DNA from: Chlorokybus atmophyticus
Taxonomy: Eukaryota > Plantae > Mesostigma and Chlorokybus algae
Assembly: GCA_009103225.1 (NCBI GenBank)
Contig: RHPI01000385.1
Location: forward strand, 19,962 to 83,961
Length of the DNA stretch: 64,000 bases
Reading direction: 5' to 3'
Below the pieces are notes generated by a model. The model was not told where the DNA came from and searched no databases. It saw only the letters and a program-made list of their open reading frames with translations. A program made the position numbers and the translations under genes. Below are positions 1 through 64,000 of this stretch, piece by piece (the stretch's first letter is position 1; every line of letters begins with the position of its first letter).

Positions 1-35
<35 letters not shown>
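1..35. repeat. (TA)n microsatellite in an ABC transporter intron (left copy of the duplication)
   Basis: Perfect TA run from base 1; its counterpart lies at 5386-5424. Confidence 0.98.
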
Positions 36-39
<4 letters not shown>

Positions 40-112
40 GTATAAATATATGCAACCTTGAGAAGCAAACAGAAAGCTACAAGAAAAAAGACAAACACAA
101 AATACAAAATAC

Positions 113-2422
113 CTGCATTGCACGGGCACTCAGTCTAGAATATCTTCCATAGATATTGACAACGGCCCACAGCCCCGCTGTTATTCCAGCTGTGGCAAAT
201 GCGAGCTTCCAGGACAAGCGCAACAAGTACAACATCCCGCCAATGAACTGCAGGCTGTTCCGCAGAATGATGTTGATGTTCATGCCCAGGCATCGCGACA
301 TAGCCTGGCAATCGTTGCTGAGCCGGCTCATGAGAGAGCCAGTGTCGGTCTCATCAAAGAATGCTATGTCCTACATGCCGAAGAGGATCAATCACTGCGG
401 TATGCAAGCACACAAGAACGTGCACAAGGGCTGATGCTGCCGCGCCATACCTGGTACATGATCTGCGAAAACAGTCTCTCTCTCAAGCGAATAACCAACA
501 AGACGTTGGCAGTCCCGAGAACCGTTCCACGCAGGCCAGTGGCTATGGCATGAAATATGGAGAGCACACCCAGCGTGAGGGCAGATGATTTGAAGACAGC
601 AACCAAAGAAGGATCCTGGTACGCTGCGGCCGCGGTAAACACTGATTTTGTCAAAAAGTGCGGCAGCGCCAGGTCTGTTATCTGCCCGACCAGTCAAAGC
701 CTCAGAAAAAGAGGACACTGACAGCAACAGCAACACACGCTGCAATATTGCCTTCTGCAGTGAACAACCACTCACCGCAGCAGTGAAAACCAAGAAGAAG
801 CCAATTGAAAGAAGAAGCTTGTCTTCTTTAATAAACATAAACAACCGGAGGAATATAGCACGCAGCTTAGCAGGAGGTGGAAGCTTGTTTGTAGGCATGT
901 TTGGGCTAGCAGAGTCCAGATTCCACCAGCTTTTCCCAGGGGCTAACAGAGCGCAGCAATTGACGTCACGATGCATGATGTGCTCTATGACATGCAACTC
1001 ACATTGCCTTCGTGTACAGCGCACCTGTTTCAATGCCATCCAGCTTTTGAAACCATTGCCGCAAACGTTGCAGTAAGCCAGGCTGCTGCCCTTTTGGCGC
1101 GTGCACACTCTGACAGGTTTGCCAGTCTGTCAGTATAGGTGAAGCATGCAAGATCAACAGTTGACTCACCGACTGTGCCAACTGGGAAGGGGGAAAACAT
1201 AGAGTGGACCTATGCAGAATGAAAATATGCAAGCCAATAAACAGTACCACTCTAGTTCAAGTTTACAAGCACAATCTGCTGCTGTACCATTGCTTATCAT
1301 GACACCAAAGGAGCAACAGCTGGACGCACCCTATCAAGCGCGTCATGCTGGAAGCTGGCACTGTTCCCATTGACTCCCGAACCGCCAGCCAAGCTGCAAG
1401 TGGTGCACGTCTTTCGCCGCCTGTTGTCGCGCACAGGCAATCAGCTTGTGTGCTTGACCAAAACTTTACAGAACCTCAGGTCGCCACACTGACTGACTGC
1501 TGCACCTGTTTGTTGGTGAGGATGGCAGTCTACTCCTGCCCGCGAAACAAGCCTTGCTGCGTGTTCTAGCGAACGATGGTGTCGGTCTCTGCTTGAAGGC
1601 GACCACAGGCCCACAGCTCAGAGGCGGCGCATGACTCGTGCATGTGGCCATGCACGAGTTGGGCGATAGTTGTGGCCTCCAGCAACCCTCCATCTAATTG
1701 TTTCCCTTCTAAGTTAAGGGTCTTGTGCTGCAGAAGCAAGGGAAGCCGCTTAAGCATGCAACTGTCAAGCATGGCAACATCAGAGCTGTTCACACTGATA
1801 GCAATGCGCACTTCGAGTTGACAAAAAAGCTTATGCATACACAAAGGCACGCAACAGTAAAGCAGCTAACATGGGTACATCGAGAAGCCACAAGAAAATG
1901 CGTTACCTTATAAGTGGACAGCTGCAATGTGCCTTCAAGCCATTATAAGTACGCTTGGTAAAGTTTGCAGCGCTGCTGGGATTGCAAGGGCGGGCCGAGA
2001 TATCTTCTTACACTGTGCAAAGCAACCAACGCACAGCGTGCGTTACAACAGTACTTCATCCGACAAGCGAAACGACAGTTTCCGCACACTTGAGCAAACC
2101 GTGCTATGGCCGGAGCAGTGCATTCATGGATTGCCAGCAAGAAGCTAACACCTCAATCGCGTACGCATAAATGTTGTGCTTATGGACCCCACTTGCGCAC
2201 AAACTGCTGCACACCGCAGCAATTCGCATCCCGCCATGCAAGGTTTGTATTCTACAAACGGCCAAATGCACGGCCACTCTGACCCAAACTTAAAATACAG
2301 CAGCATGCGATACCGTTGAAAAGGTCCGCCAAACAAACACAAACGCTCAATCACTCCTTGGATGGCTGCACGCCGCCACCGCCTCCAAGGACAGAAAGGA
2401 GATCATGGACGACGCCATCCAT
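113..2422 (-). CDS. TAP-like ABCB half-transporter, 5' exons of the left copy (gene runs off the left edge; start approximate)
   Basis: TMD exons ITDLALPHFLTKSVFTAAAAY, IRLRERLFSQIMYQ and FFDETDTGSLMSRLSNDCQAMSRCLGMNINIILRN. They resemble plant plastid ABCB26/TAP1. Confidence 0.8.
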
Positions 2423-2604
2423 GCCTGTGCAGTGCTCACACGCAGCAACGTAATCGAGTTACCATGTTGCCACGTCAGGTCGTTCGTTCACGACCGCCAC
2501 GTCATCCCAACGGTGAGCGGACAAGCGTATCGTAGACACTCCGCGGATAGCGTTTCAGCGGCGGTCGCTGCAGCTGCGAGATACCGAGCGTAACGCAGTC
2601 ACAG

Positions 2605-2614
2605 AAACCCTAAA
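2605..2614 (+). promoter_or_regulatory. Telo-box AAACCCTAAA (duplicate of 7994-8003)
   Basis: Exact motif between the divergent ABC and CAF1 starts. Confidence 0.55.
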
Positions 2615-2850
2615 CAGAGCAGTACGGTAACCACTGTTGTCGTTGGCGTGTATATCAGCGGCGGCGGCGGTCGTGTTGTTGGCTGCGGTGTCGTTGCTTT
2701 CTGGGCTTTGCTAGGTGGTACGGTGGTGTTGTGTCGTTGTCGTCCTTGGGGGTGCTAAAAGCAGCGGGGCGTCGAGTTGCTGGGGCGGCCGACCAGTGCT
2801 TCATGTCTAAAAGCGGCGGCAGCGGTGAGAGCCAAGCTGGCTGCGAGTAG

Positions 2851-2907
2851 ATGACCGCGGTTTCTGTGATTCAAAGGCCCAATGGGGAGACGCTTCGCAT
2901 TCGCGAG
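2851..2907 (+). pseudogene. CAF1: Orphan CAF1 exon 1 ([19 protein letters not shown]) left by the duplication
   Basis: Identical to 8240-8296. Its intron is cut at the 3770 junction and no exon 2 follows. Confidence 0.8.
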
Positions 2908-3742
2908 GTACTTGATGAAGTACTGGCAGAAGCGTGGTTCGTAAGCATCAACATATGACAAGCTCCTTGCAGCCACAACTTGCATTGTTTGCCGCTCGCT
3001 CTGGCCGTGCTTCAACTGCATGACAGTAGCATAAAAGTTGCATATCGGGTCTTGTGTATAACACTCCCCCCATGTCGGGCTGGAACTGCTCAGGTAGCAA
3101 CGTGTCTGTTCGGCATCGTACCGTGCTGGTCGTGACGTTGTGGTAAGCCTGTTAACACTGACACAACGGAGTAGATATTGTTTCGCAGCTAGCGTACTGT
3201 CTAGATTTAGGACTGTTGCCAATCAAGCATCATGGCATTGCTGCTTCATTGTGTTTGAGCCCTGTCAGGTGGTGTCATGTTGTGTTTTGACCATTGGGCA
3301 TGGTTTCGTAGGGTTGGATTGTTCATCATCTCTACCACCACACATGATATGGACTAAGTTGCGGCTGTGGATATGAGACAACTTTGTCAGTGCGTTGAAC
3401 TTGTCGCATGCGTACTAAAAGCATAGCTGCTAGTGTGCAGCTGCTTACTCCTATCAAACCTTGCAATGGAAGCCAGACGCAATCGCGTAGTCATTCAGCT
3501 TCTGGTGCTGCATCCTTCACTTGTGTGTTGGTTGTCAGTGTTTTTTCTGCGGCTAGTATGCTACTGTCATACTTGGTGTGAATGTCGCGTCCATTCTTGC
3601 AGAATCTGTTTTAGTCGCCTAGCGGGTGGGTGGGGGGTGCCAAGTATAACACAGTGCACGTTGCTGAGGGCAACGTGCACTGTGCACGTTGTGTCAGTTG
3701 TGCAGCAATTGTATTCCGTACATGAGCAGTTGAGCAACCGTG

Positions 3743-5384
3743 TTAGTGCAAGGNTTTCGTTGACTGTGCGTCGAGCGCAGAAGTGGCCTCGTCAAGAATG
3801 AGAATCTGCGGCCATTGCTTCAGTCAAGTAAAAAGAACAACACAACTCACAATATTGCAGCCAACACCTGTACTCAACACCGCCATATGACATATCACAC
3901 CAAGTGCGGACCGCAAGTACCTTAGGATGTCGGACTAGTGCCCTTGCAATGGCTAATCTCTGTCAACAGATTGTTGAGTCAGCAATGGTAGGTGCACAAA
4001 GAGACAATCAGTTATGAGTGTGGTGTCACCTGTTTCTGTCCTCCGCTCAATGAAGTGTTGCTAACTGGCGTTTTATAGCCCTCAGGCAGCTGCGTGATAA
4101 ACTGATGGGCATTGGCCAACATGGCCGCATGCTCGACTTCAAGCTGGTTGAAGCCGCCTTCTTGAATACCATAGGCGATGTTTGTTTCAATATCAGCAAC
4201 AAACAAGGACGGCTCTTGCGAGACGACACCCAGCTGAGACCGGAACCATTTCACGTCCAGCTCGGTGAGTGGCCAGCCATCAATCAAGACTGTCCCTTCA
4301 GTGGGCTCGTAGAACCGTTGCAGCAGAGAGACAAGAGTTGACTTCCCGCTGCCCGACAAGCCAACCAGCGCAGTCACTTGACCTGGCTTCATCACGAGGT
4401 CCACGCCTTTGAGAATCTGTGCTTGTGGCCTGGTGGGGTAGTGAAAGCTGACATTCCTGAACTCTATGTGGCCGGTCAGCTTCTCAAGCTTGCGGCCTCC
4501 TCCAGGGATCAACTGGGCGGCCGGCGGCTTGTCGAGCAACTCCAGCACGCGTTCTGAGGCACCAATTGCTTCCATCACACCGGCCCATTGCTCGCCAATG
4601 GCCAGCGATGCGGATACGGCGAGCTCAATGTACAGGATGAATGAAGTGAGCTGTTGTGCGGTGAGCTGTCCCCTCATTGCCATGGCACCACCAATGAAGA
4701 CTGCTACCAACTGCCCGCAGTGACGCGTGTCATGGCCAACACTTAAGCAAGTGAACACCACCCATAAAGCTCAATAACCTCCGAACAGACTGCTTACCTT
4801 GGTACCTGTTTGAAAGGTCCACCAGTAAGCAACACTGTTAGGAGCAAACAACATAATAACCAGGCAAGCAAAAGGTTGATGCAAAGGGCAAATCAACCTG
4901 GTTCTTACAACATCATGCCATGTACAAATGCACAGTCATAGGAAAGCTACGCGTCAATGGCTTCACCGTGGTAGAGAAGGCTATTCATGATCGCAAACAA
5001 GCCGTAAGCCGCGACAATGCGTAGGTGGACGCCTGTGCCCCTTCGGTTCCACTCGTGATGTCGAAGCTCCTCACGCTTCTCACCGCCAAACGCTCTCACC
5101 ACACGCACCATTGACATCGCCTCCTCAAGGACCTACAACAGCACGCTGCCTAAGCTGTTACTAGCAATTTTTGGCATTGCATACAAGCTCCCGACAACTT
5201 CTGTCCTCAAATACCTGGCTAGTCCCTGCACGGGTATCCTGCACGCGGTTCAAAGCTTTAGTATTTGATACAAGCGTATCTGTGAGCAGTACAAGTACCC
5301 ACAGCAGTAGATGCATGGTATCCTAGACTGTTTCACAACACCTTGTGACTAAGTAACGTTACACTTCATACACTGGATTCACCA

Positions 5385-5428
<44 letters not shown>

Positions 5429-7811
5429 GTATAAATATATGCAACCTTGAGAAGCAAACAGAAAGCTACAAGAAAAAAGACAAACACAAAATACAAAATA
5501 CCTGCATTGCACGGGCACTCAGTCTAGAATATCTTCCATAGATATTGACAACGGCCCACAGCCCCGCTGTTATTCCAGCTGTGGCAAATGCGAGCTTCCA
5601 GGACAAGCGCAACAAGTACAACATCCCGCCAATGAACTGCAGGCTGTTCCGCAGAATGATGTTGATGTTCATGCCCAGGCATCGCGACATAGCCTGGCAA
5701 TCGTTGCTGAGCCGGCTCATGAGAGAGCCAGTGTCGGTCTCATCAAAGAATGCTATGTCCTACATGCCGAAGAGGATCAATCACTGCGGTATGCAAGCAC
5801 ACAAGAACGTGCACAAGGGCTGATGCTGCCGCGCCATACCTGGTACATGATCTGCGAAAACAGTCTCTCTCTCAAGCGAATAACCAACAAGACGTTGGCA
5901 GTCCCGAGAACCGTTCCACGCAGGCCAGTGGCTATGGCATGAAATATGGAGAGCACACCCAGCGTGAGGGCAGATGATTTGAAGACAGCAACCAAAGAAG
6001 GATCCTGGTACGCTGCGGCCGCGGTAAACACTGATTTTGTCAAAAAGTGCGGCAGCGCCAGGTCTGTTATCTGCCCGACCAGTCAAAGCCTCAGAAAAAG
6101 AGGACACTGACAGCAACAGCAACACACGCTGCAATATTGCCTTCTGCAGTGAACAACCACTCACCGCAGCAGTGAAAACCAAGAAGAAGCCAATTGAAAG
6201 AAGAAGCTTGTCTTCTTTAATAAACATAAACAACCGGAGGAATATAGCACGCAGCTTAGCAGGAGGTGGAAGCTTGTTTGTAGGCATGTTTGGGCTAGCA
6301 GAGTCCAGATTCCACCAGCTTTTCCCAGGGGCTAACAGAGCGCAGCAATTGACGTCACGATGCATGATGTGCTCTATGACATGCAACTCACATTGCCTTC
6401 GTGTACAGCGCACCTGTTTCAATGCCATCCAGCTTTTGAAACCATTGCCGCAAACGTTGCAGTAAGCCAGGCTGCTGCCCTTTTGGCGCGTGCACACTCT
6501 GACAGGTTTGCCAGTCTGTCAGTATAGGTGAAGCATGCAAGATCAACAGTTGACTCACCGACTGTGCCAACTGGGAAGGGGGAAAACATAGAGTGGACCT
6601 ATGCAGAATGAAAATATGCAAGCCAATAAACAGTACCACTCTAGTTCAAGTTTACAAGCACAATCTGCTGCTGTACCATTGCTTATCATGACACCAAAGG
6701 AGCAACAGCTGGACGCACCCTATCAAGCGCGTCATGCTGGAAGCTGGCACTGTTCCCATTGACTCCCGAACCGCCAGCCAAGCTGCAAGTGGTGCACGTC
6801 TTTCGCCGCCTGTTGTCGCGCACAGGCAATCAGCTTGTGTGCTTGACCAAAACTTTACAGAACCTCAGGTCGCCACACTGACTGACTGCTGCACCTGTTT
6901 GTTGGTGAGGATGGCAGTCTACTCCTGCCCGCGAAACAAGCCTTGCTGCGTGTTCTAGCGAACGATGGTGTCGGTCTCTGCTTGAAGGCGACCACAGGCC
7001 CACAGCTCAGAGGCGGCGCATGACTCGTGCATGTGGCCATGCACGAGTTGGGCGATAGTTGTGGCCTCCAGCAACCCTCCATCTAATTGTTTCCCTTCTA
7101 AGTTAAGGGTCTTGTGCTGCAGAAGCAAGGGAAGCCGCTTAAGCATGCAACTGTCAAGCATGGCAACATCAGAGCTGTTCACACTGATAGCAATGCGCAC
7201 TTCGAGTTGACAAAAAAGCTTATGCATACACAAAGGCACGCAACAGTAAAGCAGCTAACATGGGTACATCGAGAAGCCACAAGAAAATGCGTTACCTTAT
7301 AAGTGGACAGCTGCAATGTGCCTTCAAGCCATTATAAGTACGCTTGGTAAAGTTTGCAGCGCTGCTGGGATTGCAAGGGCGGGCCGAGATATCTTCTTAC
7401 ACTGTGCAAAGCAACCAACGCACAGCGTGCGTTACAACAGTACTTCATCCGACAAGCGAAACGACAGTTTCCGCACACTTGAGCAAACCGTGCTATGGCC
7501 GGAGCAGTGCATTCATGGATTGCCAGCAAGAAGCTAACACCTCAATCGCGTACGCATAAATGTTGTGCTTATGGACCCCACTTGCGCACAAACTGCTGCA
7601 CACCGCAGCAATTCGCATCCCGCCATGCAAGGTTTGTATTCTACAAACGGCCAAATGCACGGCCACTCTGACCCAAACTTAAAATACAGCAGCATGCGAT
7701 ACCGTTGAAAAGGTCCGCCAAACAAACACAAACGCTCAATCACTCCTTGGATGGCTGCACGCCGCCACCGCCTCCAAGGACAGAAAGGAGATCATGGACG
7801 ACGCCATCCAT
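3743..7811 (-). pseudogene. 3'-truncated TAP-like ABCB half-transporter (right copy; start approximate)
   Basis: TMD exons, Walker A GLSGSGKST, Q-loop VSQEP, signature LSGGQKQ, exon RLAIARALVRHPK (3921-3959) and Walker B/D-loop ILILDEATSALDAQS. The junction then adds TKXLH and a TAA at 3743-3745, so the H-loop is missing. Confidence 0.8.
5386..5424. repeat. (TA)n microsatellite
   Basis: Perfect TA run in an ABC intron. Confidence 0.98.
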
Positions 7812-7993
7812 GCCTGTGCAGTGCTCACACGCAGCAACGTAATCGAGTTACCATGTTGCCACGTCAGGTCGTTCGTTCACGACCGCCACGTCATCCCAAC
7901 GGTGAGCGGACAAGCGTATCGTAGACACTCCGCGGATAGCGTTTCAGCGGCGGTCGCTGCAGCTGCGAGATACCGAGCGTAACGCAGTCACAG

Positions 7994-8003
7994 AAACCCT
8001 AAA
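7994..8003 (+). promoter_or_regulatory. Telo-box in the bidirectional ABC/CAF1 promoter
   Basis: AAACCCTAAA in the ~430-bp gap between divergent starts. Confidence 0.6.
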
Positions 8004-8239
8004 CAGAGCAGTACGGTAACCACTGTTGTCGTTGGCGTGTATATCAGCGGCGGCGGCGGTCGTGTTGTTGGCTGCGGTGTCGTTGCTTTCTGGGCTTTGC
8101 TAGGTGGTACGGTGGTGTTGTGTCGTTGTCGTCCTTGGGGGTGCTAAAAGCAGCGGGGCGTCGAGTTGCTGGGGCGGCCGACCAGTGCTTCATGTCTAAA
8201 AGCGGCGGCAGCGGTGAGAGCCAAGCTGGCTGCGAGTAG

Positions 8240-10442
8240 ATGACCGCGGTTTCTGTGATTCAAAGGCCCAATGGGGAGACGCTTCGCATTCGCGAGGTAC
8301 TTGATGAAGTACTGGCAGAAGCGTGGTTCGTAAGCATCAACATATGACAAGCTCCTTGCAGCCACAACTTGCATTGTTTGCCGCTCGCTCTGGCCGTGCT
8401 TCAACTGCATGACAGTAGCATAAAAGTTGCATATCGGGTCTTGTGTATAACACTCCCCCCATGTCGGGCTGGAACTGCTCAGGTAGCAACGTGTCTGTTC
8501 GGCATCGTACCGTGCTGGTCGTGACGTTGTGGTAAGCCTGTTAACACTGACACAACGGAGTAGATATTGTTTCGCAGCTAGCGTACTGTCTAGATTTAGG
8601 ACTGTTGCCAATCAAGCATCATGGCATTGCTGCTTCATTGTGTTTGAGCCCTGTCAGGTGGTGTCATGTTGTGTTTTGACCATTGGGCATGGTTTCGTAG
8701 GGTTGGATTGTTCATCATCTCTACCACCACACATGATATGGACTAAGTTGCGGCTGTGGATATGAGACAACTTTGTCAGTGCGTTGAACTTGTCGCATGC
8801 GTACTAAAAGCATAGCTGCTAGTGTGCAGCTGCTTACTCCTATCAAACCTTGCAATGGAAGCCAGACGCAATCGCGTAGTCATTCAGCTTCTGGTGCTGC
8901 ATCCTTCACTTGTGTGTTGGTTGTCAGTGTTTTTTCTGCGGCTAGTATGCTACTGTCATACTTGGTGTGAATGTCGCGTCCATTCTTGCAGAATCTGTTT
9001 TAGTCGCCTAGCGGGTGGGTGGGGGGTGCCAAGTATAACACAGTGCACGTTGCTGAGGGCAACGTGCACTGTGCACGTTGTGTCAGTTGTGCAGCAATTG
9101 TATTCCGTACATGAGCAGTTGAGCAACCGTGTTAGTGCAAGGGTGGGTGGGGGGTGCCAAGTATAACACAGTGCACGTTGCTGAGGGCAACGTGCACTGT
9201 GCACGTTGTGTCAGTTGTGCAGCAATTGTATTCCGTACATGAGCAGTTGAGCAACCGTGTTAGTGCAAGGCCTTCGTTGACTGTGCGATTACAAATGTTA
9301 TATGGCAATAGTTTCAGCTAACCTCCCCTTGTTTGTTTCTTTAGGTGTGGGCGGAAAACCTTGATGAGGAGATGCAGTTGATTAGGGAGATTGTCAATGA
9401 CTACCCATACATTGCAATGGATACAGAATTTCCAGGAGTTGTAGCTAGGCCAGTTGGTTCCTTCAAGAACCAAGCAGACTACCACTATCAGACTCTTCGG
9501 ATCAACGTTGACATGTTGAAGCTTATACAGCTTGGCCTTACGTTTACGGATCAGGACGGGCGACTGCCAGACTGCGGCACTGGTGATGCATGCGTTTGGC
9601 AGGTGAGTTGCTGCTGGCTTGGTTGTTGCAACGTTTTGCATGGTGTGATGCAACAACTGCCCTAGTGCCATCTCGTTTAGGTGATCATGTGAGTAGCTTG
9701 TATCCTTTGCTTATGACTGCCTTGTACCCTGGCAGTTTAACTTCCGAGAGTTCAACGTGGCCGAGGACATGTACAACGCTGATTCCATAGAGTTGCTAAG
9801 GGCTTCTGGGATTGATTTCAGTGTCAATGAGCAACAAGGGATTGATGTACAGAGGTGAGTTGCCATGGCTGAGGTGGTGCGTGGTGTTTGGCTATAGAGT
9901 ACCATATTGCTCATTACGTTGGCAGGTTTGCAGAATTGTTGATGTCATCTGGAATCGTGTTAAACGAGGACGCGAGGTGGATAACCTTTCATAGTGGCTA
10001 TGATTTTGGTTATCTGTTGAAGCTTCTGACTTGTCGACAACTTCCAGCTGATGAGTCAGACTTCTTTGACCTGTTGAAAACATACTTCCCTTGTATCTAT
10101 GACATCAAGTACCTTATGCGATTCTGCGAAAACCTGCATGGAGGGTTGAATCGGCTTGCCGAGACTCTGGACATTGAGCGCATTGGTCCGTGTCATCAGG
10201 TAAGCCTTCAGAGTGATTCATACAAAGCCATAGGTTTGTTGCCTGCAGCCGTGCGGTACCATGTTCACTGTTGTGAGCACTGGACGTTGATGTTTACAAC
10301 CCCTTGGCAGGCTGGATCAGACTCTCTGCTCACCTCGTATACATTTATGAAGATGAGCAAGTTGTATTTCAATGGCTCAACAGAGAAGTATGTTGGCGTG
10401 CTTTACGGTCTGGGCACAGATAGCGCAGATATAGTAGTATGA
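8240..10442 (+). CDS. CAF1: CCR4-associated factor 1 deadenylase (DEDD family), 5 exons
   Basis: Exons 8240-8296, 9345-9602, 9736-9854, 9926-10199 and 10311-10442 join in frame through GT-AG introns. Motifs: [41 protein letters not shown]. Confidence 0.95.
9013..9268. repeat. Two tandem 128-bp units in CAF1 intron 1 (one unit at 3624-3751 in the left copy)
   Basis: The unit begins GGGTGGGTGGGGGG at 9013 and at 9141. Confidence 0.92.
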
Positions 10443-10495
10443 CAGTTCCGGCATACTTCTGTTTATAGTAGCGTAGCAATTTACTTGCTTCACGC

Positions 10496-10500
10496 TGTAA
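10496..10500 (+). promoter_or_regulatory. TGTAA green-algal polyadenylation signal of CAF1
   Basis: About 54 nt after the stop codon. Similar signals occur at 10889-10893 (-, DnaJ gene), 34405-34409 (+, MFL1) and 47346-47350 (+, FatA). Confidence 0.55.
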
Positions 10501-10929
10501 CAATAATTCATGAACCGCCATGTCATCTGCCAAGGGTGCGTGATACTGGCTGAGTACGAAAGGGGTATGCTGCTAAAACCATAGTATGAACCACCATGTC
10601 ATCTGCCCAACGGTGCGTTGCTACCGGCTGTGTACAAAAGGGGTGTACTGCTACACTGCCATGCATGGTGTCCCACAAATCAAGTGACATTCAACACACC
10701 CAGCTCACAACTCCTCACATGCAACTCACCACTGGGCTAGCAACTGCTGTACTACGCTACTCCTAGCCTGTGTGCAGTGGTGTACATTTGCTGGTTATTT
10801 CGCTTGCAGCAGTAAGTCATGCTCTCAGATTACTTGTCTACTGTAACAACAGACACCAGCAATAAGCACGGTGACATGAGAATAAATCTTACATTCGCTG
10901 GTAGAACTGAAGCATGCTGGTTGCGCTAA

Positions 10930-13900
10930 TCACAAGTCCTCGTACCAAAAGCTTCCTGTACCTCTGCGCCTGTCTTGGCGCTGGCCTCTAGTTCTAGGCT
11001 GCTGCGTCTTTGTTCTAGCAGAGTTATACCACTCGGGCTCTTGCCACGACTCATACCCTGTATTGCTAGCCCTGCGCCTATCCCTGGCATCAGTTGTACC
11101 ACTCCAGAACGGGTACCTGTCACCGTACGACGAGGTGCTTGGCTTGTAATGCTGCGAGCGCTGCCTGTCCTCTTCTGCAAAGTCATACTCGCGGCGCTTC
11201 CTGTCATCCGACAAGACGCTGTAGGCCTCAGATACTAGCTTGAACAGGCGGTCTGCTTCACCGCGCACCGATTGCGCAACGTCCTCCGAGCACCCGTCAG
11301 GAAGCAAGTACGCTGCTGCTTTGTCGGGATGATGGCGCAAGGCAGCACGATGATATGCCTTCTTCACATCGAGTTTGGAGCTGCCCTTGGGAATCCCCAG
11401 CAGCTGGTAGTAGTCGAGCGGCAAAGTCCGGCCCGCCAGCTGTCGAGCTTGCTTCAAGCGGTCCAACACGTCAGTGGAGTGCCCAGCCAGTGCCTGCAAG
11501 CTTTCCAGATCTTGGACGGTGGCCGCGCCATCGCGGATTGCTTGATGCAGTGCAGCGCGCCGTGAAAGGGATTTGGAGTAGCGGGGATTGAGTGCCATGG
11601 CAACGGTGCAGTCCGCTATCGCATCTGTGGCACGCCCCAGTGCTTGTGCGCAAGCTGCTCTGTTGCTGAATAGCACTGCTCTCACTGGATCTACATACGC
11701 TCCACACAGAGCAAGAGCTTCTGTATACTTGTCTGACGCTTCCTGATACCGACCATCACTGTGCAAAACGTTCCCAGCCTCCTGCCACGCACAATACTCC
11801 GTTAGTAGGGCCACATCACCAGAGGTACAGCAGAAGTACAGATGAATCTACAAGGCCCAGCACAAACAGATTGCCTTTGCCAACCATTTTTGACATTCAT
11901 TCATCATTGATCTCCCCACGCAAGCTTGTAACCACATCGCGCACATCAAACAAGTGTGCCAATCAAGGACTGATAACGTCTGCATTGTCACCTATCAAGT
12001 ACTGACCTTCAGAGACAGGATGCTTTGTATGGTGGTTACAAGGTTGACCGAGTTGTTGCTGGCCACGCTGCTGGTACGCATGCTTTGCAATCGTCGTTGC
12101 AATAACTTCAGTGCCAGCTCCAACTCGCCAGCACAGAAGCGAATGCGGGCTGCTCTGTCCAGCCAGTCCGCTGCTTCTGCATCTGCATAGCATTGGCAGG
12201 TCTAGTCTCAGTCTAGGCTTGCGATCAGCCAGTACACAAGCTGCGACCAGCAACATGCGAGGCATAATTGCACCATCAAGTGTTACCTTGCGCATCATCT
12301 GGCGATTGCTGCTGAGACACCTTGCTGCACTCCTCCTCGCAGTATGCAGCTGCAGTCTCGTACTTCTTGAGCTGCGTGACACAAGCATAAAATCAGCTGC
12401 ACATACTGATAGCAGGTTAGCACATATGCCGGTCGCTTAAGAGCCCCAATAGCAGGAATGCCGCAACGTACAGTGAGCAGCACGAAGACATGGAGGCGCT
12501 TCAGATCAGACCAGTGCGGAGCAAGGATGAGAGTTTGTTCAGATATCTGCAGCGCTCGTGAGGGGTCTGGTTGTGAAGCCTTCACAGCACCATCAAGCGG
12601 GTTCCCGTGCTGAAAGCAGAATGTCGCAGCCGCATTGGTAGCACCAGCAACAAGTTCTTGTATGCGAACATGCTGTGCACGAATGCGCTCTGCAGTACTT
12701 CGCCCTTCCGCAATCTCTTGCAGGATGGATGCACGAGACTCGTAGTCCAATTGGCTTGCCCATGGCTCACAATCGCGGTATGCCTCCAGCACAGCTGCTG
12801 TATCTCCCAGCCTCAGTTGGCAGCTGCGCATAGCATTGTTATAATCAATGCATGTTGGTAGCATGCCAGTGTGTACACAAATGTGCTGATGAGAAACACA
12901 ACTGCGAACAAACACAATACTCTGGTACTCACATCGCAAGGCGCAAACGCGGCCGCAAGTATGACGCATTATGTTCAAGCGCAGATCTGCAATCCAGCAT
13001 AGCATGATAAGGCCGTCCTTGCATAAGCCGTGTAGCCGCCCGGTTGCCGTAAGAGAGAGCCACTGTATGGCCTTCCCTGCCACCCGGTGATCTGGACTTG
13101 CCAAAGGCTTGCGCGCTGCACTGTTCTTCTGCCTCCAATGCAAGTGCGATTGCCTTGGAGAAGGCCTTCTCGGCCAGATGGTAGTCACCTTGTTTGTAGA
13201 AGTCCTTGCCTTGTACCCGCACCTCCTCTGCTGCTGCATGTTTTGCTGCCACTTGCACGGCCGCTGCAGAGGCAGCTGCTGCTGCTGCTATGAAACTTGG
13301 GGACGGAACGGGCATGCTGCTGCCGCGCGGCTCAGCATCTGTGCCGGACAGTGATGTGAGATGATAAATGCCAACATGTCTGCAGCAGACAAGGCAGCTA
13401 CTGTCCTCACCTTGCGACGCCTTTGCCGGTGATCGGACAGGTCTGCGACTGCGATGCGAGTGATGGCTGCGAGGTTTTCTAGGGCTAATGCTAAGGCTGG
13501 CCATACCGTTCTCCACAGCCGTGAACTGGAAAGTCAGAGGGGGCCCAGTGACATCTGATGACTGTGCTGAGCTGTATGTGGCGCTTGCATCATCTTGCAT
13601 AGTAACGCTCATGGTGTTCAACTTCGCACTGCGGTCAACAATGTGCATCTTTGTGAGATCTACTCCTAAACGGCCCAGCTCCTCAGATGGTATGCTGCCA
13701 AGATTGAGACGTGCAGTAGCATCGCGCAGCACTTCCACTGACACCGGTTCCACTCCATCCGAAGCAGCACTGGCACTTATGCTCGTCGTGCCTGGCAACG
13801 ATGTCGCTGGTATACTGAAAGATGCGGGTACGGACCCTGTAGGCTTGCGGTGCGCCCTGTGAGCGCTATGTTTGGACTTATGAGCAGGTGTCTTGTTGGC

Positions 13901-15622
13901 AATGGGTGTTGCTGTTGAGCCAAAAACGAACGGCTGAACAGGATCCGGCTCAAATCTTGCTGCATATGGTGTGCCCACAGCTGGCGCACCCTCTGCTGCA
14001 GGTGCACTCTCTGCAGTCACAGTGTCCGTGTCTACTTGTGGCGGGGGCGATACGCGCATGGGGCTGCCCGGTGCCATGTCCAAGGCAGAAAAGGCTTCAG
14101 CTGAGAAAAAGCTTGGTTCGGTTGTGCATGTTGATGCTCCAGTTGCCGGGTTGCTTGCTGTCTCTTTCCTTGTGCTGCTTGGGTGGCGAGGGCGACGCTG
14201 GACACGACGCGCTGAAGGAGGTGGCGTCTGACACTCCCCTGTGCTCCCCTGTGCTTTACAAGCGCTGAATACGAATGATGGAGATGCAGATGCCGCAGCA
14301 GGTTCCTCACCCCCAGTCTCAGCAGATTCGCCCGCACCCTCTGCGGGCAATGGAGTTGCCGTATGCGCATGCTGCAATGGTGAATACTCTTCATCTGAGG
14401 AGTGCTTGACCTCACTGCAGTCATCATTGGCATTCTCAAACTGTGCAAATGCGCTGATCGTGCTCTTCTGTTTGGGAGATGACGTGCCACCATTGGCATG
14501 TCGCATCCCAGATGAGGCCGTATCCGTGTCCATGTCGCTGGCAGCCGGAGATGACGGAGGCGTCAGATAGACAGAGGACGAGACGGTGGGTGAATCAGGC
14601 TGCTCCTTGTCAATGGTGGACCGCACGCTGGTGAACTGCACTCCTTGGGATACACTGGGCATGGGTTCCATAGGACAAGTAGACTCGCGGTGTTCAACGC
14701 CATTTGCAACATTGTTGGGTTGCAGGTAGCTGGCCGCTGGAGACACCTTGGCACTGCTTGCAACCACATTGGCTGCTTTGGGTGGTTGCAAAGTCCGTTT
14801 GCTATTGCTGACATCTTCCGCCGTCAAGCCTTGTGCGGTGCTGTCAGCTTTGGAATGCTCTGCACGTGTCGTGTCCTGAGCTGTGTGCTCATGCTTCCTT
14901 GCCAGATGCTGCTGGCGTTTTTGGTAGACATTGAAGGCAGGAGAATGATTTCCCCCCGCCTGCTGAGGGTTGCCTTGTGGCAGCGGCCATGATTGCATGC
15001 TTGGAGCAAAAGGCTGCGGGTGAGGATCATCAGGCATTGCGTTGAATGAATGCAAAGATCCCACAAGAGACAAATGTTCTTTGCGCAGGCCTACCGCAGA
15101 GCTCGCAGGAGGAAGAGTGCTGGGCCCCGAACCCCTGCTTCCGCTCATCACAACGGGCGTGGGCATCCACTGACGGTGCACATTTCCTGTGGGCTGCATT
15201 TCAGCGCTCGGATTCGTCTGGTGGAGATATGCAAGCGCATCATCGCCAGCACGTTGCGATGAGCCCGCATTGTTGTTGACCGGGCGCAACACGCCACCAC
15301 GCCCAAAGAGAACTGAACGCCCTGGGTTGAAGGCACTGCTTGGCTGCTGCGCAAACGTTGGGCGGTTGACATCATGCTGCTTCAAAAATGGCCGAGCTTG
15401 TGATGATGATTCCTGCTGCTGCTCCCAAACCTGCTGGACCTTCGGCCAGTCTCCAGACTGCTCTCGAACACTCTCGGGTTGCCAGTCAGCAGGGACATTT
15501 GGGAAACGCCGCGACTGGTGCGCAGGCTGCTGCACTACGACAGGTGCGGCCCACATGCCAGTACCAACAAACAGAGACGATGCAGCACTCCTGCTGCGGT
15601 GACGAGCAGTAGCATCTGCCAT
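10930..15622 (-). CDS. TPR-repeat + C-terminal J-domain co-chaperone (DNAJC7/TPR2-like) with a long disordered N-terminus
   Basis: The 897-codon first exon ends in TPRs (GKDFYKQGDYHLAEKAFSKAI, SYGNRAATRLM). The last exon has TPRs (FSNRAACAQALG) and a J domain (DYYQLLGI...KKAYHRAALRHHPDK). Confidence 0.9.
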
Positions 15623-16570
15623 GCTTGTGTGAACTGCTCTGCTATGCTACAGCATGGTCCTCAGAGCGCTGCTGATCACGATTCACCGTGGCCTGAAATA
15701 CACGACAATATCGTCACCAAGAACTCCCAGTGTAACAGCACACTGCATGAAAAGTTGCGTTCATAAGATGTCGTAGACATGTTTGTCTTTGCGCACAAGA
15801 TTTGGTATATTTCGTAGTATACTTCCTATGCAGCAATCATTCACATGCATGCCTGTGAATGAGCGCACAACAGATGTAAACGAAGCATGAGGTGCACTGA
15901 AAAGCACACACCAGTAGCACACAACACAAACTGCGTGAGTGTGCGGACTGCTGTCACTTGTTCCGGAACTCGTGCAACGCAATTACTGACCTACCACTGA
16001 CGCTGCAGCAGGAGAATGGCTTTGCAGTGCAAAGCTTACGACAAGGCTGGACAGAAACTGCAAACAAGTTGGGTCTTGATCAATGTAGGGTCTACGTTAG
16101 GGTTGGGGCAGTGCGGCCAGGATAGTAATGGCATCTTTCTGCGACTATATCAGCAGTGCATTGTGCAAAACATGAGCCATTGACCATAACGGCAGCTTTT
16201 TCATGCTGTGCGCAAATTGTCAAACGAAATTCAGTACAGCAACGATAAGACTTGCTGACATTTGTGGACGCGCAGTACAGTTAAGCAAACCAAGTTGCTG
16301 CAAACAAACGAAATTAAGTACACAGAGACATGCTCCTTGCCACGTAGATGAAAGCGACGACGACCACATGAAGCATGCCAAGCACATCAACTCCTTGGTT
16401 ATTCACCCTGTGAGGTTGCACAGTACCTGTAGCGCCGAATAGGGAGATCGCTGCGCGGGTGCAGGCCACACTCTCACTCATCCCCTGACTTCCGGGCATG
16501 CCAAGCCCCCAGCCGCATCTCGTCCGCCCACGCCGCCGCCGCCGCCGCTGTTACGCCAGCCACTTGAAGG

Positions 16571-16579
16571 TTAGGGTTT
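16571..16579 (-). promoter_or_regulatory. Telo-box near the presumed TSS of the TPR-DnaJ gene
   Basis: TTAGGGTTT on the + strand, next to a GCC tract and the palindrome TTTGCGCGCGCAAA (16592-16605). Confidence 0.5.
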
Positions 16580-18446
16580 TGAACGCGACGTTTTGCGCGC
16601 GCAAAGCGGAGCGCGATGGTGGCGTACATGTGTATTGCAACTGGCAACGTGCCAGTCACTCGATTTGAATGTGTTTTGTCCCGATTGGATGCTTTTGAGA
16701 AGTTTGTCCCGATGTGGCTTCACTGTGCTTATTGCCTCAAACAGTGTACACAACAAGAAGTTGACCCCCAAAAGAACCACATACCGTAAGCTAACAACTT
16801 CAATACGTGAAATTCAAGTGAACATATACGTGAGCATATATCACTTGACTAAAGAAGAATAATCAATTGTAGTTATGACAATGCATGTTAAACAAAGTGA
16901 ATACAAACTCCGTGGAGACATACACACTGATGTTGATAGTATTCGATTTAAATTAAATTAATCTGTATATTTTCATCACTGGATATTTTTGGTTAGGAGC
17001 ATGTTTGCAGTTTCAATAAAACACTATATGAGACTTGTTCAATTTAAAACACCCGCTGCAATGCGCTTTGGCTTTGTAGGCTCGGCATTTAACATTCCTC
17101 TTAGTCAAAATTATTTCGCAGCATCATAATATTTATTGCAGATATATATTAAATAAGTTTAGACAGCCCTTCTCCTCATCTGAATATTCGTGCCTTTTGC
17201 AATCCTTCATGTTAAACAAATATCGTAAGACAGCCTTTTGCTTCACAACAATCCCCACTGCACCATCATATTATTCTCCTTGCGTTCACTTTACATCGCA
17301 GACTGTGCACTGTGACTCATAAGGCACAATAGCAGCTCGTCTTTAATCATGTTTCTTTCATTCCATCCTCCAACAATTGTGCACCACCCACTCACAACAC
17401 CTTGATGTCACAATGTTTATAGTATGAACGCTTGCGTATTGCAAATTCTCTACTGCAAAACGGATAGCATGAATGAGGCGCACCATTAGCTACAGTATGC
17501 AGTTGTCTACGCACGACAATGACTTACTTTAGATGTTTAATCTGACATTCCAGGGTGTTGCAAATCGGACATGTGATCAGGGCTTGCTATTACTTGCTCA
17601 TCATATTTGTGTGTGACTTGAGTTGCCGCAGTGAAACTAACAGTTTTAGTAATAGGCAACCCGTTTACCGTAAGCAATCTTCTAATGATTTCTTTTCGGC
17701 AACCTGACATCATGGATAAGGAAGCTTCTATTTTATTTTGTGCCAGCACCTCCGGATTTTAAAGACCGGACATGTGTCACTGTAAGATGCATACCGTACG
17801 TTGTGACATGCAAGAGTGCAACGTTAGGCATTTCCTTCGGACCATGTAAGCAAAAGGCGCTCACATGCTGAGGGTTTGTTAAGATTAAGGATTATCTAAG
17901 CCGCTACCCATGGGTTATCGCCAAGTTATTATTATAAATTAAATAACGAGCTTATATGAATGCTGTTATTCATGACGTGGTGTCTTATCTTGGATTGCAT
18001 CGTCATAACCTGATAGTAATCACCATTGGTATACCACCACTTACAAGATGTACAAGCCGAGCCGCTTACCGAAGTATTTAAGCTTTAGCCGCTCATTTTT
18101 ATGATAATCATCTAAAAGGATGTGCGCAACTGTTCATTTGTGTTGCGTGACCGTTATTACGGGTCAGACATCGTGTAGAACTTTGATCACATGTTACGAG
18201 GTTACGATCAATGCGGATTATCATCATTAATAGCGTAGTTGCCACACTCATTGTTAAACAATATCAATCTAAAAATTGTTAAAAAGTTGCTTCCTTCATA
18301 TAATAGCCACCAATGTTGTGGGGGTGCTGCAAGTGAACGTGATTACGTATTTATGTAAGCGAGTGCTACCGCGCCGAGAATGAGTTCTTAAGATCTTTTG
18401 CGTGAGGCTTCGCGATGTTATATTTTACCCCCCCCCTTGCCCCCCC

Positions 18447-18685
18447 NNNNNNNNNNNNNNNNNNNNNNNNNNNNNNNNNNNNNNNNNNNNNNNNNNNNNN
18501 NNNNNNNNNNNNNNNNNNNNNNNNNNNNNNNNNNNNNNNNNNNNNNNNNNNNNNNNNNNNNNNNNNNNNNNNNNNNNNNNNNNNNNNNNNNNNNNNNNNN
18601 NNNNNNNNNNNNNNNNNNNNNNNNNNNNNNNNNNNNNNNNNNNNNNNNNNNNNNNNNNNNNNNNNNNNNNNNNNNNNNNNNNNNN
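18447..18685. other. Assembly gap
   Basis: N run flanked by C tracts. Confidence 1.
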
Positions 18686-19614
18686 CCCTTGCGCAAGTTA
18701 CTCCTTTGCACATAAGAATCATTTAACAGACATTAGACAGTTAAATCCCCCTTGCCCTGCATGCATTTTTTACAGGCAGTACTGATGTAAACGTTTACAA
18801 CGGGGTTTTACGGTGCGGGGCGGTAAAATAAGCCTAATAACGGTATTATTTAAATCGGAAATGTGTGTTGATTATCATTCTCCATAAGTCAAAACCGGTT
18901 GCAGCTCTGGTAGAGCCGCAACCGACACTTTGACCCCCCCAATTGTATCGTTGTGTCTTAACAACGGCTGTTCGATCTTCATGCGTACCTCGCCCCTCCC
19001 ATTGCCCAATACAATACCCTTGCGTCACACGTACCAAACCAATCCATACAACGCATTTCGCTATCAATGCAGGTTCATGCACCTGTAAGTGCATTGATAC
19101 TTCTTCAATGCAAAAAAAATAATAAACAAGAGATGCACATGTCATGTGGCTCATGTCATAACGTATGCCGCTGGCACGGCATCGGTCACAGCCAAAACAC
19201 ACCAAATCAGTTGCTCGCCGTCCATTTGATTGGCTCGGAATCTCGTCCAGCCTGTGTCTGACGCACGCAAAAGCGCGACGAGCGCTGAGCCCCCCAAAAG
19301 CGCAATGGTGCTGCGATGTTTACTGCGGGCCGTCGGATAGGTTGTCCACTTGTCTTGCGGGCGGCAGCCCGGCATAGACGGCTGCGAACGCTCCTGGACC
19401 ATAGGGTGTGCGCTGTGGGGGGCAGTGGTGGTGTCGGTGGGAGTGTCCAGCGGCGGCGGGACAGGGCGCCGTCCGGCTGCTGGGTGGACGCGCCGTGGGG
19501 TAGGAGATAGAGAAGAAGGTGCAGTTGGTGAACAGGCAGGCACAGTGAGGCGCATGGTGGTTTAGCATTGCTTGTAAGCTCGGTGTGGGTGGAGGAGGAG
19601 GAGCTGCTCTGGGT

Positions 19615-22515
19615 ATGGTCGCAATGGCGTGCCAAGTTGCGTGCGGTCCTGTGCAGGCGCTCAATGCACAGTACGATGGGCTGCGCCGCAGAAGCACCGT
19701 CGGCCGGCAGGCGCCACGCACGCTGGCGCAGTTTGCACGTCCTGCCCGCAAGCACGCACAAGGTTCGACCGGCTTGCTTGTCATCATGCTTGTTATCATG
19801 ACGTAGACACTAATTGCATGAATCACTTTTGGTTTCGTATGGTGCATGCCCTGGCTTACACAGATAGCACGGCTGCTGCGTTACAGCAGTCCAGCTGGTC
19901 CTGGGCGCATGCGCAGTGCACACAGCTTTCACTGCTGCATTGCATGCTGCTGGCATTGTTGCATATTCCAGACGGCAATGTGATGTAGACTGCAATTCTG
20001 ACAAGCACTTGTCGTGATGTGTCCATCTTGCTCTGCCAGTGTCCAGTACTCAGTGGCAAGCCATTGCTTGCTTACATCTTTACAGCGGACTGCATGGCAT
20101 TGAAAGCTGCAGCTGTAATGAAGTTTGCACCAGAGCGCTGTCACAGTGCACAATGACCGGGTATAGTGGGCACGTCCTTCTATTAGCATTCAATCAGCTG
20201 GCTGACAGCATCCTGTCTCTTGTACAGCACGCAGAGTGACCGTGATGGTTGCATCCAATGGAGATCCCAAAACGCGCGTTGTGATCACTGGAATGGGTCT
20301 TGTGTCTTGCTTTGGTAACGATGTAGATACATTTTACAATAACCTGCTAGACGGCAAGTCTGGCATCCAGACTATCAGCGGTTGGGATCCAGCGGATCTG
20401 CCTACGCGATTCGCTGGCGAGATCAAGGACTTCTCCGCTGAAGGGTGAGTAAGCCTCGCTGGTCGGAATTGACCTGTCTGCAAGTATTGTGTGCATAACA
20501 CAGGTGCCACAAATACTTGTGGAGACTTGATTCCAATCAGCTACTGATGAGCAGTTGACTTCCGAGTATGTGTTACGTAATGTCTCATTTGGCAGGTATG
20601 TGGACAAGAAAAATGATCGGCGCATGGACAATTGTCTGCGGTATGGTATAGTTGCAGGCAAGAAGGCGCTTGAAAATGCTGGACTCAAAGGGGACAGCTT
20701 GGAGGCTCTTGACAAGTCACGCGCAGGAGTTTTGGTGAGCATGCCAATTAATCAATAGTCTTCATTTAACACAATGGTTCAAAGCAGTGTTCTGTGGTTG
20801 CTCACCGGAGTGTTGTACTTGATATGGGTTACAGGTTGGCACTGGCATGGGTGGGCTGAGCATATTCAGCGATGGTTGCAAAGCTATGTGGGAAAAGGGC
20901 TATAAGAAGATGTCGCCCTTCTTCATCCCTTACGCCATTACCAACATGGCTGGCGCATTGCTTGGCATTGACTTGGGCTTCATGGGACCAAACTACTCGG
21001 TACATTAGCAGTGTTCAACAACTGGCACAAAAGTGAAACGTCAAGCTTCATCTGGGTGATGGTGAAGCTTGGTAGCGTTTGTGTCAGGCTTGGCACTGCA
21101 TGTCAATGAACCTCCTTCTTGTCTGCAGATCTCCACGGCATGCGCAACCTCCAACTACTGTTTTTTCTCTGCGGCCAATCACATTCGCAATGGTGAGGCG
21201 GACCTCATGTTGGCCGGAGGCACTGAGGCGGCCATCATCCCTGTCGGTGTGGGTGGTTTTGTGGCATGCCGAGCGCTTTCACAACGCAATGCTGAACCAG
21301 AAAGGGCCTCCCGACCTTGGGACAAGGGGCGTGATGGCTTTGTTATGGGCGAGGGCTCTGGCGTGTTGGTGAGTTCAACTCTTATATTGCATGTCTGTTT
21401 CATTTGTACAACACGTGTTTACTCACAAGACTGCATTGCTTGTTATGGTACGCAACGTCCTCCCAGCATCTTGGTCAATGCCTTACACGGCTAGTACTAG
21501 TAGAGCTCTACTAGTAGTCCTCGGCTGTAGACTTGGGTTGCCCATACCAGTAATGTACATGAGGTGCCTGGACACAGCAATTCCTTCATAGTACATTCTT
21601 AACGATCGTGCACGTGTTGGAAGTAAGCTCATCAACATTCTTGCAGGTTATGGAGTCGCTCGAGCATGCCCTTAACAGGGGAGCACCAATCATTGCCGAG
21701 TACCTGGGTGGCGCAGTCACATGCGATGCCCACCACATGACTGACCCAAGGAAAGACGGGCTGGGCGTCGGGACCTGCATCAAGTTGTCGCTAAAAGATG
21801 CTCGGATTCCTGCCGAGCAGGTGAACATCACCACCTACAGCCAATTTGTGCTGGCATGATGCGCTTGCATGTACACACCGGTAGTCGATGTAGCGAATGA
21901 AGCCGCGTGCTAACTGATTATTGTACGCTGTGGTAGTCCCTTTCACATAAGCAGGATGCAGTCGCTGTCGATGCCAAGTGGCACATGCAATGCAGCAAAA
22001 GTTGTGGTACTGCCTGCCGCTACTGATCCCATCCCTTGACACAGGTCAACTACATCAACGCCCATGCAACCTCTACACTGGCTGGTGACATGGCTGAGGT
22101 GAACGCTATCAAGAGCGTTTTCAGTGAAACGTCGCATATCAAGATGAATGCCACCAAGGTACATGCACACTGCAGAGCTTGGCGGGCATGATTGCATGAG
22201 CAACGCACATGGCACGATTGCATACATGCAAGCGGAATTGACCAGAGTACTACTTGCGTCTAATCTACTTGAACGTTGCAGTCCATGATCGGACACTGCC
22301 TTGGCGCGGCCGGTGGTCTGGAGGCTATCGCAGTACTCAAAGCCATTGAGACCGGTTGGGTGCATCCAACAATCAATCAGGATGACCTTGAAGACGTTGG
22401 CATTGACACAGTTGCAAATGTGAAGCAGCAGCACGAAATTACTGCTGGCATCTCAAACTCATTTGGCTTTGGAGGCCACAACTCTTGTGTCATCTTCGCA
22501 CCATACAAGGCGTAA
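19615..22515 (+). CDS. KAS1: Plastid beta-ketoacyl-ACP synthase I
   Basis: Transit-peptide exon 19615-19762 splices in frame to 20228. Motifs: DPKTRVVITGMGLVS, catalytic STACATSNY, INAHATSTLAGD and MIGHCLGAAGGLEA (the HCLG form typical of KASI), ending NSFGFGGHNS...APYKA*. Confidence 0.95.
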
Positions 22516-23570
22516 AAGGTTTGGAGTTTAGGGCTTGCACTTAGGATGGGCTTGGACACCATTGTAGGTGTATCAGACACATGTCTGCAGCACCAGCATA
22601 GCTTGATTGATTTGCAGCGGGTCAAGACACATTCAGTAAAGATAAACGCTTCAGTGGCAGTCTGTAGGTATCTGCAAGCTGTGGTGAAACTGATGGATTG
22701 AAATAAGGTCCTCGTGCTGAGTAAAGCAGTTGTCTGAACACATCATAAAAGTAGGCAAGGATCACCGCCAGACAACCATGAAAGCAGGCAGTTGCATGTT
22801 TGCGTACCATGCATGCTGGTGTGTGCGCGTGCACCGTGTGCGTGTGTAAGGTGCATGCGCAAATAGGTATGCAGCCGCACCACGCCATGACCCTTTGCAG
22901 TTGCACGTGATGCAGCATGGTATACTAGCAGTGCTTGTTGTACAGATGTGCTCAGCATCCACTTCCATTGTCCTCAGTCCTGCAATACCAACCGCCTGCA
23001 CTGCAATAGTCCGGCACTACCAGCAGTAGTTAAAAAAGAAGTCAGAGGTCACACAACCCATGCACACCGCATTGTTCACCAGAGATGGTGCATCTAATAG
23101 CCTGGTCTTGTAGTAGCTTTGCTTGTGTGGTCTATTGCCATGGCCTGTCCTTGCTTGCCATTGCTACTGCAGTCTCCTGCGTATGTCTTTTTCTAATGGC
23201 CCCTTTGCTCTACATATGCTAATAACTGATGCTGGACTCAGCATCGTGATCAACAAGCCAACATGAACAGCCCACATAGATCACATAAGAGCTGCGCTAG
23301 GCACGCTCAAAGAATGTTTGTGAAAGATGCAAGCTCACACAAGCTCACACAAGCTCAAGCAAATTCCAGAAACCTAACACAAGGCAACAAATTAGGCGGG
23401 GGCCAAGGCAGAGTTGTACACCTACAGCATGCTAACGCTAAGACACTACTTGTACTAGAGCTCAGGCGACAACGGCATGAGAAGGCATAAGAAGTAACCA
23501 CCTGCAGAGGACACGGACATGCATACAACTGTGATATACATATATACAACGATGCTGATGCAGTCACTTT

Positions 23571-24807
23571 CTAGTCTGACCCTGTATATACCGGAACCTC
23601 AGGTTGTGCCGCAATAGAAAGCACAACTTGCTCCTGCACATCAGAGCCCTGCCCGGCGCTATGCTCAACAGCGGACTCCAACAAGCGCGTGTGTAGTCTC
23701 GTGTCAAGCTTCCACCGCTCCGCCTCCGAGCTCTGCAGCCGCTCCTGTGAGAGCACACATTAAACACAACATGACTCGCACACGCATGTCCACACCATGG
23801 CGACGTCGTACCTCCAGTCTGTGCATCTCCTCGAAGCACCGCCGCTCCATTGCCTCAGCGAATGACACAGCCTCCCTTTGCAGCGCCTCAGCCTGCACGC
23901 ACACTGTTCAGCAACAGTGCCCACACGTGCACACACAACCATACAGAGGCAGTAGGTAGGGTTGCCCAACGGTTCCCACTCACTTGCATCTGGCGGTTCT
24001 CAGCCAATGCGCACCGCCGGCGCCATTCCTCCACGGTCGCAAGGGCCGCAGCCACCTCAGCCGCCTCACGCGCACGCACGCGCGCGAGCGCACGCTCGGC
24101 CACACCATCAACATGGTGATGGGCAGGGTGTGTCTCAGATGACGATACTGTCAGCATGCTGCTGGGCGCGATAGAAAGTTCTTCAGGTTGGTGTTCCAGC
24201 ACATGGGCCTCCTCCTGCTGTTGTTGTTGTTGTTGTGGTGGTGGTGGTGGTTGCCGTTGTTGCTCTTGCTGCGGCTGTTGTTGTGAGTGGGCAATTAAAG
24301 CCAGCTGTTTGTCCTGTCTCAAGCGAGTCTCCTCTTCTTCACGGGCACGCTGTCGACGCCAGCCAACAACCTCCCCGATAGCCTGAGCAGCAGCACAAGC
24401 CACCTCACGGATCACCACCCCAACTACCCAACCTTCCACAATCTTGAGGAACATTCGCGCACGTGTGTACACGTGTATACACACACATACATGTAAACAC
24501 ACGCAAACCTCTTCCAAGCGAACCTGCAGCTGCCTGGTCTCATCCTCTCGCTCCCTATGGGATTCTGCCTGGCTTGCACGTGCAGCTGCCAACTCTTGTT
24601 GTGCCTGCGCCAACATCTCCCGCGCCTCCGCCGCATGCTACACAAGCCGTCGAACATAGTCAGCTACACGCAGTAAGCTCACACAGATACGCACATGTGA
24701 CTTGTATGTGCGTGCGTGTGCAGGTGGCGTACCGTCCTGGACACGCTTGCCTGCGTTTCAAGATTCTCACACCTCGCACATGCCTACATTGGAGCCGTTT
24801 TGTAATC

Positions 24808-24839
<32 letters not shown>

Positions 24840-27800
24840 CCAGATACAACGCTGCTGCTCACCTGCTGGAATCTGAGCGTCATGTCATCCAGGGCGTTAT
24901 TCAATCCCATGACATGGCGCTGGCTGCTGGCCAGCTGCACTTGAAGCTGCCCCACTCGCTTGTGCATTCTGCATGAGACCGAACTAATACTCATGAACAT
25001 AGGCACGCACACGCAAATGCTCATGCACACGCAAGCAGCAAATCATTTAGACGAGCAGCAAAAAGCTTCAACACGTGACTCGCGGTACAACAACATGTCA
25101 CTATTACCTGAACCCCGTCATCTCGTGCTCGCTCAAGCTCCCCCTCACCTCCCTCAACTTCCCCAACACCACCTTGTGCGCGTGCGCGGCCCTCCTCTTC
25201 TCCTCCACCACCCCCTTCACACCACACCACCACACACACATCACCACCACATTGTTACCACACCTCCCCCCCNAACCCAACTCACCCTCAGCGTGTGTTC
25301 GAGCCGGCGTCCCGCATCCGCCATGTTCCGGAGTCGCTCCTCGCGCGCGAAGGCCTCGCGCTCCAACGCGACGCAGCGCTGGCGAAGGCTCCATGCCGTG
25401 GATTGGAGAGTCGCCGCCCGAGTAGCTAAGGCCATGCCGTCCTCGGCTGCGGCACGCGAGCACAGGGAGTAAGGGGTGGTGTGGGTGTGCGTGCGAGCGT
25501 GTGTGCGTGCATAATTGCGCGCGCAGGTACCAAACTCAAGCATTCATCATCGTTACCACAGGCATTCTTCAGCACAATTGTCGTGTTGCTGCTTTCAGGT
25601 TGGCCATCGTCGTTATCGTTCCCAATCAGGCCATCAACACCGACGCCACCAAACACAACCATGCGATGCCCCATGCACACAGCCACATGCGCCGCCCTTC
25701 CGCCAACATCATCTCCCCCTCCCACCTCTTTCCTCCTCACCCACACTCTCTCCCCCTCCCCCTCGTCTTCATCGCTCACATCCAGCGTGTACACGTGCGT
25801 GTTGTATCCCTCCCCATCAAAGCCTCCCACAATAACAAGACTCCCCCCCGTCGCGACCAGCGCGTGCTGGCGCATCGGCGGGGGCGGGGAGATTGTGATG
25901 AATTCGACCCAGCAGCGGGTGGAGAGGTCGAGCATGTGGAGGTCGGAGAGGTAGGAGGAGGAGGAGGAGAAGCCGGCGTGGATGAAGAGGCGGGAGCCAA
26001 TGACGGCTGCAGCGTGACTGAGGACAAGGGGGAGTTCAGAGCCCTGAAGATGCTCTGTGCGCGATCAACCTTGCATGCCAGTGCGCAAACACATGTATGC
26101 GCTCGTGTACTCATGCAAGCACGCACGCATGCACACACACAGACATAGACACACGTGTACGCGCGCGCACACGCACATGCACACGCGCACGTGCACACAA
26201 GCGCACACGCGCACGCACGCGCCCAACATCTACGCCATGTCCAACTTTCTGACTACATACCTCCGTCGCGGGCACGGCGTGGTCCCAAACGTCTCCATCT
26301 CACTCCACGTCCTCCTCTTCACATCACACACCCACAGATCATTCAAACACCCCCCTCCACCCCCTCCCCGTCCNNNNNNNNNNNNNNNNNNNNNNNNNNN
26401 NNNNNNNNNNNNNNNNNNNNNNNNNNNNNNNNNNNNNNNNNNNNNNNNNNNNNNNNNNNNNNNNNNNNNNNNNNNNNNNNNNNNNNNNNNNNNNNNNNNN
26501 NNNNNNNNNNNNNNNNNNNNNNNNNNNNNNNNNNNNNNNNNNNNNNNNNNNNNNNNNNNNNNNNNNNNNNNNNNNNNNNNNNNNNNNNNNNNNNNNNNNN
26601 NNNNNNNNNNNNNNNNNNNNNNNNNNNNNNNNNNNNNNNNNNNNNNNNNNNNNNNNNNNNNNNNNNNNNNNNNNNNNNNNNNNNNNNNNNNNNNNNNNNN
26701 NNNNNNNNNNNNNNNNNNNNNNNNNNNNNNNNNNNNNNNNNNNNNNNNNNNNNNNNNNNNNNNNNNNNNNNNNNNNNNNNNNNNNNNNNNNNNNNNNNNN
26801 NNNNNNNNNNNNNNNNNNNNNNNNNNNNNNNNNNNNNNNNNNNNNNNNNNNNNNNNNNNNNNNNNNNNNNNNNNNNNNNNNNNNNNNNNNNNNNNNNNNN
26901 NNNNNNNNNNNNNNNNNNNNNNNNNNNNNNNNNNNNNNNNNNNNNNNNNNNNNNNNNNNNNNNNNNNNNNNNNNNNNNNNNNNNNNNNNNNNNNNNNNNN
27001 NNNNNNNNNNNNNNNNNNNNNNNNNNNNNNNNNNNNNNNNNNNNNNNNNNNNNNNNNNNNNNNNNNNNNNNNNNNNNNNNNNNNNNNNNNNNNNNNNNNN
27101 NNNNNNNNNNNNNNNNNNNNNNNNNNNNNNNNNNNNNNNNNNNNNNNNNNNNNNNNNNNNNNNNNNNNNNNNNNNNNNNNNNNNNNACACGCACTCACTC
27201 CCACCCCCGCCCTCATACACCCACGCCCACACATCCTCTCACCAGCGTCGTAGACCCACACGTCATCGAGCCACTCTCTCCCGTCGTACCCTCCAAACAC
27301 CGCCACGCGGCTGTCGCTCGGCCTGCCCACCCTCGCTCCGACCGCGCCGCATCGGCCCCTAGGGCCAACACCAGCTGTGACCTCCTGGTCGTTGGGACCT
27401 CCTGGCGCTGGGCCACCGGGCACCCACCTCAAAACACCTTGTGAGAAGGAATGGAAGAAATGACACTTAGGGAAGGAAATACATGGTAGTGGCGAGTCAA
27501 CGACACTTGAATGTGCATACACAACTGTCACCACAGTACACATGTAGCGGTGACCACCACTTCACATGGCCCACACATGCGCGTGCATGCGCGGATACAT
27601 GCATAGAGCGCCACCCATGGGCACGCATGCAGACGTGCGCTCCCATCTGTGTCCCTCAATGCATGCACACGGACACACACATATGTCTTCAATCTTGGCA
27701 CAGAGAGACATGCGGGCGCATGCATGAACGAACACGTACTATCCAGCAGACCCGAGTGCTCCCAAGGCGGACACCGTCCATTTGCCCTCCTCAGCTCCTC

Positions 27801-30800
27801 CATCACTCCCCTCCCCTCATCGATCGCCGCCGCCATCTCCCTCTCCGCCCTGTCCCTCGCGGCGGCCAAGTCCCCGACCCTCTCCTCCGCCTCCTTCACC
27901 CTCGCGCGCAGTTGGGTCTCATCGGCGTCGAGGGCGTGGGTGCGCGAGGAGCGGGCCAGGGAGAGCCAGGACGAGAAGATGGAGCGGGTGAGGCGGGTGA
28001 GGGAGCGGAGGCGGAGGGAGGAGAGGGAGTGGTGGATGGAGGAGAGGCGGCAGGAGGTGAGGCGCCAGGAACGTAGCACGCGACGCCTGGGATTGGGTTC
28101 ACGTGTTGATTAGGAGCGAGCGAGAGACTCTGAACAGCACGTGTGCGTATGCGGATGTACTTGTATGCCATAGGCGCACGTGCTACAAGTGCACATCTAG
28201 TGAGTACATGTACATGGGTATACATGCGTGCTTGCAGGAGCATATGCATACACACGTATGTGCCGGTCTGCGCATTCACATCGTACTCACCCATGCTCAC
28301 ACACACACTGACACGTACACTGACACGCACCCACGCATGCACAGCCTCTCACTCACCTCATGCCATTCTCTCGGCGTCGGCAGAACCCCTCCACCTCTCT
28401 CCCCCGCCTCACCCTCGCTCTCCACCCCCTCCACGCCCTCACCACCTCCCTTCTCCTTCTCCTCGCCAACACTACCCGCTCTCGCCTCTCACCCGCGCAC
28501 CACGCGCGCCACGCTTTGAGCACACCACTCTTCGCACGCCTCTCGTGCCGGTGCGTGAGAGAGGACGTGAAGTGGGTGTTGCGGACGGCGTGGAGGTGGT
28601 GGAGGAGGAGGTGGTTGAATGTGGAGTGGAGTAAGAGACGGGTGTGCTTGCGCTGGGTGAGGGTGGAGAGGCGAGCGAGGGTGGCGCGGCGGGCGGACTT
28701 GCGTATGGATGTGTGGTGCCATGCGTGAAGGACGGCTTTGGCGAGCTTGTTGGAGTAATGCGTGCGCGCGTCGTTGGTGTGCTCAAGCATAAGAAGCACC
28801 TCCTCTCGCCACGCTGTGAAGGTGGCAGACACACGTCTCCGCTCACTTTGCACTTGCTTGATAGATACAAGCCTCACGTCCAACCTTCTCCCCCGCACGC
28901 GATGCGCCCACTCTTCCAACACCCCACACACAACTCTCCTCCCTCTCTCGTGCACATACCCACTCACTCTCTCCCTCACCTCCCTACTCTCCCTCCCCCA
29001 CTCCCTCCAAGCCCTAAACACCCCACTCACAACCCTCCTCCTCACCCTCTTCCTCACCCTCTCACTTGCATCTCTCCACCCTCTCCTCACCCTCACCCTC
29101 CCCACCCACACCCTCCACGCCCGCAAAAGCAATCCCCGCCGCGCACGTGTACACGCCTTTGCGTACACACGCCACGCCCGCAGGGAGGAGCGTAAAGAGG
29201 AGGTGCGGCGGTGGTGACGAGTGTGGGAGAGGAGGAGAGTGCGGAGGGTGTGGAGACGGGCGGGGGTGATGAGGGAGGAGGAGGACTGGATGCGAGCATC
29301 AGCAGCCTCCAAAGCTACCTGGAGAGAGCAGGGTTGAGGTTGTTGGCTTAGCATCATTACGCAGTTGCACATACATGCGCGCACTTTTATACAAATCCGC
29401 GCACTCGCAGGGGTGTGTGTGCGGTTGTGCTAGCATGCATGCACGTGCGTGTTGAAGCATGCTTGCGTGAGCGATTTGTCCCCCCAGTGTGTATCCTTGT
29501 GTGTCCGTGTGTGCGCATGTGTGTGCATGTACCACACAACCACTGCTCACCTGGGCAGCGAGCAGTTTCGCCCTCAGTTCCACCACCTCCTCCCTCATTC
29601 TCCCATTCTCCTCGCTCAGTCCCACAATCGCCGCATTCTTCTCCTTCTCCCACCTCGACTCCCCCTTTCCCCTCTCCTCCCTCTCCCTCTCCCTCCCCAC
29701 CTCCTCGGGCTCTCTCTTCATCAACAGCGCGTCCCGCACCTCCCGCGCCACGGCCTCGCGCAGGGTTTGTTTGTTGGTCTCCTCGGCATCGGCGGCGGCG
29801 GGACGGGCGGGGTGAGGGTGGGGGGTGGAGGGGAAGGGGGAGGGGGTGGAGGCGAGGGCGAGGCGGGCGTGGAGGGCGAGGAGAGCCAGGTTCTTGTCGC
29901 GCTCCCAGGCGCTCTGGGGAGGAGGACGGGGTTGGTGTGTCACATGAGCATGCACGCGCGCACACTTGCGCATGCACACGAGCGCGCACGAACACGCACA
30001 TGCGCAAGTGTACACGCACACACACGCACAGAACCGCACGCATGCACACACGCACACACACGCACATGCGCGCACGCGCACACGTGCGCGCACATACACA
30101 CACACACACACATGCAGGCGCCCACGCACACGCCCGCGCATGCATGCAGGCACGCATGTTTTTGCGCCCTGGATCACTCGCACAAACACGTGCGAACATA
30201 CACATGCACGCGCTCACAGACATATGCATCAACCCTCACCTCTCTGCTCGTCGACACGCTCCCTTCCGCCGTAATAGTCTCCCCGCCCCCCTCTTCTCTC
30301 CCCTCACCCTCCCTCACCCTCACCCTCCTCGCCTCCTCCCTCACCTCCTCCCTCACCCGCTCAAAGCACCCAGCACTCCGCTCCGCAGGCAGCAGGGTAG
30401 CAGATGGGAAGGATGTGTCTGTGGTGAGGTTTGTGGGGGTGGGGGTGGGGTCATGGGTGTGATGTGGGCGCTCGCGGGCGGCGTGGCTTGAGACGAGGGC
30501 GGAGATGTCGCGTTGCAGGGCGGATAGCGCCGCATCCTGCTTGTGCTGCTGCAGAGTCGTTCATTCATGTCAGGCAAACAAGTGAATACGGCATAGCTGC
30601 TTTCGCATGTATGACATGTGGGTGGTATGTGAGTGATGCAAGCATCAGACTAGTTAACCACAGCGGTGATGCATGTCCGAAGTCTAGCACCAAGCGTTCT
30701 ATGCAACTTGCTTTCAGCTCATACCCAAATACATCTGAGTTGACCATGTGTACAGCAACAAATGTCGAGTAGCAAGTAGTATATACCCCATCAAGCAAGA

Positions 30801-30829
30801 CCTAAGTTCACCTGTGCGGATGTCGCCAT
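23571..30829 (-). CDS. Large multi-exon protein: Sfi1-like repeats + coiled coil + kelch repeats + coiled coil (may be two genes)
   Basis: Exon 28353-29384 has recurring L/F-x-x-W motifs every ~22-33 aa. Kelch motifs: VAVFGGYDGREWLDDVWVYD, LNDLWVCD, LVIVGGFDG, MVVFGG. The candidate start is MATSAQ at 30829. The model spans a gap. Confidence 0.65.
24807..24840. repeat. (CAA)n intronic microsatellite
   Basis: Perfect CAA run. Confidence 0.95.
26374..27186. other. Assembly gap inside the kelch region
   Basis: N run. Confidence 1.
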
Positions 30830-31309
30830 GGCTGTGCGTTGCTGCAGCAGACCAAGTGCCCTTCCGTCAGTCAGTCTCTTTCATGCTCAAGTTAAGCTCT
30901 ATACATCACCACATGTTGCAACTATGATTACACCAGCCAGCACAGCCTTGACGGCCATCTCATCGACATGAACATCAACGCCGACGCCGCCGACGCCGCC
31001 GCAGCAACGGCACACAGGCGGTTTGAAAAAAACGCGTGCAGAAAGCGAGATATCAGCCTCCATGCTTGGTATCGACAGTATGCTAGATGCACAATTTACT
31101 GCGATACCACTTCAGATATTCCCCTGTATGTTCGATATCGGACGCATGATAGTCTGCATTGAAGTAGGGCTAAAGTAGGATGCAAGCATCAGCAGCGACA
31201 TGGCGGACATCGCCGCCCGCGGCGGCGGCGGTGGCGGTGAGGTTGGCGTGTCGGGACGCGAGCGACACAGGTAGAGCTCCCACTAGGAGAGTCTGCCGGA
31301 TCTGCTAGT

Positions 31310-33852
31310 ATGGCACCTGTGGGGCGCAGGAGGAGTTTGGAGATGACTTTGCTTGAGGACTGCTCCACCTCCACCTCCACCTCCTCTCCCACCTCCTCCT
31401 CCTCCCCTCCCTCCGCTGTCCGCAGGCGACGACGTGCTGCTCGACCGCTAGCTTGCTTGGTTAGTCGCCATCGGCAATGGATGGCGGCGCAGCGGTCCGT
31501 GAACAGCAGCCGACTCGCGGCGCTGCCGCTTCACCAGCGCGCATGGCTGGGCGCCCTTGCAGGTGAAATGCTGCAGTATTGCTTGCTTGGTGGACAATGT
31601 AGCAGGCATTGCACCAGGCACTTCAGCCATTGCACAGTACTGCTGAGACAATGTCAATCTCATGCACTTGATCCAATGTTTACCTTGATACAATAGGCCA
31701 AGGCTGTTGTAAGTAATTGGTGTGTTTTGTGTTGTAGTTGGAAGGCCTAGCATGCATATTAGGTCTAGTTTGTGGAGATCCTGACTGCCGTGTGAATGTT
31801 AAACTTGGGGTGTGTTCGTGTTCAATTGAAGGTGGTTTGGCGGGCGGCATCACGAGCGCAGTCTTGCATCCGATCGACACCATCAAGACCAAACTTCAGC
31901 ACCACGGCGCTGCGGACCTGTACACGGGGCCGGTGGACGCCATTCGCAAGGCACGAGCGCATATGCATGCAGATGTACTTGTCAATATGCATGCGCATGC
32001 GTGCGTGTGCGTGCGTGTGCGTGCGTGTGCGTGCGTGTGTGCGTGCGTGTGCGTGTGCGTGTGCGTGTGCGTGTGCGTGCGTGTGCGTGTGCGTGTGCGT
32101 GTGCGTGTGTTGACTCAAGGCAAGGGTGAACGTGTGCTTGCGAATATGTGCAAATATCTGCATGCTCTTTCGTGGGTTTCGTGGGCATGTGTGCGTGCGG
32201 GTTGTGCTCATGTTTGTGTGTGCAATCATAAACTTGACTGGAAGAGCCTAACTCCCCATTGGGCCAGTGCATACTTGCAAGCAAGTACAGCACCACCACA
32301 GACAGTGCGTGTCATAGTCATGACCTTGTACTTTTCCACCGATTGCAGGTAGTTGGTCAGCACGGCTTGTTGGGTCTCTACCCCGGCCTCCGCGCGACCG
32401 TGGCCGGTTCGATCCCCTCGTCCGCCCTCTACTTCGGCAGCTACGAGTTCGGCAAGGGACTGCTCGGGAAGCACCTGCCGCCCCGGCTCAAGGGCGCCGT
32501 ACCGCCCCTCGCGGCCGCGTTGGGGAATGTCATATCGAGCTCCATACTTGTGCCGAAGGAGGTCATCAAACAGGTAGGGGACATATGCAAGGACTAAGTA
32601 TCATAAACAAGTGTCTCAGTGTTTTGTGTACACGTGCGCATGCACGTATTAGTGCGCGTGGGTGTCTTACAGTTCAGGTCGGCAAGTATCGTGCTTGCGT
32701 TGGGTTTTGAAATACTGAATCGCTCAAGCGTTTGCTAACCTGGCTTTGTACTGTGTTACTGGGTTCCGGATGAGTTTCAACATGTGTCAAAGCCCAACAA
32801 GATCACGTTGTTTCATGCGCAGAGGATGCAAGTCGCGGGCACGCACAATGCTGTTGCGGTGCTTTCTGCAACCATCAGGTCCGAGGGCGTGCGTGGCTTG
32901 TACGCTGGTTGGGGCGCCGCGTTGATGCGGAACCTCCCGTCCAACGTGATCAACTTCACCGTGTTCGAGTACCTCAAGGCGCTCGTGATCGCGCGATCGG
33001 ATGATGGGTCCTCGACCCTCAAACCCTGGCAGAGCTTCGCTCTCGGCGCTGTGTCGGGCGGCACGAGCGCGCTGGCCACCACGCCGCTCGATGTGGTGAA
33101 GACCAGACTCATGACGCAGATGTCCCCGGCAGTCATACAGGTAGGTTCAATCCAATATTCTCAAGCACCTATCTGTGTGTATGTGTATGTGTATGTGTGT
33201 TTGCGCCCTACAAGCCGCTGTGGACATAGCCACCTGCATGTGTGTGGTCGTATGTGTCTGCATTTCAAGCCTCTGTGGACAATGCACAGTGTGTGTGCAG
33301 CTGCTCTGCACTGCGCCAACTTATGTATGCTGAGTACATAAACCCCACCCAACTGTATGTATGTGTTGACTGCACACTTGAAGTAGTCGCATGGTAACAC
33401 ACTACAAGCCACTGTTGGTAATGCTCAGGGTGTAGCTGCTCTCATTGCTACCAACATGCGCTTGCTGTGCATTCATATATGCGCTACTGCACTCCAGCTC
33501 TTACGCACATGTTCGCACACAGGCTGCCGGCGGGAGCAAGTCCGCTGCGGTGGCAGCGGCGATGTTTTCGAGTGGTTACTCTGGCATCGCCAGCACGTTG
33601 GGTCGCATTGCGCGCGAGGAGGGTGTTGCGGGTTTGACGCGTGGGATGGCGCCGCGGCTGGTGTACAGCGCGGCGTTCGGCGCGATCGGGTTCTTCACTT
33701 TTGAGAGCCTGAAGACGGCGCTACTGTGGCAGGCTGTTCATCAGGCATCGCAGAGCGCTTCACTATCAACATCGCAGCACAACGTTGGCACGTTGGCTGC
33801 AGCAACACATGAAGCCGCGGCTGCCGAGGAAGAGAAGCTTAGGGTGAGGTAG
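31310..33852 (+). CDS. MFL1: Mitochondrial-carrier-family protein, plastid mitoferrin-like 1 type
   Basis: Three carrier repeats: HPIDTIKTKLQ, VPKEVIKQRMQ and [13 protein letters not shown]. Also SSALYFGSYEFGK, PPLAAALGNVISSSI and TRGMAPRLVYSAAFGAIGFFTFE, which resemble Arabidopsis MFL1. The N-terminus is Ser/Arg-rich. Confidence 0.82.
31996..32110. repeat. (GCGT/GCGTGT)n alternating purine-pyrimidine tract in MFL1 intron 2
   Basis: Visible tandem GTGCGT units. Confidence 0.92.
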
Positions 33853-34591
33853 CGGCGGGACGGCTGTCTGCGGGAAATGCAGACAGCCGTCCCGTGCAAT
33901 TTTGGTAGGGAGTTGGTCACTAAGTCTGGCTGATGCACGCAGTCTTTACTTTAGCGTTTGATGAGGGCTTCTCAGGATTCACCGTTTCTTCGGCCTGTGT
34001 GCTTGCTGGGAGTGCACGCGAGTAGGGTCTTTCCCTGTTCTTGTGCAGTGCCACCCAGCTGCCTGTTATGCATTTCCAGTGAAGCTGGCTACAAGCAAGA
34101 GAACATTGTTGGAACATACATGCGCCGTTGTAGTCACGAGCAACCATGAACGCAACAACTAGGGGCCCAAACTAGGGACAATGGCCTCTACATTGTCCGC
34201 TACTCAGAGTGTGCTGCCATGTTTGGTTTGGCCAGCCAATCAACGTACTGAAAGCCGCCATGGTTGCACATGCCCCTTTTGATCTTGGTTGCATGCGTGC
34301 ATGCAGGTGCTTATTAGTGAAATTTAACCCTTCTGGAGCAAGCCTAATAGTGTTGTTAACATGCGCGGTGCAACCATAACAACCATCAGTACAGAGAGAA
34401 AGTGTGTAAGATGATACTACTGTCTATGGCAGTGACACTGCTGTCCACTGGAAGTAAACAAAAGCAACATGTAGATATGCGGGCAACTCGCACAACTATC
34501 ACTACCACTTATTGTGACAACACAGTGTCGATGGTTTAAATAAGAAACCACACTCAACTACACAATCAGTGACAACCGACACAACACGCAT

Positions 34592-37248
34592 CTATGTTTG
34601 ATCTGGCAAAGCTGTCGTGGCTACTGTTTTTGACTTCGCGTCCCTACCATCCAAACTCCACCTACGAAAAACCTTTTTGCCAAACTCGTACGTGGACCAA
34701 CATATGGCTGCCGCAGGCGTATGAAAAAGCACGCGCGGCTTCAGCCCGCTCATCAGTGCTCGCGGGCCTTCCCTCTCAACAATCTGAGTCATGCACTTGA
34801 GTACTGATGTCGTCTTCAACTGCTGCGTGTTCTGCAATAGGGTTGTAACACATGTCAGTGCCAAGGCAAAGCCTGCCAACATGAACCTTACAGATTGGCA
34901 ACGCTTGTCGAACAGTCACACATCACGCCAGCTTTGAAACCTTACCTGAAAGGCGCCCTGAGTTTGCAAGCGAGTCTTTACAACGTCCAGCGGATTTGTT
35001 ACAGCTGAAGCAACAGCGCCTGCCAGCGCACCAGCCGTCATATGCGTCATCAGCCCTTCCTCCTCGCCGTCGTTGCCTATGAACTTCTTGGCACTTTCGT
35101 ATGTAGCAAAGTGCGCCGCCGTGAATGGGATGTTCATAATCACTGTCGTTCTGTAACTACGGTAGAAGGCGCCCATGCCTTCCTCTGCAATAATTCGCCG
35201 CACGCAATCCACAATCCTGTGTGCGCAACGAAGCAGTCAGCCGGCTGCCAAACACTCTACTGATAGTAACCAACTTGTCCAGGGTAGTGTCAGTGACTTA
35301 TGCTATGTTGGGTCAACTGATTGCTCAAAGAGGCAGTCTCTGCAATAATACACACCCTCTGTATGGAGAGTTCTCAAGCTGCAGTCGCTGCTTCACAACA
35401 TCCATAGGAGTGAAGACAGCGTCTGAAGCCACTGTTGCAATAGCACCTGTGCGCCCATCGAGTGTATAAGCAAGAAGTGTGACATGAAGCTCACAATATG
35501 CGGCATGTGATGAACATGCTACCATGGCATACCAGCTGTGGCATGTGCAACAGGATGGTGCCCAGGACGATTCCCGCCCAGAAACTCCTTGGCTGCTTCA
35601 TATGTAGCAAAATACACTGCATGTGCTGGGCCTGCGAACGGCACAGGACTGGAAGGTGGAACCTTGTGCATGTGTGTATGTGTGAAAACAACCAACTGTA
35701 CACAACAAGCATGATGTGTCCAGTGTGATGCGCCCCGTACCTGCGCCCAACCCCATGGCCCAAATACCCCTGTACAACCCCTGCGGTCCTTCGCTGCGAA
35801 ATATAGTTCGCACGGTCTCCACCATTGCGTCCGGTCCAAACATGCCGTTTGGTGTATGCGGATGGTGTACACACGCCTGATGGCCACACCACCGTTTTGT
35901 CAAAACGTATGTCAGCAACGTGAGATACAAGCACTCCACAATACTCATTGACTTAACATTATGTATGAATCGACTGATGGCCGTTACCTGCATCCTTGTC
36001 TTGACTGTATCAACAGGAAACATGGCCATATGTTCCACCATACCCGCAAGAGCCTGAACCACAGCACTGTCAGCCAACAATTTGCATCACTACCAGCAGT
36101 AGCACGGCGACAACAGCAATCACTGCGTCATATGATGCCTTGCCCCAGAAAAATGCATGCGGGTGTGTCCCAGACGAGGTGATGGCGCTCACAAACGTAG
36201 AATAGACTCATGCACACCAAACAAGAAGAATGAAACTCGCTATACGCAAGCGTCAATGGCGTGATGCAAAAGATAGAAACTCACGAAGTTTGGACTGCAA
36301 CTGATGTTACCATAAAATGCACAAGTACATGGATGTGGTTTGCAGTGCACGTTGCGCAGAAGGATGGCTGTTATGTTGAATGTGGATTCAATGGTCATGC
36401 GCAAGATGAAAAGCTGACGAAATCAGAGCACAGAGTTAGAGCATAAGCAACACGCGCACTAGCAATGGACAAACAGAAGCCAACTGCGCACTGCAAGACA
36501 GCGCAGAGTGGTTTCGCTTCCTGACATGGCGAACCCACAATTGGTGCGGACGGAGGTCCGTCACCACTCCTCATCTTCAATTGCTGAAAGGTACTGTTAT
36601 ATGTCAGGTGCTCTCGTGCTTGTTCTAGCCCTTTTGAGTATTTTGTTTTGTTGTTGTTGTTGTTGTTGTTGTTTGGGAGGGGGGCAGGNNNNNNNNNNNN
36701 NNNNNNNNNNNNNNNNNNNNNNNNNNNNNNNNNNNNNNNNNNNNNNNNNNNNNNNNNNNNNNNNNNNNNNNNNNNNNNNNNNNNNNNNNNNNNNNNNNNN
36801 NNNNNNNNNNNGGGGGCGGGGGGGCTTGACGTCTGATAGGCGCTTGACTAACTCACTCTGCTTGTTGTTGCTTATCAACTTGACTGACTGTTCCGTGCTG
36901 CAAACCAAACAGCGAAGAGCCAAAGCAGCAAGGACACACTAACATGCACTGGGGGACGCTTCAAGTTATGGGCGAATTCAACTCATACCATCGCATGCGC
37001 ACAAGCCAGGGGCCATGCAGCACATAAAGACTTACTCCTGCGGCCATGTGAGCCTCAAACGGCAGGCCATCATAGGTATACGCGTGGCTGGGCTCAGCGG
37101 CCGGCTCAGCTGCCCTGCGCGCCACATCCAGGTCCACCTCGTTCACCCCTCCCGCCATCGCCGAGGCTACAGCGTGCGGCAGCGCCTCCTCCCCTGACGA
37201 CGACGGCGATGGCGACGACGAAGACGACGACGAAGACGGCATGGCCAT
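34592..37248 (-). CDS. Mitochondrial iron carrier (mitoferrin, MRS3/4-MIT type)
   Basis: [98 protein letters not shown]. Confidence 0.93.
36689..36811. other. Assembly gap (mitoferrin intron 1)
   Basis: N run flanked by G tracts. Confidence 1.
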
Positions 37249-37662
37249 GGTCGTCGTCAAGGCCAAAGCCACTACTACCAAGCTACAAGCACTACTTACA
37301 AGTCACTCAACACCCCCAACCACCACTACACTCAGCTCGTTTGCTCTTGACAGCAAGCTCGTTGTCAACAACATGCACGTCAACAAAACAGCCACCCTGC
37401 AATCCACACCAACGACCACGACAGCTACGACGGCAGCAACCAACTGCACCAAGTCCACCGGTGGACATCCTCATCAGCGAAACCACTGCTTTACGAGAGC
37501 TTCTTCCTGCACCCTGGCCTTGCATGCACAGCTCTTCCAGGCCATCCAACCACCCTGTACTGGCCAGCTGTCGCTTTTCCACTGCCGCCTTCGCTGCCGC
37601 CGCAGCCGCAGCCGCCTTCACTGCAAGCTACGGCATGCGCCCCTAGCGGATGCGGTGGCTGG

Positions 37663-37675
37663 TTTAGGGTTTAGG
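37663..37675 (-). promoter_or_regulatory. Telo-box / interstitial TTTAGGGTTTAGG
   Basis: Lies between the divergent mitoferrin and YbaK starts. Confidence 0.6.
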
Positions 37676-38084
37676 TGTCCACGCTGGCGGCGGCAGTCAC
37701 GGCGGTGGGGGTGACGGCGGTTGGGGGGGGTGAAGGCGCTGGTCAGCAGGATAACGCTGCGCAACAAGTACTAAGAGTACGTCTGCTAATAGTTTGGCTG
37801 CGCGCTTGCTCTGCTTTTGTGACAAGGTCTATGTCTGGGTAACAGCTGCAGTGCACTGCACTGCACCTATTAGCTTCTCGCTGTCAAGCTTGCAATTGTG
37901 AGTGCAGTCGGGGTTACGGCTGCATTCATGGTCAGATTCCAATAGTTGCTTGAGTTTGAGTGCAAACTGTTGGGCTTCTGTGTTGCGGTGTAATGCCGAT
38001 TGCTTTGGACACAGGAAGGGTTGGTAGCTATTCCTCACATCAACAGAGGAAGCTAGCTACTGTCGCCCGCGAGCAGAGTCAGCG

Positions 38085-40028
38085 ATGCCAGATCCAAGGG
38101 AGCGCGTGCTGGAGCACTTGAAGGTGTGCAACATGTGGGATGCTGACGACAACACCACCATCTAGACAAGCATGTCACGCAGCCAATGTTGGCTCTGATG
38201 GCTCGCTGACTGCCTGTATGTGCAGAGTTTGCAGATTGAGACGCAAACGATAGACCATGCCGCAGCCATGACAGTGGACGATCTGGTGCGTGCCTTGAGC
38301 TATTGTCGCGTGCCCTAATTGCTTAGCGTACAGTTCAAGCATACTCACAACTTGGTGGCAGGCCAAGTTCATGCCACAATGCGCAGGGTCCTTGACCAAA
38401 AACCTGCTATTGAAGGTATGTTATACAAATAGACATCATGTTTGTGATTTAGACACCTTGTGCTTGTGTCCATGCATACAGCGTGTTGTTGCATCAGCAA
38501 TGTACTGCATGTGTAATGGTTGCAACCGCCACACTCAGCTATGTTAACGTGCAACAGCACTGCAGGAGAAGAAAGGGCGGGTGATTCTGGTGACAGCAAT
38601 GGCTGAGACAACCATCGATCTCAAAGGTGCTGTGATGAAATGAGTTCTCGATTTCATGATCCAGTCACGCTGAGTGTTGCTGGCTTGCTATTGCAGTCTT
38701 GTCTCAAAGACTAGGCTTGGGAAAGAATGGGCTGCGGATGGCCCCAGAACAGCTCATCCCGCAAATACTACAGGTACACTACCAGATGGAGAGCACTTGT
38801 AACATGTGATAACAGCCGCGGGTTGAGCTTTGGACACCAAGAGTCAGCCTCACACGCATGCATGCATGCTCTGTTTGACTACCTATGCTGCAGCGACTGA
38901 GCTGTTTTGATTACCGTAGAATGTGGCTTCTGATGCAGGTGCCTTTGGGGTCCGTGACGCCGTTCGCTTTGTTGCACGATACAGCCAAGCCAGTGGTGCT
39001 GCTATTGGACCGCGCGATGCAGAGCAAAGCTAGGCTCTGCTTCCATCCGCTGACCAACGAGGCCTCGACGCTTATATCGCCGGCGGGACTCGACGCCTTT
39101 CTGAAGTCCATTGGCCGCACACCAGATTATGTTGATCTGGAGGTCGCACCTGTCGTCAATAAGGACTCTCCACCAGATCTGGCGGAGCACTTGCAGGGCG
39201 CTGAGGCTATTGACGATCCAACCAGCGCACCGTCTCCCAATCCAGGTAGGTTGTGCTTCAGAAAGCACCATGTAGCCACCTGGCACATACATAAACATCG
39301 TGTGCGTGTGCGTGTGCGTGTGCGTGCGCATATGCACGCACACAATGATTGAGGATAAACAGCTTCATCCTTCTTATTAGTTGTATGTAACATAACACAT
39401 GCTTCACATACACATACACATACAAGGTGGTTGTTCATATGTTTTTGCGGTGCCAATTGGGGCATCCGCACCTTAGCCAATGGCCTTGTTGCAGAAACAA
39501 CCGCAGCACCTATGAAAGCCCCTGGGAAACAACAAAGCAAGGCTCCCCCAGCTGCTGACAACGTTTCTCCGATACCCGGTGATGACGTGCAAGTTATCAT
39601 GGAGCGCGTCCTATCGCTGTGCTTGAATGCGGCGAAAGAAGAAGTAAGCGCACAACTGGCATGGCTTGTTGCTCATGTATACCTGCTACGCAACGAACTG
39701 TCAGTCGTTGTGTGCGAGTCAACTGGTTCCCAAATGGCAACTGTGGACATGTTGAGACGAGTCATGTGTGATGAACAGGTCTCAAGGCCAGGTTTCAGCA
39801 GTGAGCACGCAGCGGTGGAGGGTGCATTTGGCGCGACTGTGCGCTCTCAAGTTGCTGCAGATATGTTGCATGCGCTGGTACGTAGCTGCTGAATCTGTTG
39901 TGGAGTTCGTTGTGTCAGTACAACTGCCTGTACGTTGATACTTGCGCTGTTGACAGACGATGTTCAAGAATGCAGCATACACAAGTGGGTTTTCAGCTGC
40001 GCGGGCGGTTGCGAGGAAAGCCTTGTAG
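38085..40028 (+). CDS. YbaK/ProX (ProXp-ala-like) aminoacyl-tRNA editing domain protein
   Basis: Exons read MPDPRERVLEHLK, IDHAAAMTVDDL, SLTKNLLLK, EKKGRVILVTA, VPLGSVTPFALL, FHPLTNEASTLIS, and a last exon TMFKNAAYTSGF...KAL*. Confidence 0.88.
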
Positions 40029-40775
40029 GTTAAGATGTGCTCGCTATCGGCTCTGCTGTTTGTCACATCCACAGTAATGTCAATATCATTATGCCTGGCA
40101 TACACTCATCGGCGTGTCCCAAACAGATGTCCCTGCATGCGATGTGCATTGCAATGTGTTACAAGCTTTCTGCTGACACTGGTTGATTGTGAGGTTGATA
40201 GCTAAGATTTCTCGTGAGCCATTGTTTGGGGCGTGCATACATGACTACATGCTTGTGCGCATGTCCTCTGCTGAGCTGTGCACGTTGTTGTTGTGGTTGT
40301 CCTCGCCGTCTGCCCCGCGCTGCTGCGCACACCCCACTTGTTGCTGCTTGAGGGTCTTAGTAGTCTAGTGTCTAGTCTTGTCGCTAGAGTAGGCTGTGCT
40401 TAGTTCTGCATTGGCCCCCACATAATGTCATGAATGCTTCCTGGTTGCCTTGCCTTTGCCACCATGCACTGTTACCTACTTCGGAGATTGCCATATGCAA
40501 CGCTTGTTGGTTACGTATTAACCTATGCGTATGCTATGGTGTTCGACGGATGGGCGTAGTACATGTTGGAAGACTAGGGTGATCACTGCGTTTAGGATTG
40601 TGCATGCCGTGTCTGCAGTGATGGGTGTCGTTGTAGGCCGCACCTCGTGTGTGCACACCAATTACCCAATGTGTTATGTGACGCATACATTATCGGGCTG
40701 CTGCGTCACCAGACAAATCTTTTGGCATCAATCCTCTTGCATGTGAGTGCAGTTGCACAAGTGCATAGACCAAGC

Positions 40776-43312
40776 CTATGTGTGCTCAGTGTCAGCAAGG
40801 AATGCAGATTTTCGGGGACTCGCGGGCGGAGTAGCTTTCGCGGCAGCAGCATTGTTGGTATTGTCGGCAGCAACACTTCCCTGGCTTTGACTTGTCCCTC
40901 GCAACTTGAACAATAGATTGCCCAGCAAGCTCTCTCTTCTGGACGACAACTTGGACGACTGCGTGAGAAAAACTGGTTCAAGTCATGTAACAGTGGCAAA
41001 TGTGTGCTTTGCGTGCATTGCATTGCACTTGCCGGCGTGCTGATCGGCCGCAGCCACTTCATTATGGACTCGTACAGTGCGACGTGGCCAGTGCTTGCCC
41101 CCAACTCAAACGCCAGCTGTGAGACAGATATCAGCAGATTGGAGTGTTGAGCAGTGATGAGTGGTACTCTGTGCACAGAATGTGCACCTGCGAGTCTGCG
41201 TCCTGATGCCTCTTTGCGTGTGCGTGACCCAACTCCCGACTCAAGTGCGCCAACCTCTCCAGCCTCCAACCTTGCTGCGAAGCCTCCGACAGCCGGCTAT
41301 ATCTGTCATGCCAGCAGTCAGTCATGTTGACAGGGTGTGCGCGCACGCATCTGCGTGTGTGTGCGCGAGCTCACGCATGCACACACTCAGGCTGCACGCG
41401 CATTCGCGCGCACGCACGACATGTTACTAGTCACAGCGATCCCAACACCTCCTCACCTTGCGTATAGTTGCGGCAGCTGGTGCATCTCATCCCTCACGGC
41501 CGCGAACGCCTCCTCGCTGTCGCCATCGGGCGACTCGAAGTCGTCGTAGCCGTCGTACAGGTCGTCCTCGAACCGGTGCGCGGGGTCGCGGCTGATACCC
41601 AGGAACGCTTTGGCCGTGAAGGGAAGGAGACGGTCGGGGTGACGAGCGACGGACGGGACAAGAGTGATGCGGGTGGATTCGACCCTGGGGAAGACAAAGC
41701 GTTGGGTTGTGGGTGGATGGTGCTGTAATGTGAGGAAGGAGTTTTGATTTGCCTACTGCGGTGCGATGTGGAGAGAAGTGGGTAGCACCACAGTGGCACA
41801 CACGCACGCGCGCGCGCGCGGAGTGTGTGTCCGCACACGCACGCGCACGGGCATACACGCACACTTACACGTATGCCATTGTATTTATGCACACGCCGGG
41901 GTACATGCATGCACGCGCGGACACACTTGCACACAGGCGCCAACTCACCTGTCTTCCGGGGGTGCGATGCGTGGGAATAGCGAGTATCCCAGGTTGTCCT
42001 CGACGGACAAGCCGTCCTGCTTCAGCTGCGCGGAGTAGCCGAAGCCCACGAGACCGTACGTGAAGTTCATCACCAACTCGATCTGTGCACGCAGTAACAC
42101 AATAGTAACACAAGACATCAGGGTCAATCAACGATGGTGACGACCGAACATCAACAACAACAACAACAACAACAACAACATCGACAACGTCAACAACAAC
42201 GATAATAGTCACAACAACAACTCAATTGTAATTGGTATTTAAGTTGTAGTTGTCATCGCCGTTGTTGTTGTACACGAGAACAACAGCAACAGCAACAGCA
42301 ACAATCACAACCTCAACAGCATCCATCAATGTCATCGTCAGTTGCGACAACGAGCACCATCAACAACGACAACAACATTAACAACATCAGCAACCTCGCA
42401 CCTGCCCGGTAACCAGGTGTCCATTCCACAGGTCGAACGTCCCGTCGAACTGCTGCGCGCGTATGACGTCGTGCAGGTGGAACGACACCGCGCCCACCTC
42501 GCGCCCACCACTGTGTTGACTCTCTTCTCGCCTCTCCTTGGCCTCTTTGCCACCGGCATGTTGGTCTCCCCAACCCGTTGTTCTCTTTGATGCGTCACTG
42601 CCTACGTGGCTGGCGGGGGCGCCCGCCAGCTTGTGACCCCTCGCGTCCTCCACCCACACCTAAGTGAGTTGAAACAACTGCTATCACTCCGCTGTGCATT
42701 GCACCACTCTACTTGAAAATCACACCAGCAGTACTACTACGTGTATGCTGCTTGAGTTCATCAACTGCACAAACGGCAAATCACACTAGTAGACATGATT
42801 GCGTTGTACAAGATGGTTGGCTCCTGTTCTTATGTGCGGTGGTGCCGGTGGTGATGTTTACACAGAGAGAATACGCGCAAGTGCATACGCACACGCCACG
42901 GCGCACACATGCACGCACGCAATGACCCACCCACCTGTATCGTCAGCAGATTGAACGGATGCCTCCTCGCTCTCGCCGCACACACGGGCACGTGCACCAT
43001 CTGCTGCCACTCCACCGCTCCCCCTCCCCCTCCCACCCACGCCAGCCTCGTCCTCTTCTCCACATGCCTCGCCCTCACCCTCACACCACCCAACTGTGGA
43101 CTTGCATCCTTGTGACTGTTATTACCCTTGTTGTTCTCAGTGTTGAGGACCGCCCTCCTGGCGTAGAGTGCCACCACCCCCAGCACGGCCGGGGCGGCGT
43201 CGTCCTCGAGGAGGAGGACGCTCGCGCCGGAGGAGGAGGAGGCGGAGGAGGAGGAGGACAGGCGGGCGGCGGTGTCATCATTGTCCTCATAGCTGCCGTG
43301 GTCGGTGTCCAT
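40776..43312 (-). CDS. C2-domain protein resembling CatSper-tau/C2CD6 (ALS2CR11); 7 exons, 465 aa
   Basis: Exons 42935-43312, 42402-42659, 41949-42082, 41457-41684, 41188-41302, 41029-41116 and 40776-40972 have consistent phases and total 1398 nt. Core: VGAVSFHLHDVIR...IELVMNFTYGLVGFGYSAQLK...SLFPRIAPPEDR. Confidence 0.72.
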
Positions 43313-43610
43313 CTTATGGGGCGGTTGATCAAGAGGAAGAAGACGGGAGCTGAGAAGGTAACTCTAGAAACCAAACGAAAACGTGTGGGTTGTTGTCCAC
43401 CCAGGGTTGGGTGGCACATGGGCACGTACAAGCTATAGCCTAACTTCCGTTTGCTTGCTTTCCTGTCATGAGATGGCGTGCGCTGTTTTGTACACACGTG
43501 ATGATTGGCGATAGCAATAATGTGTTGCCGACGAAGCCAACATCCAAAAACATTCCGACCAATTGAACAGATACATGTTGATCGCACATCAAAAAGAGCA
43601 ATAACGCACC

Positions 43611-44211
43611 TTAAGTGAATCTCAGGCTCCCACAGAAGTCATCCTTATTCCAGACACATTTGTGCCACAGCAGCAGCTCTTCCGCACTAGGCCTAAGCTA
43701 GACCAAGCTGGACACCAGGGATCGCACCAGTGTGCAACGTGTGAGCACACCTCGAAGAGTGTGTGATGCAGCGTGGGTTGTTGCAAGCGTTTGATCATTA
43801 CGATCAACAACAACAGGCAGGTTCTAACGCGAGGTGACTAGAGATTGGGAGCCTACACTGATAGGTTAAAACAAAACAAAAGGATACAGACATATGCGCA
43901 CGCACAGAATCTCCACTATTCTGCCTTCACACTTATAGTCGTTGAGATCAAGAGTGTGACGACCACAATCAACACCAGCTGCTAAATAAATATTATACTG
44001 CAAGGCCACTGGTGAATAGGAGCTCACACTGATCGCTTGCAACCAGGAGCAGGATGACACATACCCACACATAAGCACGCACACACACTCAGTCGCTCAC
44101 GCTCTTTGAGCTCACGTGACACGCACGGCAATGTTGTTCGGGATCAGCGACCCCGATTGGAACGCAAAGCTTACAAACCGGATTGATGATGTGTGTGATC
44201 CGGATCTTGCG
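43611..44211 (-). CDS. Small C2-like domain protein with a Cys/His (zinc-binding?) insertion; 5' end not found
   Basis: Exons 44116-44211, 43906-43997 and 43611-43692 join in frame: RKIRITHIINPVCKLCVPIGVADPEQHCRACHYNIYLAAGVDCGRHTLDLNDYKCEGRIVEILPSAEELLLWHKCVWNKDDFCGSLRFT*. Confidence 0.55.
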
Positions 44212-44632
44212 CTAACGGATGCAAGAATGAGCGCTGTGTTGGCTATGAGCATGAGATGTATGATTTCTGCTGGCGTGGCGGTCGAAACCGTCAAATTAGG
44301 CAAGAAGATTTGGCTTCAATCATGAGGCCTTCGGCAGCCACCGCTGCCAGCTCAGTATGCGCTAAGCCGTAAGCCTGGCGCAGGCGGCGGAGACGGAGGC
44401 GGTGGTAGCTGTGGCATTGTCGGCGGCGTAGTAGCTGGCATTGTCTTCGTGGTTGACCCCGTGTTGATCACTGTGGTGACTGATAGAGACTGTCGTTGCG
44501 AAAGCAAGCTGCTCGCAGTAGACTTCCATTAGCACCACCACCGCTCTTGCGTGGCTGGCTGCTTGCATGCCGTGTCCGTGAGGCAGGCATCGGTGGTGGT
44601 GACTGTTGCTGTTGTCTTCGTTTTCCCTGTGC

Positions 44633-47291
44633 ATGGCGGCGACGGCTGCTGCCGCGTGGTCGGCGTTGCTGCTGCCGACATCAGCACAAACTGCGACAGC
44701 GAGGCCGCAGCATGCTGCGCCTCAGCTGGAAGGCAGCCGCAGCAGCTTCAACAGCAGCAGTATTCGAGTCAAGATTGACAGAGGACGCAGCCGGCGGAGA
44801 CGGGCTGACGCAGGTAGGGCGCAATGCTGCGCCACTGTAGACACCGCCGCCTCCTCAGCTTCCACGGTGACAGCGCCCCCTGCCGCCCCCTCCCCCGCCC
44901 AGGACTTCTCCGCAGCCTCCCCGGTAAGGCGTCGGGCAAAGAGAGAGTTGAACTCATGCATTGCTACACGTGTATCAGCATTGTCAATGAGCGTGGCCTA
45001 CATGCATAAGGTGCACTGCTGCTGTTGCGATCATGAGTGCCATGCGAGACAAGCTAGACTGCCTCGCTCCTTCCAACAGTAGCAGATCTTAATCAATACA
45101 GCACGCAGTGCAATGGCTTGCCTGCAGCAGTACTATCTGTGTATTGTGTAGGTTTGCTTGCTCTGATGTTGTTGTGTGTTTTGAGACTAGGACGCGACTC
45201 AGCTCTCGCAGACAGCAATGCTGCTCGCAGTAGAAGCTCGCGTACTAGGTCATGTGCAAGTTAGGTTTTTCACCTTCAGTACGTGCTTTACAACTTCGCT
45301 GCAAGAGTTTTGCACGTGCACGCAAGCGCACTTCGATCAGCTGTCTTAGTCCATATGCATGCCGTTACTTGTAACGCTGGCATGGGTGTCACGAAAAGTG
45401 CTTGGTTTGCGAAGACTTCCGCAAGCCAACTTTGACACCGTTACCATAGCAAGGCATGTACACTGAAAAGCATGCATGGTCGAGTTAGTGGCAAAGTCCG
45501 CAATAAAACTGCATATAATGCTTACTTATGGTCATGTATGGTGACTTACGGTACTTCTCCACAACTTCCACAGAACGATCCCGCTTGCAGTGGTCAGGAC
45601 GAACTGGGTTTGAGGGAAAACAGAACAGCGTATCGCGCGCGATATGCCGTGCGCTGCTATGAGGTGGGCGTTACAAGACACGCAACACTTGACTCCATAG
45701 CCAACCTGCTTCAGGTACAATGTGTGTGTGTCATAAACATGGCTTACATTACTCTAGCCAATCGCCGGAAGTTGACACAAGCCTCCGGTATGGGTCAGGA
45801 ATCAGCAGCAAGTCATGCAGTAGAGCGTGGCATGACGCCTTTTACTCACCCTTCACGATCGCGCTGTGTTCATCAGGAGACCGCTGTGGACCATGCGCGC
45901 AGCCTTGGCTTCACCTCCGACGGCTTCGCCACAAGTAAGCTGATGTCGGACAGGAACCTCATCTGGGTCTTAGGGCGCCTGCATGTCCAAATGGACAGAT
46001 ATCCATCATGGTGAGCTCTCAGCTTGTGTCTCAAGCCTTGTCAAGCCATGGACATGTTGTGCCAATAGCTGACTGCTTCAATATTACTAAATAAATTGAA
46101 CATGTTGACCATTGTGAAAAGCTAGATTGTTGGCAATGTGGTCATGATCATGGTGCATGAGTATTACTCGCATGCACTGGCAGCCATGCAAGGGGAACAC
46201 GTTTGTCATACTCAATGTGACTTTGCTTACAGGGGGGATGTGGTAGAGATCGATACATTTTTCGATGAGGCGGGGCGCTTGGGAGTACGGCGAGACTGGG
46301 TAGTGCGAGACGCTATCACCCGAGAGCAGCTGGGCGCCGCCACAAGGTTGGTTGAGGGTTCAGCACCTCCGCAGTAGTGATAGTTGTAGGACCCCACCGA
46401 GTTGTTGGTACATAAGCCGTTCATACCTCGCAGCACGTGGCTGATGATGAACGAAAAGACTAGGCGGCTATCACGAATGCCGGAGGAGATGCGGGTGGAG
46501 TACATCAACTGCTCTCCCCGGCCGCAAAGGTAGCATAATAGCACTGTGACTTTTATATCAAAGCGAATGTAAAATCGTAGTAATGTTAGAGGCCTTAATG
46601 CCTTGGTGTGCTTCAAGACTTATATATGCTTGCACCTTGCATTGTTGCTTCACATTGCTGCTGGAGCAGGTTTGCACTTGGTGAGAACAACAGCGGGTAC
46701 ACGTCCAAGATACCAGAGCTGCCAAGTCCACCTCAATACAGCAGGACAGGCCTCCAGGTGTGTGGGTGTGACATGCAGGCAATCATCTTCACCATGAATG
46801 GTTGTGTCGCATTGCAGCACAGTGCTAACATTGCTGACTCTCCATCAGGCCCGAAGAGTTGACCTGGACATGAATGCGCATGTGAACAATGTCACCTACG
46901 TTGGCTGGCTACTTGAGGTCAGGTCACAAAGTGGCCTTGTCTGTAATATTGTTGCTGTTGCATCCTCAAATTGCCGCTGGGGACATTCTGACTGGTTACG
47001 TTGCAGGCTGTTCCAGCTCACGTGTTCAGTTCATACGAAGTCCACCAGCTGACAATCGAGTACAAGGCGGAGTGCGGGGAGGGTGAGCTGGTAGATTCCG
47101 AGTCCCGGCGGGAGGACAACTTTGAGCTCGCGTCGCCTCCTCCCGACGCCGAAGCGAAGCTGGACCCGCACGCGGAAGGGGAAGAGCTGTCGTTCGTGCA
47201 TCAGGTGCGCCTGCATGTGTCGAAGAAAGAGCTCAATAGAGCGCGGACGGTGTGGCGGCCGCGAAGTGGCAATGGTAATGGTAACTCGTGA
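44633..47291 (+). CDS. FATA: Plastid acyl-ACP thioesterase (FatA/FAT1)
   Basis: Transit-peptide exon 44633-44923, then YAVRCYEVG, WVLGRLHVQMDRYPSWGDVVEIDT, RRDWVVRD, STWLMMNEKTRRLSRMPEE, DLDMNAHVNNVTYVGWLLE, TIEYKAECG and RARTVWRP. Confidence 0.95.
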
Positions 47292-47597
47292 TGCAACAAA
47301 CAGGACCATTGCACGCGTATCTAACCAATGTGAGGGCGGTACTGTTGTAAACCTGTTGCATGCGCTTTGCAATCGCAGTTGCACCCGCACTGTTGGTTGC
47401 GTGAACACATGCGCGACTACCACATGACTCTGCTGTTGGCCAGCAAAGATAAGATACATCGATGACCTGCGGTTGTGGGGTCAAACCAAGTAAATATCGA
47501 TACACATCACCACAATCAGCATGTTGCAATGGACCTCGGTGCCCCTTTTAACTCAACCTCTGCCACTGTTATGAGTTGACCCCACCCCACCCTCCCC

Positions 47598-48255
47598 NNN
47601 NNNNNNNNNNNNNNNNNNNNNNNNNNNNNNNNNNNNNNNNNNNNNNNNNNNNNNNNNNNNNNNNNNNNNNNNNNNNNNNNNNNNNNNNNNNNNNNNNNNN
47701 NNNNNNNNNNNNNNNNNNNNNNNNNNNNNNNNNNNNNNNNNNNNNNNNNNNNNNNNNNNNNNNNNNNNNNNNNNNNNNNNNNNNNNNNNNNNNNNNNNNN
47801 NNNNNNNNNNNNNNNNNNNNNNNNNNNNNNNNNNNNNNNNNNNNNNNNNNNNNNNNNNNNNNNNNNNNNNNNNNNNNNNNNNNNNNNNNNNNNNNNNNNN
47901 NNNNNNNNNNNNNNNNNNNNNNNNNNNNNNNNNNNNNNNNNNNNNNNNNNNNNNNNNNNNNNNNNNNNNNNNNNNNNNNNNNNNNNNNNNNNNNNNNNNN
48001 NNNNNNNNNNNNNNNNNNNNNNNNNNNNNNNNNNNNNNNNNNNNNNNNNNNNNNNNNNNNNNNNNNNNNNNNNNNNNNNNNNNNNNNNNNNNNNNNNNNN
48101 NNNNNNNNNNNNNNNNNNNNNNNNNNNNNNNNNNNNNNNNNNNNNNNNNNNNNNNNNNNNNNNNNNNNNNNNNNNNNNNNNNNNNNNNNNNNNNNNNNNN
48201 NNNNNNNNNNNNNNNNNNNNNNNNNNNNNNNNNNNNNNNNNNNNNNNNNNNNNNC
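47598..48255. other. Assembly gap
   Basis: N run. Confidence 1.
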
Positions 48256-48412
48256 CGCTGAGCATAAGTGCATGAGTAGCAGCTGCGTTTGTTTATTAGT
48301 TTGAAAGCAGCATCAAGGCACACTTGTAGCTACTGATAGCTTTGTCGCACGACATCCATGAAACTACTGGTGCCGCCCTGCAGTTTGAGTTCGTAGTGTG
48401 ACAAGTTGGTAA

Positions 48413-48706
48413 GTATTACAGCCCCTCGCCGCTGAGACGCACGGCACCCTGGGCCAGAGTTTTCACGACGTCATCGACACATGCGCTAGGAGGGCACTGG
48501 CTGCACGTGACCTGCCATTGCGCAGGCTATCGGGCTACTTGGCTCTGTACCGGCAGCGCGTGTCTTGCGCGCTGCAGCGCGCCCAGGGCATCACCATCCT
48601 GGAGCGGGGGGCGGCAGTCGTTGCGGCAGTACCAGGCTGGGGCCCGGTCCAGACGGCGGCGCCAACGGCGGAAGCGGACGCTGTGCTGGCAGCTGCGGCA
48701 GTGTAG
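48413..48706 (+). mobile_element. 3' remnant of an RLE-type (CRE-like) non-LTR retrotransposon ORF
   Basis: Intronless frame LQPLAAETHGTLG...YRQRVSCALQRAQGITILER. It resembles the P-x-A-x-E-x-x-G-x-x-G ... QRLSxALQR C-terminus of RLE elements. No RT domain is visible. Confidence 0.45.
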
Positions 48707-49093
48707 TTGTGTAGGCGTGCTTGCATGCCGCTGACATGCGCGTGAGTATGCTTGTGCAATGATAGGCAGGGATGACTGTGCATAGCTTGGTGTGACGATT
48801 TTGCTGTTAGTTTTCAGTTATTACAGAGTTAGCAGGCTGGCCTGTCCGGTTCGCTGTTGCCATAGCTGCTTACCATGTGAACAGCTACGTGCTGCAGTCC
48901 TCCATTATTGCACATGATTAGTAGTGTAGTATGGATAGTGCATTGCGTGCTTTTCTAAATAGAAGCCCTGATGAGCTAGCCGAGTGCTGTGCTTGCTACC
49001 AATGTGAATAGCCTTTTCCTATTGCAGGATAGCAATCAGCTAATATGTGACAAACGAGTTGACAATAAACCATGCCAGGAAAGAGAATCTCAT

Positions 49094-50248
49094 CTACTGT
49101 ATGGGACTGTTGCATGCGGGACATGCCGGATCCCTCGCAAGTACTCCCGCCGTCTCATTCTCCAGGCAGGCGACATGATAATAGTGCCCGCACGCAAGCA
49201 CCGCCACCACACCCTCGATATCAACCATTCTCCTTCCCAAAGGCAATGTCCGCAAACCTTGCCGACAATGCGCACATCGGACTGATGTTGGACTTGCAAA
49301 CCCATCATCACAGGGAGGCCTCCACGCAACGTGTACACGCTGCTGCGAAGGAGGTGAAGTCAGCTTGAGGCCTACCACTCCTGTTGAAGTGCTGCTCTTC
49401 CAAAGGTCGTGTGCTATAGTTGTTGTTGTTGTTGCTGTTGTTAATGTTGCCTGCGCCTTTTTAGTGGGTTCTGTCACAAGTGTGTGCTTCGCTCGCACGT
49501 GCTCCAGCAGGTTGCATGTGACGGCCGTGGACACCCTCACTCTCAAGCGTGTGCAACACGGACACACCTGCCAGGACAGAGTGTTGGCCTCACAGAAGGC
49601 AGGCAAGAGAAGACTTTAAACATGAGTGTGCATGTGCGTACCACGGCTTTGTGTCTCCCGGGATGCGTGTCACGCAAGTGCGAAGACAAGGCGTGCACTC
49701 TGAAGCCGTCTTTAAAACACAGCGGGCAGTGGTAGGATTCGCTCAGATGGTTACCTAACAGTTCAAACGTTAGCACTGAGACATACAGAGTAGAACTTGA
49801 GCGCTGCACACATGCTAATGCAGCCATGTCCTGTTGGCACAGATATAGCAACACATACCCGCACCTTTGTTCCAACATGAATGGTCTGTGCTTTGTGTTG
49901 TTCTGATTGTCATAGCCACATATCGACACAGCATGCCCATGATCCCGCACTTGTAACTCTCAACGCACACTTCAGAAGAGTAGCAACAAGCAACCACAGT
50001 CGATTGGATCAAACAACACGCTGTACCTGCATAACAAGACCGACACCCTCGTTTGCCCTGTGTCAAGTCAGCTGCCACAGCGGCCCTAACAATAGCTGCG
50101 CTATCCTCCTTCCTAGCCAATTTAGCCTTGGCCAAAGCCTGCACTCGACTAGCACCCTTGCATCCGCTGGCGGTTGGGAGGGCGGGGCGGAGGAGGTCAG
50201 CCCTGCCGCCGCCGACGACATCAGGGACAACGACGACGCTGACCGCAT
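49094..50248 (-). CDS. Di19-type double C2H2 zinc finger + C-terminal RING protein (putative E3 ligase); start uncertain
   Basis: HCPLCFKDGFRVHALSSHLRDTH, VCPCC...NLLEHVRAKH, and RING CAHC...LACGHYYHVACL...CPAC. Confidence 0.75.
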
Positions 50249-52137
50249 CGTCGTGGCCCTCCCTGGTGCCGGCGGTGGCGGCGGCGGTGGGGCTGTTGCC
50301 GCGGGTGGCAGGCACGCAGCAGCGGGCACCCAGCGTGGGCGTGTGGGGTGCACACAACCACACTCGGTTGCTGCTTACTGTAAGCGGACACCAGGCCTGG
50401 TGGGCTACCAGCACCAGGCCTGGTGGGCTGCTAGGTCTAGACTTGCACTGGGCCGGCTAAGCCTGGTCAAACGAAGTTTTATTTTACATCATCAGCTCCT
50501 GTTGGCATATACTTCTAATGATAGTTTATTCTGACCAACCCTCCTCCTGAGGCTACTCTCTCTCTCTCTCCCGCTTCGCGTTCCCTGCTTGTCTCCTCGA
50601 TCTCCACCGGCCTCCTCCGTCGCCGCCGCCGCAGCGAAAAGGGCGCGTTACTCGCACAAATGGTACCAACAATCTCCGCTGCTGTCGCCGCCGCAGCACA
50701 GCCTGCCCTCTCTCTCATGTGACCCGGACCTAAGTACCTGGACTTACGTGTACTGTAATTAGGGCTCTAGGCCAAGCTGCCCCAATCGGCTCGCGAAGCA
50801 GCATAAGCTCAGTTGAGAAGCCTTATGAGAGCACGGTGCTGCTACAATTTCGTGCTGACGCTCTTGGGTGCGTACATTCAAGCACTGCAGCAACTGTGTA
50901 AGGACCTTACAACATAAGAGGCAACGTAAGAGCAGGCGGGTGTAGCTGTCTATGCACTATATATACAATGTCAGCATAGTTTAGCGGTACAACGGATGGC
51001 TGTAGCACAGCAGGGGCCAGGCAGAGGTACCAGATCACACAAGTGGCAGTACAATGGCATATAATACAAAAAACGCACATCAGTGGATTGCACTGCATGC
51101 ACATGCAATAGGTATGTAGCTATAAGCACAATGCATGGGCAAGCCACTCTCTAGTGCAGTAACCAAGCCATTTACCACAGTCTCACACCATGCACATGCG
51201 TTGCACGCAGTCAATTCCCTCAGGGTTCTTTTGTACACATGCAATAGCCCCGTAGCGCCGTTGCTGTAGTTAGTGCTTGAGGGCAGGCCACTCTCTACTA
51301 CAACGACTAATGTGTCCACCGATGACTCACACTATGCACACACAGTGTAGGTACAAACGGCATGGCAAGCAACAAGCATAAAAACCACGTCAACAAGCTA
51401 GCTAGCAAAGTGGGTTCTTATTGTAGCTACAACATTGTCGTGACTTTACATTCATGTGGTACACTTTTCTTGATTTTGCACGTGATGCTCATAACTAAGA
51501 TCATACCAGATTTATGATGATATCTACTCATTTACAAACATCTCGTTTATTTTCACAAGCAAATGTGCAAACTTTCATAAAAGTTGAGCATGCCAACAAT
51601 GGTATTGCAAACACAATTACACTTGCATATATATGACTGCACCTCCAATGCGTGTTGTAATCATGTACACATTTTTTACTGCACATTTAATGAGCATCAA
51701 TAAGATTATCATTATAATGCCGAGCATGTAAAACCACGCCCTTAATTGTAAATCTGCAAGTCACAATATTTTCATCAGCAGTAGCGTTAATTACGGCATC
51801 GATTATACTCGACTTTTGGTGCAAATATAAAGCAATCATTGAAGCTGCACGTTGGCTTGAGATCCCCATTAATGGAAGGCCTCTTCCAATGTAGATTACT
51901 TATTATGACGCACAACTACATGACTGTTCATTTGCATGTTCATTCAACTCGTTGCCTTATCACACATCTCAATGATTGATACTCCAATATCATCTATGCA
52001 CATCAAGCAATAGCAGTTGTGAGAACCAATCGCGGCACTCATGGCAGCGCAGCAGCCTATGCTCGCCATAACATCTAACTATATAAACGTCCATTCGGGT
52101 TCAATCTAGCGACAACAAAAGTAATAGCAAGTTGCAA

Positions 52138-54043
52138 TCAAGCAACCACACGCGGTGAATTGCAAGTGCTAAGCGCCTTCTCCAACCCGCTATCTACAAC
52201 CGTCCTAATAATATCCACGCCCTCCACAATGCTGATGTCAACCTGCAGACACAAGCATTAAGCACACCAAAGCCATCAACAACACAAGGCGCCTCTCACA
52301 CGCAAACAACGTTGGCGTCATGCCCACGACAACCTCAACACCCAATCAACCGACGACACATCGGTGAAACATCTTTACAACAACAAGTCGTGAACAACAT
52401 CAATGCCAACAACACCAACGACAGGTACAAATAATACCTCTTCTCGCTCGTCCCGTGTGAAAGGTTGCAGCACGTGCACTTCAGTGGGGACGCGTCCCGC
52501 AGGTCGGCCAATGCCGATGCGCAGACGCGGGAAGTCCCGGTTGCCTCCCAGCTGCTCGATGATGCTCTTCATGCCGTTGTGGCCCCCGTGGCCACCCTTC
52601 GCCCTCAACCTGCACGTGAGTCACGATGTTCGTCTCATGTTGTTACGTGTTAAGCAGTTGATCTTTGACCCCTCACCTGACTGCTGCGACCTCCAAGTCC
52701 ATGTCATCGTAGCAGACAAGTATCCTTTCCCTTGCGACTTTGTAATACCTTGACAGCTGGCCGACTGATGTTCCACTGCGTATATCCACATAAGCACAGA
52801 CATAAGCACCCACACATGCACAGTTAGCACACGCACACATATGCACAAAGTATATAGCACACGTGCATGCTCATACGCAAGACAGACAAGTATGCATGCA
52901 AGAAACTGGACCAATCCAGTTTATGTATGCGCGCGCGCAGACACATAGAAAACCTGTATGCGCGTGTGTCAACAATGTTAGAGCAACTCTACCTAAAGCA
53001 ACTCTCTCACCTTCTGTTCATGTACGTTTGGGGCTTGACGATCATGACTGGGTGGCCACGCACCCTCCCCCGCCCCACGAGCGCGTTATACCGCGACTCG
53101 GCCACCGCCACGCCCTCCGAGCGCGCCAGGGCGTCCACTAAGTCGAAACCGACGTTGTGGCGCGTATTTGCGTACTGCTTGCCTGAGGAGGCAGGAATTG
53201 AGACCACAGGCGTGCGTGAATGCGTGGGTGTGTGCGGTCGAAGTCAAATGCGCGGACGGGCAACCATTCATGTGGGTGCGACTGTGCACGTCATTGTGCT
53301 TTATGCTTTGTGCATGTGCTCACACACGCATGCGCATGTGGTTGGATTGTCTGTGTGCAAGGCAATATCCATGTTGCTGAGTTGATAGCTGTACTAGTAC
53401 AAAGGTACAGATGCCAGGAGAAGGCCATACATAATGCGTCAAGAGCATTAGCGCTTTAAAATCTGCCAGCGCGTAACAACACTCAAGCCATTCTCAAGAT
53501 GCACAGCGCACTCGGAAATGCAATATTTCATTGTACGTTCCTGCATTATGTGCTGCATGTTCAGCAACGCTCGGTTCCATTGCTTTTACAAAAAAAGAAT
53601 GCAATGGGTGAACCCGCAAATGCGTTCTATAACTTGGTAGTGGTGCACGCATTGTTCAGCAGCGTCAAACGCACACAACACAACTTTAAACCAATAATGC
53701 CACTTGATAAATGCACCGCAGCCATGCAGCCATGCAGCTCTTCCTCACCAGGGTTGCCCAATCCTACAATCATCCAGGGCCCGGGATCCTTCTTCTCCGT
53801 CGCCTTCTCCTCCCCAAGTTCGACCCTGCCATTGCCATTGGCATGGCTGCTGCTGGGCCCATCTTCGGCGGCGGCGGCGGCGGCGGCGGCGGAGGTGGAG
53901 GTGGACTTACACCTCTGCCGCCTGTGCGGCGTCTTGAACGCCTGCACCCTACCCAAGCCGCGCCTCAACACTGCCGACCGCGGCGACGAAACGAACGCGC
54001 ACACCTCGCCCAACACCGCCGCCGCCGCCGCCACCGTCGCCAT
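52138..54043 (-). CDS. PTH: Organellar (probably plastid) peptidyl-tRNA hydrolase
   Basis: Transit peptide, then WMIVGLGNPG|KQYANTRHNVGF, KPQTYMN, LVCYDDMDL, GGHGGHNGMKSII and FPRLRIGIGRP. Stop at 52138-52140. Confidence 0.93.
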
Positions 54044-54909
54044 TGCGCGACACGTGGATGCCCTGCATGACGCCCACGTGTGTAGCGGCGATATCTGCTG
54101 TAACGTCCACGATATCTGCCAGCTCCGCCCTCAGCTCCAAGCGATATTAACCCGACCCCTCGTTTTCGGCAACAGCAGTGACGTTTTTTCAACCATTCTG
54201 GCGGTGCTTGAAGTTCAAAAACTGTGCGCTTGCCAGCGGCGGTGTGGCATTGGCTTGGTGGTTGCTGCGTCAGAGACTTGAGTGTGAGGTAATATAGCGC
54301 CCACCCAGCCGCTGTCACCTGATGCCACTTCACTCTCCAAACTGCATGCATGCAAAGCACAGCAGGGCGGTGACATCAGTTATTGCTGATGGCTGATTTA
54401 CCCTTTGTACGTGTGCAGGGTGGTGCGTATGCATGCTCAACCGTGCTGAGTTGTGAGCATGAGTGGTCTAGCAAACGCAGCCTGCCGCTTCTCCTCTTGC
54501 TGGCCCATCGCCGCCTCCTCCTCCTCCGCCTCCAATTTATCCACCTCTGGGTACATCAACAGCAGCAGAAGGGTCCCTGCCTTGGCCACAGGTAAGCCTG
54601 GCAATGTGATCTGACTCATTGTGCACAAGCTACGGAACAAAGCTGGCTGTTTTTGTCTCTGCTTGTTGGTCAGATGGCTGAGCTGGCCAATGCTGCTTCC
54701 TGCTGGTGCTTGTTGAGATGCTGCTGCTGCAAGGTGTGAAAGTGACTCACCTGTTGCATTCTTTTATGCATTATAATTGATGGTTGTCTGCTTTTGCTTG
54801 TGTGGGTACAACAGGAGGCAAAAGTGGGAACAGAAAGGGTGCTGCTCGTGCCCTTTGCCAAAACACGAGAAAATCCTCGCACTCGGCAGCAGCGAGAACA
54901 ACCATCGCA

Positions 54910-56459
54910 ATGTCTACATCATCAACCGCTGCGGAGCAGAAATGGGATCCAGAGACGTACATCAAGAACGCCGAGTAAGCAGAAGAAGAAGGCGTGTGCG
55001 CACACATGCACAGAAGCACACCTGCCGCAACGCAGAAACGCACACGCGCATGCATGCAACCACATACACGTACCCCCACACGCACACGCACACGCACAAG
55101 CACATGCACACACACAGGTACAAGCACAGGCACAAGCACGAATGCACGCACGCGAGCACGCACGCACGCATGTATGCATGCATACGCACCGAACAACTGC
55201 ACGCACGCATGCGCACACGCCCCACTTTACCGTGCAGGTACGTGCCTCGTCTGGGTCAGCCGGTACTGGAGCTTCTTTCCCCTCAGCCGTCCGAGCGCAT
55301 CCTCGACCTGGGCTGCGGCGACGGCGCCCTGTCCGTCCTGCTGGCCGCGCGGTGCGCGCAACTCGTCGCAATCGACAGCAGCCCAGAACAGGTGAGAATA
55401 ATCGTCAACGTTACGTCAGCGTGTGGGAAGTGCGCGCACACGTATGCACGCGCAGACACACATGTGCACACATGCGCTGTATGTATACATGTGCATACGT
55501 ACGCGCACGCATACGCACCCACCCCCACCCACCCAACCCCAGGTCGCCGCCGCCCGCGCCCGCGGCCTCGACGCCCACGTGATGGACGGCCACGACCTTC
55601 TCGATAGTACGGTTGGTGAGCTGAGCCCCCCCTTCGACGCTGTGTTCAGCAACGCGGCGCTCCACTGGATGTCGCACGACCCGGACGCCGTGCTGCGGGG
55701 AGTGGCGGGGAGGACGAGGAGCGGGGGACGGTTTGTGGGCGAGATGGGGGGGGAGGGGAACCTGGGAGGGATAAGGTGTGAGGGGGATAGTACGTGTGGG
55801 TGGTGTCTTGATATGCGTGCGTACACACACTTGAGCTCGCAAGCAAGCACACACGCGCGCGCATGTATGTCTGCAGGCCGGCGTTGCACGAGGCTTTGCG
55901 CAAGCGCGGCCTGGATCCCATCGCACTCGATCCGTGGTACTTCCCATCGGTGGAGGAGTACGCAGCAAAGCTCAAAGCTGCCGGCTTCGAGGTAAAGACG
56001 CACGATTAACATAACACACACACGCGCACGCACACGCACACACATGAGCGCTCACGCGCGCTCAGTTGCACGAGTGCTTGCATGCTCCCACGAGCACAAG
56101 GGCATGCACGCCTGTACACATTCACCCACCCCTACACACGCGCACACACCCCCACCCCCACCCCCCGTCTCCCTCCCTCTCAGGTCCGTTCCATCTCCCT
56201 CTTCCCCCGTCCCACTCCCACCCCCGGCGGCCCCCTCGGTCTCCGCTCCTGGCTCGCCATCTTCGCCGCCTGGTTCATCGCCGCTCTGCGCGTGCAAAGC
56301 GATGGCGAGGGTGTGGTGGAGGAGGCGGTGGGCGAGGTGGAGGAGAGGGTGAGGGGGGAGATGTGGGATGGAGAGAAGGGAGAGTGGAGGGTGAAGTACG
56401 TGAGACTGAGATTTGAGGCGGTGAAGAGGGGAGGGGAGGGAGGAGCGGGAGAGGAGTGA
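54910..56459 (+). CDS. Class I SAM-dependent methyltransferase, trans-aconitate-MT-like; 5 exons
   Basis: KWDPETYIKNAE|YVPRLG, ILDLGCGDG, FDAVFSNAALHWM, GGRFVGEMGGEGN, PWYFPSVEEY, FPRPTP, YVRLRFEA. Confidence 0.9.
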
Positions 56460-57046
56460 AGGGTTGGATGAGGGGGAGTGAGTGGGTGGGTGGGTGGGTG
56501 GGTGTGTGGGTGGGCATGTGCATGGCAATTACACAAACACGGCGAATGCTTTGGGCGGTAACATGCATATGCTATGTTGCAAAATCGCACCCGTAGCATG
56601 TGTATGTCTTGTTGCATTTCTGTTGGCTTCATCCCTGATCTCACATTATCTTCATAGACTTTTCCTGTGCTAGAAGTCTCTTGTCTTCGTCTGATTTAAG
56701 CTGCTGTTGTCCACGAGCGTTGGGGGGTGTTATGTCCGGACGTTGTATGCCGCGCACACAGGCAGATCGACGGTATATACCTTGTGTACATTCATGCAAT
56801 GACCGTGCCACAGTTGATTGTGTTCAGGCTCATGACGCAAGTTGGAAGTGTCTGTGTTGGTACTGCACAGGACGCGCTGCGTGCTTCGATAGACATGTGG
56901 TGCAGTTCACGTGTCCAGCATGCAGCAACACATGCCAGTTTTGGTAGAACGCTAATCGAGCAGTACATACAAGGCACACAACAGATGTACAAAGGGGACG
57001 GATTGTGCAGACAAGTAGGGGGCAATGCCCTAAGCCCTCGGCGCGT

Positions 57047-59412
57047 TTATGCCTGCACAAGCCGGTCGGTCCTTTTTCGCAGTGCGCCCACTGTGGTGCG
57101 AAGCAGCGGATACGCCTGCACAGAAGTGACAAACAAGGAGTTGGTCATCTTTTCACAAGCGCGTGTCACACGCGCCTGCATGTGCGCACGCAGACAGCAC
57201 ACATGCCTTGTAATGCGAGAACACGTCGCGACGCGTCTGCCGCAGCATCTCCTTCACGCTCTCGTGCCGTGCCAACCCTACGTACATACCCCCACACATG
57301 TCGCGCACCGATACACAACTCACACCAACACGTTTGTTTGTATCAGTTTTGGTAAATGATGCTAGGTGGCTTTGTCCATGCAGTGCGTACCTATCAGCCT
57401 CTGCAACTCTTCCATGTCCCGCATGATGTCCATGGAGGGTTGCATCAGCTCAAATGACAGTGACTCGTACCTGATGAGTCGCAGAGATACACGAGAGTTA
57501 GAGATGTAGGGTGATGATCATAATGGGTGGGGAGGTGCTTGCGCATGATACGTGACATGAGAATGGTTGGGTTTACCAGCGCACTAGGTGCCAGACGCCG
57601 TCTTTGGAGAAGTCGGTTGCCTCCAACGCTACCACTGCATCATCGCCAAAATCCTGCGTAAAGCCAACCGTGGTGAGTGCAGCGCGCAAGCATGTCTTTA
57701 TGTTTGCCCACGCACACGCACACATGTGCAGACATACACTCTCTCAAACTCACAAAGTGGTGGAGGCGGCGCGCGAGGAGGTTGAACAGCAGCGCTCCAC
57801 ATCGCCTGCCACGAAACTCCTCCGCCACTTGCTTGGCATACGAAACCAACCGTCAGTCACAAACATTCTCATTACACACATATCTTATGTGCACCCACTG
57901 ATGCTGCTGCATTCAATCCTCCTCACCACGTGTCGCACGAACACAGTCTTCAAATCTGATGTGGACTCATCCTCTTTCTCCCCCTCTCTTACAGCAAAGT
58001 ATGCGGGCGCTCCAGGCTTCCACAGCAGCCGCCCAACATGCAACTCCCTCCCTACCAACCAACCAATTCGTGTCATGAACCAACGAACTCATTTTTTGAG
58101 TCAGCATCAGTCATCAACGATGATGATGTGTTGCTCTTGCCGTTGTGTGAGGGCACGCGGGCCTCGATCTCAAAGTAGGTTTGCGGGGCGCTTCTGTGTC
58201 GGGTGTCATGATGCTGGTTGTGCTGGTTGTGCTGGCTGCCGGCATCGCTGGCATCGCTGCCGTCGTTGTTGTTGTTGCTGCTGCTGCAGCTGCTGCTGCT
58301 GCTGTCATGATATTCAGCAGCAGCAGCAGCAGCAGCATCACCACAAGTGTCCGTATGTTGGATGGAGTACGTGGCGCCGGCCACAGTGACTACCACGCAA
58401 GCAGCAAGGAGACAAATACAGTCACAATAGTAACGATTACTTGCTGGTGAGTGGGACACAAGTGGGACGGATGTTTCTGAAATTCATGACTTTGAGGCAT
58501 TTACTTCAAACATACCTGTTGTCGAGGACGGTTGAGTGTAGATGTGAGCTGATGTGTCCTGCTCAAGGAGGGGATTGTTTGAAACTGCTGGTAGTAAATG
58601 TTGTGGCGTGCATTGCACAACCACTTTCAAATGTGTGTTATGCCAGCGCGAAGTATGACACACCCATGCTCAAGCACACGTGCGCACATGCACACATACA
58701 CACTACTCGGGCAGCGCACTGCCGAGCATGTACGCATACACACCTCTTGCTGCTGTTGTTTCAGGGCGGCTTGCTGCTGCTGCTGGGCGATGCGCAGCTT
58801 GCGGAGGCCGTAAGGCTCGCACGAGTCGTAGTAATCCACACCTGATACAGTTGTACCACACAGTTGCGATGTTATGCATGCAACACAGGACATTGGCAGT
58901 ACATGTATCGCAGCAGGCGTAGTCGCAGCAGGCGTATTGCGTGGACGTACACGCATGCATGCAACAAGGGGCAAGAGAACGACCACACAAAACCGTGCTA
59001 CACAAAACAAGGCACAGAATTCGTGCACAGCTTGCATTCCATGTCTGAAAAGTTCAATTGTTTGTCTGTGTGTTATAGCAAGCTACCTACACTAGACTAC
59101 AACTTTGTCACAACGCACGTGCGTGCATGCATGCAGAGTTAAGGCCCCCTTGCCTGCGCCCCTCTCGCTGCTGTGGCTGGATCTGGTCTCGCCACCCCCT
59201 CCGCCTTCATCACAACAGCACACCGTTAACCCTCTGCAGTCAGTGCCGCTGCCCTGCCGCCGCCGCCGCTGCCAAGACCAGGCCAGCGTTTGCGGCTTGA
59301 GGAGAGAGGGGGCGGAGGGGGCATTGGAGCAGAGATTGGAGGAGGAGGAGAGGGAGGAGTGGGGGGCTTGGCAAGGATGTGGCAGGGAGAGGTAGGAGGC
59401 GGTCAGCTGCAT
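57047..59412 (-). CDS. GNAT-family N-acetyltransferase-like protein, possibly plastid-targeted; middle exons uncertain
   Basis: Spliced motif A FVRHVQVAEEFRGRRCGALLF and motif B HLVRWYESLSF. The first exon is Ser/Pro-rich. The last exon ends RLVQA* at 57047. Confidence 0.6.
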
Positions 59413-60269
59413 GTCGGTTGCCGCCGCCGCCGTCGCTGGCCCAGGTGGTGCAGCAACAGGCGACACTTTCGTCACAGCTTTGGGCGCTGCATGTCAATGG
59501 CTTCGTGCAAATTTGCCCCCGTTAAAAATCACATTGGTTACACACTGTGTTTAACACTATCACTATCCAACACTATCCAACACAATGTGTATCACTGAAG
59601 CCTATAGTGACACACACACGTGCCATGTGAAGTGGAGGTTACACACTGGAGAAGCATTGTCAACCAAGCACATCATGGGCAGTACCCTTGTGAAGGCATG
59701 TGAGGTAGGTTGATCGTCACACGTTATATCACGTACAGTATAAGCTGCTTGTTGCTTGGCATGCTTTGCATCAGCCTTTTAGATAAGCCTATAAACGTGG
59801 CATTGTACAGTCTCAATGCACTTGTAAGAAGTTAAAGAGTTGGTCAACAACAACCATTGTAAGTCAAACCTTCTGGAAACTCTTGTAACCATGGCTTGTA
59901 CATTAATGAGCAATTGCTCACTACTTAAGCAAGTAAGCTTAAGGCATTTAATCTATCTTACAAATACGTGTGCATCTTAAGGAAGGCTCCAGAAATGGAG
60001 TGTTGGGGACGGTCATTGAAGGGGGTGACAAGACAAAAGCGCTACAAGAGTTTGGCAAAACATTTTAAGTACTTGTTGCTGTTGTTGTTGTTAGCAACAC
60101 CCCAATAGTTTTACACAAATTGAACTTGGTGTAAGCTGGTCTTAGTCTTGAGTCTTGTATATTGTCTTATAAAACTCCATGTACTTATGGTTATGTGCTG
60201 CACTCGTATAATTGAGTGCAGCACATAAAAGTTTAAAGAAATAAGTACCGCACAAATCAAGAGTGCCTT

Positions 60270-60985
60270 TATGTGAACTCTGCTCAAACTGTACAGTGAT
60301 GGCTCAGTGCAGCCCCCACCTCCACTTGAGGATGGCCTTGAGTATGAGGTTGAGGCACTGTACTGAGGCACTGTACTGCAGAAGCGGTTTATCAAGTACA
60401 AGAAGTTTGTCACGACCGAGTCCTCAATCAAGTGGCAGGGTTATGGCGAGGAACATAACACCTGGGAGCCTGTTGCTAACATGATTAGTCGTGCAGACAT
60501 GGTAGCGGAGTTTAAGAATGAACGCCAACCTACAGGGGCCACCGAGGAGCATCACAAGTGTGAGCTCTGGTGACAAGCATTTCCTTGGCTGCCATTAATT
60601 AGCGCGCAATTCATAATGGTTTGTACTCCCCCCCCGTGACTTGCAACAATTTTACGGGTGGTGAGCAAATTAAACAGCTGGGTTTGGCCACCCAAGTTTG
60701 CATAAAGTGTTCAGACAAGTGTCCATCAGTTTGCATCGAGGATTTGCAATGCAAGTGGGGAGGAGTGTCACGCCTGCAAGGCAAGGCACTTCTCTCCCGT
60801 GACACTACTTGCTATAGTATAGCTTGCCCAAAAGGTTGCGGTTGTCTTTCCGCCGCCTAGGTGTGAGTACAACGCATGCTGGGTGGCGGTTTGCAACCTG
60901 CCTCTGAGCTTAAGGGCCTTAGGCGAGAATTGAGAGGAGCCAGCACATGGCCAATCAGTACGCAGTCACATGCTGTGATGTGACA
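60270..60985 (+). mobile_element. Chromovirus (Ty3/gypsy) 3' remnant: chromodomain, PPT and 220-bp LTR
   Basis: DGSVQPPPPLEDGLEYEVE...IKWQGYGEEHNTWEP. PPT AAGTGGGGAGGAG (60753-60765) is followed by TGTCAC...GTGACA (60766-60985), which has perfect 6-bp inverted termini. Confidence 0.72.
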
Positions 60986-61000
60986 TGCTATGTTGCCTCC

Positions 61001-64000
61001 TGTGAGGATGGCCCACACCGCCGCCGCCGCTGCCGGGGCAGCTGCCAGAGCAAAAGATGCTCTGGCTATGGCGGCCGCTGCGTTAACAGCACCGCCAGGC
61101 GGCTGATATCGATATGAGACTCATGTCTCACATCGATATCAGTGCGATAAGTTAACACTACATTAAGGCCATAAAGGCCCTGATACGGCTCAATTGGCTG
61201 TTTATTACCCCTTGGGACCCTTTTTTGTTTTAAGTAAATAAGGACGGGGAACCGCATAGCGGTAGCACCCCGTTACATTCCCCCCCACTTAGGTTTTAAT
61301 GTCCTCAATTAAGGGCTAGCAAGGCCCCACCGTGAGCATTAAAAACCTGAGTAGAATGAGAACAAGGGCCGAAGCGGTAAAGATGTCTGCCAGCACCCTT
61401 TGATCGTCCGCGTACGGACACATCACTCCAGTACGCCCGAAGAATCTCTTGGCAGTTTGCAAGATTTCTTTCGGGTTCCCACGTGTTGTGTTTAACACCA
61501 TACCCTTTCCATTTCACTAAGTAAGTTGGCGCGCGTCTGCGTCGGGGCTTATGGTGACTCAGGATTGCTTCCACCTCGTACTCGAAAGTATTATCGCCAT
61601 CCACTGCGACAAGGTGTGGAGGAGGTTGAACCCGACCATCTACACGGTACGGCTTCAGTACACTCACATGAAACACGTTATGTATACGTATGGATTATGG
61701 TAACTCCAAACGATGCGCGTGAGTGCAGACCTGATCAACCACTTTCAAGGGGCTTATCCAGCGAGGGAAAAACGTTTGGGCACCCACTCCCTTGATGGGT
61801 ATGTCTTAAGTGCTTAAAGGCACCGACTTGCCCACATCATAGTCGGCCTGCCTACGATGCTTATTAACTTGGGCTTTTTGTCTATCTGCGCGCAAACAGC
61901 TCTGTGTCAACGCTAACCTGCCTTGCATGGCCGCAGCCATCTCGTGCGCTGCAGGCACGCGAGTCAAGTCGTTAGCCGGCAACTTAATACTCGCAGGACT
62001 TTGTGGATGCACTCCGTAACTTAAGAAAAAGGGAGTTTCCTGCACACTCTTGCCATGCATTGTTAATCGCGAACGCAGCCATTGGAAGATAAATATTCCA
62101 ATCGAACTACTTCAGACTCACATAATGCCGGGTGGTTTCCTTAATCACTTGATTGGCGCGTTCAGTCTGACCATCAGTTTGCGCATGATAAGCAGTACTC
62201 AAGTGCTGCTGTATCTGCAGGAAGTTGCATAGCGACTTTTAAATCTGAGCCACAAATCTCGGGTCACGGTCAGAGACAATGTTGCGAGGCAACCCATGCA
62301 ACTTGAACACTGACCCGATAAAAAACCATCGCTAGATCACAGGAGCCCATCTCCGTACGGCAAGGAACAATGTGAACCATTTTGGTCAACGAACCACAAA
62401 TACTGCAACCGCGGTATAACCCAACGCTGTCTCAGGGAGCTCAGTGATAAGGTCCATACTCACACTTTCCCCGTTATTGTCAGGAACTGGTAACGGCCGC
62501 AGTAGCCCAGCGGGCTTTTGACGTAACGGTTTGTCGTGTTGACATTTATCACACGTGTCCACATACCGCTTTACATCAGCAGGCAACAATGGCCACTAAT
62601 ACAACTGTTGCGCTGCCTTCGTGGTCTTGTGACTACCAAAGTGCCTAGCGTACGGTGGATCGTGTATATCTGCTATGCATTTTACACGCAGTTCAGCTTG
62701 GTCAGGTATCACCAAACTATTGCTCAAATAATACAGATTGTCACGTTTGTAAAACTTACGAAAGTTGTCTGCAATAGAAAACCACGAGTCCAAAATGTAC
62801 CCTTGTACAATAGCTTGCACCAACTCATCATCAGAAGACAATATGCCGCGTGTCGCGAGTAATTGCGCGCGCATCACCGCCAGTAATAACGGGCAGCAAC
62901 TTAAAGGGTCAGCCAAATTGGTTTTGCCCGGCCGATACACCCAATCAAAGGTGAACCTTGACAAAAACTCATTCCAGCGCGCTTTCCGTCTCGATAAGTT
63001 TTGCTGTGTTGAGAAATACCCTAGCGGGTTGTGATCAGTCACAACAGTGAACTGAATAACCTCTAAGTAACATCACCATGTCTGAAGAGCATGAACTATA
63101 CCCGATAGTTCTTGCTCTGTCGTAGTGTAGTTCACCTCTGCAGGAATGAACTTCCTACTCTCATAAGCACAAGGTCTGCCATCTTGCAACAGTACCGCAC
63201 TACACCTAAGTGTTGATGCGTCACTGACCACAGTGCAGTGTTTGTCCCAATTTCACAGTGCTAACACCGGCGCTGATATTAAAGCCAACTTCACCTTTTG
63301 CATAACAGCTTCTTGTTCTGTCGTCCAAGTGAACGGGGCATCTTTACGCAACAGTTTGGTCAAAGGCATGACAGCTATCTATTTTTTTCCCAACGATGAA
63401 CTTGCGAAAGTAGTTTGCCAACCCTAAAAACGACCTTAGTTGATGGAAATTCTGAGGTTGGGGCCACTCTTTTACAACATGCACTTTGCGAGGGTCAGGC
63501 TTGATACCCGCACCACTCACAATGTGACAAAGGAAGGGCAACTCCGTTCTACAACAAACGATGCTTGCCTCATCTTGCAAACACCGCTTCCAAGTGTTGC
63601 CTATGTGCTTCCTTTGTTTTACTGAAGACAATGATGTCATCCAGGTATATCATAACATGTTTACCAAGCATATCATTAAATGTTTTCTTCATTTCCTTCT
63701 GAAACACAGTGGGTGCATTAGTCAATCAAAAAGGTAACACTATGTATTGATAATGGCCCGTAGGTGTTTTGAACGCTGTCTTATAGACATCCGAAGGATG
63801 AATCCGGATTTGATGATAGCCACTTGTCAAGTGCAGCGTACTAAAGTACGCATTCCTTGACAACTCGTCAAATACATCATCAATCCTTGGCAATGGGTAT
63901 CTGTTCTTTACCGTGATTTTATTTAGAGCACGGTAATCCACACACATGCGCAACTTCCCATTCTTCTTCATAACAAAATGGGTGCGCCGAAGGGTGAAGA
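61001..64000 (-). mobile_element. Degenerate chromovirus (Ty3/gypsy): RT, RNase H, integrase, chromodomain, PPT and 3' LTR (continues past the window end)
   Basis: RT LRMCVDYRALNKITVKNRYPLPRID; TDHNPL; integrase HHCC ([10 protein letters not shown]...CDKC); chromodomain YEVEAIL...YLVKWKGYG...NTWEPERNL. A G-rich PPT at 61278-61290 is followed by TGTAACG at 61277. Stops and frameshifts occur throughout. The left LTR end is approximate. Confidence 0.92.

Follow-up and report, generated by a model that had tools for sequence, protein, structure and literature searches.

A gene on the minus strand of the 64,000-nucleotide stretch analysed here (the window) is probably a Chlorokybus atmophyticus member of the CTSRT/C2CD6 family (PF15729), anchored by a C2 domain and delivering a CatSper-type complex to the flagellum. 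In mammalian sperm, C2CD6, or CatSper-tau, brings the CatSper calcium channel to the tail (PMC8857959, 10.1101/2021.07.06.451342). The family itself is already known; what is new is a member in a streptophyte green alga. Judging from the sequence comparisons, the family link of the window gene is real but transitive, passing through its relatives, and the Pfam margins are modest (26–49 bits). The proposal of the initial annotation, that the gene is a homologue of the C2CD6 family, is supported in two ways: the relatives match PF15729, and exons 1, 2 and 4 match those relatives.

The gene appears to be intact, spliced and stand-alone. Its features are collected in Table 1.

Table 1. Features of the Chlorokybus locus and of the adjoining upstream region (positions in the window; splice borders are marked by a slash; profile positions refer to the family profile)
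Feature	Position	Strand	Content	Borders and phase	GC3	Family-profile match
Exon 1	42935..43312	-	Start ATG 43312; Ser-rich leader of ~40 residues, then first two thirds of the C2 domain (to RHPFNLLTIQ), with a lineage-specific loop insertion inside the C2 part	Donor CAG/GTGGGT	0.82	60.7 bits, positions 16–120; whole-window search 55.4 bits, E 8.6e-16
Exon 2	42402..42659	-	VWVED, charged/disordered loop insertion of ~50 residues, C2 strands with invariant HLHD and FDL motifs	Acceptor tag/GTG; donor CAG/GTGCGA	0.73	44.5 bits, positions 122–163; whole-window E 9.1e-14
Exon 3	41949..42082	-	44 residues; final C2 strand and the family's post-C2 motif	Acceptor cag/ATC; donor AG/GTGAGT	0.86	68 bits, positions 161–207; whole-window E 7.8e-20
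Exon 4	41457..41684	-	Conserved R-x-E...L-V-P...H-P-x-x-x-P-F, acidic linker, start of helical region	Acceptor cag/G; donor AG/GTGAGG	0.81	20.4 bits, positions 207–266, E 5.7e-6 (386 ORF pieces); whole-window E 0.012
Tentative exon 5	41188..41302	-	Helix R-L-E-R-L-A-x-L, matching the family's DR..RL.FL helix	Phase compatible with exon 4 (AG + A)	0.74	Colinear at 272–294, 0.8 bits, non-significant
Tentative exon 6	41029..41116	-	...LYESIMKWLRP..., like the family's last conserved Y..F..P patch	Phase-0 acceptor behind a 71-base intron	0.79	No significant match
3' end, structure uncertain	40776..40958	-	TAG 40776 (initial annotation) or phase-consistent TGA 40792			
Intergenic region, ~1 kb	43313..44368	.	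Shared with a divergent plus-strand acyl-ACP thioesterase gene			

The peptide segment quoted in the initial annotation is present exactly on the minus strand, divided by a GT-AG intron: '...VGAVSFHLHDVIRAQQFDGTFDLWNGHLVTGQ' is the end of exon 2, 'IELVMNFTYGLVGFGYSAQLKQDGLSVEDNLGYSLFPRIAPPED' is exon 3, and 'RVE...' carries on in exon 4. The same annotation described a clean seven-exon model. This holds for exons 1–4, which have canonical GT-AG borders, compatible phases, a strong GC3 bias and a match to the family profile, and whose GC content (0.60–0.65) compares with 0.42–0.59 in the introns. It is not confirmed for the 3' half. Whilst all six exons are open, with GC3 values of 0.73–0.86, exons 5 and 6 resemble the family only weakly, if colinearly, and the last 180 bases have coding-like GC3 in none of their frames (0.54, 0.48 and 0.57), with neither homology nor RNA found for them. 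The only GT donor found after exon 6 leads the frame to the TGA at 40792, not to the TAG at 40776, and the gene may end in a Cys-rich tail, which this phase-consistent alternative encodes. An internal intron removing the insertion in exon 2 was rejected, because the only candidate donor/acceptor pair is out of phase.

Evidence on the locus itself comes from a family profile that was built from the relatives found with exon 3, a search in which exons 1, 2 and 4 had no part. These three exons match the profile, with E-values from ∼1e-18 at best up to that of exon 4 in the whole-window search. Together with exon 3 they match it colinearly, abutting at the predicted splice sites, and among all 2,723 ORF pieces of the window exons 1–4 are the only ones that score. 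Such a colinear four-exon match far exceeds chance. Exons 1–3 keep the invariant columns of the family alignment (A1) which fall in them, except that Tyr is replaced by Phe in G-Y-G-Y-S; the alga also has Val where a nearly invariant Phe precedes this motif. The single exons of the window matched no family when scanned against Pfam, even at E-values up to 10, because the 143-position domain is divided among three exons and two insertions.

The algal origin of the sequence, as the initial annotation had it, is borne out by a neighbouring ORF in the window that is identical to JGI Chlat1 protein 9093 at 845 of 846 positions. When the protein collection, which includes the Chlat1 proteome, was searched with exon 3, no Chlat1 protein among the representatives was found to carry it, and the gene is therefore probably unannotated. 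Exact look-ups of seven window ORFs in this collection likewise returned none. Two RNA runs touch the stretch, both of them small (14 and 44 million letters), with contigs only at 44075–44233 and 44369–44600+. As these lie upstream of the gene, they give no support for or against its expression. The upstream neighbour is the acyl-ACP thioesterase gene, with exons at 45.9–47.3 kb on the plus strand, and a plus-strand RNA contig begins at 44369; for this reason a bicistronic or fused reading of the locus was rejected. The minus-strand ORF pieces of the intergenic region have no Pfam or family match, and a second C2 ORF upstream (minus-strand pieces at 43614–44997), again without such a match, was discarded.

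That this is the relic of a CTSRT gene, decaying or silenced through loss of its expression or its 3' end, is quite improbable. The contigs of both RNA runs leave the gene uncovered, an annotated protein with exon 3 is missing from a collection that holds the Chlat1 proteome, and the final 180 bases carry no coding signal; the two large loop insertions and the two replaced residues of the motif would also fit gradual decay. Against this reading, the six exons are all open and strongly biased in GC3, their splice sites are canonical and their phases compatible, and exons 1–3 keep the remaining invariant residues. In addition, the RNA runs are tiny, and vegetative cultures would miss a zoospore-specific gene.

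An exhaustive phmmer search with the 44 residues of exon 3 found 19 true relatives (47–62% identity), in which the motif lies equally far from the N-terminus. Where these are named, they belong to Diphylleia, Lapot or zoosporic fungi such as Allomyces, all of them lineages with flagellate stages. PF15729, formerly ALS2CR11, is the Pfam model CTSRT (cation channel sperm-associated targeting subunit tau), with a gathering cut-off of 24.4 bits. It scored above this value, at 26.0–48.8 bits, in 10 of the 13 scanned relatives of at least 250 residues (P0003, P0006–P0010, P0012, P0017, P0019 and P0020), covering model positions 5/8–143 of 143. P0015 stayed below the cut-off, at 21.3 bits, and P0014 had no family in the Pfam scan. 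PF15729 is also precomputed for 20 of 24 further matches of the profile search. Thus, of the Pfam comparison proposed in the initial annotation, the part that runs through the relatives gave matches above the cut-off, whereas the single exons of the window gave none.

A rival reading is an unrelated C2-domain protein whose likeness to C2CD6 is that of a shared C2 fold. The generic C2 model (PF00168) reaches 18–34 bits in the same proteins that PF15729 matches at modest scores, language-model look-alikes of exon 1 alone are exclusively C2-type clusters (NT-C2 or generic C2, with scores all below 0.9), and the structural neighbours described below are ordinary C2 domains. Against this, PF15729 aligns end to end and outscores both PF00168 and PF10358 (NT-C2) in 10 of the 11 relatives of at least 250 residues with any CTSRT match, the exception being P0019 (generic C2 34.3, CTSRT 29.3). 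The 20 additional relatives with a precomputed PF15729 assignment point the same way independently. We therefore regard an unrelated C2 protein as highly improbable; where the initial annotation had allowed for another C2 family giving the better match and ALS2CR11/C2CD6 none, it is PF15729 that leads in the relatives.

A profile word search with alignment A1 turned up only zoosporic fungi and sequences without a name; animals and green algae were absent, and neither this search nor the one with exon 3 yielded an animal C2CD6. The PDB, searched with the sequences of exon 2, exon 3 and the family profile, likewise contained no relative and no animal C2CD6; the uS11 matches are noise (E >0.5). 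The top three multi-stretch matches of the large search (P0001, P0002 and P0011) are unrelated repeat proteins. A word search with P0009 returned P0009 alone, because its low-complexity words dominated.

The predicted architecture of the protein is an N-terminal C2 beta-sandwich, an invariant motif of ∼70 residues, and a helical hairpin followed by a variable tail. The invariant stretch directly follows the C2 domain and reads FxYGxFGYGYSxQLK ... SLFPRIxPP ... PHPxFIPF, the family-wide form of its first two parts being F-x-Y-G-x-x-G-[YF]-G-Y-S-x-Q-L-K ... S-L-F-P-R-I-x-P-P. The PF15729 model stops just short of it. In our reading of the family alignment, the canonical five-Asp Ca2+ site, or acidic cluster, is not conserved. 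The AlphaFold2 model of P0012, the relative from Diphylleia, places residues 26–157 in a C2 sandwich (pLDDT 93–97) and has a well-predicted helical hairpin (pLDDT ∼90), whilst the motif region (pLDDT 46–53) is predicted to lack structure when alone. With this model, Foldseek returned more than 300 C2 matches at E <1e-3, with target TM-scores of 0.75–0.86. The eight-stranded C2 sandwich is accordingly a feature of the modelled relative P0012, not one shown on the algal protein itself. The post-C2 motif, previously undescribed, is likely to be a functional interface.

How such a protein would act can be proposed from its mammalian counterpart. As in mouse CatSper-tau, the C2 domain would keep the protein on vesicle and flagellar membranes, at their cytoplasmic side, and the invariant linear motif may, together with the helices, bind cargo or trafficking partners. 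A CatSper-type channel complex could thereby reach the flagellar membrane of the zoospores, which are biflagellate in this alga and in which the gene would be expressed. A possible channel partner is suggested by one metagenomic contig, where a family member lies head-to-head with a single-repeat channel carrying a T-M-D-D-W filter; CatSper1 is the best single-repeat match of this channel among solved structures. A complex prediction for the metagenomic relative and the adjoining channel scored 0.00, which tells neither way.

It is also conceivable that the gene is a true CTSRT gene which has nothing to do with CatSper, encoding an ancestral C2 adaptor for general flagellar or ciliary membrane trafficking that was recruited to CatSper later, in animals. 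Indeed, mouse CatSper-tau reaches the flagellum unaided, and vesicle proteins and proteins of general ciliary trafficking are pulled down with it (PMC8857959), the family occurs in Diphylleia and Lapot, which may lack CatSper, and the window holds nothing that ties the gene to a channel. We nevertheless consider such an independent role unlikely: the named fungal members are zoosporic, Allomyces is among the species that the CatSper-zeta study screened when surveying CatSper auxiliary subunits (PMC5362262), and one family member does adjoin a CatSper-like channel. Delivery of a CatSper-type complex remains our preferred reading of the algal gene.

The mouse gene C2cd6 has been described as 'conserved in vertebrates' (10.1101/2021.07.06.451342), and according to a review CatSper arose in the ancestor that apusozoans, animals and fungi have in common (PMC7935092). 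A literature search found no mention of CatSper with Chlorokybus or of C2CD6 homologues in fungi or protists. Since a tau-family gene is present in a streptophyte alga, the age and the spread of the targeting protein go well beyond what the 'vertebrate' label implies; with further members in CRuMs, in Rhizaria and among zoosporic fungi, the targeting subunit is placed near the eukaryote root. The idea of the 'sperm' channel as an ancestral flagellar Ca2+ entry system thereby becomes testable. More tentatively, and with rather less than even confidence, we suggest that the zoospores carry a complete CatSper-type complex including tau, that both already existed before Amorphea and Diaphoretickes diverged, near the last eukaryotic common ancestor, with later losses in almost all of the remaining Archaeplastida, and that the disordered segment FGYGYS-QLK / SLFPR-PP / PHP-FIPF is an ancient interface between the C2 anchor and the channel or trafficking machinery. 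As a likely functional interface, the invariant motif also bears on CatSper trafficking in human sperm.

Three known systems offer a comparison. Generic C2 domains (otoferlin C2A 3l9b, MCTP2 C2B 2ep6, dysferlin C2A 4iqh and Trichomonas C2 9bky) resemble the P0012 model in fold, with TM-scores of 0.75–0.82, but are only 13–21% identical to it and lack the family-specific HPFN, HLHD and post-C2 motifs. Uncharacterised proteins of zoosporic fungi and protists labelled 'C2 domain-containing', such as Allomyces macrogynus AMAG_03696/KNE59416.1, Paraphysoderma KAI9137033.1, Diphylleia rotans EP00002_P010199 and Lapot gusevi EP00455_P003892, share the C2 domain, the post-C2 motif, the PHPxFIPF patch, the helical hairpin and the invariant residues, with 50–62% identity in exon 3 and ∼30–37% in exon 1. 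The alga stands apart from them on its own branch, marked by Phe for the invariant Tyr of GYGYS and by Val for the nearly invariant Phe, with no relative closer than ∼45% overall. The fungal family genes carry either the label 'hypothetical' or the erroneous name 'Hyaluronan and proteoglycan link protein 1'.

Mammalian C2CD6/CatSper-tau differs from the algal protein in size, the algal model having ∼350–420 residues and the mouse protein 557–691, with a long form of more than 200 kDa, and in lacking the two lineage-specific loop insertions of the algal C2 domain. Both are soluble proteins with no transmembrane segment, found in flagellate organisms, with an N-terminal C2 domain of the PF15729 type, which in the alga is recognised via the relatives of the window gene. 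The initial annotation sets a human C2CD6 segment beside the quoted algal peptide; if that human sequence is right, the two proteins would also share the motif behind the C2 domain.

The raw sequence and its three-frame translation place four exons of a spliced gene on the minus strand, with two further, tentative exons downstream (see table). The peptide quoted in the initial annotation matches the translation exactly, spanning the exon 2/3/4 junctions. Exons 1–4 have a GC content of 60–65% and a GC3 of 0.73–0.86, and the introns are 264–319 bases long with 42–59% GC. Intron 2 (42100–42400) is dense in CAA/CAACAG-type microsatellites; the read tool left out 42142–42318 in this intron and a GGA-rich segment inside exon 1 (43191–43265) as repeats.

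Features of the CTSRT-like gene and its upstream neighbour, with scores of the exon ORF pieces against the family profile
Feature	Position	Strand	Sequence features	Score (bits)	Profile positions
Exon 1	43312-42935	-	begins at ATG, ends ...LLTIQ; donor CAG/GTGGGT	60.7	16-120
Exon 2	42659-42402	-	VWVED ... LVTGQ; donor CAG/GTGCGA	44.5	122-163
Exon 3	42082-41949	-	IELVMNF ... APPED + two bases; donor AG/GTGAGT	68 (search query; expected by construction)	161-207
Exon 4	41684-41457	-	one base, then VESTRITLVP ... LPQLYA + two bases; donor AG/GTGAGG	20.4	207-266
Exon 5 (tentative)	41302-41188	-	phase-compatible; GC3 0.74		272-294 (not significant)
Exon 6 (tentative)	41116-41029	-	GC3 0.79; resembles the family's last conserved patch		
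Acyl-ACP thioesterase	44369-47300	+			
Thioesterase exon	45472-46011	+	PF01643 (Pfam)		
Thioesterase exons	46798-47049, 47001-47288	+	PF20791 (Pfam)		

A Pfam scan of the exons taken singly returned no family even at E up to 10, and PDB sequence searches gave no match. Since a word-index search is blind to full-length relatives of such short pieces, the 44-residue exon 3 was used in an exhaustive representative search, which yielded 22 matches at E up to 1e-3. Three of these, unrelated repeat proteins, were discarded. The other 19 are relatives of about 130–610 residues with 47–62% identity, and in the full-length proteins the motif lies at about residue 150–220. When these nineteen were scanned against Pfam, PF15729 exceeded its 24.4-bit cut-off in 10 of the 13 that are at least 250 residues long, the match spanning essentially all 143 model positions, and it was the top-scoring family in all but one of these. 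PF15729 is 'CTSRT, cation channel sperm-associated targeting subunit tau', the former ALS2CR11 family. A profile word search gave 24 members, with PF15729 precomputed for 20.

Profiles built from the relatives were then compared with the window's own exons, the 12-relative profile against every stop-to-stop ORF piece of 38–47 kb and a 34-sequence version against all 2,723 ORF pieces of the window. No pieces scored except four on the minus strand, and these are exons 1–4. Because exons 1, 2 and 4 had not been used in finding the family, their matches are independent confirmation. The profile coordinates of successive exons meet at the predicted splice sites, which validates the placing of the introns. 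The start ATG at 43312 also fits the family, whose members begin 20–60 residues ahead of the C2 domain in the 12-relative alignment. The family-invariant columns kept by the alga in exons 1–3 include GV, KRT, HPFN, HLHD, FDL, FxYG, GxGYS, QL, SLFPR and P; one invariant Tyr, inside G-Y-G-Y-S, is Phe, and the nearly invariant Phe ahead of this motif is Val. The alga also has two lineage-specific C2-loop insertions, one in exon 1 and one of about 50 residues in exon 2. Thus the C2CD6/ALS2CR11 homology proposed initially is supported, by the relatives' PF15729 matches and the exon–profile matches and not by a direct Pfam match. The observation is real, and on sequence grounds the gene is assigned to the C2CD6 family through its relatives; it adds a probably unannotated member, from an unexpected lineage, to a known family.

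The 3' half is less certain. Exon 5 aligns, in the expected place, with the family's 'DR..RL.FL' helix, and GC3 by frame indicates that the coding signal is lost past about 41030. The initial annotation had seven exons, the last ending with TAG at 40776; exons 1–4 stand, exons 5 and 6 are tentative, and the terminal exon is not confirmed, as the sole GT donor detected past exon 6 opens into a Cys-rich tail that stops with TGA at 40792. This tail (40792–40958, minus strand), phase-consistent after exon 6, contains two triplets of Cys and closes with C-I-P-C ahead of the TGA. It resembles a membrane anchor of the acylation type, yet GC3 backs no frame there.

The collection searched exhaustively includes the Chlat1 proteome, and the best identity to exon 3 was 62% or less; we therefore infer that the gene is absent from the Chlat1 annotation, or annotated without exon 3. 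Elsewhere in the window, an 897-residue ORF (15622–12932, minus strand) is identical at 845 of 846 positions to EukProt 'jgi/Chlat1/9093/Chrsp97S08417', the sole gaps being two in-frame introns: Chlat1 protein 9093 is a TPR + DnaJ gene at 10930–15622 (minus strand), and the long ORF reads through its introns of 81 and 72 bases. This near-identity identifies the window as part of the JGI Chlorokybus atmophyticus genome. A long minus-strand ORF at 26233–27543 has Kelch repeats matching several Kelch Pfam families.

Contigs of two small runs, which were all the runs containing any of the stretch, cover 44075–44233 and 44369 onward only, the latter being the upstream neighbour. This thioesterase gene, at whose first position a plus-strand contig of one run (X1) begins, is divergent from the CTSRT-like gene, so that 43313–44368 is a divergent intergenic region. 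Minus-strand ORF pieces at 43614–44315 matched neither Pfam nor the family profile, and a reading of them as a second C2 ORF in a bicistron is rejected on these grounds and on the plus-strand orientation of the thioesterase neighbour. The 159-base contig of X1 at 44075–44233 is of low depth. At about 47600–48230 a run of N marks an assembly gap, giving X strings in all ORFs that cross it.

C2cd6 has been called conserved in vertebrates (10.1101/2021.07.06.451342). Our literature search found no paper pairing CatSper with Chlorokybus, CatSper tied to streptophytes in a reference list only, and no mention of C2CD6 homologues of fungi or protists. The family is present in Blastocladiomycota (Allomyces, Paraphysoderma, Sorochytrium, Catenaria, Blastocladiella and Coelomomyces), in many Chytridiomycota, in Diphylleia rotans (CRuMs) and in Lapot gusevi (Rhizaria), the other members being unnamed metagenome or run-assembly proteins. 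All the named lineages with the family have flagellate stages, and Chlorokybus, a streptophyte alga, makes biflagellate zoospores. Four members (P0010, P0025, P0018 and P0047, from Allomyces arbusculus, Allomyces javanicus, Coelomomyces and Siphonaria) carry the NCBI name 'Hyaluronan and proteoglycan link protein 1', which looks like a propagated misannotation: the proteins lack a link domain and show PF15729 or the motif of the family.

One metagenome member, P0009 (ERZ27237625:k141_218249, L001:1537-2943, minus strand), lies head-to-head with a channel gene (L001:3001-4440, plus strand), with 58 bases between them; a nitrate reductase gene lies beside the pair, and the genes have no introns. 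The channel, of 468 residues, has a single-repeat Ion_trans domain with the filter T-M-D-D-W. Among solved structures, the single-repeat protein that matches it best is CatSper1 (7eeb_A), with 126 bits versus 113 or less for bacterial Nav; it could also be a non-CatSper single-domain 'EukCat' channel (PMC6509283). This single case suggests pairing of the family with a CatSper-like channel.

An AlphaFold2 model of the Diphylleia member, made with the 34-sequence alignment, has a C2 sandwich (residues 26–157, pLDDT 93–97), a low-confidence invariant-motif region (pLDDT 46–53) and a confident helical hairpin (residues 239–275). Its Foldseek matches are ordinary C2 domains of the membrane-binding kind (target TM-scores 0.75–0.86). 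Read by eye, no acidic cluster is conserved at the loop positions of the family alignment, which seems to favour membrane association independent of Ca2+. A segment that is invariant and does not fold by itself is typical of a partner-binding motif. In the mouse, CatSper-tau depends on its C2 domain, gets to the flagellum on its own and ties the channel to the ciliary trafficking machinery (PMC8857959), and the pore subunits interact with C2CD6 (10.1101/2021.07.06.451342). These results make a peripheral-membrane adaptor the best mechanistic reading: the algal protein would bring a channel of the CatSper type to the flagellum of the zoospore, a role with CatSper that we infer by analogy with mouse CatSper-tau.
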